A DNA stretch of 64,000 nucleotides from a virus, in the IMG/VR virus record IMGVR_UViG_3300018080_005419; one strand, written 5' to 3'. The translations under genes and the position numbers were made by a program. The notes under the pieces were generated by a model, which worked only from the letters and a program-made list of their open reading frames with translations, made no database searches and was not told the origin of the DNA. This document shows, piece after piece, positions 1-64,000 of the stretch. Within the stretch, counting starts at the first letter, position 1; the number at the start of each line of letters is the position of its first letter.

Positions 1-631
1 AATAATCTTCAAATCGAGTACATACTTTAGTCCCCTTTAAATCAATATGTACAGGTGATGGTTCTTCCGTATCCAAATGCTTTTCAAGAGTTCCATCAGT
101 TTTCCATTCATTTATCTCATACAGCTTATATATACCTTCAGAACCAATTAACTCTTTACTGCTAATTGATTCTGTATGCTTTAACTTTTTTATTTCTTCG
201 TTGACATTCTTGTTGTTTTCTACAATGTCTTTTGCAAGTGCTATTAAATCTTCTTCGTCTTTATCCTTTAACTTTTCTTTGAGCACTTTATATGTATTTT
301 CAAGCTTTCTTTTTTCTCTTTCTTTCGCAGGTAGCCTTTCTAGGAATACATCTTCTAATGCTGCCTTTATTTTTTCAATAGGTCTTTGTGGATCTAACTT
401 ATCTTTAATAAACTTAGAAATAACCCGCATAGCATCTTTAGGGTATTCTTTCTCAAACTCTAAAAACATATCTTTAAGTTTGGCAATAAGACTAGTATCA
501 GTTGTCTTTTTATTGATTTCCTTGAGAAGATACTTATCCCAAGATTCTGCTATCCCTGCAACAAGAATACGCTTACCTGTTAAATTAGATAAGTATTGAA
601 TTGCTTGTGTTGTATGAGAAAATTTAAGCAC
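1..631 (-). CDS. Partial gene (runs off window start): tagged protein of the K(W/V)C-motif paralogue family
   Basis: Not in the ORF track. Hand translation from GTG at 631 is open to position 1: MLKFSHTTQAIQYLSNLTGKRILVA...GSEGIYKLYEINEW...KGTKVCTRFEDY. Has the N-terminal tag and resembles the 38256 and 43642 proteins. Confidence 0.85.
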   Translation of the reverse strand, partial: MLKFSHTTQAIQYLSNLTGKRILVAGIAESWDKYLLKEINKKTTDTSLIAKLKDMFLEFEKEYPKDAMRVISKFIKDKLDPQRPIEKIKAALEDVFLERLPAKEREKRKLENTYKVLKEKLKDKDEEDLIALAKDIVENNKNVNEEIKKLKHTESISSKELIGSEGIYKLYEINEWKTDGTLEKHLDTEEPSPVHIDLKGTKVCTRFEDY

Positions 632-639
632 TTCCTAAA

Positions 640-1125
640 CTATCCTTCTTCAATTCCCGTTACCTTAGCTTTAATAGAAAACTCAACACCAGTAGTTGTT
701 TTAACATGAAAAGATATGTCATCATTCCTTAATTCAACTTCTACATCTTTAATCTCGCCAGGAAGCATATCCATTACTCCTCGGCTTTCTACATATTCCT
801 CAACAAAATCCTTCAAATTATCAGACGCAGCTATCTTTAACCTCTTACCTGTTAAATCTGCAAAAAATTTAAAAGCACTATCCTCAGAAGCAAAAGATAG
901 TTCCTGCTGACCTTTATATCTATTGCTAGTAAAATACTTATCAATTAAATTATGCCGATTCTTTTCTACCCATTCTAATGCTTCTTCTGCTCTAATTCTT
1001 TTCTGATCTGCATAATCCAAAGCAAAAGTCAAAAATGAATCGTCAAATATCTCTTTTGTGTCTAAACCATTTATCTCAGCCACTTTATTAATATAATTCA
1101 AATGTATCGTCGCCATTTTTCTCAA
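640..1125 (-). CDS. Hypothetical protein with internal 25-aa tag (probable start ATG 1116)
   Basis: ORF track; GGAGG RBS; contains GQQELSFASEDSAFKFFADLTGKRLKIA. Confidence 0.8.
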   Translation of the reverse strand: MRKMATIHLNYINKVAEINGLDTKEIFDDSFLTFALDYADQKRIRAEEALEWVEKNRHNLIDKYFTSNRYKGQQELSFASEDSAFKFFADLTGKRLKIAASDNLKDFVEEYVESRGVMDMLPGEIKDVEVELRNDDISFHVKTTTGVEFSIKAKVTGIEEG

Positions 1126-1157
1126 CCTCCAAAAATTCCTCTACATATAATGAGAAC

Positions 1158-1175
1158 AAAATATAAAGAAAATTT
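1158..1175 (-). promoter_or_regulatory. Putative late-promoter motif (ATTTTCTTTATATT on coding strand)
   Basis: About 40-60 nt upstream of the tagged gene; near-identical copies lie upstream of other minus-strand genes. Confidence 0.45.
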
Positions 1176-1369
1176 CACATAAATATATTGTCGAAAATGT
1201 TGTCTTAAAATGACTTATCTCTATGCAAAAACAAACCTGCAGAAAACTTGTAGCAATATCAAAATACATTGTATATAATAAGAAGGTCAAATTGTGTATA
1301 GAGTAGAAGGTTTATGGAGCTTTTGTAAACGTGGGGCAAATTATGGCTTGATATATGTAGGAGAGGAGT

Positions 1370-1561
1370 ATGAAGGCTAAAATATTAATAACAGACTCCA
1401 TTGGCCGATTCAAAGCAGGAGAAATTGGAACCGTGAAAGAAAACGACTTTGACAAATACGATTATTATATTGAGTTAGAAGATGGGATAATGAACGGAGA
1501 AACATTTAAAAGGAATTATTATTTTTATGAGAATGAAGTAGAAATAATAGAAAAGGAATAG
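1370..1561 (+). CDS. Hypothetical protein
   Basis: ORF with AGGAG RBS. Confidence 0.7.
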   Translation: MKAKILITDSIGRFKAGEIGTVKENDFDKYDYYIELEDGIMNGETFKRNYYFYENEVEIIEKE

Positions 1562-1631
1562 ATAGGAATGCAAAGGATTGAAAAGTTAATGTACAGGAGA
1601 GGCAATTTAATCTAACAAGGAGAAATAAGAA

Positions 1632-1955
1632 ATGAATCCAGAGACAACAAAAGAAATTCTAAATCAATTAAATCTAGCAGCAGAAACAGCATTGCCGAAA
1701 ATCTACGAAGCTATATGGTACGACGGAATGCTCAATGTTCTCTCTATCGTATTAGCAATCCTATTAGGCATTGTCGCGTATAAAAAATCCGCCAAAAAGG
1801 TTAAAGATGATGATTATACCGGGGCAATTATAGGATCATGTATGGTGGGGACAATATCCTTTTTTACTTTTTTTATTTTTAGCATGGGAATTGTCAAGTT
1901 GATGTTCCCAGAAGGATACGCCCTTTATAAGCTAATTACTTTTGGATGCGGATAA
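1632..1955 (+). CDS. Two-TM membrane protein, paralogue of 2363..2677
   Basis: AAGGAG RBS; two hydrophobic segments; shares KEILNQLxxAAExAL..EAxWYDG with 2363. Confidence 0.8.
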   Translation: MNPETTKEILNQLNLAAETALPKIYEAIWYDGMLNVLSIVLAILLGIVAYKKSAKKVKDDDYTGAIIGSCMVGTISFFTFFIFSMGIVKLMFPEGYALYKLITFGCG

Positions 1956-1970
1956 CAAGGAGAAAGAAAA

Positions 1971-2357
1971 ATGGCAGAAGAAAAGATTGAACTAACAATA
2001 GTAGCAGATTGGAATGACGCAGATTATGTTAAGTCTGTCTGCAATATAGATGAAGATGAATTAGAAATTATGCGACCCCTCTTTGAAGCAATATCTGAAT
2101 TCAAACCATATACTGTCAAAACAAATTCTGGTTTTGAACTAACATACTCTCACAATTATCCATTCGGCGGATATCATTTAAGAGCGAATATGGGAGAAAA
2201 ATGCCCCGAAGATCTGTATCCTAATGTTTCCAGCGATGCAATTTCTATGTTTAGCGATCTCTTGCCTATGGAAAGTGATGGAGTTCATAGCATCATATCA
2301 ATTAAAATAAGAAGAATCGCGGTATTAACAGAGGAAAAATTTGAATATAGAGGATAA
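1971..2357 (+). CDS. Hypothetical protein
   Basis: ORF with AAGGAG RBS. Confidence 0.75.
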   Translation: MAEEKIELTIVADWNDADYVKSVCNIDEDELEIMRPLFEAISEFKPYTVKTNSGFELTYSHNYPFGGYHLRANMGEKCPEDLYPNVSSDAISMFSDLLPMESDGVHSIISIKIRRIAVLTEEKFEYRG

Positions 2358-2362
2358 ACAAA

Positions 2363-2677
2363 ATGGATACCGAATCAATTAAAGAAATTCTAAATCAATT
2401 AGGTATTGCAGCAGAATCAGCACTTTCAAGTATGTCCGAAGCAATGTGGTATGATGGGCTGTCCAATATTTTTATGGGACTTTTTGTTTTTATTGGAACG
2501 TACATATCATTCAAAATAGCTAAAAAGCATGTTGAAGATGATATAGGAACAGTTGTCATTATATCAATCTTATCTTTTTTTGGTCTAATGTTTATTGCAT
2601 TTTTATTAGGAAATGGCTTTGTGAAATTAATGTGCCCAGAAGGTTATACGCTTTATCAAATACTTAATTCAAAATAA
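2363..2677 (+). CDS. Two-TM membrane protein, paralogue of 1632..1955
   Basis: Sequence similarity visible by eye; hydrophobic segments. Confidence 0.8.
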   Translation: MDTESIKEILNQLGIAAESALSSMSEAMWYDGLSNIFMGLFVFIGTYISFKIAKKHVEDDIGTVVIISILSFFGLMFIAFLLGNGFVKLMCPEGYTLYQILNSK

Positions 2678-2690
2678 AAGAGATATAAAA

Positions 2691-3077
2691 ATGAATTGCA
2701 AACATCCTACCTCATGCCGTATGTATTTCCCTCTTGAATCTAGTTTCTGGTGTTCAAAATGTGGTTCTATTTCTATAATTAATACAAATACAGGCAAAAG
2801 AAAAGAATATAAACCTCAAGATATTATATGCTCTAAATGTTCTCAGTTTTTAGCATACGAAAACAGCGACGAAGAAAGAGAACCTAATAATTGTACAAAA
2901 TGGTTATGTAATGATGGAAAATGCCCACATGAAGACGAATTATATTTTAGGAAAGGAGGAGTAGAAAATCTGGTCCTCGTTAAAGATCCACCATATACAG
3001 GAAAGGCACAAATAGGAGGAGAACCAATAACCCCTCGTCCTCCTCCACCCCAAGATGCTGTTAAGAAAATAAATTGA
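2691..3077 (+). CDS. Cys-rich (putative Zn-binding) hypothetical protein
   Basis: Several CxxC/CxH motifs; Pro-rich C-terminus. Confidence 0.65.
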   Translation: MNCKHPTSCRMYFPLESSFWCSKCGSISIINTNTGKRKEYKPQDIICSKCSQFLAYENSDEEREPNNCTKWLCNDGKCPHEDELYFRKGGVENLVLVKDPPYTGKAQIGGEPITPRPPPPQDAVKKIN

Positions 3078-3102
3078 CATATAAAGATCGAGAAGATATA
3101 AT
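3074..3102 (+). promoter_or_regulatory. Consensus sigma70 promoter of cas12
   Basis: TTGACA (3074-3079), 17-bp spacer, TATAAT (3097-3102); AAGGAG RBS at 3141-3146. Confidence 0.9.
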
Positions 3103-3153
3103 ATAAAATCTACCTATTCTGTGCAATAGGACATTAAAACAAGGAGAAAACAA

Positions 3154-6100
3154 ATGAGTCACGATCTGAAACCGCAAAGATTAATCCGCTCGAACATTAC
3201 CAAAACACATTCCGATCAAAACGCAAAACAAGTAGCAGAAGAAGTCAAGAAAGAACACCTTAACTATCTTCTAATTAAAAATGAAATGCTGATATCAATT
3301 GTCCCTGAAGCAAAAGATGACGATGGAAATGACATTGATTTCAAAAAGCAATTAAAAAGCTTATACAAAGAAACAGATCAATCCGTTTCCTTTTCTGTTT
3401 TTTGCCAGATGATGAAGTTCCGAAATATAGCCCTTCTCTATGCAAAAGGGCAAAGTAGATGGGCTGTCTCTTCGTATTTTACAGGGAATAGAAGAAAAGA
3501 TGATTATGCAAAAGATCTATCTTTATTGGATGAGGCAATCGAACTATTAGAATGTAAAAGACGCAAAAAAGCAGAAGAAGAAAACGAAGAGGAAAATGAA
3601 ACGCCCAAAAAGAAAGAAGATAATCCTTCTAATATCTCAGAAGAACAAATTATGAAGTTGTTCTATGCAGTGAATAAAAAACTAAAAGAAATAGGCTATC
3701 TTGATCGGTATAGTCATATTGAAAAACAAGAGCAATATGCCATTATCGGAGTAACATCAAGAACCGTTAAAGCCTGGGATTATGCTAATTTTGCGACAAG
3801 AAATCACTATCAATCCGTACAAAATGAATACCAAAAGAAATTAAAGGCACTCCCAGGAACCAAGAAGGATAAAGTTTGCCTTGAAAAATTCTTTGATCAT
3901 CTAAATGAAAATAATATTGCAGCAGACTGGGATAAATGGCGTCTTAAAAAGCATATTCTCCAATGTATTATTCCTGCTGCTAAAATAGGCTTAAAAGAAT
4001 TAAAACAATCATTCTATGTAGACAATAAGGGCAATAAACACAATTATTTTGTCAACGGTTTATATGAAGAAATCCTGAAACGACCATTCCTCTATAGTGC
4101 AGAAGATCCAGAAGAATCTATTTTATATCTTGGAGTTGAAGTTGCCTCCTTGCACTCGAAATTGAATCATCTACGCTCAGAAGCTAGATTCTCCTTTGAA
4201 ACTCCCGACGATATATGTAAGTATATGACTATATGCGGAGACAACTATCACAATTTTACCATGTCCGCTATTGGAGAAGATGTTGAAGATATTGAGGTCG
4301 AAGTATATGATTATAACCATTCCAAAAAATATGAAACTATGCGATTCATTAATGGAAAAAGAACTACTGATTTAAGCTTAAACTTTAAAGGCATTCCTGT
4401 GCGTTTATGTCTTGAAGGAAAAAGAAATAATTCCTATTTTGCCGATGCTATAGTATGGGAGCTTGATAATAAGGATAAGACTGGTTATTTAATCGAATAT
4501 GGAAAATCAAACAATAGGCTGTATATGTTAGTTAAAGAACCACTGATAGGCTGCCGTCGCAAATTTGGAAAAGATGTGTTGTTTGTTAGTCTTTCCGGAA
4601 CTCTTGTTAACAAATATATTGAAGATGATATTGTTTCTGCTCGATATTTAATGCAAACGGCGGCTCCTATTTTCAAAACGTCAAGAGCCAAAAAACAAGA
4701 TAAAATAGGAGATAAGTGGTTTGAACATTGCCAAGGATCAACTATTAAAATTGCTGGCATTGATATTGGAATAAACCCTATTGCTGCTATAACTGTTGCC
4801 AATGTTACTTTTGACAGAGCACTAGGGAATAAAATCAAAAACCAAAAACAAATAGTAATCGATTGTTATGCTGAAGATTATAAAATAGATCCAGTTGTCG
4901 TTAAAAGAATGGAAGACATCAGACACATCAAATATACTATCAATTCCTGGTATCATCTTGCGGATTGTTGCCGATTAAAGGCTGCTAATAAAGAATATGT
5001 AGTCAATGAAAGAAAGCAAGGATTCTTCAGAGAAAATATTGAATACCTTAAAGAAGTTGCCAAAAAAGCAATAACAGAATCTGATCAACAAATCAAAGAA
5101 CAAAAAGCTGCCTTAAAAAGATTTGATGGAGAGAAGAAGAAAGAGATACAGGCGACAATTAACGGGTTCAACCTTAAAATCAAAATCTTAAAGAAATTCG
5201 TCAGACAATCCGCTAAAAAGATTTTCGATTCCACATTAGAGACATTGGAAAAGTACGATAATAATATAGAACAGGCAAAAAGAGATAGAGAATTCGGCTT
5301 AAAAATTATTTACGACCTTATCATTAAGTATTATAAAAGATCTAAAAAAGAAAGAGAAATGAATCAGAGAATTTATGTTGACGATTATAACCAGGAAGAA
5401 ATAGACACCGAAAGAACTAAAAAAATTCGCAAAGAGACAATCACATTTTGCGACAACGATTGGAATAGCCTTACTAAACGTATTCATGATCTAGAAAAGA
5501 AGATGAAGAAAATTGGTATTAGCGAACCAGGAAGAGTTGAACAAGAAATTAACGACCGCGACTACTATAATAATATTCAAGATAACACCAAGAAAAGACA
5601 AGCCAAAATTATTGTAGATGCTTTAAAAGAAGAGGGTGTTTCTATTATTGTCGTTGAAGATCTTACAGGTGGCGGTTCTGAAAATACCAAGGAAATCAAT
5701 AAATCTTTTGATGCATTTGCTCCTATTAGATTTCTAAATGCGCTTAAAAATTGTGCCGAGACAAACGGAATACAGGTTACAGAAGTTCTGTCTCCAATGT
5801 CTTCAAAAATGGTTCCAAGTACAGGAGAAATTGGGCACCGTGACAAAAGAGATAAACAGCTATATTATAAAGATGGAGAAGAACTAAAGAGTATAGATGG
5901 AGATATTTCTGCTTCTGAAATTCTATTAAGGAGAGGTGTTTCCCGACATACAGAATTAATTGGGACTATGAATGTTGAAGATGTACTGGATAAAAACAAT
6001 AATAAAAATAAGTGTATAAAGGGATATGTCTGCAATCGATGGGGAAATATACAGAATTTCGAAAAGATCCTTAAAGAAAAAGGAATAGGAGAAAGGGAAA

Positions 6101-6312
6101 TCATCTACTTACATGGCGATAAAATCTTAACCATGGATGAAAAAAGAACATTGCAGGCATCTATCAGAAAAGAACTAAAAGAAATGCGCGAGAGGGAGAG
6201 TGGTGAAGAAAATGCAGGAACCGCTCGCAAAAAATCTAAACCTAAGAAGAAAAAGAAGATAAAAAGAAATAACGATCAAGATTTAAGCAATAATAGACCT
6301 GCAGCAAGTTAA
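3154..6312 (+). CDS. cas12: Type V CRISPR effector (Cas12-family, RuvC), 1052 aa
   Basis: RuvC-I IAGIDIGINP, RuvC-II IIVVEDL, RuvC-III SIDGDISASEILLRRG; SSKMVPSTGEIGHR resembles the post-RuvC-II segment of Cas12b/h/i-type enzymes; directly upstream of a CRISPR array. Confidence 0.92.
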   Translation: MSHDLKPQRLIRSNITKTHSDQNAKQVAEEVKKEHLNYLLIKNEMLISIVPEAKDDDGNDIDFKKQLKSLYKETDQSVSFSVFCQMMKFRNIALLYAKGQSRWAVSSYFTGNRRKDDYAKDLSLLDEAIELLECKRRKKAEEENEEENETPKKKEDNPSNISEEQIMKLFYAVNKKLKEIGYLDRYSHIEKQEQYAIIGVTSRTVKAWDYANFATRNHYQSVQNEYQKKLKALPGTKKDKVCLEKFFDHLNENNIAADWDKWRLKKHILQCIIPAAKIGLKELKQSFYVDNKGNKHNYFVNGLYEEILKRPFLYSAEDPEESILYLGVEVASLHSKLNHLRSEARFSFETPDDICKYMTICGDNYHNFTMSAIGEDVEDIEVEVYDYNHSKKYETMRFINGKRTTDLSLNFKGIPVRLCLEGKRNNSYFADAIVWELDNKDKTGYLIEYGKSNNRLYMLVKEPLIGCRRKFGKDVLFVSLSGTLVNKYIEDDIVSARYLMQTAAPIFKTSRAKKQDKIGDKWFEHCQGSTIKIAGIDIGINPIAAITVANVTFDRALGNKIKNQKQIVIDCYAEDYKIDPVVVKRMEDIRHIKYTINSWYHLADCCRLKAANKEYVVNERKQGFFRENIEYLKEVAKKAITESDQQIKEQKAALKRFDGEKKKEIQATINGFNLKIKILKKFVRQSAKKIFDSTLETLEKYDNNIEQAKRDREFGLKIIYDLIIKYYKRSKKEREMNQRIYVDDYNQEEIDTERTKKIRKETITFCDNDWNSLTKRIHDLEKKMKKIGISEPGRVEQEINDRDYYNNIQDNTKKRQAKIIVDALKEEGVSIIVVEDLTGGGSENTKEINKSFDAFAPIRFLNALKNCAETNGIQVTEVLSPMSSKMVPSTGEIGHRDKRDKQLYYKDGEELKSIDGDISASEILLRRGVSRHTELIGTMNVEDVLDKNNNKNKCIKGYVCNRWGNIQNFEKILKEKGIGEREIIYLHGDKILTMDEKRTLQASIRKELKEMRERESGEENAGTARKKSKPKKKKKIKRNNDQDLSNNRPAAS

Positions 6313-6377
6313 AATAATATAGGCGCTCGAAAAGTACTATATAAGTTGTTCTTTGACAATATGATACAACGAAGACT

Positions 6378-7566
6378 CTATCAGTGTAAAACCCATCGAG
6401 GGTTTATCTACACGGACCGTTGGAAATCCGCCCGTCTTTTTTGAACTCCTATCAGTGTAAAACCCATCGAGGGTTTATCTACACGGATGTTCAGGGACTT
6501 CCTGAATGATATCGCAGCAACTATCAGTGTAAAACCCATCGAGGGTTTATCTACACGGTCAATTCTCGTGCATCCTACGGTGCCCTACGAGCCTATCAGT
6601 GTAAAACCCATCGAGGGTTTATCTACACATGACCTTCGGATATGCGAGGCCGGGCTATGGGAGCTATCAGTGTAAAACCCATCGAGGGTTTATCTACACC
6701 GATGCTTCTCTCTGGCCTTCTCTAAATCGCATCCTTCTATCAGTGTAAAACCCATCGAGGGTTTATCTACACTCGTTGAAGTACTCCAGGTTGCCGCAGT
6801 AGTCAAAGCTATCAGTGTAAAACCCATCGAGGGTTTATCTACACTTGGCCAAACCATGTGCCTCATAGCAGGGCAGGCCGCTATCAGTGTAAAACCCATC
6901 GAGGGTTTATCTACACACGCATTATCCTGACCTCATCAACATGATCATCGAAAACTATCAGTGTAAAACCCATCGAGGGTTTATCTACACACAGGTTGCT
7001 TTTCATTGTTCTTTTCTTTTTCAACTGCTATCAGTGCAAAACCTATTGAGGGTTTATCTACACGGCCACCTCGAAAACTGGCTCCACGATTTCTGCACAT
7101 CCTATCAGTGTAAAACCTATTGAGGGTTTATCTACACGGGATATTGGGGGTCTTCTTGTTGCTGATTTTCAAGCTATCAGTGTAAAACCCATCGAGGGTT
7201 TATCTACACAGCGCTCCTGTTGGATATGGAAAGACACATCTGGCCCTATCAGTGTAAAACCCATCGGGGTTTATCTACACCTCACAACACGAATGGCATC
7301 CAACAGGTCAATCTCCCTCTATCAGTGTAAAACCTATCTAGGGTTTATCTACACACCTGGATGATTGTCGTGATCCAGACACAGGAAACATTCTATCAGT
7401 GTAAAACCTATCGAGGGTTTATCTACACGAGGGCGTTTTTCATGTGTGAATATTTCAGATATCAGTGTAAAACCTATCTAGGGTTTATCTACACAGTAAG
7501 GTCTGAGCCATGGGAAGCTGTAGCCGCGAGCTATCAGTGTAAGGCTCTTAATGGGCCTATCTACAC
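6378..7566 (+). CRISPR. CRISPR array: 17 repeats (36 bp), 16 spacers (35-38 bp, one 30 bp)
   Basis: Consensus CTATCAGTGTAAAACCCATCGAGGGTTTATCTACAC. Repeat starts: 6378, 6449, 6521, 6593, 6664, 6737, 6809, 6881, 6955, 7028, 7102, 7174, 7246, 7319, 7393, 7459, 7531. Variants accumulate rightwards, so the leader is on the cas12 side. Confidence 0.98.
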
Positions 7567-7612
7567 CAAGATCATGCTCCCATTTAAATTAAAAAAGAAA
7601 GGAGAAATAAAA

Positions 7613-8335
7613 ATGCAAGTAGTAGAACAAAGTGCAGAATTATTAGCAATGACGCCAAATCCTCTTTTATTAATTGAGAGGGGTGGTAGAGTTTGCTATA
7701 AAAGTGAAGACAAATTAGAATGTCATAATCTAGGTTGTTGTTCGATTGACAGACAGACAGGAAAAAGATTGCCTCCTTGTGATGACTGTATGCAAAGAGC
7801 GTCTAAATTTGTAAAGGGCATAATTAAGAGAGGTCACGATTCTGTGTTGGAACATGCTAGTGCTACATTTTTATTAATAACAGACAGAGGGATGACACAC
7901 GAACTAGTAAGACATAGAATTTGCTCATTTAGTCAGGAAAGTACGCGATTCTGCAATTATGGTAATAAAGGTGGTGAAATTTCTGTTATTGAGCCTGACC
8001 TATCTGAAGCAAGAGAAAAGTATGGAAAAGCTCAGGATTTATGGCGAGAGACAATGAGAAAGGTTGAAGAAGCTTATTTACAGATGATTGAAATGAAAAT
8101 AGCTCCACAATGGGCCAGATCTGTTCTTCCTACTTGTCTTAAAACAGAAATCGCAACAACAGCCAATTTCAGAGAATGGCGACATATGATTGGTCTGAGA
8201 TTGAACAATAAGGGAGGAAAAGCACATCCACAAATCAGGGCTCTTTTCAGGATGATTTTGGATGAATTGATGCAAACTGAGGCGGCACCAATATTTGAAG
8301 ATATCGCAAAAGAAGCCGAGGAAATGGAAGACTAA
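7613..8335 (+). CDS. thyX: Flavin-dependent thymidylate synthase ThyX
   Basis: GHDSVLEHAS, THELVRHR, FSQESTRFCNY motifs; true start ATG 7613 after AAGGAG (the ORF track extends it into the array). Confidence 0.93.
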   Translation: MQVVEQSAELLAMTPNPLLLIERGGRVCYKSEDKLECHNLGCCSIDRQTGKRLPPCDDCMQRASKFVKGIIKRGHDSVLEHASATFLLITDRGMTHELVRHRICSFSQESTRFCNYGNKGGEISVIEPDLSEAREKYGKAQDLWRETMRKVEEAYLQMIEMKIAPQWARSVLPTCLKTEIATTANFREWRHMIGLRLNNKGGKAHPQIRALFRMILDELMQTEAAPIFEDIAKEAEEMED

Positions 8336-8362
8336 GAGGTATAATATAATGAGGAGAAAATA

Positions 8363-8560
8363 ATGGCAGATAAAAGAGAGAAGAAGGACGAACACACAAT
8401 AGTTGTATCAATTGAGAAGGATCAAATACAGAAAATGAATAGATACGACTTAATTTTTAGGTCGTTAAATTTGGCTTTTAAGGAATTGGGATACAGCAGA
8501 TTAAAATTGCAATATTTAGGCGATGAAAATGATGAGATGAAATTTGAAGTAAAAGGATAA
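8363..8560 (+). CDS. Hypothetical protein
   Basis: ORF with GAGGAG RBS. Confidence 0.7.
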   Translation: MADKREKKDEHTIVVSIEKDQIQKMNRYDLIFRSLNLAFKELGYSRLKLQYLGDENDEMKFEVKG

Positions 8561-8565
8561 GTTAT

Positions 8566-8997
8566 ATGGACCTTAACAAAATAAAATTTTCATCAGGCAC
8601 ATATAAAAATCCTGTACACGAAGAAGATGGACAGTGGTATTTTTGGGATGAAACTTGGATGTATAGATATGGTCCTTTTAAAACAGAAATAGAAGCAAAA
8701 ACAGAATGTAGAAACTATGGAAATTATCTACATCAACAAGCTATAAAAGAAACCCTAACAAAAATGAAAATAAATAAATTAGAGCAAACATGTGGTGCTT
8801 GTCCGACTATATTTGAATGGTTTGATGATAAAGATGAAAGATATTATTTTCGTTTGCGTCATGGATATGCTAAAATAGTCAGAGATAAAGACAGTCATAT
8901 AATTGTCGAAGCTAAAATGCCAGGATTTGATGGAATTTGCAATTTTGACGATGCAGAAGAGTGGGCTAAAAATCAAGGAGTAATTTTTGAACTATGA
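8566..8997 (+). CDS. Hypothetical phage protein
   Basis: ORF in tightly packed operon. Confidence 0.7.
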   Translation: MDLNKIKFSSGTYKNPVHEEDGQWYFWDETWMYRYGPFKTEIEAKTECRNYGNYLHQQAIKETLTKMKINKLEQTCGACPTIFEWFDDKDERYYFRLRHGYAKIVRDKDSHIIVEAKMPGFDGICNFDDAEEWAKNQGVIFEL

Positions 8998-9205
8998 ATA
9001 TATAGAAATACATAGACAAGAAATACCAGGAAGAAAAACTCCTATCTATCATGTCATCAATAAAAAAGCTCAGGTTCCATTAGCCCAGATAAAATGGCAT
9101 GGAGCTTGGAGGCAATATTGTTTATTTGTTGATTCTGATACGATATGGAGTGAAGGTTGTTTAGATGATTTGAAGGACGCTCTTAGACAAATAAAAGGGA
9201 AATAG
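8987..9205 (+). CDS. Hypothetical phage protein
   Basis: Overlapping start, AAGGAG RBS. Confidence 0.7.
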   Translation: MNYEYIEIHRQEIPGRKTPIYHVINKKAQVPLAQIKWHGAWRQYCLFVDSDTIWSEGCLDDLKDALRQIKGK

Positions 9206-9207
9206 AA

Positions 9208-9495
9208 ATGCATCAAGACACCGGAGAAATAAAAAACCTAGATGAGATAAAGAGATTTTTCGAAGCAGATCCAAAAGAAAAAGAAAAGTGGTTTTTAATT
9301 GATAATGAGCCAAATCCAAAATGCAAAGCGTGTGAGGGCAATGGATATGTTGGGTATTTTCCGAATTCCAAAGTCATTCCTTGTGTTTGCATATTTGAAA
9401 CTGATCATCATTGGTCTCTTGCTATAATTAGACAGCGAGATCTACCAAAGGCATCTAAAGACAAAGGACTCAAGCAAATACAGAAAGGCAAATAA
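9208..9495 (+). CDS. Hypothetical protein with CxxCxGxG...CxC Zn motif
   Basis: CKACEGNG and PCVC motifs. Confidence 0.7.
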   Translation: MHQDTGEIKNLDEIKRFFEADPKEKEKWFLIDNEPNPKCKACEGNGYVGYFPNSKVIPCVCIFETDHHWSLAIIRQRDLPKASKDKGLKQIQKGK

Positions 9496-9500
9496 AGAAA

Positions 9501-9695
9501 ATGGAAGAATATCATTTAATTACATGGACAACAACAAAATTTGGAGTGTCTAATTTCAACAATGATCTAATCGAAATAAATCCTCAAAATTGGCTTTTAG
9601 AGAAGTGGAAGAAGGGTGAAAAAATAACTCTGATTCATTCTCAAAAAGTTACCGGCAGAGAATATAGGGAAATGAAGCAATGGCAGCCGAAATAG
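9501..9695 (+). CDS. Hypothetical protein
   Basis: ORF in operon. Confidence 0.65.
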   Translation: MEEYHLITWTTTKFGVSNFNNDLIEINPQNWLLEKWKKGEKITLIHSQKVTGREYREMKQWQPK

Positions 9696-9876
9696 ATTTT
9701 TCATATAAATTAGGAGATTCAATTGATTAATAAATTGCCCTATTTCCCTAAACAATATGGAGAACCTTTTTTGTCTCCTGAAATAATTAAAATGTGCCTC
9801 CAGGAAGAAATATTAAAGAAATCTATGTTGGAATTTCATATGCAAAGATCAAGACGCGACAATAAAGGTACGCACA

Positions 9877-10221
9877 ATGACAAAAAAGAAAACCGATAAA
9901 GAGTTGAACAAATTAGCAGAATCTTTATTAGAAGAACTACAAAACATTAAGTATTCAGGAGATGTAGAGCAAGATCCTGAAGCTGAATTAGTATTGAGCT
10001 ATTTTAACAAGGTTGTAGAAGAATATCAAACGCCAAAACAAGAAAGAGAAATAGAAGAGCTTAAATATATTATACAGCGATTGAAAAAGTGCATAGAAAG
10101 AATTAAAAAGGTAAATCAGCATCAAAACAAAGAAAAGGTGAAAAAAGCAATAGATAAGCTTGTTGACCTTGAAATTAAGAATTACGGGGAAAAAATTAAG
10201 GAAATATTAGGTGAAGAATGA
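9877..10221 (+). CDS. Hypothetical coiled-coil protein
   Basis: ORF in operon; overlaps next start. Confidence 0.65.
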   Translation: MTKKKTDKELNKLAESLLEELQNIKYSGDVEQDPEAELVLSYFNKVVEEYQTPKQEREIEELKYIIQRLKKCIERIKKVNQHQNKEKVKKAIDKLVDLEIKNYGEKIKEILGEE

Positions 10222-10547
10222 GTTTAGCATATTTAGCCACCCCATATAGTGATCCAGATCCAGAAGTCAGAGAAGAGAGGTTCAGGATTGTTAATAAAGT
10301 AGCTGCTCGTTTAATACAAAATGGACAGCTTATCTTTAGTCCGATAAGTCATACACATCCAATTGCTTTAGCTGGAGATTTGCCTAAGGGATGGGAATTT
10401 TGGGAGAATTATGATCGAATTATGATGTCGGCTTGTTCTAAACTCATAGTATTGCGTCAAAGTGGCTGGGAGAAATCAAGCGGAGTAAAAGCTGAAATTT
10501 CTATTGCTGAAGAGATGGGCTTAGAGATAGAATATATTGATCCTTAA
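10218..10547 (+). CDS. DUF1937 / nucleoside deoxyribosyltransferase-like protein
   Basis: YLATPYS, FSPISHTHPI, GWEKSSGVKAEI motifs. Confidence 0.75.
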   Translation: MSLAYLATPYSDPDPEVREERFRIVNKVAARLIQNGQLIFSPISHTHPIALAGDLPKGWEFWENYDRIMMSACSKLIVLRQSGWEKSSGVKAEISIAEEMGLEIEYIDP

Positions 10548-10561
10548 ATGGAGAACTAAAA

Positions 10562-10750
10562 ATGGGAAAATGCGTAAATGAAAACTGCAAAAAGGACCCG
10601 CTAGATTCTATGCATTATGTAATAGCCAGTGCTGATGGAGATGCTGCTTGTTGTCAGAAATGCCTTGAAGAATATAAGAAGCAGAGAGACCATTTTTTCA
10701 ATGTTGTAATACACGATGATAAGAAATATAATGAGTGGTTAAACAAGTGA
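10562..10750 (+). CDS. Small Cys-rich hypothetical protein
   Basis: ORF with GGAG RBS; CxxxxC and CCxxC. Confidence 0.65.
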   Translation: MGKCVNENCKKDPLDSMHYVIASADGDAACCQKCLEEYKKQRDHFFNVVIHDDKKYNEWLNK

Positions 10751-10980
10751 CAGAAATAAGTAAAGAAGAATATCCTTGGAAGTTTGTTCATGCTGCCTGT
10801 AAAGGAGTAGCATTTTATTGCAATGAGAAGATAGAGCCTTATAGCGATATAACAAGTGAAGGCAAAATATATCCTAATGGAGAACCAATTCCTTATATGG
10901 GAGAGATTATTTGTGGGTCTTGTGGAGAAAAAATAGAGTTTAAACATCTCCGTAGTGTATTTTGTATGAAAAGGTATTAG
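10735..10980 (+). CDS. Small Zn-ribbon-like hypothetical protein
   Basis: HxxC and CxxC motifs. Confidence 0.55.
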   Translation: MVKQVTEISKEEYPWKFVHAACKGVAFYCNEKIEPYSDITSEGKIYPNGEPIPYMGEIICGSCGEKIEFKHLRSVFCMKRY

Positions 10981-11019
10981 AGTTAGAACTATTCTTTTAT
11001 TTAAAAAATTTTATTAAAA

Positions 11020-13263
11020 TTGCTTATATTCTTTAAAAAGAAGGATATAATATTTATAAATCAGACAAGGACTATTTATAAAATGAGTATATCAGATATT
11101 AATCCATTCAACTACACAAACAGTTGGTTAATGTATAGAAATATTTTTTTGCGGGGTTTAATTATAGATTTAAATATTATTACACAAGAACAACTTAAAA
11201 AATTTATAGCTAATTTTGATAATTTTCACCCTCCAGAACGCATTGCTTATTTTGAAAAAAATATAGGGAAAATAGTCGGAGATGTACCAAAAGATATATA
11301 TTATGACACCTTATTATGGAGAATGAGTAGCGATTTTATTATTGGATATGATTTAGGGCTTGAAAAAAAAGGTTGGTCATTAGCAGAAATAGAAAGAGAA
11401 ACAAGAACAAAAGTTTTGCATCATGTAGAAGAAAGAAACGAAGAGGGATTGAATGGTTATAGTATGTTAAGTCATGAATTAAAATGTTATAAAAGCTATT
11501 TAGAAAAAAAGTTATTTTTGATTCATGATTTTGGGAAGCATGCTGTTGAAATTCACAAAAAGGGAAAGAAAATGACAGAAATGGATTATAAAGAGCACAT
11601 AAAAACTTTGAAATACGAACATGGAAATTGTCATGCATTTCTAATTAAATTGAGAAATATAATGGCACGTTTTTTTGATTTTTCTAAAGAGTTAATAGGA
11701 ATTGAGTTTTCAAAAATAAAGAATTCTAAAGGAAAGGAGTCATCTCAGGCTGTATATATGTTATATTATTTTTTAGATCGATACGATGCTACTTGTAAAG
11801 GAAAAAATAATTTTCTTAACAAGGTAAATAAAGCAAGAGATATAGAACAATTGCCGTATACAACTTATACTTGTTTGACAAAACGTCAACTTGTCGAGTT
11901 TATATATATATTGAATACTTTGGCATATGCTGATGATTCGACAACCGAAAAGTGCAAGCCGAAAGATATAAGAAGTCTTCGAAAATACATTAAAGGATTC
12001 TCACAAGAAAAAATCAATAAAGATTTTGATGATTTTGAAAAGAAGATTCTTTCTTTGAGCGAAGAAGATTTTGTCAATGGCATTATTAAATCTAGAACTG
12101 GAGCTGGAACAGATATAGAATTAGATTTTGATATTAATGATAAAATATATTATGAGGGATTAGAAGATGAAATAGGAGATGAAATAGAGGAGTTAAATCA
12201 AGAGACAACAATAGATGCAAAAGACGAAGAAATCAAAAAAGGAGAAGAAATGAAGACACAAGACAAAGAAACAACAGAGAAAGCGAAGAGAAAAGAAAGA
12301 CAACCCCGAGATCTTAATGAAGAATATATTAAAAAAATAATTAAAGCTACCAATAAAAAATACTTAAGAGGTGTATTTTTACAATTAAAAGATCCTAAAG
12401 AAAATAAAGACAAACTGATAATTGGATTTAGCGATATTAGTACAAGCTCCGATAAATTTATAGTAGCAGATTTTTTTCAAGAAGAAGGCTACAAAGCAAA
12501 GCCAATTATTTATGGCAGTTTGGATTTACTTATAAAATCAATTTATGGAAACAACAAAAAATCTGGAGTTGGAGAACTAGTAATTTTATTAGAAGATGTG
12601 TCGAATATTTTAAACAGCGAAGATTGCCAAAGGTCGTTTGCTAACATCTTAAATATCTCAAATTTTATTATGTCTAATGGTTACACTTATACTACTGTTG
12701 AGAATTATATTACAAGGAGATATCCAAACAAAGAAAAATATACTAATGCTATAGAAAAACCAGAAAAAGAGAAAGATGAAAAAGGAAACGAAATTGAAGT
12801 TGATTTTAAACTTAAATTAAATATAGATAATATAAATAAAGAACAATATATTAAACTTTTTGATCCTCAAACTAGCATTGAAATTCATAAGAAAATTCAG
12901 AAATTTAATCCACAAAATGGCATTAGATATTGCGACCTTAAACGCAAAGAGATAATTAAAAAATCAGATTTTAAAATTAATAATCTTCGAGATTTTGTAA
13001 TGGAAAGAATAAAGATAGAAGACAATAAGAATAGTGATTCTCCTCAAGGAAAAACAAAACCATCAGAACCGTCAAATATGATTGATGTACAAGAAATATA
13101 TTTTTCCGGAATTCAAGCCCTAATTGAATCTCAAGAACATACAAATAAATTTAGAATTGCTAAAAATGTGATCGAACAATATCAGAACAAAGAAATCACA
13201 AAAGAACAATTGCATTTTATTTTGGATGAATTAGACATTAAAATGCCAATAGGCATAAAGTAG
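11020..13263 (+). CDS. Large hypothetical protein (about 730-750 aa; start possibly ATG 11083)
   Basis: Long uninterrupted ORF; no family motif recognised. Confidence 0.8.
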   Translation: MLIFFKKKDIIFINQTRTIYKMSISDINPFNYTNSWLMYRNIFLRGLIIDLNIITQEQLKKFIANFDNFHPPERIAYFEKNIGKIVGDVPKDIYYDTLLWRMSSDFIIGYDLGLEKKGWSLAEIERETRTKVLHHVEERNEEGLNGYSMLSHELKCYKSYLEKKLFLIHDFGKHAVEIHKKGKKMTEMDYKEHIKTLKYEHGNCHAFLIKLRNIMARFFDFSKELIGIEFSKIKNSKGKESSQAVYMLYYFLDRYDATCKGKNNFLNKVNKARDIEQLPYTTYTCLTKRQLVEFIYILNTLAYADDSTTEKCKPKDIRSLRKYIKGFSQEKINKDFDDFEKKILSLSEEDFVNGIIKSRTGAGTDIELDFDINDKIYYEGLEDEIGDEIEELNQETTIDAKDEEIKKGEEMKTQDKETTEKAKRKERQPRDLNEEYIKKIIKATNKKYLRGVFLQLKDPKENKDKLIIGFSDISTSSDKFIVADFFQEEGYKAKPIIYGSLDLLIKSIYGNNKKSGVGELVILLEDVSNILNSEDCQRSFANILNISNFIMSNGYTYTTVENYITRRYPNKEKYTNAIEKPEKEKDEKGNEIEVDFKLKLNIDNINKEQYIKLFDPQTSIEIHKKIQKFNPQNGIRYCDLKRKEIIKKSDFKINNLRDFVMERIKIEDNKNSDSPQGKTKPSEPSNMIDVQEIYFSGIQALIESQEHTNKFRIAKNVIEQYQNKEITKEQLHFILDELDIKMPIGIK

Positions 13264-13267
13264 ATAA

Positions 13268-13519
13268 ATGAATCTAAAAGAAGAAAGAATAAAGCAATCT
13301 CTATCTCATTTTGTTAGAGAAGTTCGCAAAGTTAATGGATATCCAGAAGGCAAAGAAAAATGCCAATGTTGTGGTGCTATGAATGCAACAAGGCAAAGAC
13401 AAAGAACATGCTATCCAAATGACGAAGATAATTTCAAAACATATTGCCCTAAATGTCAAGAAGAGGAAGACGAACATTGGGACGATATGTGGGATGAATA
13501 TTATAGCATGGTAATGTAA
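13268..13519 (+). CDS. Hypothetical Zn-finger protein
   Basis: CQCC and CPKC motifs; acidic C-terminus. Confidence 0.7.
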   Translation: MNLKEERIKQSLSHFVREVRKVNGYPEGKEKCQCCGAMNATRQRQRTCYPNDEDNFKTYCPKCQEEEDEHWDDMWDEYYSMVM

Positions 13520-13532
13520 AGGAAAATATAAA

Positions 13533-13763
13533 ATGGATTGTGAAAATTGCCAAAAAATATTAGAAAACGTACAACCGATGATTGAATATATAAAGAATTG
13601 TAGAGACAGATTTGCAAGAGAGGCAGAACATCATAAGCGTTTGCGCGGCTATCTTCCTCATGATGCTGGTCGAGATGTTTTTATAAGAGGAGAGATAGCA
13701 ACATATTCGAAATCAGTAGAAGAATGCGATAAATTGTTAGAATGCTGGCAAAACACACCCTAA
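13533..13763 (+). CDS. Hypothetical protein
   Basis: ORF in operon. Confidence 0.65.
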   Translation: MDCENCQKILENVQPMIEYIKNCRDRFAREAEHHKRLRGYLPHDAGRDVFIRGEIATYSKSVEECDKLLECWQNTP

Positions 13764-13779
13764 ATGGATCAATAAGAAA

Positions 13780-14022
13780 ATGGCAGATAATTGGCCTTGG
13801 GATAGTTTTCCAGAGGATCAATCAACGTGGGAAGCTTGCAAACGGAAATATGATGAACTAAAAGAAGAATTAGAGAAAAAGAACGGTATAATAGACTCAA
13901 TAGATTCTTGTATTTCATTGGCTGTAGAGATGTCTAAGGATAAAGATGTAGATAAAAGATCCATTGAACACTCTGCTTTAAGAGATATAAGAAGACACAT
14001 TAAAAGAGGAATAAAGAAATGA
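13780..14022 (+). CDS. Hypothetical protein
   Basis: ORF in operon. Confidence 0.65.
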   Translation: MADNWPWDSFPEDQSTWEACKRKYDELKEELEKKNGIIDSIDSCISLAVEMSKDKDVDKRSIEHSALRDIRRHIKRGIKK

Positions 14023-14345
14023 CAGATAGAACAACCTTAGAATATTGTTGCGAAAGAAGCAGAAGATTGTATAATTCCGCGTTGTCTAAAGATAATTTGG
14101 TAACATTGCTTGATATTGCCTTAGATGTACATATGACAGCTAATTGGTCTTACGATAGAGACGCAAATGGATCAGAACACCAAGAAGATGTTAAAATTCT
14201 AAAATATGCTCTAGATAATTGGAAAGAGGGGAGAAAAGAATATAGTCGTTTTGATAATGCTGTGAAGGAATTGATAGAGGCTGCACTTGAAGAAAACGAG
14301 AAACATCTTAAATGCATAGAGGAATTTAAAAATGCAAAAAGATGA
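14019..14345 (+). CDS. Hypothetical protein
   Basis: ORF in operon, overlapping start. Confidence 0.65.
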   Translation: MTDRTTLEYCCERSRRLYNSALSKDNLVTLLDIALDVHMTANWSYDRDANGSEHQEDVKILKYALDNWKEGRKEYSRFDNAVKELIEAALEENEKHLKCIEEFKNAKR

Positions 14346-14634
14346 AGAGCTAATAGAAATCGAATTGCCCTTAGAAGAAATAGGAAGATTGGCTTTAGAA
14401 GCACATGAAAGAGACATGACGCTGAATGATTATGTTGTAGAAATATTATTAAGAGAAGCAAACAAAGAACTGGAGAAAACTATAGAAATAGAATTAACCG
14501 AAGAAGAAATAGGATATCTTGCAATAGCGGCACATAATAAAAATATGACTTTGAATGATTTTATAAATGCTCTTTGTTTAGATTATGTACAAAAAAAGAT
14601 AGATGAATATCCCGAGTGGGAAATCGGGAGATAA
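14332..14634 (+). CDS. Tandem-duplicated ribbon-helix-helix-like protein
   Basis: Two internal repeats IEIELxxEEIGxLAxxAHxxxMTLNDxV/I. Confidence 0.65.
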   Translation: MQKDEELIEIELPLEEIGRLALEAHERDMTLNDYVVEILLREANKELEKTIEIELTEEEIGYLAIAAHNKNMTLNDFINALCLDYVQKKIDEYPEWEIGR

Positions 14635-14674
14635 TAAATTTGTAGTTTTTTGTTTTTAGAAAAGGAGAAGAAGA

Positions 14675-15187
14675 ATGAAGAAATGGATGTTGTTTGTTAG
14701 TATTTGTATGTTTGCTTTAGTTGGTTGTACCTCGTCAGATTATTCCCAAAACATGAGGGTAGCAACGGCAAGAGCAACAGCGGGAGTAGCAACTAAGGCT
14801 GTGCTTGATGAAATTGATCTTGATAAATATGACAAGACCAAGCAAACAGTAATTACAGTTGCTCAAGAAGTCAAGCTTTTTTGTGATAATGGAAAGATTG
14901 CTGATTTGCCTGTTGATAAAGCAGAACAAAAAGTCATTAACTACATGATTGAGAAGGGATGGAGCCAATACGTTTCTATTGTTGCTGGCATTTTCTCAGT
15001 TGTAGAAGCGCAAACGGTTCCAGTAGAAAAGCTAGGCAGTGACAACCTATTTTTGATTAAAACAGGCTTAGATGAGGTAATCGAGAGTGCCATGTCTTCA
15101 AAGCAGGAATGGCGCAGACCTACAAAGAGAGGTCTATTTGGAAGAGAAGATTTGCCTCCGAACAAGGTCCAATTGTATAGAGAATAA
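14675..15187 (+). CDS. Putative lipoprotein
   Basis: Signal peptide with lipobox LVGC; AAGGAG RBS. Confidence 0.8.
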   Translation: MKKWMLFVSICMFALVGCTSSDYSQNMRVATARATAGVATKAVLDEIDLDKYDKTKQTVITVAQEVKLFCDNGKIADLPVDKAEQKVINYMIEKGWSQYVSIVAGIFSVVEAQTVPVEKLGSDNLFLIKTGLDEVIESAMSSKQEWRRPTKRGLFGREDLPPNKVQLYRE

Positions 15188-15207
15188 TAGACATTCAAAT
15201 ATTAAAT

Positions 15208-15244
15208 AAAGGTGGTTCTGATTTAATTCGGAGCCACCTTTTAA
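15208..15244. terminator. Intrinsic (likely bidirectional) terminator
   Basis: AAAGGTGGTTCTGA-TTTAAT-TCGGAGCCACCTTT stem with two G-U pairs, followed by T. Confidence 0.85.
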
Positions 15245-15466
15245 TTGATACAAACAATGATTAGTCGAAATAAATGTAGTTATTTTTCTACTTTTAAACC
15301 CTTATAAAACAATAGATTATGAAGGATGCTTTAAATTTTAAAAATTATTTGCTTGCTAATAGGATGAAGGTTGATATAATAGCCCTATATCGATTGAGGT
15401 TTTAGCGCCAGCATAGTTTGTATCCGAGAAAATTTTAAAGTATATTTATCTGGAAATTAAGGAAGA

Positions 15467-16522
15467 ATGAGTAAAACAAATCACTTCACAGACTCCTCTC
15501 TCTACCATACTTATGTTGATCTTTGTGGTCATATCACTTCGGGTTATATTCCTAGTATACCTGAAATAACTATCGAAAAAGAAATTGAACTTGCCTATCT
15601 AAAAGATCTACATATGGTGAACAATGATTATAAATTATATCCTCAACTTGAATTCAGTTCACGCAAAAACTTCCGTCAAGACATAGTAAATAAATATATG
15701 TCTATGAAAGAACGAAAAGGGAATAGAAGAGTAAATATGCCCCTTCCAATTGTTGCAAATATTGGTCGTAAACATTATCAAATTTTAGATGGATTTCTTC
15801 GTCTTAGTGCAGATTTGTTACTGTTAAAAGATAAGGTAAAAGTTCGCGTATGTAAATGTAGAAATACGACAGAAGCGCATAAAATATTTATTGGTCTTCA
15901 TATCCAAAGCAATCCAGAAATTAAAGAAACAATGCCAGAGTTTTACGACACACGGGGATTATCAAGAAGTGTTAACGATTTTGCTCATATGCTGAGATTG
16001 TTTATCAAAAGATTATCAAGAGAAGACCCCGATTTTATTACCAACTTCGTTCAAGCTAACAGTGATAATATAAACTCTAAAAATGGGATTCTCAATGCCT
16101 GCATGTTAGGATATCATCTATTTGGACCTTATATTAAAGATGGTATGGTGCCTGGGAAGAATCAAACAGCATTAAAAAATAGGGTGTGCAATATTGTAAC
16201 AGGGAAAAATATTGGCAAAAAGATTAAAAGAAAAAGAGCAAGAAAAAAAGACAAAAATGGCAGATTGATAGTTTTAAAAATGGACGATGAATCTGATACT
16301 CCTGAGATTTTAAGAAGCGCTTCTAAAACAGGAAAGAAAAGTCGAAAATTAGCTATTCAGTACAACAAAAAAGAAATGGATATTGTTAAAATGAGAGGTT
16401 CTATAGATTATGCTTGTCGAGAATTGGAAAAACTAATTATTTCAGCAAAGGAGGGCCAATCAGAGGCATTTTATTATTTGGAGAACAAGATTCGTGTTTT
16501 AAACAATTTGATGAAGATGTAG
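15467..16522 (+). CDS. ParB/Srx-like N-terminal domain protein (module copy 1, gene A)
   Basis: PLPIVANIGRKHYQILDGFLRLSA; paralogue of 30225..31319. Confidence 0.65.
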   Translation: MSKTNHFTDSSLYHTYVDLCGHITSGYIPSIPEITIEKEIELAYLKDLHMVNNDYKLYPQLEFSSRKNFRQDIVNKYMSMKERKGNRRVNMPLPIVANIGRKHYQILDGFLRLSADLLLLKDKVKVRVCKCRNTTEAHKIFIGLHIQSNPEIKETMPEFYDTRGLSRSVNDFAHMLRLFIKRLSREDPDFITNFVQANSDNINSKNGILNACMLGYHLFGPYIKDGMVPGKNQTALKNRVCNIVTGKNIGKKIKRKRARKKDKNGRLIVLKMDDESDTPEILRSASKTGKKSRKLAIQYNKKEMDIVKMRGSIDYACRELEKLIISAKEGQSEAFYYLENKIRVLNNLMKM

Positions 16523-16547
16523 TGTTTATTACTTCTAAGGAGAAGAA

Positions 16548-17804
16548 ATGAGTAAAAAAACAAGTAAAAAGAACACAATTGGCAACTTGAAAAAGGTAAA
16601 GGGAGCATATCAAGGCAAAGTTCCACAAAAAGGATTGAATCTAACTGGAACTTCTCAAACAGGATTGCCAAGTTTTGTGGATAAAAAGTTTCCAAAAATT
16701 CTTGCAGCACTTGATGAGATGTTTGGCAAGAAGACAAGAGCAAACAAAACAACTTTGGCTCAAATGAATAGGGCGGCTCAGTTTTCTTGTACATTCCCTT
16801 TGGTTGCGGTTTATTTCGCCACGTTAAACAGAAAGACCGCTAAATTTTATTATTATGATATTGCCGAAATTGATGGAGAACGACAACCTTCTCTAGAAGA
16901 GGATCGCATTAAGAAACATGTCAGCTGTATGGATCAAAAGACGTTTTTGCCTTCTGGGAGAATTTGTTTAGTTTATATTGAAGAATGTGGTTGTATTTTT
17001 AAGATCGATGGAAATGGAAGAAGTTTTGCTCTTTTATTGTTGGTTGGTGATGAACTGGATTATGAAATCCCAATGCAATATCATATATATTATGTTAAAA
17101 CAATAACTGATGCATCTAGTCTGTATAATAGTTTTGATCAAAGAAATTCTAGTCGTAAAAAAGGACAACAACAAGAAATTCAACTTAAAAATAGCGGCTT
17201 AGAATATCTTAAAGACCACCATTCTCGTACATTTTTAACGCAAGCCCAAAAAGCACTCCTTCTTATGGAAGAACGATACAAGTATGCTCATCTTTCTATT
17301 GACGAAAGACCCCGACGTTATGATGAAAATGAGCAATCTCGTATTTGTGTTGAATATGCTGACTTGTTGCAAAAAGCCGAGCAGATTTTGGGTACTCTAG
17401 ATTCCACAACTTGCATTTGGAAAGCTCCTGATGTGTTTGCTTTCATGTTGTATACTATCGATCAATGTTGGGATAATGACAATATGGATGCTATGTTAAC
17501 ATTTTGGGGGATGCTTCTTAACGAAAGACAAACAAGTCTTGATGCAAAGAAAAGCAAAATGGCGGCAATGATCCAACAAGTTTATCAAAAAATGAGTCTC
17601 TACGACAAGAACAAGGATAAGTGGCCAATGCCGTGGAAAAAATACGGCATTAACTCAAGGCCAGCACCAAGTGTATGTTATCGGGCTTTAGCTCTTTATG
17701 TTACACAAGCCTGGAACGCATTTATGAAGGATAAGCCGCTTCAAAAACTTAGATATCATAAAAATCTCAAAGAAATGCCTATGCCTATTATTCCAGAAGA
17801 ATAA
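16548..17804 (+). CDS. DGQHR/ParB-fold-like protein (module copy 1, gene B)
   Basis: IFKIDGNGRSFA; extensive similarity to 31316..32560. Confidence 0.6.
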   Translation: MSKKTSKKNTIGNLKKVKGAYQGKVPQKGLNLTGTSQTGLPSFVDKKFPKILAALDEMFGKKTRANKTTLAQMNRAAQFSCTFPLVAVYFATLNRKTAKFYYYDIAEIDGERQPSLEEDRIKKHVSCMDQKTFLPSGRICLVYIEECGCIFKIDGNGRSFALLLLVGDELDYEIPMQYHIYYVKTITDASSLYNSFDQRNSSRKKGQQQEIQLKNSGLEYLKDHHSRTFLTQAQKALLLMEERYKYAHLSIDERPRRYDENEQSRICVEYADLLQKAEQILGTLDSTTCIWKAPDVFAFMLYTIDQCWDNDNMDAMLTFWGMLLNERQTSLDAKKSKMAAMIQQVYQKMSLYDKNKDKWPMPWKKYGINSRPAPSVCYRALALYVTQAWNAFMKDKPLQKLRYHKNLKEMPMPIIPEE

Positions 17805-17830
17805 GATATAGGTTTGGAGCTAATTAAGTA

Positions 17831-18139
17831 TTGGAGCCTTGTCATTCTTTAAAGGAGTGGCAAGGCTCTTTTAAAAGAAAGAGATCTATCTTGACAGAAG
17901 AATGGTTTGTTTATATAGTTGAATGTGCTGATGGAACCCTCTATTGTGGATCTACTAACAATATTAAAAAGAGGATAAATCTGCACAATAAAGGCAAAGG
18001 AGCAAAATATACCAAGGGCAGAAGACCAGTTAAGTTAATCGAGTACAGAGGAGGAATGACAAAATCAGAGGCTTTATCTTTTGAGTATAAGATTAAAAAA
18101 GCCAAGAAAAGAGATAAAATCAAAATGTTAAAGGGATAA
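17831..18139 (+). CDS. GIY-YIG nuclease (UPF0213-like)
   Basis: WFVYIVECADGTLYCGSTNNIKKRINLHNKGKGAKYTKGRRPV; true start probably downstream (MTEEWFVY). Confidence 0.88.
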   Translation: MEPCHSLKEWQGSFKRKRSILTEEWFVYIVECADGTLYCGSTNNIKKRINLHNKGKGAKYTKGRRPVKLIEYRGGMTKSEALSFEYKIKKAKKRDKIKMLKG

Positions 18140-18150
18140 AATAGAATATT

Positions 18151-18645
18151 ATGAACAATAAACATCTCACACAAGAACAATGGGGCAATATGATCCTGAA
18201 AAACACCCCAGGAATGTCAGATTGCCAAGTTGTTTCTGCAGTTAACGCCTATATGTATCTGACCGGCAAAGTAATCAAACAGGACTCTAAGAAATATCAA
18301 AAACTGGTTAAACTAGCAAAGGCAGAATATGGGGCTGCTATTTCTATAGAGAAAGTTCATCAACGTTTAGGTATTTGTGTTCGCAAAACAACAGACAGTT
18401 TTTTGGAAATAGCAAGTCATGGAAAGGCTCTCCTGCCTTGTGAGGTTTACGTTTGGCATAAATACTATGGGTTCCATTCTTGCCTGTTAGTAGATTACGA
18501 ACCTCTTACTGAAGCCTTTAGAATGACCAATTTTGACAGGGCAACTTCTACAAATGGATGGATTTTCTCTGAAGATTTAAATCATTTTGTTTCTCATAGG
18601 TGTTCTGCAGATTGGCATCTTCGCGTTTTTAAATTGATTAAATAA
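18151..18645 (+). CDS. Hypothetical protein, possibly papain/C39-like fold
   Basis: DCQVVSAVNA (candidate catalytic Cys) and later FHSCLLVDY. Confidence 0.45.
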   Translation: MNNKHLTQEQWGNMILKNTPGMSDCQVVSAVNAYMYLTGKVIKQDSKKYQKLVKLAKAEYGAAISIEKVHQRLGICVRKTTDSFLEIASHGKALLPCEVYVWHKYYGFHSCLLVDYEPLTEAFRMTNFDRATSTNGWIFSEDLNHFVSHRCSADWHLRVFKLIK

Positions 18646-18651
18646 AAGGAA

Positions 18652-18879
18652 TTGAGTAAAATGATCCTATTTAATCGACAATTTTCTTGGGCTGATGTTG
18701 TAGATTTAGCAGGAGCAATTCGGTGTATGAGGATAGCAAGTCAATATCAAGCTAATGACATGGTGGAAAGAATGCGCTCTTCAAAAAGGATGAGAAAACA
18801 GGTTTTAAACCATGTCAGAGATAATCTTTTGTATAAACTTTGGAAGATAAGGATGGGCAGAACAGGAGGAGAAAATTAA
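18652..18879 (+). CDS. Hypothetical protein
   Basis: ORF (TTG start) after AAGGA. Confidence 0.55.
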   Translation: MSKMILFNRQFSWADVVDLAGAIRCMRIASQYQANDMVERMRSSKRMRKQVLNHVRDNLLYKLWKIRMGRTGGEN

Positions 18880-19145
18880 TGCCTATTACCGTAGCAGAAT
18901 TCATTGAAGAACTTAAGAAAATGCCGCAGGATTCTATTCTTGTTATGCAAAAAGATTCAGAAGGGAATGGTTATAGTCCTCTAGCTGGGGCTGATGACAA
19001 AGCAGTATATCAAGAAGAAACAACGTGGTCGGGATATGTTTATGACACCGAATGGTCTGCCGATGATGCTGGCATGGACGAAGAAGAATGGGAGGAGTTT
19101 AAAAAAGAAAATCCTCCCTGTGTTGTTTTATATCCGGTTAATTAA
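18879..19145 (+). CDS. Hypothetical phage protein
   Basis: Start ATG 18879 after GGAG; MPITVAEFIEELKKMP...DSEGNGYSPL pattern. Confidence 0.7.
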   Translation: MPITVAEFIEELKKMPQDSILVMQKDSEGNGYSPLAGADDKAVYQEETTWSGYVYDTEWSADDAGMDEEEWEEFKKENPPCVVLYPVN

Positions 19146-19158
19146 AAGGAATATTTAA

Positions 19159-20259
19159 ATGTCTACAAGAGCAGTATATGGTGGTTCTTTTGATCCTTTT
19201 ACGAATGGACATCTTCATATTGTCCAAAAAGCTGCAAGAATATTTGATAACATTCTTGTGGTAGTGGCTGAAAACAAATCTAAGAATTGCATGTTCTCGG
19301 CAGAAGAACGCAAAGATATGATTGAAAAAACTATCAGATCGGAAGCTTTGCCACATGTAGACATTTCAATTGTAGAGGGTCAATTTTTGGCTAATTACGC
19401 CAAATCTATAAAGGCAACTCATTTAATTAGAGGTTTGCCCAATGTAGCCGATTTTCAATACGAATATGATATGTACCACGAAAATAGAAACTTATCTGAA
19501 ACAATAGAGACAGTGTTTTTTATGTGCGATAAAGATATACAGCAAGTTAGATCCAGTACTGTTAGAAACATGATCGGTCTGCTTGGTTGGATGGATGTTG
19601 TTAAAGAAAAAGTGCCTCCATTTATATTTGACGAATTGCTTTTGAAATATATGAAAGAAAAATGGGGGAAGCTTGTTGATTCTTTATATGGTCGTCAAGG
19701 AATGAGATATGAAGGTTGGCACAATATAAAAGAGGCATACAAAGGAAAGCCTTATCATAATTTTGAACATATTTGCCGAATGCTTGAGTTTTTAAAAAGA
19801 AATAATATCAATAATGAGAAGCTAGAATTAACTGTTTGGTTCCACGATATAGATAAAAAAGAATTGGTTGCTGCTGAAACAATGTCAGAATTCGGCTGTC
19901 GTTGGTTTCCTTGGAATATTGATCATGAATATTGTAAAGATGTAATTTGCGCTACAGATCCATTTTATAAGAAGAAAATTGAGGAGGAAGATGCAAAGTT
20001 ATTGGTCTGTGCTGATAGAGAAATATTAGCATCAGACTGGAAAGCATACGAAAAATACGCCTTTGCTGTTAGGGCTGAATATCCACAATATGACGATGAA
20101 AAATGGGCAGAAGGAAGAATTAAAGTTCTAGAAAGATTGCTGGAGCTTGATGACATTTTCCCGCACGAAAAATTCAAAAAACTTAACGCCAGAGCAAGAA
20201 ATAATATAACAAAAGAAAAATCATTCCTAGAAAGAGAATTGAAAGATTTAAGAGAATGA
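19159..20259 (+). CDS. coaD: Pantetheine-phosphate adenylyltransferase fused to HD-domain phosphohydrolase
   Basis: N-terminal AVYGGSFDPFTNGHLHIV and LIRGL motifs; C-terminal YHNFEHI, WFHDI, AVRAEY, EGRIKVL motifs of predicted HD hydrolases. Confidence 0.85.
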   Translation: MSTRAVYGGSFDPFTNGHLHIVQKAARIFDNILVVVAENKSKNCMFSAEERKDMIEKTIRSEALPHVDISIVEGQFLANYAKSIKATHLIRGLPNVADFQYEYDMYHENRNLSETIETVFFMCDKDIQQVRSSTVRNMIGLLGWMDVVKEKVPPFIFDELLLKYMKEKWGKLVDSLYGRQGMRYEGWHNIKEAYKGKPYHNFEHICRMLEFLKRNNINNEKLELTVWFHDIDKKELVAAETMSEFGCRWFPWNIDHEYCKDVICATDPFYKKKIEEEDAKLLVCADREILASDWKAYEKYAFAVRAEYPQYDDEKWAEGRIKVLERLLELDDIFPHEKFKKLNARARNNITKEKSFLERELKDLRE

Positions 20260-20543
20260 AACTGATAATAGTCAAATTCGCATGTACAAGAGAAGATCCG
20301 ATAGAATTGTTTGCTTTAACAGAGAAGCAGTACGATAGATGGTTTGATTGCGAACCTCTTCAGGGATATTTTATTTGTGAAGAGATAGGAGAAGCAAGAT
20401 TAACAGATGAAGCGATACAATATGTGCGAGGAATCAATATTAGCAACAAACTAAAGCAACCTAGAGAAGAAGTTAAAAATTCTAGTTTAGCTCCTCCTAG
20501 TGCGACCCAAATGGCATGGAAAGAAATGGAGAAAAATGACTGA
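20256..20543 (+). CDS. Hypothetical protein
   Basis: ORF with overlapping start. Confidence 0.6.
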   Translation: MKLIIVKFACTREDPIELFALTEKQYDRWFDCEPLQGYFICEEIGEARLTDEAIQYVRGINISNKLKQPREEVKNSSLAPPSATQMAWKEMEKND

Positions 20544-20880
20544 AGAAATTAAAATTATAGAATCAAACGAGAACAAAGAACCAATTAAGTTTAAAGTATA
20601 TGAAAAACTTGGAACACCGATATATCCTTATAAAGAAGGTGTTGATTTTAAGGAATTAGTTAAAAATAAAGCCATACATATTCAAGCTGGAGATAAAATA
20701 GTAGCGTGGAGTCATTTTCATGGGTATTCTGTTTTTGAGGTTAAAGACATTGGAGATGCTTTCCAGATAGAGTCGGGAAATCTTTGTGGTTGCTTAGAAT
20801 TTGATGAAGAAGACGGCCATTGGATTTGTATTGGCTGGTATAATAAAAAAGCGTTAGATAAAGTTAATTTCGAAAAATAA
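20536..20880 (+). CDS. Hypothetical protein
   Basis: Start ATG 20536 after GGAG. Confidence 0.7.
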   Translation: MTEEIKIIESNENKEPIKFKVYEKLGTPIYPYKEGVDFKELVKNKAIHIQAGDKIVAWSHFHGYSVFEVKDIGDAFQIESGNLCGCLEFDEEDGHWICIGWYNKKALDKVNFEK

Positions 20881-20968
20881 AACGTAATGGGCGGAATGTA
20901 GCTGGAACGAATTGCATGAGAAAGTAACGGATCGAAACGGTTTATTTTAATAAGGCAGAATTAATAAT

Positions 20969-21217
20969 ATGAAAGATTCTGTCAGGTGTTCTCAAGGCAA
21001 AACCCAAATGAAATGGCTTGGTTTTAATATAAAGAAACCAAAGTCAGAGATTGTTGTTTGTCCTACCTGCAAAAGAAGAATGAGAGGAAGTGTAGAAGAT
21101 TGTGGGGATAAGAATTGTTGGCACCTCTTTCTCCCTGAACACAAGAAAAAAGGTTGGTGGAAGAAAGATAAAATACAAAGGAAAGAAAAACCAATTTGCA
21201 AACGAGCGAAAGGATAA
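20969..21217 (+). CDS. Basic Zn-ribbon-like hypothetical protein
   Basis: CPTC and HLxLPEH pattern. Confidence 0.55.
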   Translation: MKDSVRCSQGKTQMKWLGFNIKKPKSEIVVCPTCKRRMRGSVEDCGDKNCWHLFLPEHKKKGWWKKDKIQRKEKPICKRAKG

Positions 21218-21220
21218 GGA

Positions 21221-21889
21221 ATGAAAAAGGAAATACTTAAAAAGAAAAACAGCATAAGATCAAAAACATGGCACTGGACCAACAGAAAGGGGAAAACTCT
21301 TTGTGGTATTGATATTAGTGAAAGTGTTATTGTCTGGAAAAAAGGAGAAGGAGGAAAAAAAGAATGTCAGCACTGTGCTAAAAAGATAATGAATGATCCA
21401 GAAGTTAAAGATAGCATAAAAGAGGTTTTAGAATCAATAAAAACAGCAGACAGGGAAAAGGGCAGAAAACATACAGAGTTTATTAAAAATTGCTCTACAT
21501 TTCCAAAAGGTGATCCTCAAGAGCATGAAGTTATTAATCAAAAACTAGTACAAAGAAGAAGAGATTTAGAGTCAATAGGATATTCATCAGAAGAAGCAGA
21601 AGGAATAGCTAGTAGAGAAATGTTTGATCTTTTTAATGGAATAGAAGAAATAGAAAACGAGGACAAACATTTTCCAGAGATGGCCCAACTCATCAATGCT
21701 ATTAGTTCTGTTGCTTTTGTAGAATCAAGAAAAAGAGTGTTAGAATCGGCCATTAGCGCTTTAAGAGAAACATTTAACAAGTGGCAAGATGACTGTATTA
21801 AAAACAATCATAGCATTCCTGATTTTGAATATTTCTATAGAGTTATGCGATTGAGAAATATTATTAAAAAGTTTGATGTTGAGTTGTAG
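21221..21889 (+). CDS. Hypothetical protein
   Basis: H/C-rich N-terminal motif (HW..LCG..CQHC). Confidence 0.7.
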   Translation: MKKEILKKKNSIRSKTWHWTNRKGKTLCGIDISESVIVWKKGEGGKKECQHCAKKIMNDPEVKDSIKEVLESIKTADREKGRKHTEFIKNCSTFPKGDPQEHEVINQKLVQRRRDLESIGYSSEEAEGIASREMFDLFNGIEEIENEDKHFPEMAQLINAISSVAFVESRKRVLESAISALRETFNKWQDDCIKNNHSIPDFEYFYRVMRLRNIIKKFDVEL

Positions 21890-21903
21890 AAGGAGATAAA
21901 AGA

Positions 21904-22179
21904 ATGGCAACAAAGACAGTAGAAATTAAAATATGCGACATATGTAAAGAAGAAAAGGATCAGTGTTACGAAATTAAAATTAATTCTGGCGTGAGTTTCG
22001 ATGACGTTTATCAGTGTGTAGATCCTGAATATGTATATTTGGATATTTGTTCTTCTTGTGTTGCAGATTTGGCCGAAAAATATCTAGAAAATAAAATTCC
22101 TGATATAATGAAAAAGGTGAAAGAAAAGGATGGAGAATATTCAAAAGCAATAAGAAAAGCACTTAAAAAGAAGGGATAA
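21904..22179 (+). CDS. Zn-finger-like hypothetical protein
   Basis: CDIC and DICSSC motifs; AAGGAG RBS. Confidence 0.7.
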   Translation: MATKTVEIKICDICKEEKDQCYEIKINSGVSFDDVYQCVDPEYVYLDICSSCVADLAEKYLENKIPDIMKKVKEKDGEYSKAIRKALKKKG

Positions 22180-22186
22180 AAAGAGG

Positions 22187-22867
22187 ATGAGCCATTTCAC
22201 TGTATTAATAAGAGCATCTAATAAACTTGTAGAAGAGTATGGAGGAATTGAAGAGGCAGCAGCTAAAATACTTGCTCCATATCAAGAAAACAATATGGGT
22301 GATTGTCCTCAAGAATATCTTCAATTTTATCCTGCCGAGAAAGAATATGAAGATGAATATAAACCATGTGGACCTAATGGAGAAAGAGGATATTGGGAAA
22401 ATCCTAATGCGAGATGGGACTGGTGGCAATTAGGAGGTAGATGGCAGGGTTCATTTCGTTTAAAAGAATGTGCTGAATCTGGAATTAAAGGTTCTCCTGG
22501 AGTCATGTGCGATCCTATTAAAGATCCATACTTAACTGATGCAGCACAAAAGAAAGATATTGATTTTGAAGGAATGGATTTAGAAGTACAGGGGAAAATA
22601 GATAAATGGTGGATGAAATATCTTGAATTTAAAAAGAACAACGAAAAAGAAGAAGGCATAGACATGATTTATGGGATTCATCATGATCTTATTGAAATGG
22701 GATTAAGGGAGACTCCGCCTGTTAATCACGAAGAAATATGCAAAGCTCGAAATAAATTTCCAGAAGACAGAGATAAGTGGCCCGAGTCAGTATGGAACAC
22801 TAAAGAATTTACGAGATTTGAGCGAGAAAGCCCACGATCTTTAGTCGTGGGAGTATGTCAAACATAG
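22187..22867 (+). CDS. Conserved phage hypothetical protein; C-terminus altered by mini-IS insertion
   Basis: MSHFTVL and NPNARWDWWQLGGRW motifs; last 16 codons derive from the 49-bp insert. Confidence 0.75.
   Translation: MSHFTVLIRASNKLVEEYGGIEEAAAKILAPYQENNMGDCPQEYLQFYPAEKEYEDEYKPCGPNGERGYWENPNARWDWWQLGGRWQGSFRLKECAESGIKGSPGVMCDPIKDPYLTDAAQKKDIDFEGMDLEVQGKIDKWWMKYLEFKKNNEKEEGIDMIYGIHHDLIEMGLRETPPVNHEEICKARNKFPEDRDKWPESVWNTKEFTRFERESPRSLVVGVCQT
22813..22861 (+). mobile_element. 49-bp IS200/IS605 end-fusion mini-element (PATE-like scar)
   Basis: TTAC|GAGATTTGAGCGAG-AAAG-CCCACGA TCTTTAG TCGTGGG-AGTATGTCAA: left-end 5-prime part plus right-end tail of the IS at 34032-35734. Confidence 0.85.
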
Positions 22868-22912
22868 TGCCGATTTTTTAGAATATCAATTGTCTGAAGA
22901 TTATTATTAAAA

Positions 22913-23410
22913 CTAATTAATAGCAATCTTAACTCTTTTGCCCATTAAATCTGATAAATATTGGAGAGCATCATCTTCTGAATTAAATACAAGTTCGTTT
23001 TCTTTAGCTTTTTCATTCATTCTTAAAATACCCATAGAAACATTATGATCTCCATCAGGAAAATATGCTAATTTAGAAGCATTTTTCTTCTTTTCTCGTT
23101 CTACAATTCTTCTTGCCCAATTAATTCCTACATCATCGCCCCAACCTAACCATGCCACATAGCCTCGATCTTTCCAGGGTTTATTTTTATATTTAGGATC
23201 AATTTTGGAGTTTGATTTATGCCTGTAGAAACGAGCCATTCTTTTGACAATATCCAGAGATAGAGGTTTTCCTTCTGCTAATTGTCTGGCTCTAGTCCAC
23301 CCCGTTTTTGTCATAGCTTTCACTTCGTCTGGGTGTTCTTCCTTCCATTTAAGCACTTTCTTGGCAGCTTCTTGCGCACCTTTAGGAGGGACATGTTTTT
23401 CTTTGCTCAT
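22913..23410 (-). CDS. Phage head-associated-type domain protein with C-terminal tag
   Basis: PPKGAQEAAKK..GWTRARQLAEG..KRMARF..GYVAWLGWGDD domain, recalled from phage structural regions; ends ELVFNSEDDALQYLSDLMGKRVKIAIN. Confidence 0.7.
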   Translation of the reverse strand: MSKEKHVPPKGAQEAAKKVLKWKEEHPDEVKAMTKTGWTRARQLAEGKPLSLDIVKRMARFYRHKSNSKIDPKYKNKPWKDRGYVAWLGWGDDVGINWARRIVEREKKKNASKLAYFPDGDHNVSMGILRMNEKAKENELVFNSEDDALQYLSDLMGKRVKIAIN

Positions 23411-23450
23411 CGTTTATACTCCTTGCCAATATTGGTCTACAAAGAATGCA

Positions 23451-23468
23451 AAAATATAAGAAAAATCT
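23451..23468 (-). promoter_or_regulatory. Putative late-promoter motif
   Basis: AGATTTTTCTTATATTTT on the coding strand, 41-58 nt upstream of the start at 23410. Confidence 0.45.
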
Positions 23469-23564
23469 GAATTTTCAAGTGACAATAAGATTTTTAGCGA
23501 TATACTACAAATTGTCTTAGACGAGCTATTTTAAGAAATTAAGCACAATAAGGAGAAAAAAGAA

Positions 23565-23810
23565 ATGAGTAAGAAGCAAAAACAAAACAAGATCGTAAAA
23601 ATTGCCAACATTGGAGAGGCAGCTGGTCTTGTTTGGCATCACCTCAATGACAATGGCAAAACTTCAGTAGCTACATTAACAAGAGTGATCAACCTCCCTA
23701 GAAATACAATTGATCGTGCTCTTGGATGGTTGGACAGGGAAGGAAAGATTATTTGGGAAAGTAAGGGCAATTCTGATCTTGTTCAGCTTAGATCCGAAAA
23801 ATGCTACTAG
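23565..23810 (+). CDS. DUF2582-like winged helix-turn-helix protein
   Basis: IGEAAGLVWHHL...ALGWLDREGKI. Confidence 0.8.
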   Translation: MSKKQKQNKIVKIANIGEAAGLVWHHLNDNGKTSVATLTRVINLPRNTIDRALGWLDREGKIIWESKGNSDLVQLRSEKCY

Positions 23811-24565
23811 TGATTGATAGTATGAATTTCCTGAATATCTAAACCATGCTCTCGATTTAGTTTTTGAGCTAATCGGATTAATTCTGAATCACTTAATTCA
23901 TCATCCCACATAGCCATTTTTGTATGGGATGCTCTGCCGTCATGAGAAATAACTCCGGGTTCAAATGTATTTAATAAAATAATTGATAGTGCTTCAGGAA
24001 AGTCTAATTTATTACTAGGAACTAAAAGTTTTGGCCAATCTTTTTTAAGTTTAGTTTTTGTCCATTTTTTTGAGTCTAACTCTCTGTTTAATGCTCTGAC
24101 GATTTCTTCAATTGTTTTATTAGGCAAATCATTATAATCAAATTTACCTTCTACTATGGAATCTTCTAATAAATCTCCATGCGTAAAAGATCCAATTAAC
24201 AATTTTCCTGTTTTAATTATTTTAGAAAATGTGATAGAGTCTTCGGGACTATCCCATATATCGTCAGGGCTAAAATTACTTCCTCTAATAATTTCAATGT
24301 TATCAGATTTCTTTGTTTTAGGTTTAGACTGTTGGTGCATCATATATTGAACAAGTTGTTTCTTTAGGATACTTTTTTCTTTTCCTGGTGGCATCATATG
24401 AACTTTTCTTTGTAACTCTGCCAATCCTGCTGCTATTCTTATAATCCTACCAAATCTAGCTTTTCCTTCAGGTTTAGACAGTATTTCATTCAACATCTCT
24501 AACTCTTTCTTTAGAATTGCTGATATATTTTCTATTTGATTTTCTTTGTCGGGCATTTTTAACAA
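23807..24565 (-). CDS. Hypothetical protein containing RIIRIA motif
   Basis: ORF track; GRIIRIAAGL near the N-terminus. Confidence 0.7.
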   Translation of the reverse strand: MLKMPDKENQIENISAILKKELEMLNEILSKPEGKARFGRIIRIAAGLAELQRKVHMMPPGKEKSILKKQLVQYMMHQQSKPKTKKSDNIEIIRGSNFSPDDIWDSPEDSITFSKIIKTGKLLIGSFTHGDLLEDSIVEGKFDYNDLPNKTIEEIVRALNRELDSKKWTKTKLKKDWPKLLVPSNKLDFPEALSIILLNTFEPGVISHDGRASHTKMAMWDDELSDSELIRLAQKLNREHGLDIQEIHTINH

Positions 24566-24703
24566 TCTCCTACCTTATATCTAAAATATCCAAAATTTAT
24601 TAAATAAGATACAATTTGTGCTTATTTTTATATAAGTTAAATAAACTTCCCTCTAATAAGGAGCTATCAAAAAGAGAACAAATTAAAAAAGAGGAGAAGA
24701 AAA

Positions 24704-25243
24704 ATGTTACTTGCAATTGATCCAGGAAATGTCGAATCTGCATGGGTTTTATACGACGAAGAAAATAAAAATCCCACCGCATATGCCAAAGAAGAAAATG
24801 AAGTAGTTCTTTCTAAACTGGCAAAATTTAACAAGCAAACAGATACGTTAATCCTAGAAATGATAGCTAGTTATGGAATGAGTGTTGGACAGACAGTATT
24901 TGATACATGTGTTTGGATAGGTAGATTTTGGCAGGCATGGGAAGGCAATGTTGAGCTTGTATATAGAAAAGATGTAAAAATAACGCTATGTCATTCTATG
25001 AAAGCTAAGGATTCTAATATTAGGCAGGCTATAATAGATAGATATGGAGGTTCTAAAGAGGTTGCAGTTGGCAAGAAATCTTCTCCTGGGCCTTTATATG
25101 GAATGTCTCGTGATATGTGGAGTGCTTTTGCTGTTGCTCTTACATATTGCGAAAAAGAGGATTCACCAGGATTTTCAGGATTTAATGCATCTGAAACTAC
25201 AAAAACATTGTTGCAGAAAATACGTGATGCGAAAGAAAAGTGA
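24704..25243 (+). CDS. Phage RuvC-like Holliday junction resolvase
   Basis: LLAIDPG, LILEMIASYG, DSNIRQA, DMWSAFAVA motifs. Confidence 0.8.
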   Translation: MLLAIDPGNVESAWVLYDEENKNPTAYAKEENEVVLSKLAKFNKQTDTLILEMIASYGMSVGQTVFDTCVWIGRFWQAWEGNVELVYRKDVKITLCHSMKAKDSNIRQAIIDRYGGSKEVAVGKKSSPGPLYGMSRDMWSAFAVALTYCEKEDSPGFSGFNASETTKTLLQKIRDAKEK

Positions 25244-25293
25244 GGTTTTTTAAATAAATTTGCTATATTAATGTAAGGATTTAATTTAAGGAG

Positions 25294-25686
25294 TTGATAG
25301 ACATGGCTTATATTATCACATCAAAAACCAGAGGCCGCATGATGAGACAACCTTCAGAGCGGCAAAAAATGTTAAACGAAAGAAGAGCTAAAACATTTGA
25401 AAAACATGCAGTGCGATCTGTTGCACCACTTAAAAATTTTAGCGAAATGGATATTCACGAAGAGCTAGACAAACAAGGAAGTGGCGTAAAAGAATCAATG
25501 ATTGCTAATGAGGAACTTCAAAGAGCCAATAAAAAGATTAAAGATGCTAAACAAAAACCAATTAAAGATAAAATTATAAAGGAAAGAATTGAGAAGTTGG
25601 AAGAAAGAGATAAAAAAAATGGTCGTTTGGAAGAAGGTCGTAAATTCGCCGCTAAACAACGCAAAAAAGCGAGGAAAAAGAAATGA
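25294..25686 (+). CDS. Basic hypothetical protein
   Basis: K/R-rich ORF. Confidence 0.65.
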   Translation: MIDMAYIITSKTRGRMMRQPSERQKMLNERRAKTFEKHAVRSVAPLKNFSEMDIHEELDKQGSGVKESMIANEELQRANKKIKDAKQKPIKDKIIKERIEKLEERDKKNGRLEEGRKFAAKQRKKARKKK

Positions 25687-26714
25687 AGGTTTTTGAACCC
25701 CGTAAAAGAATTGCATTAGATGTCGGCTCTATTGAAGATCCTGAAGTTAAAGAATCAATAAACCAATTAGCCGAACTGCAAAAAGATGTAGGCCAATTGA
25801 ATAATGGTCTCTCTACGCAAATTAGAGCAGCAGAAGCCGAACTACAGACCATGTTGAATCGCATGAAAGAGGCTGATCAAAAACTCACACAACTTCTTGA
25901 TTCAATAAAAGCTCAAACTCAAAGCCTTGTAAATGCAGCACTTCAATATATTCAAATGAATCAATTAGATCTTAGTGAACAAACAGGGCCAAAATTCAGA
26001 GATTCATTTGTATATATGATGAAAGATGCTGTTTCTAATTTACAGCAAATTGTTAACGGTCTTCAAAATCAAGCAGGATCAGTTCTTACCCAATCAGCAG
26101 AAGTTCCAGAAGATATGGATGTTGAAGTTGAAAGTGAAGTGGTAAGTCCTCCAATGTCACCAGAACCATCCAGCCTTGTTACTTCTTCAATTAAAGAGAG
26201 AATTGCTGCTATTTTTCCTCAAGTAATGCAAACAATTGAAAAAATTGAGCCTATGTTAAATCAGGCTGACGGTGTAAAACAAAATAATGAACAAATTGTC
26301 ACCCAGCTTCAAGAAGTTATTGGCACCGTCACGCAAAAGCAAACTCCACAACCCGAACAAACAGAAGCTTTTACTCCAGAAGCCCCAGTAGAAGAAGCCC
26401 CAGTAGAAGAAGGATTTGAGCCACCAGAGGGTATTCCAGAAGGTGAAGTAGAAGAAGCAGAAGCTGTTGAAGAAGGATTGCCAGCAGAAGAAGCTCCCGA
26501 AGAAGAAGGAGGCGAGCCTGTTGCAGAAGAAGCTGTTGCAGAAGAAGAACCAGTAGAAGAAGAACCAGTAGAAGAAGAACCTGTTGAGGAAGCTGTTGCA
26601 GAAGAGGAACCAATAGAGAAAGAAGAACCCGCAGAAGAACCAACTCCTAAAACAGAACCGGCTCCAGAACCAGCAGAAACAGAAACAACAGAAGAAGTAG
26701 TAGAAGAAGAATAA
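25683..26714 (+). CDS. Coiled-coil protein with Glu/Pro-rich disordered tail
   Basis: Gln-rich helical N-half; C-half with EEAPV/EEPV repeats. Confidence 0.8.
   Translation: MKVFEPRKRIALDVGSIEDPEVKESINQLAELQKDVGQLNNGLSTQIRAAEAELQTMLNRMKEADQKLTQLLDSIKAQTQSLVNAALQYIQMNQLDLSEQTGPKFRDSFVYMMKDAVSNLQQIVNGLQNQAGSVLTQSAEVPEDMDVEVESEVVSPPMSPEPSSLVTSSIKERIAAIFPQVMQTIEKIEPMLNQADGVKQNNEQIVTQLQEVIGTVTQKQTPQPEQTEAFTPEAPVEEAPVEEGFEPPEGIPEGEVEEAEAVEEGLPAEEAPEEEGGEPVAEEAVAEEEPVEEEPVEEEPVEEAVAEEEPIEKEEPAEEPTPKTEPAPEPAETETTEEVVEEE
26379..26600 (+). repeat. Imperfect 15-bp coding tandem repeats (EEAPV/EEPVE)
   Basis: gaagccccagtagaa twice; gaagaagaaccagta and gaagctgttgcagaa repeated. Confidence 0.6.
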
Positions 26715-26731
26715 AAAGGAAAAAAACGAAT

Positions 26732-28177
26732 ATGAATGAGAACGAAAGAGAAAAACCAGATTTGTCTATTGCTGAAGTATCTCCATTGCCTCCCGAAGAT
26801 GCAATAGAAGAGTTGAGTGATGTTGCCCTTAGAATTTTGGTTGGAGCAGAAATTTCTGAAGGTCAACATTTTAATCCACGCCTTGTCAGATTGAATTTGG
26901 GAGGTATTCAGCAAGTTCTCCACATTAATGATTTAAATATTGCTAAATGGGCAGCAGATACGGCATACAGAGAACATATTACTCCTGGCAGATTAGAGTT
27001 AATGATTCGATCTTTGCCTTATATGTTAGAATGCAGAAAATGGATTAGAAAATTATTAGTTAATCATTATTCAAAACAAGATAAGGATTTAAGAGTTGTA
27101 TTTTTAAGAGGCGACAATGCAGGATGTGGTTATTGGAGAATGAAACTTCCTGGTGAATTTATCAGAGACGAAGAAAATGGTGTTTCATTACATATTTCTG
27201 ATGTTGAAATTAACTACGAAACACTTTTGCAATATGATGTAATTGTAGTTGAACGTCTTTTTGAGTTTGAGAAGTATTACATTTTAGAAACACTAAAGAA
27301 AGCCGGTAAAAAAATTGTTTATGAAATTGATGATGATGTGTTTAGTTTAGAAGCACATAATCCTGCCGCACGTTTCTATAACAGATTTGATTCTCAGCTG
27401 TGTATTCGGCATTGTTTAAATCTTGCTGATGCGGTTATGGTAACAACTGAAAGACTCGCAAAAGCATTAAACATAGAAGACAAAGCTATTATTTATCCCA
27501 ATTCTCTTGATTGGGATATGTTATTTTATTTAGGCACAAACAAAGACAAAGAAAGAACAAATAAGAGAATATTTTGGGCAGGATCCAATACACACAATGA
27601 AGATTTTAAAGTTTGTATATCTTCATTATTACAGATTATGGCTGAACGTGAAGATGTTGAATTTTGGATTGCCGGTTCTTGTCCTCCCATTATTAGAGAG
27701 ACATTTCAAGCATTTATGGACCGTTTAGTTTTGATTCCTGGTATGCATACAGAGGGTTATTTCCACTTCTTGAGGAATAATTTAGATGTAGATATTGGCA
27801 TTATTCCTTTAGCCAATAGTGTTTTCAATCATAGTAAATCTGTATGTAAAGGTCTTGAATATACACTGGCAAGAATCCCAATTATTGCCAGTGGTTTCCC
27901 TCCATATAGTGACATCTACGAGCATGGTGCGGATGCCATGCTTTGTCAGACAGAAGAAGATTGGTATAATTCAATCAATCAATTATTGGAGAATGATGCC
28001 ATGAGAGAGGAATTGATAAAAGAGGCTAGAAAAAAGGCAGCAGCTAAGTTTAATCTAAGAACAAATGCAGCAAAATTAGCTGAAGATCTCAAAATGGTTG
28101 GTGAAGATATTGTTGCTAATCGTATCGCACAAAAAAATCTCCAGCCAGAAGATCCTGAAGTTGTTCCAGTTTCATAG
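26732..28177 (+). CDS. GT-B (GT4-like) glycosyltransferase
   Basis: VYEIDDD, ADAVMVTTERLA, IFWAGSNTH, DIGIIPLANSVFNHSKS..KGLEY motifs. Confidence 0.85.
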   Translation: MNENEREKPDLSIAEVSPLPPEDAIEELSDVALRILVGAEISEGQHFNPRLVRLNLGGIQQVLHINDLNIAKWAADTAYREHITPGRLELMIRSLPYMLECRKWIRKLLVNHYSKQDKDLRVVFLRGDNAGCGYWRMKLPGEFIRDEENGVSLHISDVEINYETLLQYDVIVVERLFEFEKYYILETLKKAGKKIVYEIDDDVFSLEAHNPAARFYNRFDSQLCIRHCLNLADAVMVTTERLAKALNIEDKAIIYPNSLDWDMLFYLGTNKDKERTNKRIFWAGSNTHNEDFKVCISSLLQIMAEREDVEFWIAGSCPPIIRETFQAFMDRLVLIPGMHTEGYFHFLRNNLDVDIGIIPLANSVFNHSKSVCKGLEYTLARIPIIASGFPPYSDIYEHGADAMLCQTEEDWYNSINQLLENDAMREELIKEARKKAAAKFNLRTNAAKLAEDLKMVGEDIVANRIAQKNLQPEDPEVVPVS

Positions 28178-28979
28178 TAATAATAAAAGTATTAACTCTG
28201 CCAAATGAAACAACAAACGGGGAAGTTCTATCTTTCCACATATTGTCATCTATAACTCTAGATAATATAAACTCGGCTGTATTCAAATCGTTCAAAATAA
28301 CTTCTGCATCAGTTAAGACATTTATAGAATTTTTATCCTTAACTCTCAAAGGAACATTCATCACACCATCAAGTCCCTCCAATTCAGCAAACATACAACA
28401 ATGAGTAGCAGCATCACGAGATGGTTTAAGACCTTCAAAGTGTTTTTCTGATGATTGATAATAAAGTTCTGGAGGGTTTAGATCAAATCTCATTGTAGGA
28501 CAAGAGATTGGTTGAATACTAGAAACGGTACGAGATTGTGTAGTTGTAATGATACCACCTCTCGGATCTAAAGTGGTAATTGTCGGAAGACGACCAGGAA
28601 ATCTATCAGGGATTCTTTCTTTAAGAGCATTAATACAATTATCTAATTCAGTGGGTAATTTCTCATCTTTTTGTGTGTTTTCAACATATTTAGCAAAAAT
28701 TCCATCCTTTAATTTTTGCTGCCATTGAGATTTGGCAGCTATAGCATCTTTCTCAGAGCTATGAAAATTAAATTGTAATACGGGAGTAATTGTAAGCCAT
28801 CTTTGTATTTCAGACAGATGTATGATAGCAAAATCAGCACCGGAAACTTTAAATCTGGCACACTCTGATTCTATCAAGCTATCATCCGGCTTTCTTTTAA
28901 TGTTATTAGACGATCTGTAAACATCAAAATTTTCTTCTACTTTTTCTTCACTCAATTTCTTCCTCCTCAATACTTTCAT
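28116..28979 (-). CDS. Hypothetical protein
   Basis: 287-aa ORF in minus-strand operon. Confidence 0.7.
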   Translation of the reverse strand: MKVLRRKKLSEEKVEENFDVYRSSNNIKRKPDDSLIESECARFKVSGADFAIIHLSEIQRWLTITPVLQFNFHSSEKDAIAAKSQWQQKLKDGIFAKYVENTQKDEKLPTELDNCINALKERIPDRFPGRLPTITTLDPRGGIITTTQSRTVSSIQPISCPTMRFDLNPPELYYQSSEKHFEGLKPSRDAATHCCMFAELEGLDGVMNVPLRVKDKNSINVLTDAEVILNDLNTAEFILSRVIDDNMWKDRTSPFVVSFGRVNTFIITMKLEQLQDLLAGDFFVRYD

Positions 28980-29373
28980 CTGTCTCTATTGATCCTATCA
29001 TTGCTAATTTTATTTCTTTATCTGATGAGTAATTAATAGATTTGAGTTTTTCAATTACTTTTCTTTCTATTCTTTCTATAGTGTGAAATTCTACAATGTC
29101 TATACTGCGCGAACCAATATCAATAGTTGCTATTTCTTCTCCTATATACGCTTCTCCGTTAGACGCAATAAAATAATCAAGATCTAAAAGAAGTGATACC
29201 AATTGAGGGTTTACTTCTGGGTTGTTAATAATTTTATCTTCAAAACTATTTGTTATTTTCTCTAACAATAAATCTGTTGCACATCTTATTGGAACTTCTA
29301 GATTTTCCGGCACAGTACATAAATGTGAGAACTTGACTCCAATCACTAGTTTCGACATAACTTTTATACTCAT
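28948..29373 (-). CDS. Hypothetical protein
   Basis: ORF in minus-strand operon. Confidence 0.7.
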   Translation of the reverse strand: MSIKVMSKLVIGVKFSHLCTVPENLEVPIRCATDLLLEKITNSFEDKIINNPEVNPQLVSLLLDLDYFIASNGEAYIGEEIATIDIGSRSIDIVEFHTIERIERKVIEKLKSINYSSDKEIKLAMIGSIETDESIEEEEIE

Positions 29374-29921
29374 TCTTTATCCTTTCTTATTCTAGACATC
29401 ATTCTTTCTAATTTTTGTTGTCCTATTGCTTTTATTAGTTTATAAAAACTTCTTGCAATAGAGCTCGAAGAAAGAACTGATCCTGTCCAATCTGTTGTCT
29501 CCATAATTTTTCTGCCAGGATCAAATTCTTCCTTTTCGGTTTTATCTTCATCTTTTACTTCTTCCTTAGATTCCTTCTTTGGCGGTTTCTCTGCTATAAT
29601 TTTAACATATCGATAGTATACTTCAAGCTTTTCTAATCCAGCAATAGGTGCATCGGGCGAAGTTTTTCCTGTAATTGGTCTAATGCTTACCTGCATAAAC
29701 ACATTATCTCCAGGCTTTGCAAACCATTTTGGGAACTTCTTAACAGGATAGGTTTTCATAAAAGAAATCCTGCCAGAAGTCCAATTTTCATTAAAGCCCT
29801 GTCTTTCTTTTGCTATGCGCTTAAGGGCATTTGTTGTTTCTAGCCTGCTCAATCTCCTTTTTCTTGGTTCTACAGCATCAATATTCGCAAAATAGTCTTC
29901 AGTCTCTGCCATGATATACAA
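29370..29921 (-). CDS. Hypothetical protein
   Basis: ORF with AGGAG RBS. Confidence 0.7.
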   Translation of the reverse strand: MYIMAETEDYFANIDAVEPRKRRLSRLETTNALKRIAKERQGFNENWTSGRISFMKTYPVKKFPKWFAKPGDNVFMQVSIRPITGKTSPDAPIAGLEKLEVYYRYVKIIAEKPPKKESKEEVKDEDKTEKEEFDPGRKIMETTDWTGSVLSSSSIARSFYKLIKAIGQQKLERMMSRIRKDKE

Positions 29922-30085
29922 ATCTCCTGCTTAATTTTACCGCACAAAATTAGAAAAAGTATCATGTTTTTTGAAAATATTTTTGTAATTTCTTTTTTGA
30001 TATAGACTTAAGAAAAATACAGAAAGGAGAAAATATGTAGCAAAATCAGCTTCTCAATGAATATAATAAGACTCAAAGGAAAAAC

Positions 30086-30283
30086 ATGGGAAACAACTAT
30101 GTCCATTCTATAAAGGCTACTGAGGATGTGATTTGTCCTCATTGTGGGTATAAAAATTATCCTGGTATTGATGGATTTGATGCTTATGATGATGGTGGAG
30201 TTTGGAAAGCTTATTGTTTGAAATGTGAAAAACCATTCCATTTTGAAGAAGTTAGATGCTTTATGTCATATATTAGAGATTAG
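30086..30283 (+). CDS. Small Zn-ribbon protein
   Basis: CPHCG and CLKC motifs. Confidence 0.7.
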   Translation: MGNNYVHSIKATEDVICPHCGYKNYPGIDGFDAYDDGGVWKAYCLKCEKPFHFEEVRCFMSYIRD

Positions 30284-31319
30284 AAATATTATGAGTACAA
30301 GACGCAGATGTCATTTTATGGATCCGAATATAGTACATAAATATATAGAAACATGCAGAAAAAATAATGGGGGTTATATTCCTAGCCTTTTGCCTTTTGA
30401 GGGAGAAGTGGAATTACCTATTGAAAAAATAAGCATTAATCATGATATACTCAAGATCAGGAAAAAATTCGATAATAATGTTGTTCTGAAATATAAAGAA
30501 GCAATTTTAAAGCAGGATGATTTTCCTTCCATAGCTGTGGTAAGATTTGGACCGAAAAAGTTTTATATATTGGATGGGAGATATCGTCTAAAGGCATATA
30601 CTCTTATTACTGGCAAAATGAACGTAACTGCTAGAATATATAGAGCGCATAACATGGAAGAACTTCAATGGGCTCTTATGGGAATTAATTGGCAAAGCAG
30701 AAAAGAGGTTGAAATATTGGGTGATTTGTGGGATCCTTTAGCAGAGGAATATAATGGAGGAGATATTGCTACATTTTTACGTTCCAGATTAGATAAGGAA
30801 TGGTTAGCGAAATACAAAAGAGAACAGAAAAAAGTTTTGCCCAATGAATTTTACGATATGCACAAGATAGCTGTAAAATGTTATGGTCCTGTCTGTATTG
30901 AAAACAAAAGAAAAGTTTCAGACTTAATTAAAAGAATACGTGAAATTACTGGTATAAATATTAATGGCTCAGTTAGAGAAAATAATAAAATTAGAAATAA
31001 AAATGGGCGAAATCGAAAAAAAATAAGAAAACAAAATAAACATAGAAAAATAAGTTATCCAAAAAGCTTAAGAGAGGCATCGTCGGACATTTTAGATGAG
31101 TCAATAGAAAACATTTTACGTGATGATATAATTAGTTCTTCAAATCAAAGAGCTGAAATTCAAAAAATGTTTGACAAGGTGCGCTCCATCGTATATGAAG
31201 GTAATGAGTGTGATTGGTACGGTTCTAAGAAAGAGGTTCGCAATTGCTTGATTCAGAATTTAAGAGAAATATGTAATTTAATGTCGCTAAGCCTTCGGGA
31301 AAAGAGAGGAAAGAAATGA
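30225..31319 (+). CDS. ParB/Srx-like N-terminal domain protein (module copy 2, gene A)
   Basis: FPSIAVV..FYILDGRYRLKAY; paralogue of 15467; true start probably MSTRRRC. Confidence 0.7.
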   Translation: MKNHSILKKLDALCHILEIRNIMSTRRRCHFMDPNIVHKYIETCRKNNGGYIPSLLPFEGEVELPIEKISINHDILKIRKKFDNNVVLKYKEAILKQDDFPSIAVVRFGPKKFYILDGRYRLKAYTLITGKMNVTARIYRAHNMEELQWALMGINWQSRKEVEILGDLWDPLAEEYNGGDIATFLRSRLDKEWLAKYKREQKKVLPNEFYDMHKIAVKCYGPVCIENKRKVSDLIKRIREITGININGSVRENNKIRNKNGRNRKKIRKQNKHRKISYPKSLREASSDILDESIENILRDDIISSSNQRAEIQKMFDKVRSIVYEGNECDWYGSKKEVRNCLIQNLREICNLMSLSLREKRGKK

Positions 31320-32560
31320 CAACAACAAAGAAAAAGACAAAACAAAAGAATACAACAAAAGAACTTGGACGCAAAATCTCCAAAATTACTCAAAGTACAG
31401 AAAAGTTTGCAAAAGATGCCAAAAGAAAGATGAAAGAAGGAAAAGAACTTTTAACAAATAACACACACCTAAAGAAAATCGTTATTGGTCTTGATGATCT
31501 TTTTGGCAAGAACAATAGAATTTCAAATATAGAAAAATTTAATTATATTCCTCCCCAAGGGAAATATAATGAATTTGTTGCAAGGAATCCCATTGTTTTA
31601 GGCTATCATGGCATACTGAATGAAGCTTTTGCTGATTATTATTTAGGAGATGATGTTTCTGAATTAAAATGCGAAAGAGATGCAAGAGAAACACAAATTA
31701 GAATCAAAAAACACATTGGAAGTATGAAAGAAGGAAAATTTAATTCTCACGGTGTTATCTGTATGGCATATGTGCAAAGCAAAAGACGGATTTATAGACT
31801 TGATGGAAAGGGAAGGACTTTTGCTTATCGGCATTTTTTAGCTCAGGGAGGTGTCACCCAATTCCCAATTACTATTTTTATTTATTATGTTAAAACAGTA
31901 AAAGAACTATCAGATCTCTATAATGGATTTGATCAAAAGGCCCCGGTTAGATCTAAGAGTCACCAAGTAGAAATAGCAAATTCGAATAGTGGTATAGAAT
32001 TTCTTGAAAATCATGAATATCGCAGACTGTTGAGGAAATATCAAGATGCATTACTTTATATGGAAGAGAAATTCCTTAAAGGAGATAGAAGATATGATGA
32101 ATCTAACGCTGCACACATCAATATTGAATTTTCAGACCTTTTAGAAGAAGTTGACGAATCTTTGGTTCCTTATAATTCGTCAAAACACATTTACAATATT
32201 CCTGCTGTCCTTGCTGTTATGTTATATATTTTCTATATTTCCGATGAAGATACAAGAAAGGCAAAGCAGTTTTGGAAAATGCTCATTGACAGTTATTCTA
32301 CAGGATTGAATAAGAAGGATCCTATTTGTTATATGATGCTCAAACTTAATGAAAAATTAACATCATATGATGCTAATAAAAAATCCCCTATTCCTAAGAT
32401 CAATAAAAAAGAACCAGGAGCGAGTGTTTGTCACAGGGCTCTTTCATATATGGTCGCCAGAGCATGGAATGGATTTATTTTGAATGATCCGGTTAGAGTG
32501 TTTAAATATGAAAGAAATCAGGAAATTTTATTCCCAGTACATCCGTCAGAAGAGGAATAA
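31316..32560 (+). CDS. DGQHR/ParB-fold-like protein (module copy 2, gene B)
   Basis: IYRLDGKGRTFAY; paralogue of 16548. Confidence 0.6.
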   Translation: MTTTKKKTKQKNTTKELGRKISKITQSTEKFAKDAKRKMKEGKELLTNNTHLKKIVIGLDDLFGKNNRISNIEKFNYIPPQGKYNEFVARNPIVLGYHGILNEAFADYYLGDDVSELKCERDARETQIRIKKHIGSMKEGKFNSHGVICMAYVQSKRRIYRLDGKGRTFAYRHFLAQGGVTQFPITIFIYYVKTVKELSDLYNGFDQKAPVRSKSHQVEIANSNSGIEFLENHEYRRLLRKYQDALLYMEEKFLKGDRRYDESNAAHINIEFSDLLEEVDESLVPYNSSKHIYNIPAVLAVMLYIFYISDEDTRKAKQFWKMLIDSYSTGLNKKDPICYMMLKLNEKLTSYDANKKSPIPKINKKEPGASVCHRALSYMVARAWNGFILNDPVRVFKYERNQEILFPVHPSEEE

Positions 32561-32613
32561 AATATAGCATCAATATTGTTCTTAATGATGGATAGACTTG
32601 TTCATTTGGATGG

Positions 32614-32826
32614 TTGAGGAGACACATAAAAATGGATGTATTAAAATCTCATCTAAATTATTATTTGGAATTAGTCGATAAAGAAACATTAAAACAAACC
32701 ATCAAGAAAATGTTTGATGATGTTGAATGTATTTTTGAACATTATGGCGCAGACCATGATTTAGATATTGAAATTTTTAAAAGAACAATTATCGATGAAC
32801 TAAGAAAAAGTCCTATTCGGTTTTGA
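32614..32826 (+). CDS. Hypothetical protein
   Basis: ORF; probable start MDVLK after GAGGAG. Confidence 0.6.
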   Translation: MRRHIKMDVLKSHLNYYLELVDKETLKQTIKKMFDDVECIFEHYGADHDLDIEIFKRTIIDELRKSPIRF

Positions 32827-32836
32827 AGGAATAATA

Positions 32837-33046
32837 ATGCCAAGGAAACAATCTTATAACAATAAATTATGGCAACAAATTTTAACCAAAATGTCTGAAT
32901 ATTCTGTAGAAGAAATAGATATGATGTGCGGTGCCTATAGATATAAACAAAAAGAAAATGAAGCTAGGAAACAAAGAGCCAAAGAAGAACGACAAAGAAA
33001 AGAAGAAGAAAGAAGAGTGAAAAGAGAAAATAAAAACAAAATATAA
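32837..33046 (+). CDS. Small basic protein
   Basis: K/R/E-rich C-terminus. Confidence 0.65.
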   Translation: MPRKQSYNNKLWQQILTKMSEYSVEEIDMMCGAYRYKQKENEARKQRAKEERQRKEEERRVKRENKNKI

Positions 33047-33074
33047 ATAAATGTTTTCTTAATACAGAAAAGGC

Positions 33075-33106
33075 AAAAGCCCCTATTTTAGAATAGGGGC
33101 TTTTTT
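33075..33106. terminator. Bidirectional intrinsic terminator
   Basis: AAAAGCCCCTATT-TTAG-AATAGGGGCTTTT between convergent genes. Confidence 0.9.
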
Positions 33107-33128
33107 ATTGTTGGCACTCCATAATTGC

Positions 33129-33311
33129 CTATTTTTTATCTACTTTCTTTTTGCACTTAACACAGTATTTAGTCTGATCTAAGACCTTGGTTCCACAATC
33201 AGGACACGGAAAGGTCTTAGCAGCAACTTCGATTCTTTGTCCAGTAAGATCTGACAAATACTGAATTGCTTCTTCTTCGCTGGCAAAAATAAGTTCTTTT
33301 TCTTCTGACAT
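33129..33311 (-). CDS. Small tagged protein with Zn ribbon
   Basis: ELIFASEEEAIQYLSDLTGQRIEVAA followed by CPDC..CVKC. Confidence 0.8.
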   Translation of the reverse strand: MSEEKELIFASEEEAIQYLSDLTGQRIEVAAKTFPCPDCGTKVLDQTKYCVKCKKKVDKK

Positions 33312-33360
33312 TGCTTTAGCTCCCTTCTCAAAAATAAAAAAGACAAATACTAATAAAGGA

Positions 33361-33378
33361 CAAAATATAAAGAAAATT
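33361..33378 (-). promoter_or_regulatory. Putative late-promoter motif
   Basis: AATTTTCTTTATATTTTG on the coding strand, 50-67 nt upstream of 33311. Confidence 0.45.
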
Positions 33379-33444
33379 AAAAGTTCTCTAATTTAATTTT
33401 ATAATTTTGCATATTATGTAGCAATTCTTATAAAGGAGAAAACT

Positions 33445-33729
33445 ATGCGTGATTTGATAACGTTAATACTGAGTCTTGCAAAATTCTTCTATTATCTATT
33501 TTGGCCTTTGATTAAATTATTTGAATTAACCCTTCCTTTTTGGATTTTTGTTTGGAAAATAGCTAGATATCTTAATCCATTTTTGTGGTGGTGCGCTTTG
33601 GTTCATGGTGTTGAATGGAGAATTGTCGGATATATGATGCCTTATGGAATTGGTGGAGGATATGATAGAGAAGGATATTATTGTCAAGAATGCGATAAAT
33701 TATATTGCGGGAGAGATTCGGAGAAATAA
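33445..33729 (+). CDS. Membrane protein
   Basis: Hydrophobic N-terminus; AAGGAG RBS. Confidence 0.65.
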   Translation: MRDLITLILSLAKFFYYLFWPLIKLFELTLPFWIFVWKIARYLNPFLWWCALVHGVEWRIVGYMMPYGIGGGYDREGYYCQECDKLYCGRDSEK

Positions 33730-33730
33730 A

Positions 33731-33907
33731 ATGAGAATAGAATTTAAGAAGACTAACTGTGTTAAATGCGGCTCTGAAATATGGAAAATGTTTCCTTATA
33801 ATCAAGAAGAACTGAATAAAACTATTTGCAGTATTTGCGAAGAACCCAATAAAGAATTGCCACCTATTATCTTTAAAGGATATCGAAGCAATGTTAATGA
33901 AAAATAG
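33731..33907 (+). CDS. Small Zn-ribbon protein
   Basis: Start ATG 33731; CVKC and CSIC motifs. Confidence 0.65.
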   Translation: MRIEFKKTNCVKCGSEIWKMFPYNQEELNKTICSICEEPNKELPPIIFKGYRSNVNEK

Positions 33908-34071
33908 AGACATACAAAAAGAAGAGTGGATCAAAGATATGATTGTTAAACATATACAAAACAATCCAGGAATAGACCCTTTAGATATAGCAAACGATCT
34001 TGATATTCCTCTTATTCGGGCAGTCAATCTTTTGACATACTCCCACGACTTAAGATCGTGGGATTCTTGGC

Positions 34072-35226
34072 TTAAGCGATACTAGCTGTCCGAAAGGACA
34101 GTCTTACGGTATCTAGGCCAGCAGAAGATGCCCCTTCTGCATAAATATTAAAACTAGCGTTCCGATCTCTGTCTAATTCAGTTTTACAACTAGGGCATAT
34201 CCAACTTCTGTCTTTTAACGTTAATCCTTCATTCTTATACCCACATACATAGCATTGTTTAGTAGATGGAAAGAAGCGATTGATTTTATGCACTGTCTTA
34301 AGATATTCTTCGGCTTTAAAGCTCAAAATCTGCATAAACTGATAAAATCCTAAATCGCTTACTTTTCTTCCATATTGTTTTTGCAGCCATTTGATGTTTA
34401 AATCTTCGAAAAACATATAATCATAACTTCGAACTAAAGCTAAAGCTAGTTTAAAATGGAAATCTTTTCTTTTGTTAGTTATCTTTCTATGCATCCTAGC
34501 TAACTTCAATCTAGCTTTTTCTTTATTTCTACTTCCATCTTTCTTTTTAGACAAAGATCTGTTTAACTTCTTTATTCTTCTAATGTCCCTTTTAAAAAAC
34601 AAAGGGGATTTTATATCTTTGTAATCGCTAGATGTTAGAAAGGTTTTCAACCCAAAGTCAAATCCTGCGCTTTTACCCGTCATGAATTTGTCTTTTTCTG
34701 GGCTGTCTTCTAAGACTAACGATATACAAAGCCAAAGATCACCTAAACTATCTCTCTTTATCGTTACTGTTTTTACTTCTCCTTTCGTTTCTCTTGATTT
34801 AGAATACTTATAAATACTCTTCTTTATTTTGATTTTGTTTCCTTCCAGGAATTTATATCCTGCTTGTTTAAGCGTAAATGATTTGTATTTTTTAACCTTT
34901 TTAAACGAAGGAGGGCTACATTTTATTTTCTTTTTGTGCAGTTTAAAAAACAGCTTGTATGCTTTGTCTATACGTTCAGTTATATCTTGAACTGATTGAC
35001 TTGGAATAACCTTAAGATATTTAAATCTTTCTATATTGCTGTTTCTAAGTTTTTTAATATGCTTTTGCAGCTTGTTTTTATCAAGATATTTTCCGTAGAG
35101 TTTATAGTATTTTTTATGCAATGCTATGCAATGATTATACAAAATTCCTGTACAATCAATTGTCTGCATAAGAAAACAATTTCTCTTATGCTTATACAAT
35201 TTATATTTATACGTTCTTCTCTGCAT
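34072..35226 (-). CDS. tnpB: TnpB RNA-guided endonuclease
   Basis: HTH N-terminus, GFDFGLK, FFEDLNI, CYVCG/CPSC Zn finger, DRDRNASFNI; the three RuvC acidic residues are present. Confidence 0.96.
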   Translation of the reverse strand: MQRRTYKYKLYKHKRNCFLMQTIDCTGILYNHCIALHKKYYKLYGKYLDKNKLQKHIKKLRNSNIERFKYLKVIPSQSVQDITERIDKAYKLFFKLHKKKIKCSPPSFKKVKKYKSFTLKQAGYKFLEGNKIKIKKSIYKYSKSRETKGEVKTVTIKRDSLGDLWLCISLVLEDSPEKDKFMTGKSAGFDFGLKTFLTSSDYKDIKSPLFFKRDIRRIKKLNRSLSKKKDGSRNKEKARLKLARMHRKITNKRKDFHFKLALALVRSYDYMFFEDLNIKWLQKQYGRKVSDLGFYQFMQILSFKAEEYLKTVHKINRFFPSTKQCYVCGYKNEGLTLKDRSWICPSCKTELDRDRNASFNIYAEGASSAGLDTVRLSFRTASIA

Positions 35227-35229
35227 AAA

Positions 35230-35628
35230 TTATTTGTTTTTCTGATCGTCTATATACTTCTGAATTGTTTCTTCAGAAATATGTCCAACGGACTCACAAT
35301 AATAACTTCTTGTCCAAAGACAAGGAAGTCTGCTTTTTAAAGAATTAAACTCTTTTCTTAAATTTCTAGAAGAATATCCCTTTAATTGTTGAACTATAAA
35401 ATGAGGACTGTCAACAGGAGTAGCTTTTACAAAGAGATGAACATGTTCAGGCATAACTTCCATAGAAAGAATTTGAACACTTAGCTCTTTGGCTTTTTCT
35501 TTTAATAATTGTTTCAATCTTTTTTCAATATCATCAACAAAAACAGGTCTTCTATATTTAGAACACCAAATAAAATGATAGCCTATGTTGTAAACACAAG
35601 TTTTGCTAGTTGTCCATCTCTTTTCCAT
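35230..35628 (-). CDS. tnpA: IS200/IS605 Y1 (HUH) transposase TnpA
   Basis: YHFIWCSKYRR, PEHVHLF (HUH), LWTRSYY, IQKYIDDQ. Confidence 0.96.
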   Translation of the reverse strand: MEKRWTTSKTCVYNIGYHFIWCSKYRRPVFVDDIEKRLKQLLKEKAKELSVQILSMEVMPEHVHLFVKATPVDSPHFIVQQLKGYSSRNLRKEFNSLKSRLPCLWTRSYYCESVGHISEETIQKYIDDQKNK

Positions 35629-35786
35629 GTTGTTTATTTTATTCTATAAATAGTCATTTGTCAAATAAATATTTAATTAAATCTGTTCGCTCTCATCCCA
35701 CGACTAAAGTCGTGGGCTTTCCCGCTCAGTTGTCGTAAAAGATTTAATTCGCGAAGGAAAAATAGATTGGATAGAGGAGTAGAGCT

Positions 35787-36254
35787 ATGCCATATTTTTA
35801 TTTCCCAAGAGAAGAAAACTTAAGACCTCTAAGCAATATAGAAGTCATAACAATGCAAGCTTGTTTAGGCAAGTTAGACGATAAGAAATTACCTTGGTCA
35901 TACGAGATAGAAACTTATAAATTTAGATATTTTGAAGATAAGGGTATGACACTCGACAACGGAATTATGGGATATACGAGATTTTTCAGCAAAGATATTC
36001 TATTATCGCCAAATGTTGTTAAGGGACTGCTATGGACAGACAATCAAGGAATTCCAAATAATGAACAATCTATAAGCATAGTTGTCCATGAATTAACTCA
36101 TAGAAATCAAATGAAATGGTTAGGTGGGTTGCTGTGGCCGTTTTTAAATATGTTTGGAGTTGCTGATCTAACAATAGAAAAATGGGCACGAGAAAACGAA
36201 CAGTGTGCCCTTAATGATCTTGCTAAAATATATAGAGAAGAAAGAGAAGGTTAA
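35787..36254 (+). CDS. Putative HExxH metallopeptidase-like protein
   Basis: IVVHELTHRNQ ... IEKWARE. Confidence 0.6.
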   Translation: MPYFYFPREENLRPLSNIEVITMQACLGKLDDKKLPWSYEIETYKFRYFEDKGMTLDNGIMGYTRFFSKDILLSPNVVKGLLWTDNQGIPNNEQSISIVVHELTHRNQMKWLGGLLWPFLNMFGVADLTIEKWARENEQCALNDLAKIYREEREG

Positions 36255-36871
36255 GAAATAGGCAAATCAAGAGCTTTCCAGCCAGCTACCGGAATTCCTT
36301 CAACAGGGCTAATTCCCATCCCATATTTTAAAGTAACCACATTATATCCTAAAAGCCTTAAAAGAGTCATAGTTTGGCTTGCTGTATGTCCAACATAGCA
36401 AATTAATACAATGGTTTTATCTTTAGGTAATTTTTCTAGGTTTTCAGGCTTAAATAAATCTAACCAAAATATATTAATTGTTCCTTCAATATGTCCTTTT
36501 TGAAAATCATCTGGTTTTCGAATATCCAATAAGAAAAGATCATCGGTTTGGTCGTTATCTATTTTCTTTTTAAGATCTTCAGGAGTAATATAATTCCAAT
36601 TTTTGTCTACTTTGGATATGTATTGAGATATCTTATCTTCCATTTTATTAGTAGATTGAGCTTGATCTGTGGCTAGCTCATAAAAAACAGACTCAAGATC
36701 ATGCACATCATATCCATTTTCTTCTGCCCATTTATGAACTACTGGATCTTTTGGATTTGGATTATCTTGGAGAAATTTTTTAACCTCTTCTTTTGAAGGA
36801 GATTCCTTAGCAATTTTCAGTTTGCTAAGTTTTTCGGCAATTTTTGCAATTCTGTTTATATTTTTGTTCAT
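36251..36871 (-). CDS. Rhodanese-domain protein with N-terminal RIAKIA motif
   Basis: LLDIRKPDDFQKGHIEGTINI, active-loop CYVGHTA, LLGYNV. Confidence 0.85.
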   Translation of the reverse strand: MNKNINRIAKIAEKLSKLKIAKESPSKEEVKKFLQDNPNPKDPVVHKWAEENGYDVHDLESVFYELATDQAQSTNKMEDKISQYISKVDKNWNYITPEDLKKKIDNDQTDDLFLLDIRKPDDFQKGHIEGTINIFWLDLFKPENLEKLPKDKTIVLICYVGHTASQTMTLLRLLGYNVVTLKYGMGISPVEGIPVAGWKALDLPIS

Positions 36872-36887
36872 CTATGTTCTTAAAATA

Positions 36888-36920
36888 AGAGCCCCATATT
36901 TGATTAGAATACAGGGCTCT
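36888..36920 (-). terminator. Probable terminator of 36944..37189
   Basis: AGAGCCC/GGGCTCT stem with inner TATT/AATA pairing; T-rich tail on the minus strand. Confidence 0.5.
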
Positions 36921-36943
36921 GAGAAAATATCTAAAAATTCCTC

Positions 36944-37189
36944 TTATGCAGTACGAGAACCAAGCTGACCACTGGCATAAGCACCACCACCAAGACCCTG
37001 TGCTGCCTGTGTAGGAGTTTTGCCTCCGTAACGATGAGCAACTACCAGGAACTTTGCCGTGTCATCCTCTACCAACGGAGAAGCGCATTCCGAGTTAAAA
37101 GCTGCATTTCTTTGGATTCCATATTTTCTTTCCCTTGCATGAATAGGATCATTAGGGATTGCTGGGGTTACGCCTACAGGGACTGCCAT
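36944..37189 (-). CDS. Small Gly/Ala-rich hypothetical protein
   Basis: GGAGG RBS; upstream late-type motif at 37231-37245. Confidence 0.75.
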   Translation of the reverse strand: MAVPVGVTPAIPNDPIHARERKYGIQRNAAFNSECASPLVEDDTAKFLVVAHRYGGKTPTQAAQGLGGGAYASGQLGSRTA

Positions 37190-37230
37190 TGTGATATCCT
37201 CCTAAAAAACTAAACTAAAAACACTCTCTA

Positions 37231-37245
37231 CAATAAAGAAAATCT
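37231..37245 (-). promoter_or_regulatory. Putative late-promoter motif
   Basis: AGATTTTCTTTATTG on the coding strand. Confidence 0.4.
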
Positions 37246-37257
37246 ATTTAAAAATTA

Positions 37258-37725
37258 TCAATCCTTTTTTGGTCTGACAGCAATCGATATGTGAAATTCG
37301 TGATTGCCCTTCATCAGCGGAGTTAAACCGTATTTCTCCCGTAACTTCTCTAATTGTGGGCTTTTACATTGAATAAACCACACCTTTTCCATTTCGTCCC
37401 AACCTTCTGGATCACAAGACTCAACAGAAGAAATAGCATATTCAAATTCTTGCCCAACTTCTTCAATTGGACCTACTTTTTCTACTTCCTCATCCGTCAT
37501 TACTGAAATGTGAGGATCGTAGTCTGGTGGTTTTTCCATGTCTTCTTCGTAAATCGTTTCATATATATTATTTACAAAATCTTTAGGGACAGTTAAAATT
37601 GCATAACTTCCCTTTTTGTTTTGCACTTTTAATTTGCCCTTCATAGGAACTGCAGGATATTCAGTTACAGTATTTCCTGCAAGAACCATATTAGCTATTC
37701 GAATTATTCTTCTAAAATCGGACAT
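37258..37725 (-). CDS. 2H phosphoesterase (LigT/Acb1-like fold) with N-terminal RIIRIA motif
   Basis: Two HxS motifs: YDPHISV and EFHISIA; 155 aa. Confidence 0.78.
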   Translation of the reverse strand: MSDFRRIIRIANMVLAGNTVTEYPAVPMKGKLKVQNKKGSYAILTVPKDFVNNIYETIYEEDMEKPPDYDPHISVMTDEEVEKVGPIEEVGQEFEYAISSVESCDPEGWDEMEKVWFIQCKSPQLEKLREKYGLTPLMKGNHEFHISIAVRPKKD

Positions 37726-37727
37726 TT

Positions 37728-38144
37728 TTAGCCTTTAAGAAGTTCATTATATTTGGCTTCTGCTTGTGCCATACTATCAAAGTAATAAGCTTCTTTTGGT
37801 TTCCATTTATCATCTTTGAGAACATAAACTTCTGTCTCAAACATATCGTCTTCTCTTTCGATTACAACCTTTCTTGTTTCTGAAGTTTGAGTCTCTTTGA
37901 CGTATTTCTCTTCACCCTCGCTAGATTCTTCCTCTTCTTTGCTGGATTCTTCTTCCTTTGTCTCCTCTTCCTCTTTTTCTTCAGAAGTTTTAGAAAAAGG
38001 ACACTCATCTGTCTCAGAGTTTGGTCCTGTACCATCTGGAATACCTGGGCCCAACTTTGAACCAGCAATATAAACCTTTTGTTCTAACAAATCAGCTAAG
38101 TATTGTAGAGCTTCTTTTTCGGTGGCAAATCGTAGCTCATTCAT
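37728..38144 (-). CDS. Tagged acidic hypothetical protein
   Basis: Starts MNELRFATEKEALQYLADLLEQKVYIAG. Confidence 0.8.
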   Translation of the reverse strand: MNELRFATEKEALQYLADLLEQKVYIAGSKLGPGIPDGTGPNSETDECPFSKTSEEKEEEETKEEESSKEEEESSEGEEKYVKETQTSETRKVVIEREDDMFETEVYVLKDDKWKPKEAYYFDSMAQAEAKYNELLKG

Positions 38145-38195
38145 TTTTTCATCTCCTTAATACAATAACAAAAAATTAACACTCTATATAATAGC

Positions 38196-38214
38196 AAATA
38201 TATAGAGAAAATTT
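38196..38214 (-). promoter_or_regulatory. Putative late-promoter motif
   Basis: AAATTTTCTCTATATATTT on the coding strand. Confidence 0.4.
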
Positions 38215-38255
38215 CAAAATTTAAGATGTATTGTTGAAAATTATGAGGTAAGAAA

Positions 38256-39647
38256 TTATTTAATAATTATTCGTTTGCCTGTTAGATTGGATAAATATTG
38301 TAGTGCATCGTTAATAGAAGCCATTTCAAACATTTTTTGTTGCCCTTTGGACTCGGCTAATTCTCTAAAAGGATCAGGATATTTTTCTTTAAGTCTTTGT
38401 TTGTCAGGATGTTTGCTAAGTTCATCTATGTTTATTTTTTGATTTGTCATTAATTTGAATTCTAATGGATCTTTAACTAAATCTTCTGCATAATCAGGAC
38501 CATATTCATTAAAAATATATTGTAAAGTTGGAATATCTTCTTTAAATCCTTCAGTCAAAAGTTTAACAATTGGTTTCATTTCACTTTCTGTCATTTTTGT
38601 ATTGCCAGCATTATTAAATTCAATACCCTGTCCTGTTCCTGGAATTGGTATTTGCATATATTCACCATCATCATCATAATAAATTTGTTCCAGATTTTCT
38701 TTTATTTCGCTTTCGTCAGGCTCATATTCTTCTATTAGTTCATCTTTAACCTCATCTACTTCTTCAGGATGATCTTCTATCCATTCCTCAAAAGTATATT
38801 CTTCCTCTTCTCCTTCTTCTAGTTCTGCTTTTTCACTCTCTCTGTATTCTAAATAATCATCATATCTGTCTTGTAATTTTTGATCAATATCATATTCATC
38901 AGGTTCGTAATGTTCTTTCAACCTCTCAATAACTCCATCTTCATAATCATATCCATAGTTATTTAACCATTCATCAAAATCTATTTTTTCTGTTTCTAGC
39001 ATTCCTTCTACATTCAAAAGTGCATATAATTTATTCCCTTTAGTAATAAGATAAAATGGAGGATCATATCTACGAAACCAATCTTCATCTCGAACACACC
39101 ATTTACCAGCTTGAATCGTATCAAAAGTCTCATCATAATCATCTATTCTAAACAATCTATATTTACCGTTAGATGATAATAACTTTTCATCCATATGACT
39201 AAATAAATCTTCTAGTCTGGGACGTTTATTTTTAAGATTTTCCATAAAATTAGATAGTCCCCTCAAGCCTCTTTCTATAATGTGTTTCATTTTATTTTCG
39301 TTCATTACTTCTGGAACTTGTTTTTGCTTCATAGACATGTATTCTTTTAAAATGGGCTTAGCTTCATCAAGTTCTTCTGGTTTAACTTTATCCTTTTTAA
39401 TCCATTCAATAAGCTGTTTTATAAATTTACCGTCAATTCTTGTATTTTCATCTAACTTTGCAGGTGGGTTTTTAACAGTGGGGTCAGCTTGTATAATTCT
39501 TAAAAATAAGTCGTCAGAATATTTGTCTTCTAACATCTTTTGGCCAAGTTCCATTGTGAATTTCTTGGCAATAATAATTCTACTATCAGTTAATTCTGCT
39601 AGATATTGTATAGCATCAAATTCAGAAGAAAATCTTAATCTTGACAT
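38256..39647 (-). CDS. Doubly tagged KWC-motif protein with acidic insert
   Basis: Tag at both termini; GKWCVRD motif; D/E-rich middle; paralogue of 43642. Confidence 0.8.
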   Translation of the reverse strand: MSRLRFSSEFDAIQYLAELTDSRIIIAKKFTMELGQKMLEDKYSDDLFLRIIQADPTVKNPPAKLDENTRIDGKFIKQLIEWIKKDKVKPEELDEAKPILKEYMSMKQKQVPEVMNENKMKHIIERGLRGLSNFMENLKNKRPRLEDLFSHMDEKLLSSNGKYRLFRIDDYDETFDTIQAGKWCVRDEDWFRRYDPPFYLITKGNKLYALLNVEGMLETEKIDFDEWLNNYGYDYEDGVIERLKEHYEPDEYDIDQKLQDRYDDYLEYRESEKAELEEGEEEEYTFEEWIEDHPEEVDEVKDELIEEYEPDESEIKENLEQIYYDDDGEYMQIPIPGTGQGIEFNNAGNTKMTESEMKPIVKLLTEGFKEDIPTLQYIFNEYGPDYAEDLVKDPLEFKLMTNQKINIDELSKHPDKQRLKEKYPDPFRELAESKGQQKMFEMASINDALQYLSNLTGKRIIIK

Positions 39648-39780
39648 TTTAAACTGACTCCTTTCTCTATTAGTTTTAGGAAATTATAAAATTTTTCTGA
39701 AAATTCTTGGTTTCTGACTTGTCTATGCAGATATGTCAGCTATAATAATCAAGACTACATATTGCATCCAGGACATATAA

Positions 39781-41112
39781 ATGACTATAACAAAACAAGA
39801 ACGAAGAAAATTTAAAAAAGAAATGGAGAGAAAAGAAGAGGAAATCAAAGCCTCTCTTGCCAGGAAAATCAAGCCTAAAAAATCCAATAAGGATGAAGAA
39901 ATTAAAGAGGTAGTCTATAATAAGTTTTGCGAACCCACTCGTAAATTTTGTTTAAATCATCCTCTATATTGCACTTACAGAAACATAAAATACGATCAAG
40001 ATAAAAAACTGTGGTATAAATATCAAAATCAAGCTCTTGAGAAACTACTTCATACCTGTTTTGATTTAGAATTAATGTATGATGAAAAATGCTGCAAATG
40101 TCTCCCAAAAATAGCACTTTATTGTCAAGACTGGATGCGAAACTTAGAAGACTGGAAACCCAAAACTCATAATAGACATCGACAAATTGCACATCTTTTG
40201 CGTTGGCTTTTTGTAAAATATGACATGCCACTTTTTATGGACACTGCATGGTACGAACAAAAGCAAAATAAATATATCTCTTGGTATATCGATATTGGAA
40301 AAGGAGGAAGTGTATATAAAACATTAAAGCCTTATAATATGACAAGAAAAATGGCTCACCTGTTTGTCCAGTCTCCTAAAGATCTTTCCATTACTGAAGC
40401 TTTGCGATGGACTCAAACTCTAGCATATGGAGGCGATCAAAAAATTGCTCATGCTATTGTCAAAAGTGAACTGCCCATATTGGATCTGAAATTCCCATTT
40501 TGGATGGAGCTAATTCATTTGTTTGCTAGAAGCCCAATGATGGATGCGGCACAAATTGGACCTGTTGTGGATTATGTCAGATTTCAAAAAGCACAAAATG
40601 ATGAATATACTTTAAAAGGGAGAACAATCAATTCTCTCATCAAGCACACAGAAGATTGGCATCAAGGATTAGTTAGAGAAAGAAGGGTCAAGGGGAAATG
40701 TTGGGAGGGCATATGTCTGCCTGATTGGAAACACATTGAAGGCAAAAGTCATCCTAATGAAGATGAAAATGCACTTAACAAAAAACAAACTGTATATAAA
40801 ATTGTACAGATTTTGAACGGAAAAGAATTAGCAGAAGAAGGTAGATCTATGTGCCATTGTGTTTATTCTTATAGCTATTCGTGCGAAAGAGGACAAAGCT
40901 CAATTTGGTCCTTAAGAAAAAATGCATGGGAAGAAGCACGGCAAGAAAGAGTAACTAGAAGACTTTTAACAATCGAAGTTAGAAATCGTGATAATACTAT
41001 ATCCCAAGTAAGAGGAAAATATAACAGAACACCTAATGGTAAAGAGATTTTTTTGTTGAAAAAATGGGCTGAGGAAGCTAGACTTAGAATTAATGCTTTT
41101 GGAGTTAGATGA
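39781..41112 (+). CDS. PcfJ-like domain protein
   Basis: ELAEEGRSMCHCVYSY..SSIWSLR..TIEVR..QVRGKYN. Confidence 0.8.
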   Translation: MTITKQERRKFKKEMERKEEEIKASLARKIKPKKSNKDEEIKEVVYNKFCEPTRKFCLNHPLYCTYRNIKYDQDKKLWYKYQNQALEKLLHTCFDLELMYDEKCCKCLPKIALYCQDWMRNLEDWKPKTHNRHRQIAHLLRWLFVKYDMPLFMDTAWYEQKQNKYISWYIDIGKGGSVYKTLKPYNMTRKMAHLFVQSPKDLSITEALRWTQTLAYGGDQKIAHAIVKSELPILDLKFPFWMELIHLFARSPMMDAAQIGPVVDYVRFQKAQNDEYTLKGRTINSLIKHTEDWHQGLVRERRVKGKCWEGICLPDWKHIEGKSHPNEDENALNKKQTVYKIVQILNGKELAEEGRSMCHCVYSYSYSCERGQSSIWSLRKNAWEEARQERVTRRLLTIEVRNRDNTISQVRGKYNRTPNGKEIFLLKKWAEEARLRINAFGVR

Positions 41113-41375
41113 AAAAGGGAGAGAACACGATGAAGGTCTTATTTGGTTTATGTACGATTGGTCCTGAATGTGAGGTGATAATGAAAGCTGGGCATGGAAA
41201 AGGAAGTGCCGCTATAAAAAATGTAAATACTGGCCAAGAAAAGATTATTATGATTCCGTTTATGGAAATAGGTGTAGATGAAGCACAAAATCAAGAAGAA
41301 GAACTTACATTGCTTAAAAAGGAATGTTATAAGCTTATTGATGATATACTAGAAGAAGCAGCACAGAAAGAATAA
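41109..41375 (+). CDS. Hypothetical protein
   Basis: ORF in operon. Confidence 0.65.
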   Translation: MKKGENTMKVLFGLCTIGPECEVIMKAGHGKGSAAIKNVNTGQEKIIMIPFMEIGVDEAQNQEEELTLLKKECYKLIDDILEEAAQKE

Positions 41376-41378
41376 AGA

Positions 41379-41693
41379 ATGCCTATTTGTGCTTTATGCG
41401 ATAGAGATGTTGATGAAACAACTGAACATCATCTTATTCCGAAAACACGACATAAGAACAAGAAGAATAAGAAATTGTTTACAAGAGAAGAAGTTAAAGA
41501 GAGAAAAATATCCGTTTGTAGACCATGCCATGATAATATTCACGCTTTATTTTCAGAAAAAGTGTTGGCAAGAGAATATAATACTCTTGAAAAATTAGAG
41601 AATCATCCTAGTATTATCAAGTTCACAAATTGGATTAAAAATAAACCAATAGATACAAATATTCCAAACAGAAGAAATAAAGGAAGAAGATAA
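41379..41693 (+). CDS. Small HNH endonuclease-like protein
   Basis: CALC..TEHHLIP..CRPCHDNIH. Confidence 0.75.
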   Translation: MPICALCDRDVDETTEHHLIPKTRHKNKKNKKLFTREEVKERKISVCRPCHDNIHALFSEKVLAREYNTLEKLENHPSIIKFTNWIKNKPIDTNIPNRRNKGRR

Positions 41694-41977
41694 TGTCTAC
41701 AGAAAAACTAAAAAGATTAGAAGCTCAAGCTAACCAACATTTGAAGAAAATTGAGTGGATGGAAAAGAAACATATGCCAGAAAGAGCAATTGAAAAAGAA
41801 AGAGATCTATTAGCCGATATAGATGTAGAAATTGCTCTAGAAGTACATTTAAATCCTCCTGACGACACTCCAGAAGAACAACTAAAGAAGAGCATTAAAA
41901 AGGTAGCTAATGATTTGAAAACACTGTCAAACTTCAATAAATTAGGAAGGGCTCTTAGAAACCTCTTTGATCAATAA
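41693..41977 (+). CDS. Hypothetical protein
   Basis: ORF in operon. Confidence 0.65.
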   Translation: MSTEKLKRLEAQANQHLKKIEWMEKKHMPERAIEKERDLLADIDVEIALEVHLNPPDDTPEEQLKKSIKKVANDLKTLSNFNKLGRALRNLFDQ

Positions 41978-41991
41978 AAAGGAGAAGAGTA

Positions 41992-42171
41992 ATGAAGAAT
42001 GTTGAAATGAATGTGGACGGAGATGAATTAACTATTAAAATCGATTTATCTCAGGATTTCGGACCTTCAAAATCTGGCAAAACCATTATCGTAGCATCAA
42101 CAGAAGGAAATATTGCTATTCCAGAAACAGAAATGAAAATTGGAATGAACATATTTAAGCCCAAGAAATAA
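41992..42171 (+). CDS. Conserved 59-aa hypothetical protein
   Basis: Not in the track: MKNVEMNVDGDELTIKIDLSQDFGPSKSGKTIIVASTEGN...; AAGGAG RBS. Confidence 0.8.
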   Translation: MKNVEMNVDGDELTIKIDLSQDFGPSKSGKTIIVASTEGNIAIPETEMKIGMNIFKPKK

Positions 42172-42184
42172 AGGAGATTTATAT

Positions 42185-42322
42185 ATGATTTCCACTCGAA
42201 GAAAAAAGCTCAAGAGAAAGTCAAGAAGAAATCGCAAAGACAAAGAAAAACAATTAAAGAACAAAGAAGCAAGATCGGCCAAACGAAAAGCATACAATCT
42301 AAAATATAAATCTAAGAAATAA
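42185..42322 (+). CDS. 45-aa very basic peptide
   Basis: Not in the track: MISTRRKKLKRKSRRNRKDKEKQLKNKEARSAKRKAYNLKYKSKK; AAGGAG RBS. Confidence 0.65.
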   Translation: MISTRRKKLKRKSRRNRKDKEKQLKNKEARSAKRKAYNLKYKSKK

Positions 42323-42354
42323 AAGAAGATATATTATTTTTGAATTAAATTGAA

Positions 42355-42383
42355 TAACATCCTCTTTAGATAGGAGGATGTTA
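42355..42383 (+). promoter_or_regulatory. RBS-sequestering hairpin
   Basis: TAACATCCTC (42355-42364) pairs perfectly with GAGGATGTTA (42374-42383), which covers most of the AGGAGG RBS of the exonuclease gene. Confidence 0.7.
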
Positions 42384-42388
42384 AGAAA

Positions 42389-43228
42389 ATGCCTAGTCGT
42401 ATATATAGAATAGCCAAAAGACTTATTGTTTCGGCAGCATTAACCGGCATTACAGATCCACGCCAATTATTTGAAGAACTGTCAGGAAGCGATATAGTAT
42501 TCTTTGATGTAGAAACAACAGGTTTAGATCAACACGAAAAACAAATAATCGAAATTGCAGCTATTCGTGTAGATGGTAGTACATTAAGAGAAAAAGACAA
42601 GTTACATAAAAAGATAAAGCTCACCCAAAAAACTCTAAAACAAATTCAAGAACAAAAAGAAAATCCCTCAACTCTCAAAAAAGGAGAATGGGGCGTAGAA
42701 AAAGTATTAGAATATACCAGATATAATAAGCTGAATCTACCCGAAGAAGAAGAAATAAAAGTCCTAGAGGAATTTAAGGAGTTCTGTGAAAAAAGCAATG
42801 CATATTTAGTGGCACATAATGCTAAATTTGATTTAAAAATGATAGGAACAAGAATCGGTAAAATTAAGAACCTCAAAGTCTATGATACAATGATGTTTGC
42901 CCGATTTTTCTTCATTCCTTCTTTAACTGCGCTATCAAAAGCAGGAGACGAAGAAGCCACCGATCTTCTTGAGAAAATGAAAACGTCAAAAGGAAAAGTG
43001 AGTTCTGGGCTTGTTTATTTAGGAAAAGGGTTAGGCATAGATGTTTCACAAGCCCATAGTGCTTTAGCCGATGTACAAACTACTATCAAGGTTTTTAAGG
43101 GAATTGTCGATCATTTTGAAAATAAGGCAGAGAGTTTAGAATCAGAAGAATATGAGAAGGGGAGACAAAAAGCAATTATGAAAGAAAGGTTCTACAAACA
43201 ATTAGATAAGAAGAAAAAGAAGCGTTAG
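42389..43228 (+). CDS. DEDDh 3-prime to 5-prime exonuclease (DnaQ/PolC-epsilon-like) with N-terminal RIYRIA motif
   Basis: FFDVETTGL, IIEIAA, VAHNAKFD, DT, AHSALADV. Confidence 0.9.
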   Translation: MPSRIYRIAKRLIVSAALTGITDPRQLFEELSGSDIVFFDVETTGLDQHEKQIIEIAAIRVDGSTLREKDKLHKKIKLTQKTLKQIQEQKENPSTLKKGEWGVEKVLEYTRYNKLNLPEEEEIKVLEEFKEFCEKSNAYLVAHNAKFDLKMIGTRIGKIKNLKVYDTMMFARFFFIPSLTALSKAGDEEATDLLEKMKTSKGKVSSGLVYLGKGLGIDVSQAHSALADVQTTIKVFKGIVDHFENKAESLESEEYEKGRQKAIMKERFYKQLDKKKKKR

Positions 43229-43638
43229 TATTTTGACTCGTACACTTTTTCAACAATCATTACTGGAATTTTATCTGCCCCGAGAGCTTTTGCTGCTGTT
43301 GCTCTATGATGTCCTTCTTGTCCTTTTCTGGCATAATCCAAATAAAGCATTGGAAATCTGTCGCCATTTTGCATATCTTCTATGTATTTTTGAACTAATT
43401 TTTGATCAAGTCTGTGCTCCATGCTTTGAGGATTAGATCCAAAAAGATCTTGAACCTTTTGTATATAATCATCGGGGCTCATCCATTCAATTTTAAATTT
43501 TCTATTCTTTTTGTCTTTGAAATATTCTGGCAGTTTCATCATATCGTCATAGTCAGTTTGATTGGTCGTATCTGTTTTCCAATTGATTTTTGTTGTACTA
43601 CTAATTAAAAGATTAGCAATTCTAAGCGTTCTTCTCAT
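43225..43638 (-). CDS. ParB/Srx-like domain protein with N-terminal LRIA motif
   Basis: FPMLYLD..QEGHHRATAA..IPVMIV. Confidence 0.7.
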   Translation of the reverse strand: MRRTLRIANLLISSTTKINWKTDTTNQTDYDDMMKLPEYFKDKKNRKFKIEWMSPDDYIQKVQDLFGSNPQSMEHRLDQKLVQKYIEDMQNGDRFPMLYLDYARKGQEGHHRATAAKALGADKIPVMIVEKVYESKY

Positions 43639-43641
43639 ATT

Positions 43642-45267
43642 TTATTCCACAGGCACAGATTCAATCCCACCTTCCTTAACCATCTCATAGAACTTCCTTT
43701 TTCCTGCCAATCCTGAAAATAGCTTTCTATTAATATCGATAGGATGCATATAGGCCGTTCCTAATTTGTCTAAAGCATGCATAAATTCATCTTCATTTTG
43801 AGCTTCTTCTACAAGTTCAGCAAGCTTTTTCAGAGATGCTTCTAGTTTGCTTGTTTTAGGAGCTTTTGGATTTGATGGTTCTAAAAAACTTTGAGAACTA
43901 GGAGCACTAACATCTCTTTCCATGATTTTTTGCATAGCTTTAGAGACATCGATTGTAGGTGTACTTATTTTAATACGTTTTCCTGTTAAATCAGCTAAAT
44001 ATTGAATTGCTTTATCTACACTGGAAAATAGAACTTGTTGACCGTAATGCTCTTTTAGCTCTTTGAAATATTTAGGATAAGATTTTTCAAGATATTTGAG
44101 TCTTTTCTTGCTTAACTTTCCTAATGTGCCCTTTTGAAGCATTGTATTATGATATATAGTTCTTTCAATGTCGTCGCCTAAAAGAAATTGAATATCCTTC
44201 CAGGGAGTGTTGTTTGCTACTCTTTCAACATTAATATAAATGCTCCAAGATCCATCATAATCTTGTTCCCATTCCCAATATAAGCTGTTATCTTCAGCTA
44301 CTTCTTCAAAAAGCTCGAAAAGATCTTTTGCGCCTATATCTCCTATATCTAATTCTTCATCATACCCTTCTTGCATATCTTCTACTTTATCTTCAAACTT
44401 ATTCTCAAGCGCTTTAACATAATCATCCTGTGCCCAACTATCCCATGCATCTCTCTCATAATCTCTTTGTTGTTCATAAGGAGGCTCATTACTTCTATAA
44501 TTTTCATATGCATTAGATCTTTCAAATGCTCTCTCTAAATCTAACTTTTCTATTAAAGGCATTAGTTCGTCTATTTCATCGGCTTCTATAGGATCATTTG
44601 TGACATTATTAAACATTTCATCACTAGGACTAAATAGAGCATAATAGCTTCTATTTGGTTTTGTGAACAGCCATAGGGGTTTATAGCCTTCATAATTATC
44701 TTGTTCATTTACACACCATTTAGTTTGATGTGCGAATAATGGTTGTCCCTCTTCTTCCCAACTTCCATCAATTAAATAAGCGTGATATCCATTTAAAACC
44801 AAGTCGGGAGTTTTAAGTATTTGTTCTCTCTTATCGTTTGCCAATTCTTCTTCTGTGTCTTCAATAAAGCTAATGAGATCTGCACCCTTTTGGAAATCCT
44901 TTAACTTTTTAGATGTTTTGCCTTTTCCTCTTAGATTGTTTAGCTTTCTTATTGCATCTTTAATTTCTTCTTTTCTATAAACATTAGACATATATGGAGG
45001 ATTATCAAAATACCACTCTAAAAGAATATGAATAGATTTAACACTCTTCTTTAAATTGCCATCAAATTTTGGATCTATACGAGCAATTTCAACGATTTCT
45101 TGTTGTACTCTATGATCTTCCCAATTTTTAGATATACTCACGCGCTTTCTAAATCTTTCTACTAATTCAGGCATTAGGTCTTCAAGAGATTTAGCAATAA
45201 GAATCCGGCTACCTGTTAAATTAGCTAGATATTGAAAAGCCAAATTAGCATTGGAAAATTTTAGCAT
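43642..45267 (-). CDS. Doubly tagged KWC-motif protein with acidic region
   Basis: Tag at the N-terminus and near residue 415; TKWCVNE motif; paralogue of 38256. Confidence 0.8.
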   Translation of the reverse strand: MLKFSNANLAFQYLANLTGSRILIAKSLEDLMPELVERFRKRVSISKNWEDHRVQQEIVEIARIDPKFDGNLKKSVKSIHILLEWYFDNPPYMSNVYRKEEIKDAIRKLNNLRGKGKTSKKLKDFQKGADLISFIEDTEEELANDKREQILKTPDLVLNGYHAYLIDGSWEEEGQPLFAHQTKWCVNEQDNYEGYKPLWLFTKPNRSYYALFSPSDEMFNNVTNDPIEADEIDELMPLIEKLDLERAFERSNAYENYRSNEPPYEQQRDYERDAWDSWAQDDYVKALENKFEDKVEDMQEGYDEELDIGDIGAKDLFELFEEVAEDNSLYWEWEQDYDGSWSIYINVERVANNTPWKDIQFLLGDDIERTIYHNTMLQKGTLGKLSKKRLKYLEKSYPKYFKELKEHYGQQVLFSSVDKAIQYLADLTGKRIKISTPTIDVSKAMQKIMERDVSAPSSQSFLEPSNPKAPKTSKLEASLKKLAELVEEAQNEDEFMHALDKLGTAYMHPIDINRKLFSGLAGKRKFYEMVKEGGIESVPVE

Positions 45268-45725
45268 TATTCTTCCTCGTCTGGATCTGGAGCTAAATTT
45301 TTTCCAGCTTTAATTGAATCGAAAATAATCTTACCTTCTTCAGGAGACTCACCTTTAGGATGGAAGCTAAGGGTTTTCTCTTCTCCACGTTCAAAAAATG
45401 CTCTGTCGTGAATTGGGTCTACTGTACTGTACCAAACGCCTTCATGAAATTGACTGCTTGATGGTTCTGCTGCACCTTCTTTCAACATATAATCAATCAT
45501 CTCATATAAAGAATCAAATTCCATATCTTTATGCTCAAATCCAGTTTCGGCATAATCTCCTGCTCTTGCTGATTCTTCAGTTACAATCTGATATGTGACA
45601 TCAAGTTTAAAATCTTGGAAAAGAGTCTGCTGTCCATCGTATGCAGCAATAATAACTTTCTTACCCGTCATATCAGAAAGGTGTTGAATTGCTTCTTGTT
45701 CACTGCTAAAATTGAGTTCACGCAT
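45267..45725 (-). CDS. Tagged hypothetical protein
   Basis: MRELNFSSEQEAIQHLSDMTGKKVIIAAYDGQQTLF. Confidence 0.8.
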   Translation of the reverse strand: MRELNFSSEQEAIQHLSDMTGKKVIIAAYDGQQTLFQDFKLDVTYQIVTEESARAGDYAETGFEHKDMEFDSLYEMIDYMLKEGAAEPSSSQFHEGVWYSTVDPIHDRAFFERGEEKTLSFHPKGESPEEGKIIFDSIKAGKNLAPDPDEEE

Positions 45726-45863
45726 TGTTTAATCTCCTTATTTGCCTTCTACACAATATACTCCAAATATTCAAAAATATTAAAATACATATAACTACTT
45801 AGAAATAAAACAATTAAATATTTTTAAAAAGATATGAAATTTTTGGAGGGAGTTTTGTTTATA

Positions 45864-46043
45864 TTATTTAGAAAGGATCTCGATAGGATATGTTTTTAAG
45901 AGGCAAACTGTACAAATAGTTCCGTCTTCGCACATTTGGTCGAAAATTTCGTTGATCTTTTTCTTTGTTAATCTTTTGCAATCAAGAGGGATTGTTTCTT
46001 TGTGTCCGCATTGAAGTTTGAAAGTTATTGATTTCTGTGCCAT
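45864..46043 (-). CDS. 59-aa Zn-finger-like peptide
   Basis: Not in the track: MAQKSITFKLQCGHKE...ICTVCLLK... Confidence 0.55.
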   Translation of the reverse strand: MAQKSITFKLQCGHKETIPLDCKRLTKKKINEIFDQMCEDGTICTVCLLKTYPIEILSK

Positions 46044-46076
46044 AATAGGTTAAACTCTCTTTCTAAAAAGATAAAA

Positions 46077-46148
46077 GCGCCCGTCGTCCAATGGTTAGGG
46101 CTCAGATCTCTAAAATCTGTTATAGGAGTTCGATTCTCCTCGGGCGCA
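46077..46148 (+). tRNA. Amber suppressor tRNA (anticodon CUA)
   Basis: Cloverleaf: acceptor GCGCCCG/CGGGCGC, D arm GTCC-AATGGTTA-GGGC, anticodon stem CAGAT/ATCTG with loop CT-CTA-AA (anticodon 46110-46112), 4-nt variable loop, T arm AGGAG-TTCGATT-CTCCT, discriminator A; CCA not encoded (CTA follows). Confidence 0.9.
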
Positions 46149-46188
46149 CTAATATTATCAAAGAATCAAACTTTTTCAAATAGTTTTC

Positions 46189-46217
46189 TTGACAAACGAA
46201 GGAATATAGAGCATAAT
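46189..46217 (+). promoter_or_regulatory. Sigma70 promoter
   Basis: TTGACA, 17-bp spacer, CATAAT. Confidence 0.8.
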
Positions 46218-46222
46218 AGACA

Positions 46223-46325
46223 ATACTTGCAACTGGCTTGAATGGTAGATACGGAAGCCATAGGATATGTGACCCCGTACTATATTCTGAAAAGAACGAA
46301 TCAAGGTCATCCCCAGTGCAAGTGT
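46223..46325 (+). ncRNA. Candidate structured leader RNA of the Pth-like gene
   Basis: ATACTTGCA(A)CTGG pairs with CCAGTGCAAGTGT; inner GGCTT/AAGCC and GGAT..GACC/GGTCATCC stems; starts at the predicted TSS. Confidence 0.5.
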
Positions 46326-46342
46326 TCAGAAAAGGAAAAGAA

Positions 46343-46669
46343 ATGACCTAGGTAAAACACTGGAACTATATTCTCCTCCGTACTGATCTTCCAATAGATC
46401 AACAAATCGTCCAATCCGCCCATGCAGCTTATGAGGCGGCTTTATATTTGGACCAACCTCGCTCTCCTGTTAATTCCTTGGTTATTTGTGCTGTGCCTAA
46501 TGAAAACGCTCTGCTAAAAGAGTATGAGCGTTTGGCATCCTATAATATCGATTCAATTCTATTTCAAGAGCCAGATAGAAACAATGAAGCAACGGCATTT
46601 TGCACAGAGCCGATTTCTAAAAAGAAGAGGAAGTTATTTTCAAAATGGAAACTTTGGAAGGAGAAATGA
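46343..46669 (+). CDS. PTH2-like peptidyl-tRNA hydrolase with in-frame TAG at codon 3
   Basis: ATG ACC TAG GTA AAA CAC TGG AAC TAT ATT CTC CTC CGT ACT GAT CTT gives MT*VKHWNYILLRTDLPIDQQIVQSAHAA..LVICAVPNENAL..FQEPDRNNEATAFCTEPI; in frame with track ORF 46448..46669; the conserved N-terminal motifs lie upstream of the track start. Confidence 0.75.
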
Positions 46670-46670
46670 A

Positions 46671-46778
46671 ATGCGTTAGGCAAAAGCTCGTGGACCTCCT
46701 TTTTGGATTTCAGAAATGGCTTTAGGGCTAGTTTGTAGCAAGTTTAATTTAAGTACTTTGTTAATCTTAAACTTGTAA
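46671..46778 (+). CDS. Minigene ATG-CGT-TAG; read-through 35-aa peptide MR*AKARGPPFWISEM...
   Basis: AAGGAG RBS (46658-46663) 7 nt before the ATG; TAG at 46677-46679. Confidence 0.45.
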
Positions 46779-46842
46779 TAATTCTTAAAAACAGTTTTGT
46801 CAGAAAAAGATATACAAATTTCTGTCAAAAAGGAGAATCAAA

Positions 46843-47139
46843 ATGACTGCTATTGAGACGAAAAATGAAGTTCGCAAAGAGATTTTAGAAACAAAGGAAA
46901 AGATCAAGGCATTAGCTGCAATTCAAAAAGAAGAAAAACAACTTTTAAGAATGCCACATAATAAAATTCCAACAATAGATATTAAACTTCGTAGTGGAAA
47001 TGTTTATCAATGTGGCGGAATTGATCGTGCAGGTCGTTTAATGAGTATAACCAGAGAAAGAGCATATAAGATTACCAAACTCCATATTAAATATAATCGT
47101 ATGCGAGGAAAGCCAACAGATATGCATGAGTACAAATAA
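46843..47139 (+). CDS. Basic hypothetical phage protein
   Basis: AAGGAG RBS. Confidence 0.75.
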   Translation: MTAIETKNEVRKEILETKEKIKALAAIQKEEKQLLRMPHNKIPTIDIKLRSGNVYQCGGIDRAGRLMSITRERAYKITKLHIKYNRMRGKPTDMHEYK

Positions 47140-47150
47140 GGAGAAAAATA

Positions 47151-47549
47151 ATGGACATCGAACAAGAAGATATTGAGAAGTTTTTTGAAATTTATGAAGA
47201 CGTAAAACAAAAGATTGATGATATTGGGAACCTTATTAAATTTGGGAAAAAGAATGACTGGAGTTTAGAGGATTTCGAAGAGCACGGAGGAAATGTTAAA
47301 GCCTTCTTTGAGTATTGGCCCTCTTGTGGTTGTTGCGGCCCTGAACGTTGCTCTGTAGAAATTCCTATGCATTTGCTTTGGAATGAAAATGGCGAAGAAA
47401 AAGCACTTGAGTTAGGGAAAAGAAACCGCTTTATTGCCAAACAAGAAAAAATCAAGAAAGAGCGAAAAGAGAAATTAGAAAACAAAAAGAGAAACAAAGA
47501 AAAAGAACTGGCTGAATACAAAAGATTAAAAGAAAAGTTTGAAAATTGA
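47151..47549 (+). CDS. Hypothetical protein
   Basis: AAGGAG RBS; CGCC motif; coiled-coil tail. Confidence 0.75.
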   Translation: MDIEQEDIEKFFEIYEDVKQKIDDIGNLIKFGKKNDWSLEDFEEHGGNVKAFFEYWPSCGCCGPERCSVEIPMHLLWNENGEEKALELGKRNRFIAKQEKIKKERKEKLENKKRNKEKELAEYKRLKEKFEN

Positions 47550-47578
47550 TGTAAATATCTTAAACACAATGACGTTAT

Positions 47579-47613
47579 GGGGTCAGAACTAAAAATCTGG
47601 CCCTATATTTTTT
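47579..47613 (+). terminator. Intrinsic terminator
   Basis: GGGGTCAGA/TCTGGCCC stem followed by a T-run. Confidence 0.65.
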
Positions 47614-47688
47614 AAAAAGTTCAATCAAATCTCTCTAAATAGAATATAATATATTGTTGATTGTTTGTTTAAAAGAAAGTATATAACA

Positions 47689-47970
47689 ATGCCAGAGATA
47701 GAGTTTGAAGCAAAACCCAGTGGAGATATGGAGTGCTTTTGCTGGGATGTTACAGAAGAAGAGTACAAAAGAGTTGTCGGAAAAGATGACTATCAATTTG
47801 AAAAAGAATACAGAGAAGAAAGCCATCATGAAGAATATTTAAGAGAATCAGGATTGCCACCTTCTCCTTGGTTTCTTTATCCTGGACATATATTGAGAGC
47901 TATGGGTTTCGATCCAAGCAAAAGTGAAAGTCTAAGAGTGAAAATGATTGTAGAAAAAATTGAAGCCTAA
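47689..47970 (+). CDS. Hypothetical protein
   Basis: Probable start ATG 47689 (MPEIEF). Confidence 0.65.
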   Translation: MPEIEFEAKPSGDMECFCWDVTEEEYKRVVGKDDYQFEKEYREESHHEEYLRESGLPPSPWFLYPGHILRAMGFDPSKSESLRVKMIVEKIEA

Positions 47971-47975
47971 ATAAA

Positions 47976-48416
47976 ATGCCAAGAAATATAATCCGATTTT
48001 ATAGACACACTCAGCCTTGTTTTTGCTTTTCGAACTTTTTTAAGTTTCCAATAGTTCTTAAAGATAAAATATGGCCTACTTCGGAACACTATTATCAAGC
48101 CCAAAAATTCACAAATACTGAATATGAAGAAAAGATCAGGCTTCTCAAAACACCAAAACAAGCAGCAAATATGGGCAGAGACAGATCCCTTCCTCTAAGA
48201 AAAGATTGGGAAGAAGTTAAAAATGAAATTATGTACGAAGCTTTAACGGCCAAATTTTCCCAATCAAAAGAATTAAAATCTATTCTTCTAGCAACAGGAA
48301 ATGCAATATTGATAGAAGACTCGCCTAAAGACTATTATTGGGGATGCGGAAAAGATAATACAGGAAAGAATATGCTTGGGAGATTGTTGATGAAAATTCG
48401 CAAACAAATGAGGTAA
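47976..48416 (+). CDS. NADAR (YbiA/DUF1768) family hydrolase
   Basis: FSNF, WPTSEHYYQAQKF, LRKDWEEVK, LIEDSPKDYYWG, GKNMLGRLLMKIR. Confidence 0.92.
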   Translation: MPRNIIRFYRHTQPCFCFSNFFKFPIVLKDKIWPTSEHYYQAQKFTNTEYEEKIRLLKTPKQAANMGRDRSLPLRKDWEEVKNEIMYEALTAKFSQSKELKSILLATGNAILIEDSPKDYYWGCGKDNTGKNMLGRLLMKIRKQMR

Positions 48417-48424
48417 CAAGTAAA

Positions 48425-48646
48425 ATGTTTAATATTAACAAAAACAAGAGAGATGGGATATTAATTTTCGTACTCGTTTTTGCATTTATTGTGATGGTTT
48501 TATTTTGCATTCATCACATAATAATATATCGCGAAAATGTAGCCAATCAAAAGAAAGTACAAGAATTAGAAATGGAACAAATGAGAATTAAATTACAACA
48601 ATTACAAGAGAAAAAATGTACCGAAACCCAGAGTAGAGAAGAGTAG
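48425..48646 (+). CDS. Single-TM membrane protein
   Basis: Hydrophobic N-terminal helix plus coiled coil. Confidence 0.7.
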   Translation: MFNINKNKRDGILIFVLVFAFIVMVLFCIHHIIIYRENVANQKKVQELEMEQMRIKLQQLQEKKCTETQSREE

Positions 48647-48854
48647 TAGGATGAGAATGGAATGCAACGGTTTTATTTAGTTTTTAAAAGAGAAAGGCAA
48701 CAGAAGTAAAATGGGTAAGACAAGAAGACATGACGAATTTTTGGAAGATGATTTTGATAACAACAGAAAAAACAAGAAAAAGAAAAATCAAACAATAAGA
48801 GAAAACAGAAAAAAAGCAAGGGAAAGAAGAGAAAGGGGTGACTATGCAACAATC

Positions 48855-49526
48855 TTAGAACAATGACTCTTGTTTATCACTAATATCGGGCGCTTCAACA
48901 ACCCAAAATGTGACATCAAGATCGTTATTCCAAGCTAAATTACTACGTCTATTTCCCGAGAATCCATAATAGGTTTTCGGGAATTTTATTAAGATAGGTG
49001 CTTCTAACTCTATTTTTATTTTTTCATTTAATCTATCTCTAAGTTGTGTATATCCTTCTCTATATGTTGGATCTTGTATTTCTTCCTGGAAATCTTTAGG
49101 ATCCTTTGTAATGTTCATAGCAGGATTGACACCAAATTTACTTATTTTTTGGAGCTTACCGTTACTTAAGAAATCAATTAATTCTTTATCTGTTTTAAAA
49201 GAATAACCCATTTTAGCAAAGAAACGCCTAGTAGGATCGTTTTCAAAATACTCACCTGCCTCATCCGCAAAATCAGGCTTTATCCACTTGATTTCTTTTT
49301 GTGGAGGATTGAGTTGATTTGAGACTTCTTTTGTTGAAACTCCATATTCTTTAGCGGCTTGTGCTATTGCTACTCCATACGGTTTACCTTTTTTTTTAAC
49401 TAAAAATCTAACTCTATCTGCTGCCTTTTCTATTTCTCTTGAGGCAGCAACAATAATACGCTTACCTGTCAAATCAGATAAGTATTGGATAGCTTCTGAT
49501 GTACTAGAAAATTTAATTTGCTGCAT
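48855..49526 (-). CDS. Tagged ParB/Srx-like protein (true start ATG 49526)
   Basis: MQQIKFSSTSEAIQYLSDLTGKRIIVAA; LEAPILI..YYGFSGNRR; ends KQESLF. Confidence 0.75.
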   Translation of the reverse strand: MQQIKFSSTSEAIQYLSDLTGKRIIVAASREIEKAADRVRFLVKKKGKPYGVAIAQAAKEYGVSTKEVSNQLNPPQKEIKWIKPDFADEAGEYFENDPTRRFFAKMGYSFKTDKELIDFLSNGKLQKISKFGVNPAMNITKDPKDFQEEIQDPTYREGYTQLRDRLNEKIKIELEAPILIKFPKTYYGFSGNRRSNLAWNNDLDVTFWVVEAPDISDKQESLF

Positions 49527-49554
49527 TTTGTATCTTTCTAAATAAACTGTATCT

Positions 49555-49570
49555 AATATTAAGAAAAGAT
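49555..49570 (-). promoter_or_regulatory. Putative late-promoter motif
   Basis: ATCTTTTCTTAATATT on the coding strand, about 30-45 nt upstream of 49526. Confidence 0.35.
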
Positions 49571-49628
49571 ATCCAGTTTTTATGAATAGTTTTTCCATTA
49601 GTAGAGAACAGATAAAGGAGGAAAGAAA

Positions 49629-50564
49629 ATGAATATATTGCAAGCTATTATTGATTTTTTCTGGATGTTTAGGAAAAAGCCAAAAGAGAGTAAACCCGAA
49701 AATAATGAAGGAGAAAATAATATGTCAGAAGAAACGAATACGGCCCCAGCTATTGTTCCGAAAAGAGAAAAAAGAGCATTGTTAGTTGGTATTAATAAAT
49801 ATAGAATTCCTGCTGCTAATTTAAATGGCTGTGTTAATGATGTAGAAGATATTTATCATCTTCTCACAACTACCTATGATTTTAAGCCAGATAATATAAG
49901 AGTAATTGTTGATGAAAGAGCCACTAAAGCAGAAATTGAAAAAAGATATAAATGGATTCTTTCTTCAACAAAAGAAAATGATGAAGCGCTTATATATCAT
50001 AGCGGACATGGAAGTCAATGGAGGGATCGTTCTGGAGATGAGCTTTCTGATAAATTAGATGAAATTTTAATAACTCATGATCATACCTGGAGAGATCCTT
50101 TAACTGATGATGTTATCGGAGAATATTTTAAGCAGTTAGTTAAAGGTGCATATCTCACAATGATAGTTGATGCCTGTCACTCTGGAACAATCACTAGATC
50201 TTTTATTGGAAACCCTGAACCATATGCTATTCGTTATTTGCAGCCTCCATTTGATATTGCAGCAAGAAGTATTGGAAGAGATATGCCTTTAAGATTTGTT
50301 GGGGCTAAAACTGGGGATGAAGAAAATCAAAGACATATTCTTTTATCTGGTTGTAAAGAAAGCGAAACAAGCAAAGAATTAAGATTAGGAACAAAAATTA
50401 GAGGAGCGTTAACCTATAATTTAACGAAACTATTAAGAGAAAATCCGAATATGACATGGAAAGAAGTACAACAAAAAATTATACCATTAGTAAAAAGACT
50501 AGATCAAGAGCCACAATTGAGAGGTATGACGGAACTTAAACAACGTAAAGTTTTTGGAGGATAA
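49629..50564 (+). CDS. Caspase-family (peptidase C14, metacaspase-like) protease
   Basis: KRALLVGINKY, LNGCVND, YHSGHGSQ (catalytic His), VDACHSG (catalytic Cys), LLSGC, GALT. Confidence 0.92.
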   Translation: MNILQAIIDFFWMFRKKPKESKPENNEGENNMSEETNTAPAIVPKREKRALLVGINKYRIPAANLNGCVNDVEDIYHLLTTTYDFKPDNIRVIVDERATKAEIEKRYKWILSSTKENDEALIYHSGHGSQWRDRSGDELSDKLDEILITHDHTWRDPLTDDVIGEYFKQLVKGAYLTMIVDACHSGTITRSFIGNPEPYAIRYLQPPFDIAARSIGRDMPLRFVGAKTGDEENQRHILLSGCKESETSKELRLGTKIRGALTYNLTKLLRENPNMTWKEVQQKIIPLVKRLDQEPQLRGMTELKQRKVFGG

Positions 50565-50569
50565 TCAAA

Positions 50570-50764
50570 ATGGCAAGTCTCAGCAATAATAATCTCTACA
50601 AAAGAGAAGGTCTTTACGGTGCTCCTCTTCCTTCTGGTTTGACCAATATGCGCTATCCCGAAAATCCTCGGGTAGTTACACCAGAAACAGCCAAGAAGGG
50701 TATTAAAGATTGGAATTCTCTATATCCTGCAGAAAATAGATCATTATTACCTTCAAGTATCTAA
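50570..50764 (+). CDS. Small hypothetical protein
   Basis: GGAGG RBS. Confidence 0.7.
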   Translation: MASLSNNNLYKREGLYGAPLPSGLTNMRYPENPRVVTPETAKKGIKDWNSLYPAENRSLLPSSI

Positions 50765-50786
50765 AAATAAAGGTATAATAATCTTA

Positions 50787-50980
50787 GACGACTGAAATGT
50801 AGGCGAGACAAATGCAACCGAATTAAGAGTATAGTATTGGAGCGGTTATTCTATATTTCAGTTGTTAAAATAAAATATTAATGTAGCGGAAAACAATGTA
50901 AGGTATCGTAATTGAAGAGAGTCGAAATCTACCGTATAGGAAACGCTTTGGCCCTACTTAAATAACTAAGTAGGGCCAAA
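50787..50980 (+). ncRNA. Candidate structured RNA / leader
   Basis: TATAAT at 50774-50779; 17-bp stem 50787-50803 with 50850-50866 (four G-U pairs); inner AACCG/CGGTT; perfect 14-bp hairpin 50947-50980. Confidence 0.45.
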
Positions 50981-50997
50981 ATGTTAAGGAGAAAGAA

Positions 50998-51633
50998 ATG
51001 AAAAAAATAATCATTATATTAACAATGTTTTTAGTTGGCTGCTTTCCTATAAAGAAAGAAAAACAAAATCAATGCTCGGCTATATTCCAAGTTTGTCATG
51101 ATCATTCAAAAGGAGTAAGTTGCGGATCTGCCTTTCTTGTTAAATATCGAAATAAAATGTTTGTTTTAACGGCTGCTCATGTTGTATATGATGGAAATAT
51201 GATATGGCTCTTAAAATATAACAATGAAGTATCACCAATCAAAATAATCAGTGTAATCAATCCAAATTTTGAAGATATAGCCATTTTGCTTGTAGATGGT
51301 ATTCCTAAGAATCATCCATATTTTGAATTGGCTTCTGCTAAAGGATTATCTATTGAAAAAGTAGAATCATATGGTTACAATAAATACTTATTTAAAAGCA
51401 AAGGGAATTTATTAGACATGCAATTTGCCACATCAGCCAAAGGACAGGCAAAAACATATTTACTAAGTGATTGTCAAATGATAGGTGGAATGTCAGGAGG
51501 TCCGTTGTTGTATGAAGGAAAGGTAATAGGAGTGAATATAGCTAAAATGGTTGATATTGAAGGATTAAGAGGCGTTCACGTAGATGTCGATAATTTTATA
51601 GACGAGTTAGATGCAATGATAGATCAATTTTAA
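50998..51633 (+). CDS. Trypsin-like serine protease lipoprotein
   Basis: Lipobox LVGC; TAAHV, DIAIL, GMSGGPL triad motifs. Confidence 0.88.
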   Translation: MKKIIIILTMFLVGCFPIKKEKQNQCSAIFQVCHDHSKGVSCGSAFLVKYRNKMFVLTAAHVVYDGNMIWLLKYNNEVSPIKIISVINPNFEDIAILLVDGIPKNHPYFELASAKGLSIEKVESYGYNKYLFKSKGNLLDMQFATSAKGQAKTYLLSDCQMIGGMSGGPLLYEGKVIGVNIAKMVDIEGLRGVHVDVDNFIDELDAMIDQF

Positions 51634-51872
51634 ATATCTGTAGCGTTTCTATGATTTGCATGCCATCTACTTTGTTTAATGACTTGTTCTTGAGTTAATT
51701 CTTGAGTTCCTACCATTGTTACTTTCCAGGTTTTTGTCCATTCTCCTGTATCTCTATTTTTCAGTTCTAATATTTTTCCTTTAACAGCATATTTTTCAGG
51801 TAGCCATGTAGTATTAATGAGTACTGATCCATTATCTTTTCTCATTTCTAGTACGCATTGTTTGTAGTTCAT
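51630..51872 (-). CDS. Hypothetical protein
   Basis: ORF in minus-strand operon. Confidence 0.7.
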   Translation of the reverse strand: MNYKQCVLEMRKDNGSVLINTTWLPEKYAVKGKILELKNRDTGEWTKTWKVTMVGTQELTQEQVIKQSRWHANHRNATDI

Positions 51873-52383
51873 GACATCTCTTTTCGTACACTTTTCTTAA
51901 AATTCCTCTAAAACTATATTCTTTATCTATAAAATTAAAAACTGGAATTTTATAACAATAAGCAATCCTTAAGGCTTGTAATGTACCACCCTTGTTTTTG
52001 TTCGTATAACAGACAACAAAATCTGCAGGCTCATCTAAATTTGGACCTAATACTTGCTGAGAATTTCTTGCATGTAGTCTTTTAGCACCTTGTTTTAAGT
52101 GTTGCCAACCAGGATGATATTGTTCAGCTATTTCAAACGCTTTCTCTGGGGGTTCGAAATAATTAGACTTATTCCCGTTGAATTTTTTCCAAGGTAGAAA
52201 GATTTGCTTTTCTCCTTCTACTCTATCGCATCCTACTTCAAAAGCAGTATCGGCTCCATCTGCTCCACCACTTCTTAAACAATAACCTAATTTGGCTAAT
52301 TGTTCTGCTAAATTCTGAAATTGTTTGATGATTGCTTCAGGGGTTTCTCTAGATCCAATTCCTGCGTAGTATTTTTTAGCCAT
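51832..52383 (-). CDS. DprA/SLOG-superfamily Rossmann-fold protein
   Basis: YAGIGSRETP, LRSGGADGAD, HARN, GGTLQAL..A..IPVFN. Confidence 0.8.
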   Translation of the reverse strand: MAKKYYAGIGSRETPEAIIKQFQNLAEQLAKLGYCLRSGGADGADTAFEVGCDRVEGEKQIFLPWKKFNGNKSNYFEPPEKAFEIAEQYHPGWQHLKQGAKRLHARNSQQVLGPNLDEPADFVVCYTNKNKGGTLQALRIAYCYKIPVFNFIDKEYSFRGILRKVYEKRCHELQTMRTRNEKR

Positions 52384-52401
52384 AATGTTATATTATAGCT
52401 A

Positions 52402-52737
52402 TTATTCGTGCTCAATTCCAGCTTCTTCTTCCATTTTCTTTAATCTGTCATAATAATCTTTAATTTCCCAGAGATGATCTAATGAAATTTCCTTAGCAAT
52501 ATTGCTATCGTTTGTGTGTTCCATTTCAACCTTAATGCCCATAGTTAATTGTTTTTCAATCTCTTCAACGGAGACACCATGCTTATCTGCAATGTCTTGA
52601 ACTGTCTTACTTTCTGCAAAACCTCCTGGCAATAAGTCAGATGGTTCGTCAGCGGCAATCTTAATAGTCTTGCCTGTTAGATCTGCAAGAAATTGAATTG
52701 CTTCATCAAAACTTCTGAATGTTTTATGATTTGTCAC
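52402..52737 (-). CDS. Tagged DUF5661-like protein
   Basis: N-terminal tag plus GIKVEMEHT..AKEISLDHLWEIKDYYDRL. Confidence 0.8.
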   Translation of the reverse strand: MTNHKTFRSFDEAIQFLADLTGKTIKIAADEPSDLLPGGFAESKTVQDIADKHGVSVEEIEKQLTMGIKVEMEHTNDSNIAKEISLDHLWEIKDYYDRLKKMEEEAGIEHE

Positions 52738-52775
52738 AATATATCTCCTTTTTAGATTTATGCTAACTTTGCTAC

Positions 52776-52791
52776 ATATTTAAGAAAATCT
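52776..52791 (-). promoter_or_regulatory. Putative late-promoter motif
   Basis: AGATTTTCTTAAATAT on the coding strand. Confidence 0.4.
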
Positions 52792-52847
52792 ATTCAAAAA
52801 TTATAAATTTTCTTAGATATAATAGTTAATATAGAAAGAAAGATAAA

Positions 52848-53087
52848 ATGAAACCTCCAACATTTATTTTAGCAGGCACATATCATCAAGCTCAATATTG
52901 GATTAAAAATTTAGGTAAAGACTATAGAAAATTTAAAATTATCACCGATACAAGTAGAGTTAGAGGATACAGAGATTATACAATTATAAGAGTTGGGACT
53001 TGGTACGAAAGAAAAGATCTTAGAGAAATAGCAGAAGTAGCTAGAGTTTCAGGAGCAATTATTTTAAATGGAAGGGAAGAAATATGA
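52848..53087 (+). CDS. Hypothetical protein
   Basis: ORF preceding the HAD gene. Confidence 0.65.
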   Translation: MKPPTFILAGTYHQAQYWIKNLGKDYRKFKIITDTSRVRGYRDYTIIRVGTWYERKDLREIAEVARVSGAIILNGREEI

Positions 53088-53521
53088 AGCCAGTAGTATG
53101 TGTTGATTTGGATGGAACCTTGGCCAAATTTGATGAATGGCAAGGAGTAGATCATTTTGGTGATCCTTTTCCTGGAGCCGTAGAATTCACAAAAAAATTA
53201 TCTGATTTTTTTGATGTTTGTATTTATACCTGTCGCTGCAATGAAAAAATAAACCCTCCTGAAAAATCTAATCTTCTCAAAAATAGAGTTAGAGATTGGT
53301 TAGATGAACACGGATTTGTATATAGTCATATTTATGCAGAACAAGGAAAACCTATTGCTCATGCCTATATTGATGACAAGGGAATTTCATGCCAGCCAGA
53401 TTTGAATGGAGAAGAAGCATACAATATGGTTTTGCGAATTCTGGGTGTTCTTGGCAGTCCGCAAGTAGAAGAGGTAGCTACCGCGATTGAAGTTAGCGAA
53501 GAAATGGACAAAGAAGAATAG
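53084..53521 (+). CDS. HAD-superfamily phosphatase
   Basis: CVDLDGTLA (DxDGT), IYTCR, KP..AYIDDK. Confidence 0.85.
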   Translation: MKPVVCVDLDGTLAKFDEWQGVDHFGDPFPGAVEFTKKLSDFFDVCIYTCRCNEKINPPEKSNLLKNRVRDWLDEHGFVYSHIYAEQGKPIAHAYIDDKGISCQPDLNGEEAYNMVLRILGVLGSPQVEEVATAIEVSEEMDKEE

Positions 53522-53548
53522 AATAAAATATATTAGTTTGAAAGATAG

Positions 53549-53588
53549 ATCGAGAGCTTTGACTTAAAAAGTTCTCGATTTTTATTTT
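53549..53588 (+). terminator. Intrinsic terminator
   Basis: ATCGAGAGCTTT / AAAGTTCTCGAT stem followed by a T-run. Confidence 0.8.
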
Positions 53589-53654
53589 GCTAAGGAGATT
53601 TTGAGGTTATAATATACCAACGCCTTTCTAAAAGGACATAAAGGAGAATAAGAA

Positions 53655-54146
53655 ATGAGTACACATGACGTTCCTGGGGCAAAGAAAGTAAACAACGATG
53701 TATTAGCGATGGGGTGCTGGGCTGAGCATGCAGATGGTAGCATGATCTTTGTAGAATCAACAGAAGGTGGTAGAGTTATCTATTCTGTTTTTGATATCAG
53801 CAAAAATCCTCCCGTCGAATTTAGAGACTCAATGCCAGAAAAAGGGTTTAAGGATCATTTTTCCTGGAATCCTAAAGACCCAAATTCTGAAAAGTGGCTC
53901 TGGAAAGATAAAACTCCATTTCCTTGGGATCGAATTATTAAAGAGGGCGTTCCTGATGGTGTAAGACATGCCTGCGCTCATGATCTTATAACATCTGCCG
54001 AAAGAGTTGCACAAAAAAGAGAGCTTATCGGTAAAAAAGTCGATCCTGAAGATATTAAAACCCGCCTCCCTTCTAAGATCATAGGAAAAGTTGGAAGAGC
54101 AGTTATTGCCGGTATTCAAGGCGCAATAGGCGAATTAAAAGCTTAA
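53655..54146 (+). CDS. Hypothetical protein
   Basis: AAGGAG RBS. Confidence 0.8.
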   Translation: MSTHDVPGAKKVNNDVLAMGCWAEHADGSMIFVESTEGGRVIYSVFDISKNPPVEFRDSMPEKGFKDHFSWNPKDPNSEKWLWKDKTPFPWDRIIKEGVPDGVRHACAHDLITSAERVAQKRELIGKKVDPEDIKTRLPSKIIGKVGRAVIAGIQGAIGELKA

Positions 54147-54152
54147 ATCTTT

Positions 54153-54476
54153 TTGGAGTATAAAAACATGCCTGATATTGATTGGGATGATGGGCAAATC
54201 CGTACTGATATGAATTGTACAGAGTGCGGTAAAAACTTTATTGCCGAATTAGATCACAGTATAGATGGAAATCATATTGTTGAATGTCCTTATTGTGGTC
54301 ATGAACATTGCAGAGTTATTAAAAATGGCAAAATAACAGATGATAGATGGGATACAAAATCACAAAGAGTAGATGTAGATAAAAGAAGAGTATGGAAACA
54401 CAATGTATTACCTATGAAAACGTCAACTGCTTGTGCATTTATTCGAGAAAAATGGTTGAATTTTGGACTAAGATAA
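54153..54476 (+). CDS. Zn-ribbon protein
   Basis: CTECG and CPYCGHEHCR. Confidence 0.7.
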   Translation: MEYKNMPDIDWDDGQIRTDMNCTECGKNFIAELDHSIDGNHIVECPYCGHEHCRVIKNGKITDDRWDTKSQRVDVDKRRVWKHNVLPMKTSTACAFIREKWLNFGLR

Positions 54477-54477
54477 T

Positions 54478-55449
54478 ATGCTGACTAACGATCATATGCC
54501 AAATCAATTAGTTAAAGTAGAACTAAACGATAAGGTAGAATCAAAATATATTAAACATATTGGCGAAAGTATACGTCAGCAAATAATGGAAGAAATCACC
54601 CAAGAATTATTTAAAGATATACTGTTTGAAACTCCGGAAGATGCAGCAAACATAATAAAACGAAACACTTCTTTTGATAAGATAGAATGCAGACAAGAAC
54701 CATGGGGGGTTACATCATTTACGCTACATGGAAAGGCTAAGCCGATGCCAACAACTAAGAATAGTAGTTATGCTCAAGCTAGAGTTAATACTTTGTCTCA
54801 ATACAATCTTAAAGGTTTAGTACAGGCTGGTGTTGATATGGCTTATGACAGCACAAGCTCAAGTTCGTTAACCTCATATAATCCAAATTATCATAATAGC
54901 ACAGCATCAACACAACCTATTAATTTTAAGTGTTCTTCCGCTATAGATACTAGTCTCTTTGTTCAGGCACTTAGTAAAATAAAAATAGAAGATGGGCAAG
55001 AAATAGAAATAGAATTACCTGATAATAGCGTTTTAAAGGTTGCAACAAACGGCAGTTATCAAGTCATAGATGATAATGCTCAAGTACAATACAAAGCTAA
55101 TAGAATTAGAGGGTTTAACAGGTATATCAATTCAAGCGACCTATTGCAGGATTTCATACGATTTTTAGGAGAGTTAGGAGTTAGACAGTCTCAGGTATTA
55201 GAGATTCCTATTGAACTATTTATTAATTGGTTGGTATGTAAAGCAGCAGAACAGGATGGGGAAGAAGCACCTGACGATATTACTGCGCCCGAAAATCATC
55301 CAAAATTATTAGAAGCAAAAGAAAATCATTATCATAAGTGTTTGTGTTGCGGAAGATTTATTAACAACTCATTTGCAGAAAAAGGATTTAATTTTTGTAA
55401 TGGTAATTGTGCTTCTAATTTTGCAGAGAACAAGCTAGCTGTTGCATAA
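54478..55449 (+). CDS. Hypothetical protein with C-terminal Zn finger
   Basis: CLCCG..FCNGNC. Confidence 0.75.
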   Translation: MLTNDHMPNQLVKVELNDKVESKYIKHIGESIRQQIMEEITQELFKDILFETPEDAANIIKRNTSFDKIECRQEPWGVTSFTLHGKAKPMPTTKNSSYAQARVNTLSQYNLKGLVQAGVDMAYDSTSSSSLTSYNPNYHNSTASTQPINFKCSSAIDTSLFVQALSKIKIEDGQEIEIELPDNSVLKVATNGSYQVIDDNAQVQYKANRIRGFNRYINSSDLLQDFIRFLGELGVRQSQVLEIPIELFINWLVCKAAEQDGEEAPDDITAPENHPKLLEAKENHYHKCLCCGRFINNSFAEKGFNFCNGNCASNFAENKLAVA

Positions 55450-55452
55450 AGA

Positions 55453-55485
55453 AAGCCCTAAAAGAAGATTAATCCTTTAGGGCTT
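55453..55485. terminator. Bidirectional terminator-like hairpin
   Basis: AAGCCCTAAA / TTTAGGGCTT between convergent genes. Confidence 0.7.
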
Positions 55486-55506
55486 ATATATTGCATTTCT
55501 TAAGTT

Positions 55507-55944
55507 CTATTCGTCTATTAGAATTTTCTTACCTGTAAAATCAGCAAGATATTGAATAGCTTCTTCTTCAGAGGAGAACTTTAATTCGCCTTCCTTAACT
55601 TGAGTTTCGATTTCTCCAGCTAATATATATTGTTCAAATACATCTGCCATAACTTCTGCTGTTGCTTCCATTTCTTCTTCGGTAAGATCAATTTCTTTTT
55701 CAGCAAGGATTTTAACCAATTCTTTTGCAAGCTTAATGGCAACCATTTTAAAATCAGTCATTGCTACTTCACTGCCCTTCCATTTTTTAACTTGTTCCTT
55801 TACAAGATCGCCAATAGCATCCATGACAGGTTTTCTTTTATCACCCAATTTTAAGTCTGCATTTGTAGCAGCAATTTTAATCAATTTAGCAATACGGAGA
55901 CTATTAATTTGGTGATCCGATGCAATTTTAATTCTGAGGGACAT
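55507..55944 (-). CDS. Protein with N-terminal RIKIA/LRIA motifs and C-terminal tag
   Basis: MSLRIKIASDHQINSLRIAKLIKIAA ... GELKFSSEEEAIQYLADFTGKKILIDE. Confidence 0.8.
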   Translation of the reverse strand: MSLRIKIASDHQINSLRIAKLIKIAATNADLKLGDKRKPVMDAIGDLVKEQVKKWKGSEVAMTDFKMVAIKLAKELVKILAEKEIDLTEEEMEATAEVMADVFEQYILAGEIETQVKEGELKFSSEEEAIQYLADFTGKKILIDE

Positions 55945-56005
55945 TGTTTGCTCTCCTTTTAAGAAAATTCATTCAAAAGGGAGAGGAATATAAAAGAATA
56001 TGAAA

Positions 56006-56293
56006 TTATTCTTCTACAATTTTAATGCCGTTTTCTTCACAGGCTTTAAACAATTTGTCTTCAATCACCTTTAAGAGAATTTTTTCTGTTTTTTTACGTC
56101 GAATATATGTTTTAATTTTACAATATATCGTCAAAATGAGAGAGAGAGGACCAAAAAATGTAGCAATACCATAAACTAAAAGACTACTAATCCTCTTTAT
56201 ACCTTCCTTTTTGAGTACTTTATTATAAAACCTTTGATTCCAGATAATACAGATAAGTGTGCAAGTTAGATAAAGATAAATTGCTAGTGACAT
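56006..56293 (-). CDS. Small two-TM membrane protein (paralogue of 56378)
   Basis: Hydrophobic segments; GP motif; AAGGAG RBS. Confidence 0.7.
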   Translation of the reverse strand: MSLAIYLYLTCTLICIIWNQRFYNKVLKKEGIKRISSLLVYGIATFFGPLSLILTIYCKIKTYIRRKKTEKILLKVIEDKLFKACEENGIKIVEE

Positions 56294-56377
56294 ATTGTTT
56301 CTCCTTTATATTTAAGACAACTATATAGACAAATCTAAGTACAAAAATTTTAAACAATTTTATAAAATCACAAAAAT

Positions 56378-56677
56378 TTAATTCTCAATTGCTGTAATCT
56401 TATATTGTTTAAGAAGTTGTGGTAATTCTTTTTGAATTGCAGCCTTAAGTTCTCTTTTATAAAAATATATCTTAATTTTTCTGCAAATATACCTATAAAT
56501 TGTATAAAAAGAAAGAATTGGACCAGATAGAATAAAGAGATAAAATATAGGAATTCGCTCAATATTCTCAAACAATTTTGATTCTAAGTATTTGTAGCTT
56601 AAGATATTATATACAACACAGGTCAAATAGGCAATCATGATGAAATACATTGCTTCTCCTTCTACATATATAGACAA
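56378..56677 (-). CDS. Small two-TM membrane protein (paralogue of 56006)
   Basis: Similar layout (YLTC..I/V..N..RI..GP). Confidence 0.65.
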   Translation of the reverse strand: MSIYVEGEAMYFIMIAYLTCVVYNILSYKYLESKLFENIERIPIFYLFILSGPILSFYTIYRYICRKIKIYFYKRELKAAIQKELPQLLKQYKITAIEN

Positions 56678-56773
56678 ACCAAAACCTAAAAATTTCAGAA
56701 AAATCTAAGAGAATTATAAAAATTGGCAGAAATTGTAGTAGCTATTTGATCTGTCTGGCTATAATATTGTTAT

Positions 56774-57259
56774 TTGGAGAGATTCGAAATGGCCGACATT
56801 GTTAGAGCACCAGAACCATATAACCTAAACAGCAAACCAACTGTCTTTTTAGCAGGCACAATCGACATGGGAAAAGGAGAAAATTGGCAACCTAAAGCGG
56901 AAGAATGGCTCAGCGACCTAGACATTCTGATTCTGAATCCGCGTAGATTAGATTGGGATAGCTCGTGGAAGCAAAGTATTGACGATCCAAAATTCAGAGA
57001 ACAAGTAGAATGGGAACTAACAGCACAAGAAGAAGCAAGTGTCATCTTCATGTACTTTGCTCCAGGTTCTCAATCTCCAATAACTCTTCTTGAATATGGA
57101 TTGTTTGCAAAGACGGGTAAAGTAATTCTATGTTGTCCTGATGGGTATTTTAGGAAGGGTAATTTAGAAGTAACCGCTAATTTCTACGGTCTACCTCTTT
57201 ACGAAGATCTCATTGAAGGGTTAGATGCTGTTAGAAATACAATTGAAGGAAGAGCATAA
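56774..57259 (+). CDS. Nucleoside 2-deoxyribosyltransferase-like protein
   Basis: VFLAGTIDMG..WQ, ILNPRR..WD, QVEWEL, SPITLLEYGL. Confidence 0.85.
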   Translation: MERFEMADIVRAPEPYNLNSKPTVFLAGTIDMGKGENWQPKAEEWLSDLDILILNPRRLDWDSSWKQSIDDPKFREQVEWELTAQEEASVIFMYFAPGSQSPITLLEYGLFAKTGKVILCCPDGYFRKGNLEVTANFYGLPLYEDLIEGLDAVRNTIEGRA

Positions 57260-57727
57260 ATGAATTGGGAAGAATACTTTTTCTCGATGGCAGAATTAGC
57301 AGCAACTAAATCTAAAGATAGATCTACAAAAGTTGGATGTGTCATTGTTGGTCCAGATAATGAAGTTAGATCTATCGGCTTTAATGGGTTTCCTCGTGGC
57401 ATTAATGACGATATAGACGAGAGACATGAACGCCCGATGAAGTACTCTCTCACAGAACATGCCGAACGCAATGCAGTATATAATAGTTGCAGAATGGGTG
57501 TTCCTTTGAAGGGTTGTAGATTATATGCAAATTGGCTATTGTGTGTTGAATGTGCTAGGGCAATTATTCAAGTCGGAATTGTTGAGATTATATATGACGC
57601 CAGAGATGAAGAAGCTAAAAGAAAAAAATGGGATGTGAGATGGAAAGAGAACTTCGAACTGGCGCAATCAATGTTGGAAGAGGCAGGAGTTAAAATCACA
57701 TTTTACAGAGGAGAAGAAAGAAAATGA
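57260..57727 (+). CDS. dCMP deaminase
   Basis: WEEYF, SKDRSTKVGCVIV, GFNGFPRG, HAERNA, CVEC. Confidence 0.9.
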   Translation: MNWEEYFFSMAELAATKSKDRSTKVGCVIVGPDNEVRSIGFNGFPRGINDDIDERHERPMKYSLTEHAERNAVYNSCRMGVPLKGCRLYANWLLCVECARAIIQVGIVEIIYDARDEEAKRKKWDVRWKENFELAQSMLEEAGVKITFYRGEERK

Positions 57728-58299
57728 GCGAAAAGAAATCTCTAAGCACAGGATGTATTGTTGCAATTGGTGTCGCCATTGTTGGACTTATATTTGTTAT
57801 CTCAATTGGTGGTTATTTTGTTAGCACTATGAATACAGAAGTTGGATTAAGAAATACAATAACCGCAAAAGTTCAAGATAACGAGAGTGAATTTGACAAT
57901 ATGTTTAAGAAAATTAGTCAAGTTGCTCAGGTATCCGAAAAACAAATGGACTCTCTTAAGGACATATTTAACTCTCATGCTACCAGTAGAGCAGGAGAAG
58001 GAGGACAAGGTGGTGTAATGATGAATTGGATTAAAGAAAGTATTCCCAATGTAGACACCAAGGTGTTCGCTAATCTCCAAAACATTATTACAGGCTCCAG
58101 AGATAGATGGACAATGCGCCAAAAAGAATTGGTTGATCTGAAAAGAGAGCATGACAATCTATTAGATAAATTCCCAAGTAGTATGGTATGTTCTATTCTC
58201 GGCAAAGAAAAGATCGAAATCACTATTGTATCATCTAGCAGAGCCAAGAAGGCTATGCAGACTGGTATTGATGATGATATTAATGTTTTCAAAGAATAA
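57724..58299 (+). CDS. Membrane-anchored coiled-coil (LemA-like) protein
   Basis: N-terminal TM helix; helical body ending ..LDKFPS.. Confidence 0.55.
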   Translation: MSEKKSLSTGCIVAIGVAIVGLIFVISIGGYFVSTMNTEVGLRNTITAKVQDNESEFDNMFKKISQVAQVSEKQMDSLKDIFNSHATSRAGEGGQGGVMMNWIKESIPNVDTKVFANLQNIITGSRDRWTMRQKELVDLKREHDNLLDKFPSSMVCSILGKEKIEITIVSSSRAKKAMQTGIDDDINVFKE

Positions 58300-58383
58300 T
58301 TTAAAATTATTCTAAAATTTTCTATGTTGATTTTGTCTATATAGGCAGAATGTGGTTTAAAAGTCTATATAGGAGAATACAAA

Positions 58384-59532
58384 ATGTGGATTTTCTATCT
58401 AATCGCTACTCTAATGTCTATTGCAACTTGTGTATTATGGATAAATTATAAAAGGATTTGTTGGTGGGAGGGTTTAATCTCTATAGGAGCGGCTTTCCTA
58501 ACTGCCGGTATTATCCATGTTGTTATTATAAGAGGATTAACGGGCGATGTAGAAACGTGGTCTGGTCAAATAACTAAAGTAATTCATTATCCAAAATGGA
58601 TCGAAGAATATCAGGAAGCGGTCTACAAAACTGTTACTCGTACTTCTGGATATGGTAAAAATCAAAAAACTTATACAGAAAGTGTATTTAGCCATTACGA
58701 AACAAAATATCGAACACATCATGAACATTGGGTAGAAAGTAATTATTTTGGAAGAGAGACGGTTACTAAAAGGATTCCAGAATCCAGATTCAAAGAAATA
58801 GCTCATAATTTTGGTGGCAAGATAATTACAACACAACCACATAAATCAGGATTTTATGAAGGTGATCCAAACATTTATACGATACAGAATGAAACTGGTT
58901 ATATTTATCCGTCTGTAATTACAAAGACATGGACAAATAGGGTAAAAGCTGCTCCTAGCGTCTTTTCTTTTCCTAAAATACCTAAAGGAATACAGGTACT
59001 CGATTATCCTACGCTTAAACATTTTCATCGCTCAAATCGTCTTATAGGGCTTGCAAAAAAGCATATCAGCATTTTAGAGTGGGATCGAATGTGTTCTCGT
59101 CTTGGTCCTATGAAAAAAGTTAATGTGATTCTGATTGGATACATACAAGGCGATGCACAAATAGCACATTATCAGGAAGCAAAATGGATAGGAGGAAAGA
59201 AGAACGATTTGGTGTTGTGTTACGGTGGAGATGAAACTGGCAAGAAAGCAAGTTGGTCTTATGTATTTGGATGGACAGAAGAAGAAATTGTTAAAAGAAA
59301 TCTCGAAACTGTTTTGTTAGAATGTTCAATTGATAATAATATTCTTCCCAAAATAGAAGAAGAAATTGCTAAAAACTATAAGATCAAAGAATGGAAGAAA
59401 TTTGATTATATTAGCGTAGAGCCTCCATTTTGGTCTTATCTCGTTATGCTTTTCGTGACAATCATTTTACAGGGCGGTTTTTTGACATGGGCATTTCTCA
59501 ATAAACACAGAGGACAAGGAATTAAAGAGTAG
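58384..59532 (+). CDS. Membrane protein with large extracytoplasmic domain
   Basis: Two N-terminal and one C-terminal TM helices. Confidence 0.75.
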   Translation: MWIFYLIATLMSIATCVLWINYKRICWWEGLISIGAAFLTAGIIHVVIIRGLTGDVETWSGQITKVIHYPKWIEEYQEAVYKTVTRTSGYGKNQKTYTESVFSHYETKYRTHHEHWVESNYFGRETVTKRIPESRFKEIAHNFGGKIITTQPHKSGFYEGDPNIYTIQNETGYIYPSVITKTWTNRVKAAPSVFSFPKIPKGIQVLDYPTLKHFHRSNRLIGLAKKHISILEWDRMCSRLGPMKKVNVILIGYIQGDAQIAHYQEAKWIGGKKNDLVLCYGGDETGKKASWSYVFGWTEEEIVKRNLETVLLECSIDNNILPKIEEEIAKNYKIKEWKKFDYISVEPPFWSYLVMLFVTIILQGGFLTWAFLNKHRGQGIKE

Positions 59533-59542
59533 GAGAAAAAGA

Positions 59543-60391
59543 ATGAAAATGCAATTTGTTGGAGTTGGATCTGCCTTTACTACTCAGGAATATTATCAGT
59601 CAAATGTTTTAGTTATTGCAGAAAGTGGAAAAAAGTTGCTGATTGATTGTGGTAGCGATGCTAGATTTGCCCTACAAGAATTAAATATTAAGCCTGACGA
59701 TTTAGATGGTGCTTATGTTAGTCATTTGCATGCTGATCATGTTGGAGGCTTAGAATGGTTGGCTTTTTGTACGTATTTTAATCCCAACGCAGAACGACCA
59801 AAACTATATTGCAATTCTGAATTAATGCCTCAGTTGTGGGAACAGGCATTAAGAGGAGGTTTAGAGTCAATACAAGGCAAAGTGGTGACTCTAACTGAAT
59901 ATTTTGAGTGTGTCCCAATTCCTCAAAATGAATCTTTTTATTGGGAAAATATTGAATTTACTCCTGTTCAAACGGTTCATGTTATGGCAGGCTACTACAT
60001 CAAATATTCTTATGGGCTTTTGATTCAAGAAGAGTCTACAGAATCAATAGCATACGATGAACCATATGATGCACTAGGAAATGGATGTATCAATTCTTAT
60101 AGGAGAGTAGAAAGAAAGGTCGAAAAACCCGTTGTATTTTTCACAACAGATACGCAATTTTGTCCTAATCAAATTAAGGATTTTTATAATAGGGCGGATA
60201 TTATTTTTCATGATTGCGAAACGTTTCCTTTTAAGAGTGGAGTTCATGCCCACTATGAAGATTTAAAAACATTAGATAAAGAGACAAAAGAAAAGATGTG
60301 GCTCTACCATTATCAGCCAAATCCATCACAAGATGCAAAAGAGGATGGATTTGCTGGATTTGTTCAGAAGGGTCAAGTGTTTGAAATTTGA
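59543..60391 (+). CDS. MBL-fold metallo-hydrolase, Apyc1-like cyclic nucleotide phosphodiesterase
   Basis: GVGSAF, LLIDCG, SHLHADHVGGLE, LWEQALRGGL, TTDTQF, FHDC, GVHA, LYHY in the same order as in Apyc1/RNase Z-like enzymes. Confidence 0.8.
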   Translation: MKMQFVGVGSAFTTQEYYQSNVLVIAESGKKLLIDCGSDARFALQELNIKPDDLDGAYVSHLHADHVGGLEWLAFCTYFNPNAERPKLYCNSELMPQLWEQALRGGLESIQGKVVTLTEYFECVPIPQNESFYWENIEFTPVQTVHVMAGYYIKYSYGLLIQEESTESIAYDEPYDALGNGCINSYRRVERKVEKPVVFFTTDTQFCPNQIKDFYNRADIIFHDCETFPFKSGVHAHYEDLKTLDKETKEKMWLYHYQPNPSQDAKEDGFAGFVQKGQVFEI

Positions 60392-60430
60392 TTGGTTGAT
60401 AAAGACTATTGACGAAAATTTGGAGGTAAA

Positions 60431-60892
60431 ATGGAATATTATATAGTTTCGAGCTTTGATCCGGAATGCTATAATCCAACTATTTTAAAAGGCCAAAAGG
60501 TAGAAAATTGGGAAGAATATTGCAATTCTCTCATGCCAGAAGCAATCAAACTAGCAATTAAGAAATATAGCAAAGGGAACAAAGATTTTGATGGAGCAAT
60601 AAACCATCTTTCTTTGAGAATAACAGAAGAAAGAATGTCAGAAGCTATGATAGAAGTATTGAAAAAGAAGGGATATGAATTAGTTAAATTTCAAGAAAAA
60701 TCGTTTGGCTGGAGGGGGGATTTTTTCGATATTAATGAAATTGAATTGCACAATCTCAGGGCAGAACTCGAAAACAACGAATCATATATAGAAAGAAAAA
60801 ATGATTATGAGCTTAAGAAAGATACAATCGATTATCTTCAAGAGAAAAATGCCAAAATTAAAACTAAAATAAAAGAACTAGAAGAAAATTAA
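60431..60892 (+). CDS. Hypothetical protein
   Basis: GGAGG RBS. Confidence 0.75.
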   Translation: MEYYIVSSFDPECYNPTILKGQKVENWEEYCNSLMPEAIKLAIKKYSKGNKDFDGAINHLSLRITEERMSEAMIEVLKKKGYELVKFQEKSFGWRGDFFDINEIELHNLRAELENNESYIERKNDYELKKDTIDYLQEKNAKIKTKIKELEEN

Positions 60893-61215
60893 AATTTCTT
60901 TGATTCTTCTCTAAATGCCCTACTATCTTTAAGCCAGCCTTGAATTGCTTGGTGATAATCCTTCATGCTAGATTCTTGTAACTTAACAATATCATCCGGC
61001 ACACCCACTTCTAATGTTTCAAATTCATCGCCTTTTTGGATAGCTACAGTACTTCCTGGTTTGATTCTTACTTTTATTTTTTTGCCACTCTCCATTGTGA
61101 CATTATAGAGATAGCCTTCTTCTGTATCGCTTGAATGGCTTACACTTTTAACTAAGTTTTCTGCAATAAGCATTTGAGCGATGACAATTTTTCTACGCAT
61201 GATGTTATTCTCCAA
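60889..61215 (-). CDS. Hypothetical protein
   Basis: ORF in minus-strand operon; N-terminal RRKIVIA. Confidence 0.7.
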   Translation of the reverse strand: MENNIMRRKIVIAQMLIAENLVKSVSHSSDTEEGYLYNVTMESGKKIKVRIKPGSTVAIQKGDEFETLEVGVPDDIVKLQESSMKDYHQAIQGWLKDSRAFREESKKF

Positions 61216-61218
61216 ATT

Positions 61219-61404
61219 TTATTCTGGTGGATTTTGCCAACGTGGTTCCAAAATGCCTCCGCCAATATCAACTACTGTTAGAATTTGTCCTTCATTACCA
61301 GGATGAAGGCGAATCCAATCTTTACCGTCATAATAAAGAAGGTCGCCAATTAAACCTGCATCTGGTCCATCATAATCGCCAACTTCGGTTTTTTCGGAAG
61401 CCAT
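61219..61404 (-). CDS. Small protein resembling a tail-fibre-type beta repeat
   Basis: GDLLYYDGKDWIRLHPGNEGQILTV..PRWQ. Confidence 0.6.
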   Translation of the reverse strand: MASEKTEVGDYDGPDAGLIGDLLYYDGKDWIRLHPGNEGQILTVVDIGGGILEPRWQNPPE

Positions 61405-61580
61405 TAGTTAGCTCCTCTATCGCTTTTTAAAGACTTGTTAGCTCCTCTTGTGCGATCTACCATATGTTCAAAGCCTTGGCTAATAATAGCAATTTTAACA
61501 GGTTTTCCTAAAGTATCACACAAATATTGAATAGCATCCTCTTCAGATTCAAAAATTAGAGAGTCTTCTGTTTCTTGCAT
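61404..61580 (-). CDS. 58-aa tagged peptide
   Basis: Not in the track: MQETEDSLIFESEEDAIQYLCDTLGKPVKIAIISQGFEHMVDRTRGANKSLKSDRGAN; AAGGAG upstream. Confidence 0.75.
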   Translation of the reverse strand: MQETEDSLIFESEEDAIQYLCDTLGKPVKIAIISQGFEHMVDRTRGANKSLKSDRGAN

Positions 61581-61737
61581 TTTCTATTTAACTCCTTGTA
61601 AGTACAATAGTTTATAGTTTTTAACGTATTATTTTCGACAATACATATTATAATAATTTCGCTTCTTATAATAAGGTCAACATATTAAATAAAATTCAAT
61701 AATTTTTCCTAAGAATATAGAGAGGAGTTTCAAAATC

Positions 61738-62709
61738 ATGCTACAATTTAAAACAGCCAATCAAGCGCTTCAAACACTTGCCGATCTAAAACAGTGTCGC
61801 ATCAAAATTGCAGACATTGATATTCCAAAAAGAAAGTTGGGGAATACAGGATTGGAGGTGGGCATATTTTCTTTAGGTGGACAAGGAGCATTAGAGCATC
61901 AAAGAGACAAAGAAGAAATGGCAGAGATTATCACCAGAGCATATGAGCTTGGGGTAAATTATTTCGACACTTCTCCAATTTATGGTCCTTCTGAAGATTA
62001 TTATGGACATGCAATTCCCAGCTTTAGAAATGATATTATTTTAGCAACAAAGAGCGATAAAAGAGATGGGGATGGAGCTTTAAAAGACATAGAAAAATCC
62101 TTAGAAAGACTGAAAACGGATTGGATAGATGTATGGCAAATTCATCATGTAGATAATATGGAAGAAGTAGAACAAATATTTGGACCTGGAGGGGCATTAG
62201 AGGCCTTTAAACAAATGAAGGATGAAGGTGTTGTTAAAAATATAGGAATTACTGGGCATGAAGATCCTGAAGTATTAGTGGAAATGCTTAACAGATTCCC
62301 ATTCGATACCGTTCTTTGTGTAGCCAATGCTGCTGATGTAAATGTAGATCCTTCTTTTGAATCAACGCTATATCCTGTGGCAAATGAAATGAATGTTGGA
62401 ATTATAGGGATGAAGGTATTTGCTCAGGGTTACATTTTTCATCCAGATGGTATTAAAACAACATGGGAGCCACTTTATTATGCAATGTCGCAACCAATTT
62501 CTACTGTTATTGTTGGATGCGATAGTGTGGCCCAATTAGAAGAGAATGTTGCACTAGCTAAGGGTTTCTATAAATTAAGCCCTGAACAATTAGAAGAAAT
62601 TCAAAATCAAACTAAATCATATACAAAGAGAGGAGCTTTTTTTAGGAGTGAGTTCGGAGGGTATAGTTCTCAGGAAAAGCTCAAAAAATTAGTTGTTTTT
62701 GAAAAATAA
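61738..62709 (+). CDS. Aldo/keto reductase with N-terminal tag
   Basis: RKLGNTG, GVNYFDTSPIYG, ILATK, IEKSLERLKTDWID..QIH, IGITGH, GMKVF; preceded by MLQFKTANQALQTLADLKQCRIKIA. Confidence 0.92.
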   Translation: MLQFKTANQALQTLADLKQCRIKIADIDIPKRKLGNTGLEVGIFSLGGQGALEHQRDKEEMAEIITRAYELGVNYFDTSPIYGPSEDYYGHAIPSFRNDIILATKSDKRDGDGALKDIEKSLERLKTDWIDVWQIHHVDNMEEVEQIFGPGGALEAFKQMKDEGVVKNIGITGHEDPEVLVEMLNRFPFDTVLCVANAADVNVDPSFESTLYPVANEMNVGIIGMKVFAQGYIFHPDGIKTTWEPLYYAMSQPISTVIVGCDSVAQLEENVALAKGFYKLSPEQLEEIQNQTKSYTKRGAFFRSEFGGYSSQEKLKKLVVFEK

Positions 62710-62710
62710 A

Positions 62711-63175
62711 TTAAAACTCTAAAATATTCTCATTCAAACAATTCAACATATCATTTAATTTTATTTTCAGTTCTTTAATAGAATTCGCAATTGGTATATT
62801 TGCATCCTTTTTTATTTCTTTAATCTCTCCATTTTCGTCTTGCTCTACATCGTGAATTTCATACCAAGTTTCCTCAAATTCTCCCGCTTTATATTTTATC
62901 TTTACTACCCTGTTATTCTTATATTCTTGACTAATTTTATCGCGTCTTGTTTCGTAATCTAAAACAGGTTTTTCTAAGCATCTAAGCATTCTTTTTATTT
63001 CTTCTTTTAACTCTGATAAAGTAGTCCCAGCAGGAGAGATGGCGTTTTCTGTCATACCTTCTACTTCATCATTTTCATAATAAACCTCATGAATTTCATA
63101 CCATACATCGTCTGTTGTTTTGGCTTGTCTTTTAACTACCCTATGATTCCAATATTGCCCTTTCTCTTTTTCCAT
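62711..63175 (-). CDS. Hypothetical protein with internal duplication
   Basis: Two copies of NxRVVK...WYEIHxV...E..G...P.A..ELK. Confidence 0.75.
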   Translation of the reverse strand: MEKEKGQYWNHRVVKRQAKTTDDVWYEIHEVYYENDEVEGMTENAISPAGTTLSELKEEIKRMLRCLEKPVLDYETRRDKISQEYKNNRVVKIKYKAGEFEETWYEIHDVEQDENGEIKEIKKDANIPIANSIKELKIKLNDMLNCLNENILEF

Positions 63176-63186
63176 ATCAATACATC

Positions 63187-63966
63187 CTATGCTAAATGTG
63201 CATTATAAAGGGTAGATACAGCCTCTTTAATTTCACTTTCTTCCCAGGAAATATTTACCTTAATAGATGGGTTGTTTTTCTGTTTTTTCACCCAAGCAAC
63301 AATAGAATATTCTCCAGCCTTTCTTTTGACTCTTTTAATCATTAGGAGGGTTCTATCGCCATTTTTTACCAAACCAAAGAAATCCCTTGGATGTTGGAAA
63401 ATATGATCACTTGGAATAGAAGATGAACAAATCTCCAACATCTTTTTCATTTCTGTTTTATTTCTTTTAACACTTGATGTTTTCTTTTCTATATATTTGG
63501 CATATTTGGTTGCAAGAAATTTATCTACAATAGCGGAAATATCGCTATCATTTTTGATGTCTTTTACTTTGACTGTAGTAGTAATCTCTGGTTTACCGTC
63601 GCGTTCACCTCCAGGATGAAATGATATCTCTCCCTTTGAACGATCCTGTGTTATAAAAACGAGAACTAATCTGCCATCTTTAAAGGTTGTATATCTACCA
63701 GAGGGATGAGCATGGACTTCCTTACATTCTTCTATTTTGTTTTTAAACTGATCAATTATTTTGGCTAGGATATCTTTGCATTTTTCCCAGCGCTTATCTC
63801 TACGATCCATATAATTATTTATATTTTCAGACACGAATTTTGTTACAACTTCTTTCATTTCTGCTTCTTCTGTTCCTACAAATACATTTATCTTTGGACT
63901 TGTTTTTCTGTCTCTTTCTCCTCCCATATGAACAATAATTTTCCTAAGCTTCTTTTCAATATACAT
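63187..63966 (-). CDS. Hypothetical protein with internal repeats
   Basis: GGERD motif occurs twice. Confidence 0.7.
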   Translation of the reverse strand: MYIEKKLRKIIVHMGGERDRKTSPKINVFVGTEEAEMKEVVTKFVSENINNYMDRRDKRWEKCKDILAKIIDQFKNKIEECKEVHAHPSGRYTTFKDGRLVLVFITQDRSKGEISFHPGGERDGKPEITTTVKVKDIKNDSDISAIVDKFLATKYAKYIEKKTSSVKRNKTEMKKMLEICSSSIPSDHIFQHPRDFFGLVKNGDRTLLMIKRVKRKAGEYSIVAWVKKQKNNPSIKVNISWEESEIKEAVSTLYNAHLA

Positions 63967-64000
63967 TACAACAGATTTCCCACTTTTAACAGTAGCATAT

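What the first reader, a model, noticed from the sequence alone, without database searches (positions are those of the whole stretch)
46658..46778. Second ATG-NNN-TAG minigene right after Pth; read-through exposes an RGPP arrest-like motif
Seen: AAGGAG, 7 nt, then ATG CGT TAG, continuing in frame as AKARGPPFWISEM... (35 aa). Two RBS-led ATG-NNN-TAG starts within 330 bp of a CUA tRNA is unlikely to be chance; I noticed no others in the window by eye. Established: RAPP/RAGP/RGPP-type sequences are ribosome-arrest motifs (SecM, ApdA/ApdP class). Inference: read-through would stall a ribosome on a very short peptide and yield peptidyl-tRNA for the adjacent Pth, or gate the downstream operon (46843 onward).
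Basis: partly seen in the sequence, partly recalled or inferred. Interest (0 to 1): 0.72.

Follow-up and report, generated by a model that had tools for sequence, protein, structure and literature searches.

The report
Stop-codon-gated ribosome-stalling leader in phage
A tiny reading frame after a giant phage's Pth2-like gene has a UAG stop that the phage's own suppressor tRNA can probably read. Read-through would bring the ribosome onto a known stalling motif (Arg-Gly-Pro-Pro), and this should uncover the hidden ribosome-binding site of the next gene.

Summary
AAGGAG (46658-46663), 7 nt, then ATG CGT TAG (46671-46679) continues in frame through RGPP (46689-46700) to TAA at 46776-46778.

- **Not chance.** These are the only two SD-led ATG-NNN-TAG sites on both strands of the 64-kb window. 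The same design, SD-ATG-x(1-4)-TAG-x(1-5)-R-[G/S/A]-P-P, recurs in seven other non-redundant phage loci. Controls with TAA or TGA gave 0 of 1114 and 0 of 964.
- **Selection acts on the peptide.** Arg and Pro codons differ between loci while the residues stay the same.
- **It is a leader of the next gene, not an appendage of Pth.** All six lineages that carry a homologue of window gene 46843-47139 have the leader just upstream.
- **RNA switch in the window.** 46696-46717 pairs with 46818-35 (-20.5 kcal/mol), covering that gene's SD. No shuffle (0/1000) and no genomic 31-mer (0/1729) pairs as well. Modelled SD accessibility is 0.02 with a ribosome terminating at TAG and 0.51 with one stalled at PP.

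Best reading: an amber-read-through-gated arrest-peptide attenuator. Stalling itself is untested. I found no published description. This scan has noted the same class on other DNA (44 notes, at least 39 genomes).

The parts
46077..46149 (+). tRNA gene with anticodon CUA (amber suppressor); proposed trans-acting input of the switch
   Evidence: ARAGORN; Rfam RF00005 at 60.3 bits. CUA tRNAs also lie near the leader in L030, L039, L131, and on the contigs of L022 and L102.
46189..46217 (+). Sigma-70-like promoter (TTGACA-17-CATAAT), probably driving Pth, the leader and the next gene as one transcript
   Evidence: 11 of 12 consensus match. No terminator-like or further promoter-like site was found on the + strand between 46372 and 46843.
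46343..46669 (+). Pth2-like gene starting ATG ACC TAG (TAG 46349-46351). Its stop TGA (46667-46669) sits inside the leader's SD-ATG spacer.
   Evidence: Pfam PTH2 E=0.004. A profile of the family hits solved Pth2 structures at E about 0.001-0.002. Early TAG after M-x(1-2) in 11 of 11 phage loci (10 cultured-phage or GenBank records plus 1 IMG/VR contig), and after M-x(0-7) in about 68 of 80 IMG/VR loci.
46658..46663 (+). Shine-Dalgarno AAGGAG of the leader, 7 nt before ATG 46671
   Evidence: A strong SD stands at 4-7 nt before the leader ATG in all eight loci.
46671..46778 (+). Leader ORF M-R-TAG-A-K-A-R-G-P-P-...; TAG at 46677-46679, stop TAA 46776-46778
   Evidence: Same architecture in L019, L022, L030/31, L039, L084, L102 and L131. 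TAG sites gave 8 hits of 897; TAA 0 of 1114; TGA 0 of 964.
46689..46700 (+). R-G-P-P codons (CGT GGA CCT CCT): predicted arrest site, with P-site on 46695-46697 and A-site on 46698-46700
   Evidence: RxPP is kept with different codons across loci: Arg CGT/AGA/CGC, Pro CCT/CCG/CCA/CCC. Arrest properties of RGPP, RAPP and RSPP are taken from PMC12992588. Stalling here is inferred.
46696..46717 (+). Sequestering strand (46696-46706 and 46711-46717), overlapping and just 3' of the Pro codons; pairs with 46818-46835
   Evidence: RNAduplex -20.5 kcal/mol. 0 of 1000 shuffles and 0 of 1729 genomic 31-mers pair as well.
46795..46830 (+). Local hairpin (arms 46795-46806 and 46819-46830): the alternative partner of the target strand, leaving AGGAG free
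   Evidence: Duplex -10.6 kcal/mol. Present in the MFE folds of the free and stalled states.
46818..46835 (+). Target strand including the SD AAGGAG (46830-46835) of the downstream gene
   Evidence: P(SD unpaired) is 0.02 with a ribosome terminating at TAG and 0.51 with a ribosome stalled at PP.
46843..47139 (+). Regulated gene ('gene X', 98 aa, unknown function). Predicted helix, beta-hairpin, helix.
   Evidence: Homologues lie directly downstream of the leader in L019, L022, L030/31, L039 and L102. No Pfam or PHROG match. AF2 model pLDDT 87.6. Only generic helical-hairpin or prefoldin-beta-like fold matches.

Best explanation
The ORF at 46671-46778 is a regulatory leader (uORF) of gene 46843-47139. 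It works as an arrest-peptide translational attenuator whose input is amber read-through.

Proposed steps:
1. Ribosomes start at ATG 46671, either directly on AAGGAG or by re-initiation after finishing the Pth2-like gene at TGA 46667-46669.
2. If release factor 1 reads TAG 46677-46679, the ribosome leaves after two residues. The strand 46696-46717 is then free to pair with 46818-46835 and bury the SD of the next gene, so that gene is off.
3. If the phage's tRNA(CUA) reads the TAG, the ribosome goes on and arrests at R-G-P-P, with Pro codons 46695-46700 in the P and A sites.
4. The arrested ribosome physically covers the sequestering strand. The target strand folds back into the small local hairpin 46795-46830, the SD is exposed, and the gene is translated. 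One long-lived stalled ribosome could license many initiations.

Shown by sequence and computation: the element, its statistical rarity, its conservation as a peptide, its linkage to gene X and to CUA tRNAs, and the specific complementarity.

Inferred: that the tRNA is charged and suppresses, that a 9-residue chain ending in RGP stalls, and the polarity of regulation.
For: 1. Rarity in the window: only two SD-led ATG-NNN-TAG sites in 128 kb of strand, 328 nt apart, next to the only tRNA, which has anticodon CUA.
2. Recurrence: SD-ATG-x(1-4)-TAG-x(1-5)-R-[GSA]-P-P occurs in seven further non-redundant loci. In 404 kb read in six frames, 8 of 897 M-x(0-4)-TAG sites are followed in frame by R[AGS]PP. 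The figures are 0 of 1114 for TAA and 0 of 964 for TGA.
3. Peptide-level selection: Arg is CGT, AGA or CGC. Gly is GGA, GGG or GGT. Pro is CCT, CCG, CCA or CCC. L030 and L039 use CCG CCG, which is not an anti-SD sequence.
4. The tails after PP are not conserved in length (0-60 codons) or sequence, as expected if translation need not pass the motif.
5. Synteny: six of six gene X lineages with DNA in hand have the leader directly upstream. In L022 another gene separates it from Pth. In L102 no Pth lies between the tRNA-like gene and the leader.
6. A CUA tRNA lies within a few kb in window, L030, L039, L131, L022 and L102.
7. RNA switch:
   - Window duplex is -20.5 kcal/mol and unmatched by 1000 shuffles or 1729 genomic 31-mers.
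   - SD accessibility, terminating versus stalled: window 0.02 to 0.51, L030 0.20 to 0.72, L019 0.16 to 0.60, L084 0.00 to 0.69, L039 0.20 to 0.37, L022 0.22 to 0.35, L131 0.35 to 0.40.
   - Complementarity between stall region and ribosome-binding site beats shuffles in 5 of 8 loci.
8. Literature: RGPP supports the most robust arrest among RAPP-like cores, is EF-P-refractory, and is the most excluded tetrapeptide in bacterial proteomes. RSPP (L102) and RAPP (L084) are also arrest-permissive (PMC12992588).
Against: - No experiment exists. Stalling, suppression and regulation are all inferred.
- Published work says the RAPP-like core alone is insufficient and needs an adjacent N-terminal region (PMC12992588 discussion). 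Here only 6 residues precede Arg, and the nascent chain is 7-12 residues across loci. This is shorter than any characterised RAPP-type arrest peptide I read about.
- The switch is not uniform. L102 goes the opposite way (0.63 to 0.47). L131 and L022 change little, and their complementarity is no better than shuffles.
- In the unconstrained fold of the window, the Pro codons pair with the leader's own SD, and the whole-region fold is not unusually stable (z = -0.45).
- In the window the stall site is 148 nt from the regulated start, against 57-68 nt elsewhere.
- In L019, L102 and L039 an ATG or GTG follows the TAG directly. There the RxPP frame might also be reached by re-initiation without suppression.
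- The closest relative of gene X (P0013, 72% identity) could not be inspected at DNA level.
Confidence: 0.62

Rival explanations
1. Peptidyl-tRNA generator for the neighbouring hydrolase. The very short chain stalled at RGPP, or the two-codon M-R-stop minigene itself (as with lambda bar minigenes), drops off as peptidyl-tRNA. This would be a substrate or a titrator linked to the Pth2-like enzyme, and not a switch for gene X.
For: The leader abuts or overlaps the 3' end of the Pth2-like gene in window, L019, L030 and L039. Chains of 7-12 residues are in the size range prone to drop-off (general knowledge). In L084 the leader heads an operon that contains Pth.
Against: The leader follows gene X, not Pth. 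In L022 another gene lies between. In L102 and L131 there is no Pth next to the leader. The strong and specific complementarity of the stall region to the next gene's SD has no role in this model. Bar-type minigenes need no conserved in-frame sequence after the stop.
Confidence: 0.1
2. RNA-only element. The CCUCC-like stretch is simply an anti-SD strand of a hairpin or attenuator. The ATG-x-TAG and the RGPP reading are by-products with no role for translation of the leader.
For: In window, L019, L022, L102 and L131 the Pro codons do read as CCUCC-like anti-SD sequence and pair with an SD.
Against: L030 and L039 encode RGPP as AGA GGA CCG CCG, with no anti-SD sequence, and use the following bases for pairing instead. 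An anti-SD strand could sit in any frame. Yet in all eight loci it is in frame with an SD-led ATG and an early TAG and is preceded by Arg plus a small residue. TAA and TGA controls give 0 hits. Variation is concentrated at synonymous positions.
Confidence: 0.08
3. Suppression-independent arrest leader. TAG ends a tiny upstream ORF, and the RxPP frame is translated after re-initiation. The element would then be an ordinary RAPP-type arrest leader that senses something else, not UAG decoding.
For: ATG (L019, L102) or GTG (L039) stands immediately after the TAG in 3 of 8 loci. This is more often than expected for a random codon.
Against: In the window, L022, L030, L084 and L131 there is no start codon between the TAG and RxPP, so read-through is the only route. 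TAG is used exclusively, never TAA or TGA. A CUA tRNA is encoded nearby. The neighbouring Pth2-like gene shows the same early-TAG gate in most loci.
Confidence: 0.07
4. A real 35-residue small protein with a hydrophobic C-terminal half, made only under suppression.
For: The read-through frame stays open for 32 codons in a 33.5% GC genome. The tail is hydrophobic.
Against: Nothing after RxPP is conserved. Tails run from 0 to 60 codons with unrelated sequences, and in L102 and L131 the ORF ends 0-1 codon after PP. The tail codons in the window coincide with an AT-rich hairpin.
Confidence: 0.04
5. Chance co-occurrence with no function.
For: The ORF is short, and the whole-region fold energy is not unusual.
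Against:: unique in the window, recurrent in independent phage lineages, absent from the TAA and TGA controls, and with unmatched complementarity to the downstream SD.
Confidence: 0.01

Closest known systems
RAPP-like regulatory arrest peptides: ApdA, ApdP, ApcA, SecM (RAGP), CruR and the Streptomyces lividans RAPP/RGPP uORFs (PMC12992588, PMC10987492, PMC10951233, PMC7897499)
   Same: A small upstream ORF carries an R-[A/G]-P-P core just before a regulated gene. The expected stall has Pro codons in the P and A sites. RSPP and RAPP variants seen in relatives are also documented arrest-permissive cores.
   Different: An in-frame UAG at codon 3-5 must be read through to reach the motif. The nascent chain at the stall is only 7-12 residues. 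There is no signal peptide or membrane anchor, so no pulling-force release. The element is phage-encoded and linked to a phage suppressor tRNA and an amber-gated Pth2-like gene. The regulated gene has unknown function, not Sec, YidC or metal homeostasis.
Leader-peptide translational attenuators such as ermCL-ermC and cat/cmlA leaders (general knowledge)
   Same: A ribosome paused on a short leader frees the downstream SD by displacing one arm of a mutually exclusive RNA pairing.
   Different: The trigger there is an antibiotic bound in the exit tunnel. Here the proposed trigger is decoding of a stop codon by a suppressor tRNA, followed by an intrinsic arrest motif.
Engineered amber-codon leader switches: TAG inserted into trp or tna leader peptides so that suppression controls downstream expression (PMC6412442, section 6)
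   Same: [quoted passage not shown]
   Different: Those are synthetic, act on transcription termination (rut site or attenuator), and use orthogonal tRNA/synthetase pairs. This element is natural, apparently translational, and uses an arrest motif.
Phage lambda bar minigenes (SD-AUG-AUA-stop; general knowledge)
   Same: A two-codon SD-led ORF, and a functional link to peptidyl-tRNA hydrolase.
   Different: Bar minigenes have no conserved in-frame continuation, no specific need for UAG, and no suppressor tRNA. Their effect is host toxicity when Pth is limiting.
Stop-codon-recoded phages (TAG read as an amino acid in late genes; Lak, crAss-like; PMC6784885, PMC10607447)
   Same: A phage-encoded CUA tRNA, with TAG used to make expression depend on that tRNA.
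   Different: This genome reads normally under code 11, and TAG ends many genes. In-frame TAGs are confined to the first codons of a few genes and this leader.

Membership tests
RAPP-like regulatory arrest peptides | Core motif R-[A/G]-P-P (or RAGP/RAPG) in the uORF | tested here: met
   RGPP at 46689-46700. RGPP, RSPP or RAPP in all seven related leaders.
RAPP-like regulatory arrest peptides | uORF lies directly upstream of a gene whose ribosome-binding site is masked by RNA that the stalled ribosome would displace | tested here: met
   In silico only. Window duplex 46696-46717 / 46818-35 at -20.5 kcal/mol; 0 of 1000 shuffles match it. SD accessibility 0.02 to 0.51. Same direction in 7 of 8 loci, weak in 2 and opposite in 1.
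RAPP-like regulatory arrest peptides | Adjacent N-terminal region in the exit tunnel that supports the arrest | tested here: inconclusive
   Only 6 residues precede Arg (nascent chain 9 aa; 7-12 aa in relatives). The literature says the core alone is insufficient, but that RGPP and RAPP need the least context.
RAPP-like regulatory arrest peptides | Ribosome stalling demonstrated (toeprint, peptidyl-tRNA accumulation) | not testable with these tools
   Needs in vitro translation or reporters.
Sec/YidC 'monitoring substrate' subclass (SecM, MifM, VemP, ApdA, ApdP, ApcA) | N-terminal signal or membrane segment and a downstream protein-localisation gene, with arrest released by pulling force | tested here: not met
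   The motif starts at residue 7, so no targeting signal can precede it. The downstream gene is a 98-aa soluble-looking helical hairpin with no Sec or YidC similarity.
Lambda bar-type minigenes | SD-led two-codon ORF ending in a stop | tested here: met
   AAGGAG-7 nt-ATG CGT TAG.
Lambda bar-type minigenes | Effect through peptidyl-tRNA drop-off and Pth limitation; no requirement for downstream in-frame sequence | tested here: not met
   A conserved in-frame RxPP follows the stop in eight loci, and only TAG is used. Drop-off itself is not testable here.
Stop-codon-recoded phage genome (TAG as sense, code 15-like) | Many genes, typically late or structural, interrupted by in-frame TAG and restored by reading TAG as sense | tested here: not met
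   ORF maps under code 11 and under TAG=Q are nearly the same. Long ORFs are intact under code 11.

The most novel reading that the evidence does not exclude
The leader is a natural sensor of genetic-code state. It reports whether UAG is currently decoded as sense in the infected cell, and it converts rare read-through events into a switch-like translational ON signal by means of a long-lived RGPP-stalled ribosome. With the early-TAG Pth2-like genes, it would define a small 'amber regulon'. That regulon would give a purpose to the orphan CUA suppressor tRNAs of standard-code giant phages, for which published genome papers could name no targets (for example XacN1, PMC5852040).
Probability: 0.5. 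Interest if true: 0.88.

Novelty: new variant of a known kind. Interest (0 to 1): 0.8.

Why it matters
- **A purpose for orphan suppressor tRNAs.** Many large phages that use the standard code carry a CUA suppressor tRNA with no known target. The XacN1 paper states that none could be identified. This element and the neighbouring early-TAG Pth2-like gene give such tRNAs conserved, testable targets.
- **A new kind of input for arrest peptides.** The signal would be the outcome of the competition between release factor 1 and a tRNA at one codon, rather than secretion, metals or antibiotics.
- **A test of arrest-motif requirements.** The element would show whether RGPP can act on chains of only 7-12 residues, which bears on the open question of how much N-terminal context RAPP-type arrest needs.
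- **A natural counterpart to an engineered device.** Synthetic biology built amber-codon leader switches deliberately (PMC6412442).
- **Easy to test.** The whole device is about 180 nt and could be assayed with standard reporters in laboratory strains.

Tried and rejected
The DNA around the closest gene X relative (P0013, 72% identity, a 3.7-kb JGI contig) and around the other protein hits could not be inspected.
- **Distant Pth loci lack the leader.** The 11 distant phage Pth loci (GAP32, ME3, Xoo-sp13, fHe-Yen9-04, Arash, RsoM2USA, LR756511, XbC2, Kaldavass, XacN1, L001) and L012-L017 have no such leader after Pth. This is what first pointed away from a Pth-specific role.
- **No DNA match in GenBank phages.** blastn of 45800-47200 found nothing. 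tblastn of gene X and of P0011 against the same collection found nothing.
- **Searches with gene X gave little.**
  - The window's gene X protein found nothing in IMG/VR.
  - The mixed alignment A2 was too divergent to scan with.
  - Sub-family alignments added only L102.
- **Fixed-layout DNA pattern scan of IMG/VR**. 29 stretches matched. Only the known lineages plus one new one (L131) are in frame. In-frame share among distinct hits is no higher than chance, so the scan added a locus but no statistical support.
- **L131's downstream gene is not demonstrably a gene X homologue** (hhalign probability 0.9%).
- **No function for gene X.**
  - Sequence searches: no Pfam or PHROG match.
  - Fold searches: Foldseek and VIA gave only generic helical hairpins or prefoldin-beta-like folds.
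  - ESM Atlas: nothing informative.
- **No known RNA family or terminator.** Rfam found only the tRNA in 45900-47000. No intrinsic terminator was found.
- **A first accessibility measure hid the switch.** Averaging over -14..+3 of the start gave 0.60 versus 0.61 for the window. Measuring the SD alone, and comparing a terminating with a stalled ribosome, revealed it.
- **tRNA identity not determined.** I did not establish which amino acid the tRNA inserts.

Full report
**1. What is there**

The window is AT-rich (33.5% GC) phage-like DNA. It reads normally under the standard code. ORF maps under code 11 and under TAG=Q are nearly identical, and TAG ends many genes. No whole genome is held for it.

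Its only tRNA gene (46077-46149) has anticodon CUA. A strong sigma-70-like promoter follows at 46189-46217. Then comes a Pth2-like gene, 46343-46669, beginning ATG ACC TAG. Its stop TGA (46667-46669) lies inside the spacer between AAGGAG (46658-46663) and ATG 46671.

The finding is exact. ATG CGT TAG (46671-46679) continues in frame as A-K-A-R-G-P-P-F-W... and ends at TAA 46776-46778. The next gene (46843-47139, 98 aa, here called 'gene X') has its own AAGGAG at 46830-46835. No terminator-like or further + strand promoter-like site lies between the Pth2-like gene and gene X.

**2. More than chance**

- Of the 52 ATG-NNN-TAG sites on both strands of the window, only two have a good SD at proper spacing: the Pth2-like start and this ORF, 328 nt apart. 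The TAA and TGA equivalents occur once each and are followed at once by another stop.
- R[AGS]PP occurs only twice in all six frames of the window.

**3. Context: early TAG in the Pth2-like gene is a conserved design**

- tblastn of the Pth2-like protein finds it in 36 GenBank phage records (33 cultured phages and 3 uncultured metagenomic phages), often unannotated.
- In all 11 loci inspected, the gene starts M-x(1-2)-TAG.
- In an IMG/VR scan with an alignment, about 68 of 80 loci start M-x(0-7)-TAG.
- CUA tRNAs lie nearby in several loci.
- The XacN1 genome paper states that no targets for its CUA tRNAs could be found (PMC5852040).

That neighbouring finding is not mine to judge here. It does show that amber gating is a real habit of these phages.

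**4. The mini-ORF is conserved, as a peptide**

I scanned all fetched loci for M-x(0-4)-TAG-x(0-8)-R[AG]PP-like frames. The hits were:

| Locus | Leader peptide | Source |
|---|---|---|
| L030/L031 | ML#ARGPP | |
| L039 | ML#VRGPP | |
| L019 | MFT#MPRGPPP | |
| L022 | MDYG#ARGPP | |
| L084 | MKKL#ILSARAPP | |
| L102 | MVFW#MQCRSPP-stop | |
| L131 | ML#ARDRGPPV-stop | |

Each is preceded by a strong SD at 4-7 nt.

- In 404 kb read in six frames, 8 of 897 M-x(0-4)-TAG sites (7 non-redundant) are followed in frame by R[AGS]PP. The figures are 0 of 1114 for TAA and 0 of 964 for TGA.
- Codons vary while residues stay. Arg is CGT, AGA or CGC. Gly is GGA, GGG or GGT. Pro is CCT, CCG, CCA or CCC.
- L030 and L039 use CCG CCG, so the motif is not merely a CCUCC anti-SD string.
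- Everything after PP is unconserved, from 0 to 60 codons.
- The competing ATG at 46666 is 2 nt from the SD, and its frame has no counterpart elsewhere.

**5. It belongs to the next gene, not to Pth**

The genes downstream of the leader in L019, L022, L030/31, L039 and L102 are homologues of window gene X. A profile search found 17 family members, all unannotated. All six gene X lineages for which I hold DNA have the leader directly upstream.

- In L022 another gene lies between Pth and the leader.
- In L102 the leader follows a tRNA-like gene and no Pth intervenes.
- In L131 it follows a GroES-like gene and precedes an unrelated small gene.
- In L084 it heads an operon whose Pth gene lacks its own TAG.
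- Distant Pth loci without gene X lack the leader.
- A CUA tRNA lies just after gene X in L030 and L039, and about 0.36 kb after the leader's downstream gene in L131. One also lies on the contigs of L022 and L102.

**6. How it most likely works**

The literature establishes the following (PMC12992588; PMC10951233):

- RGPP is the most robust RAPP-like arrest core.
- It is refractory to EF-P.
- It is the tetrapeptide most excluded from bacterial proteomes.
- RSPP and RAPP are also arrest-permissive.

In the window, the bases on and just after the Pro codons (46696-46706 and 46711-46717) form an 18-bp interrupted duplex with 46818-35. This duplex covers gene X's SD and has an energy of -20.5 kcal/mol. 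None of 1000 shuffles and none of 1729 genomic 31-mers pairs as well. The same target strand can instead form a weaker local hairpin (46795-46830, -10.6 kcal/mol) that leaves AGGAG free.

With hard constraints mimicking ribosome footprints, P(SD unpaired) changes as follows:

| Locus | Ribosome terminating at TAG | Ribosome stalled at PP |
|---|---|---|
| window | 0.02 | 0.51 |
| L030 | 0.20 | 0.72 |
| L019 | 0.16 | 0.60 |
| L084 | 0.00 | 0.69 |
| L039 | 0.20 | 0.37 |
| L022 | 0.22 | 0.35 |
| L131 | 0.35 | 0.40 |
| L102 | 0.63 | 0.47 |

Complementarity between the stall region and the ribosome-binding site beats shuffles in 5 of 8 loci. So the best model is as follows. RF1 at UAG gives early release, the SD stays masked, and gene X is off. 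Suppressor tRNA at UAG leads to arrest at RGPP, the masking strand is held in the ribosome, and gene X is on.

A stalled ribosome would also amplify inefficient read-through. That may explain why a leader is used instead of a TAG inside gene X (inference).

**7. Caveats**

- Nothing has been tested experimentally.
- The nascent chain at the stall is only 9 residues (7-12 in relatives). Published work finds the core alone insufficient without an N-terminal neighbour region.
- L102 behaves oppositely in the model, and L022 and L131 are weak.
- The unconstrained fold of the window pairs the Pro codons with the leader's own SD and is not unusually stable.
- The window's stall site is 148 nt from the start of gene X, against 57-68 nt elsewhere.
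- In three loci an ATG or GTG follows the TAG, which leaves room for re-initiation there.
- Gene X has no assignable function. The AF2 model (pLDDT 87.6) is a helix, beta-hairpin, helix with only generic or prefoldin-beta-like matches.

**8. Comparison and novelty**

The element works like a RAPP-type arrest-peptide attenuator, and it meets the motif and uORF-position criteria. It is not a Sec/YidC monitoring substrate. It differs from all described members in three ways: the in-frame UAG gate, the very short chain, and the phage suppressor-tRNA context.

The engineered amber-in-leader switches are the closest logical analogue (PMC6412442). Four literature searches found no description of a natural one.

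After reaching this reading, I looked at the scan's own notes. They describe the same class on other DNA, with 44 notes in at least 39 genomes. These are unchecked AI notes and not independent evidence, but my results agree with them.

**Verdict**

- The 'feeds Pth' alternative is not supported.
- The element is a new variant of a known kind.

Noticed in passing
window 30021-30283: A third SD-led early amber: AAAGGAG, 5 nt, ATG TAG (30035-30040). It is in frame with a 65-aa Zn-ribbon-like ORF that has its own SD and ATG at 30086 and ends in TAG 30281-30283. Read-through would add 17 N-terminal residues and a C-terminal extension. It has no RxPP.
   Followed up: partly
L007 (Ralstonia phage RsoM2USA) 2403; L004/L011 (Xoo-sp13, XacN1) 934-937; L017 122-958: An HD-like domain protein also carries an early TAG (MKS#, MKK#, MK#). 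In Xoo-sp13, XacN1 and L017 it is fused N-terminally to the Pth2-like domain. This looks like a second conserved amber-gated gene family in cultured jumbo phages.
   Followed up: partly
L102 770-1015: tRNA-like gene halves (acceptor, D-arm and T-arm recognisable, ending in CCA) are separated by an insert of roughly 190-240 nt, directly upstream of the leader. ARAGORN and Rfam do not call it. It may be an intron-containing tRNA.
   Followed up: partly
L131 3744-4067: A GroES-like co-chaperonin gene sits immediately upstream of the amber-RGPP leader, within a cluster of 8 tRNA genes that includes tRNA(CUA).
   Followed up: no
L019 2296-2400; L030 2290-2399; L039 2270-2375: In these loci the Pth2-like frame either ends in TAG (L019) or runs on for about 25 extra codons, overlapping the leader in another frame. 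A ribosome stalled on the leader would then also block the end of Pth translation.
   Followed up: no
window 47976-48416: NADAR-domain protein (Pfam E=3.7e-42) a few genes downstream of the module.
   Followed up: no
window 46225-46330: A 5' UTR of about 100 nt lies between the promoter and the amber-gated Pth2-like gene. Rfam finds no known family there. Another note of the scan treats it as a structured RNA.
   Followed up: no
IMG/VR loci L111, L114, L116, L117, L119, L123, L125, L128, L129, L134, L136, L137: Twelve contigs share an identical SD-led ATG AAT TAG start (MN#QERSAIVWLL...). This may be another early-amber gene in an unrelated phage lineage. The RGPP-like bases there are out of frame.
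   Followed up: no
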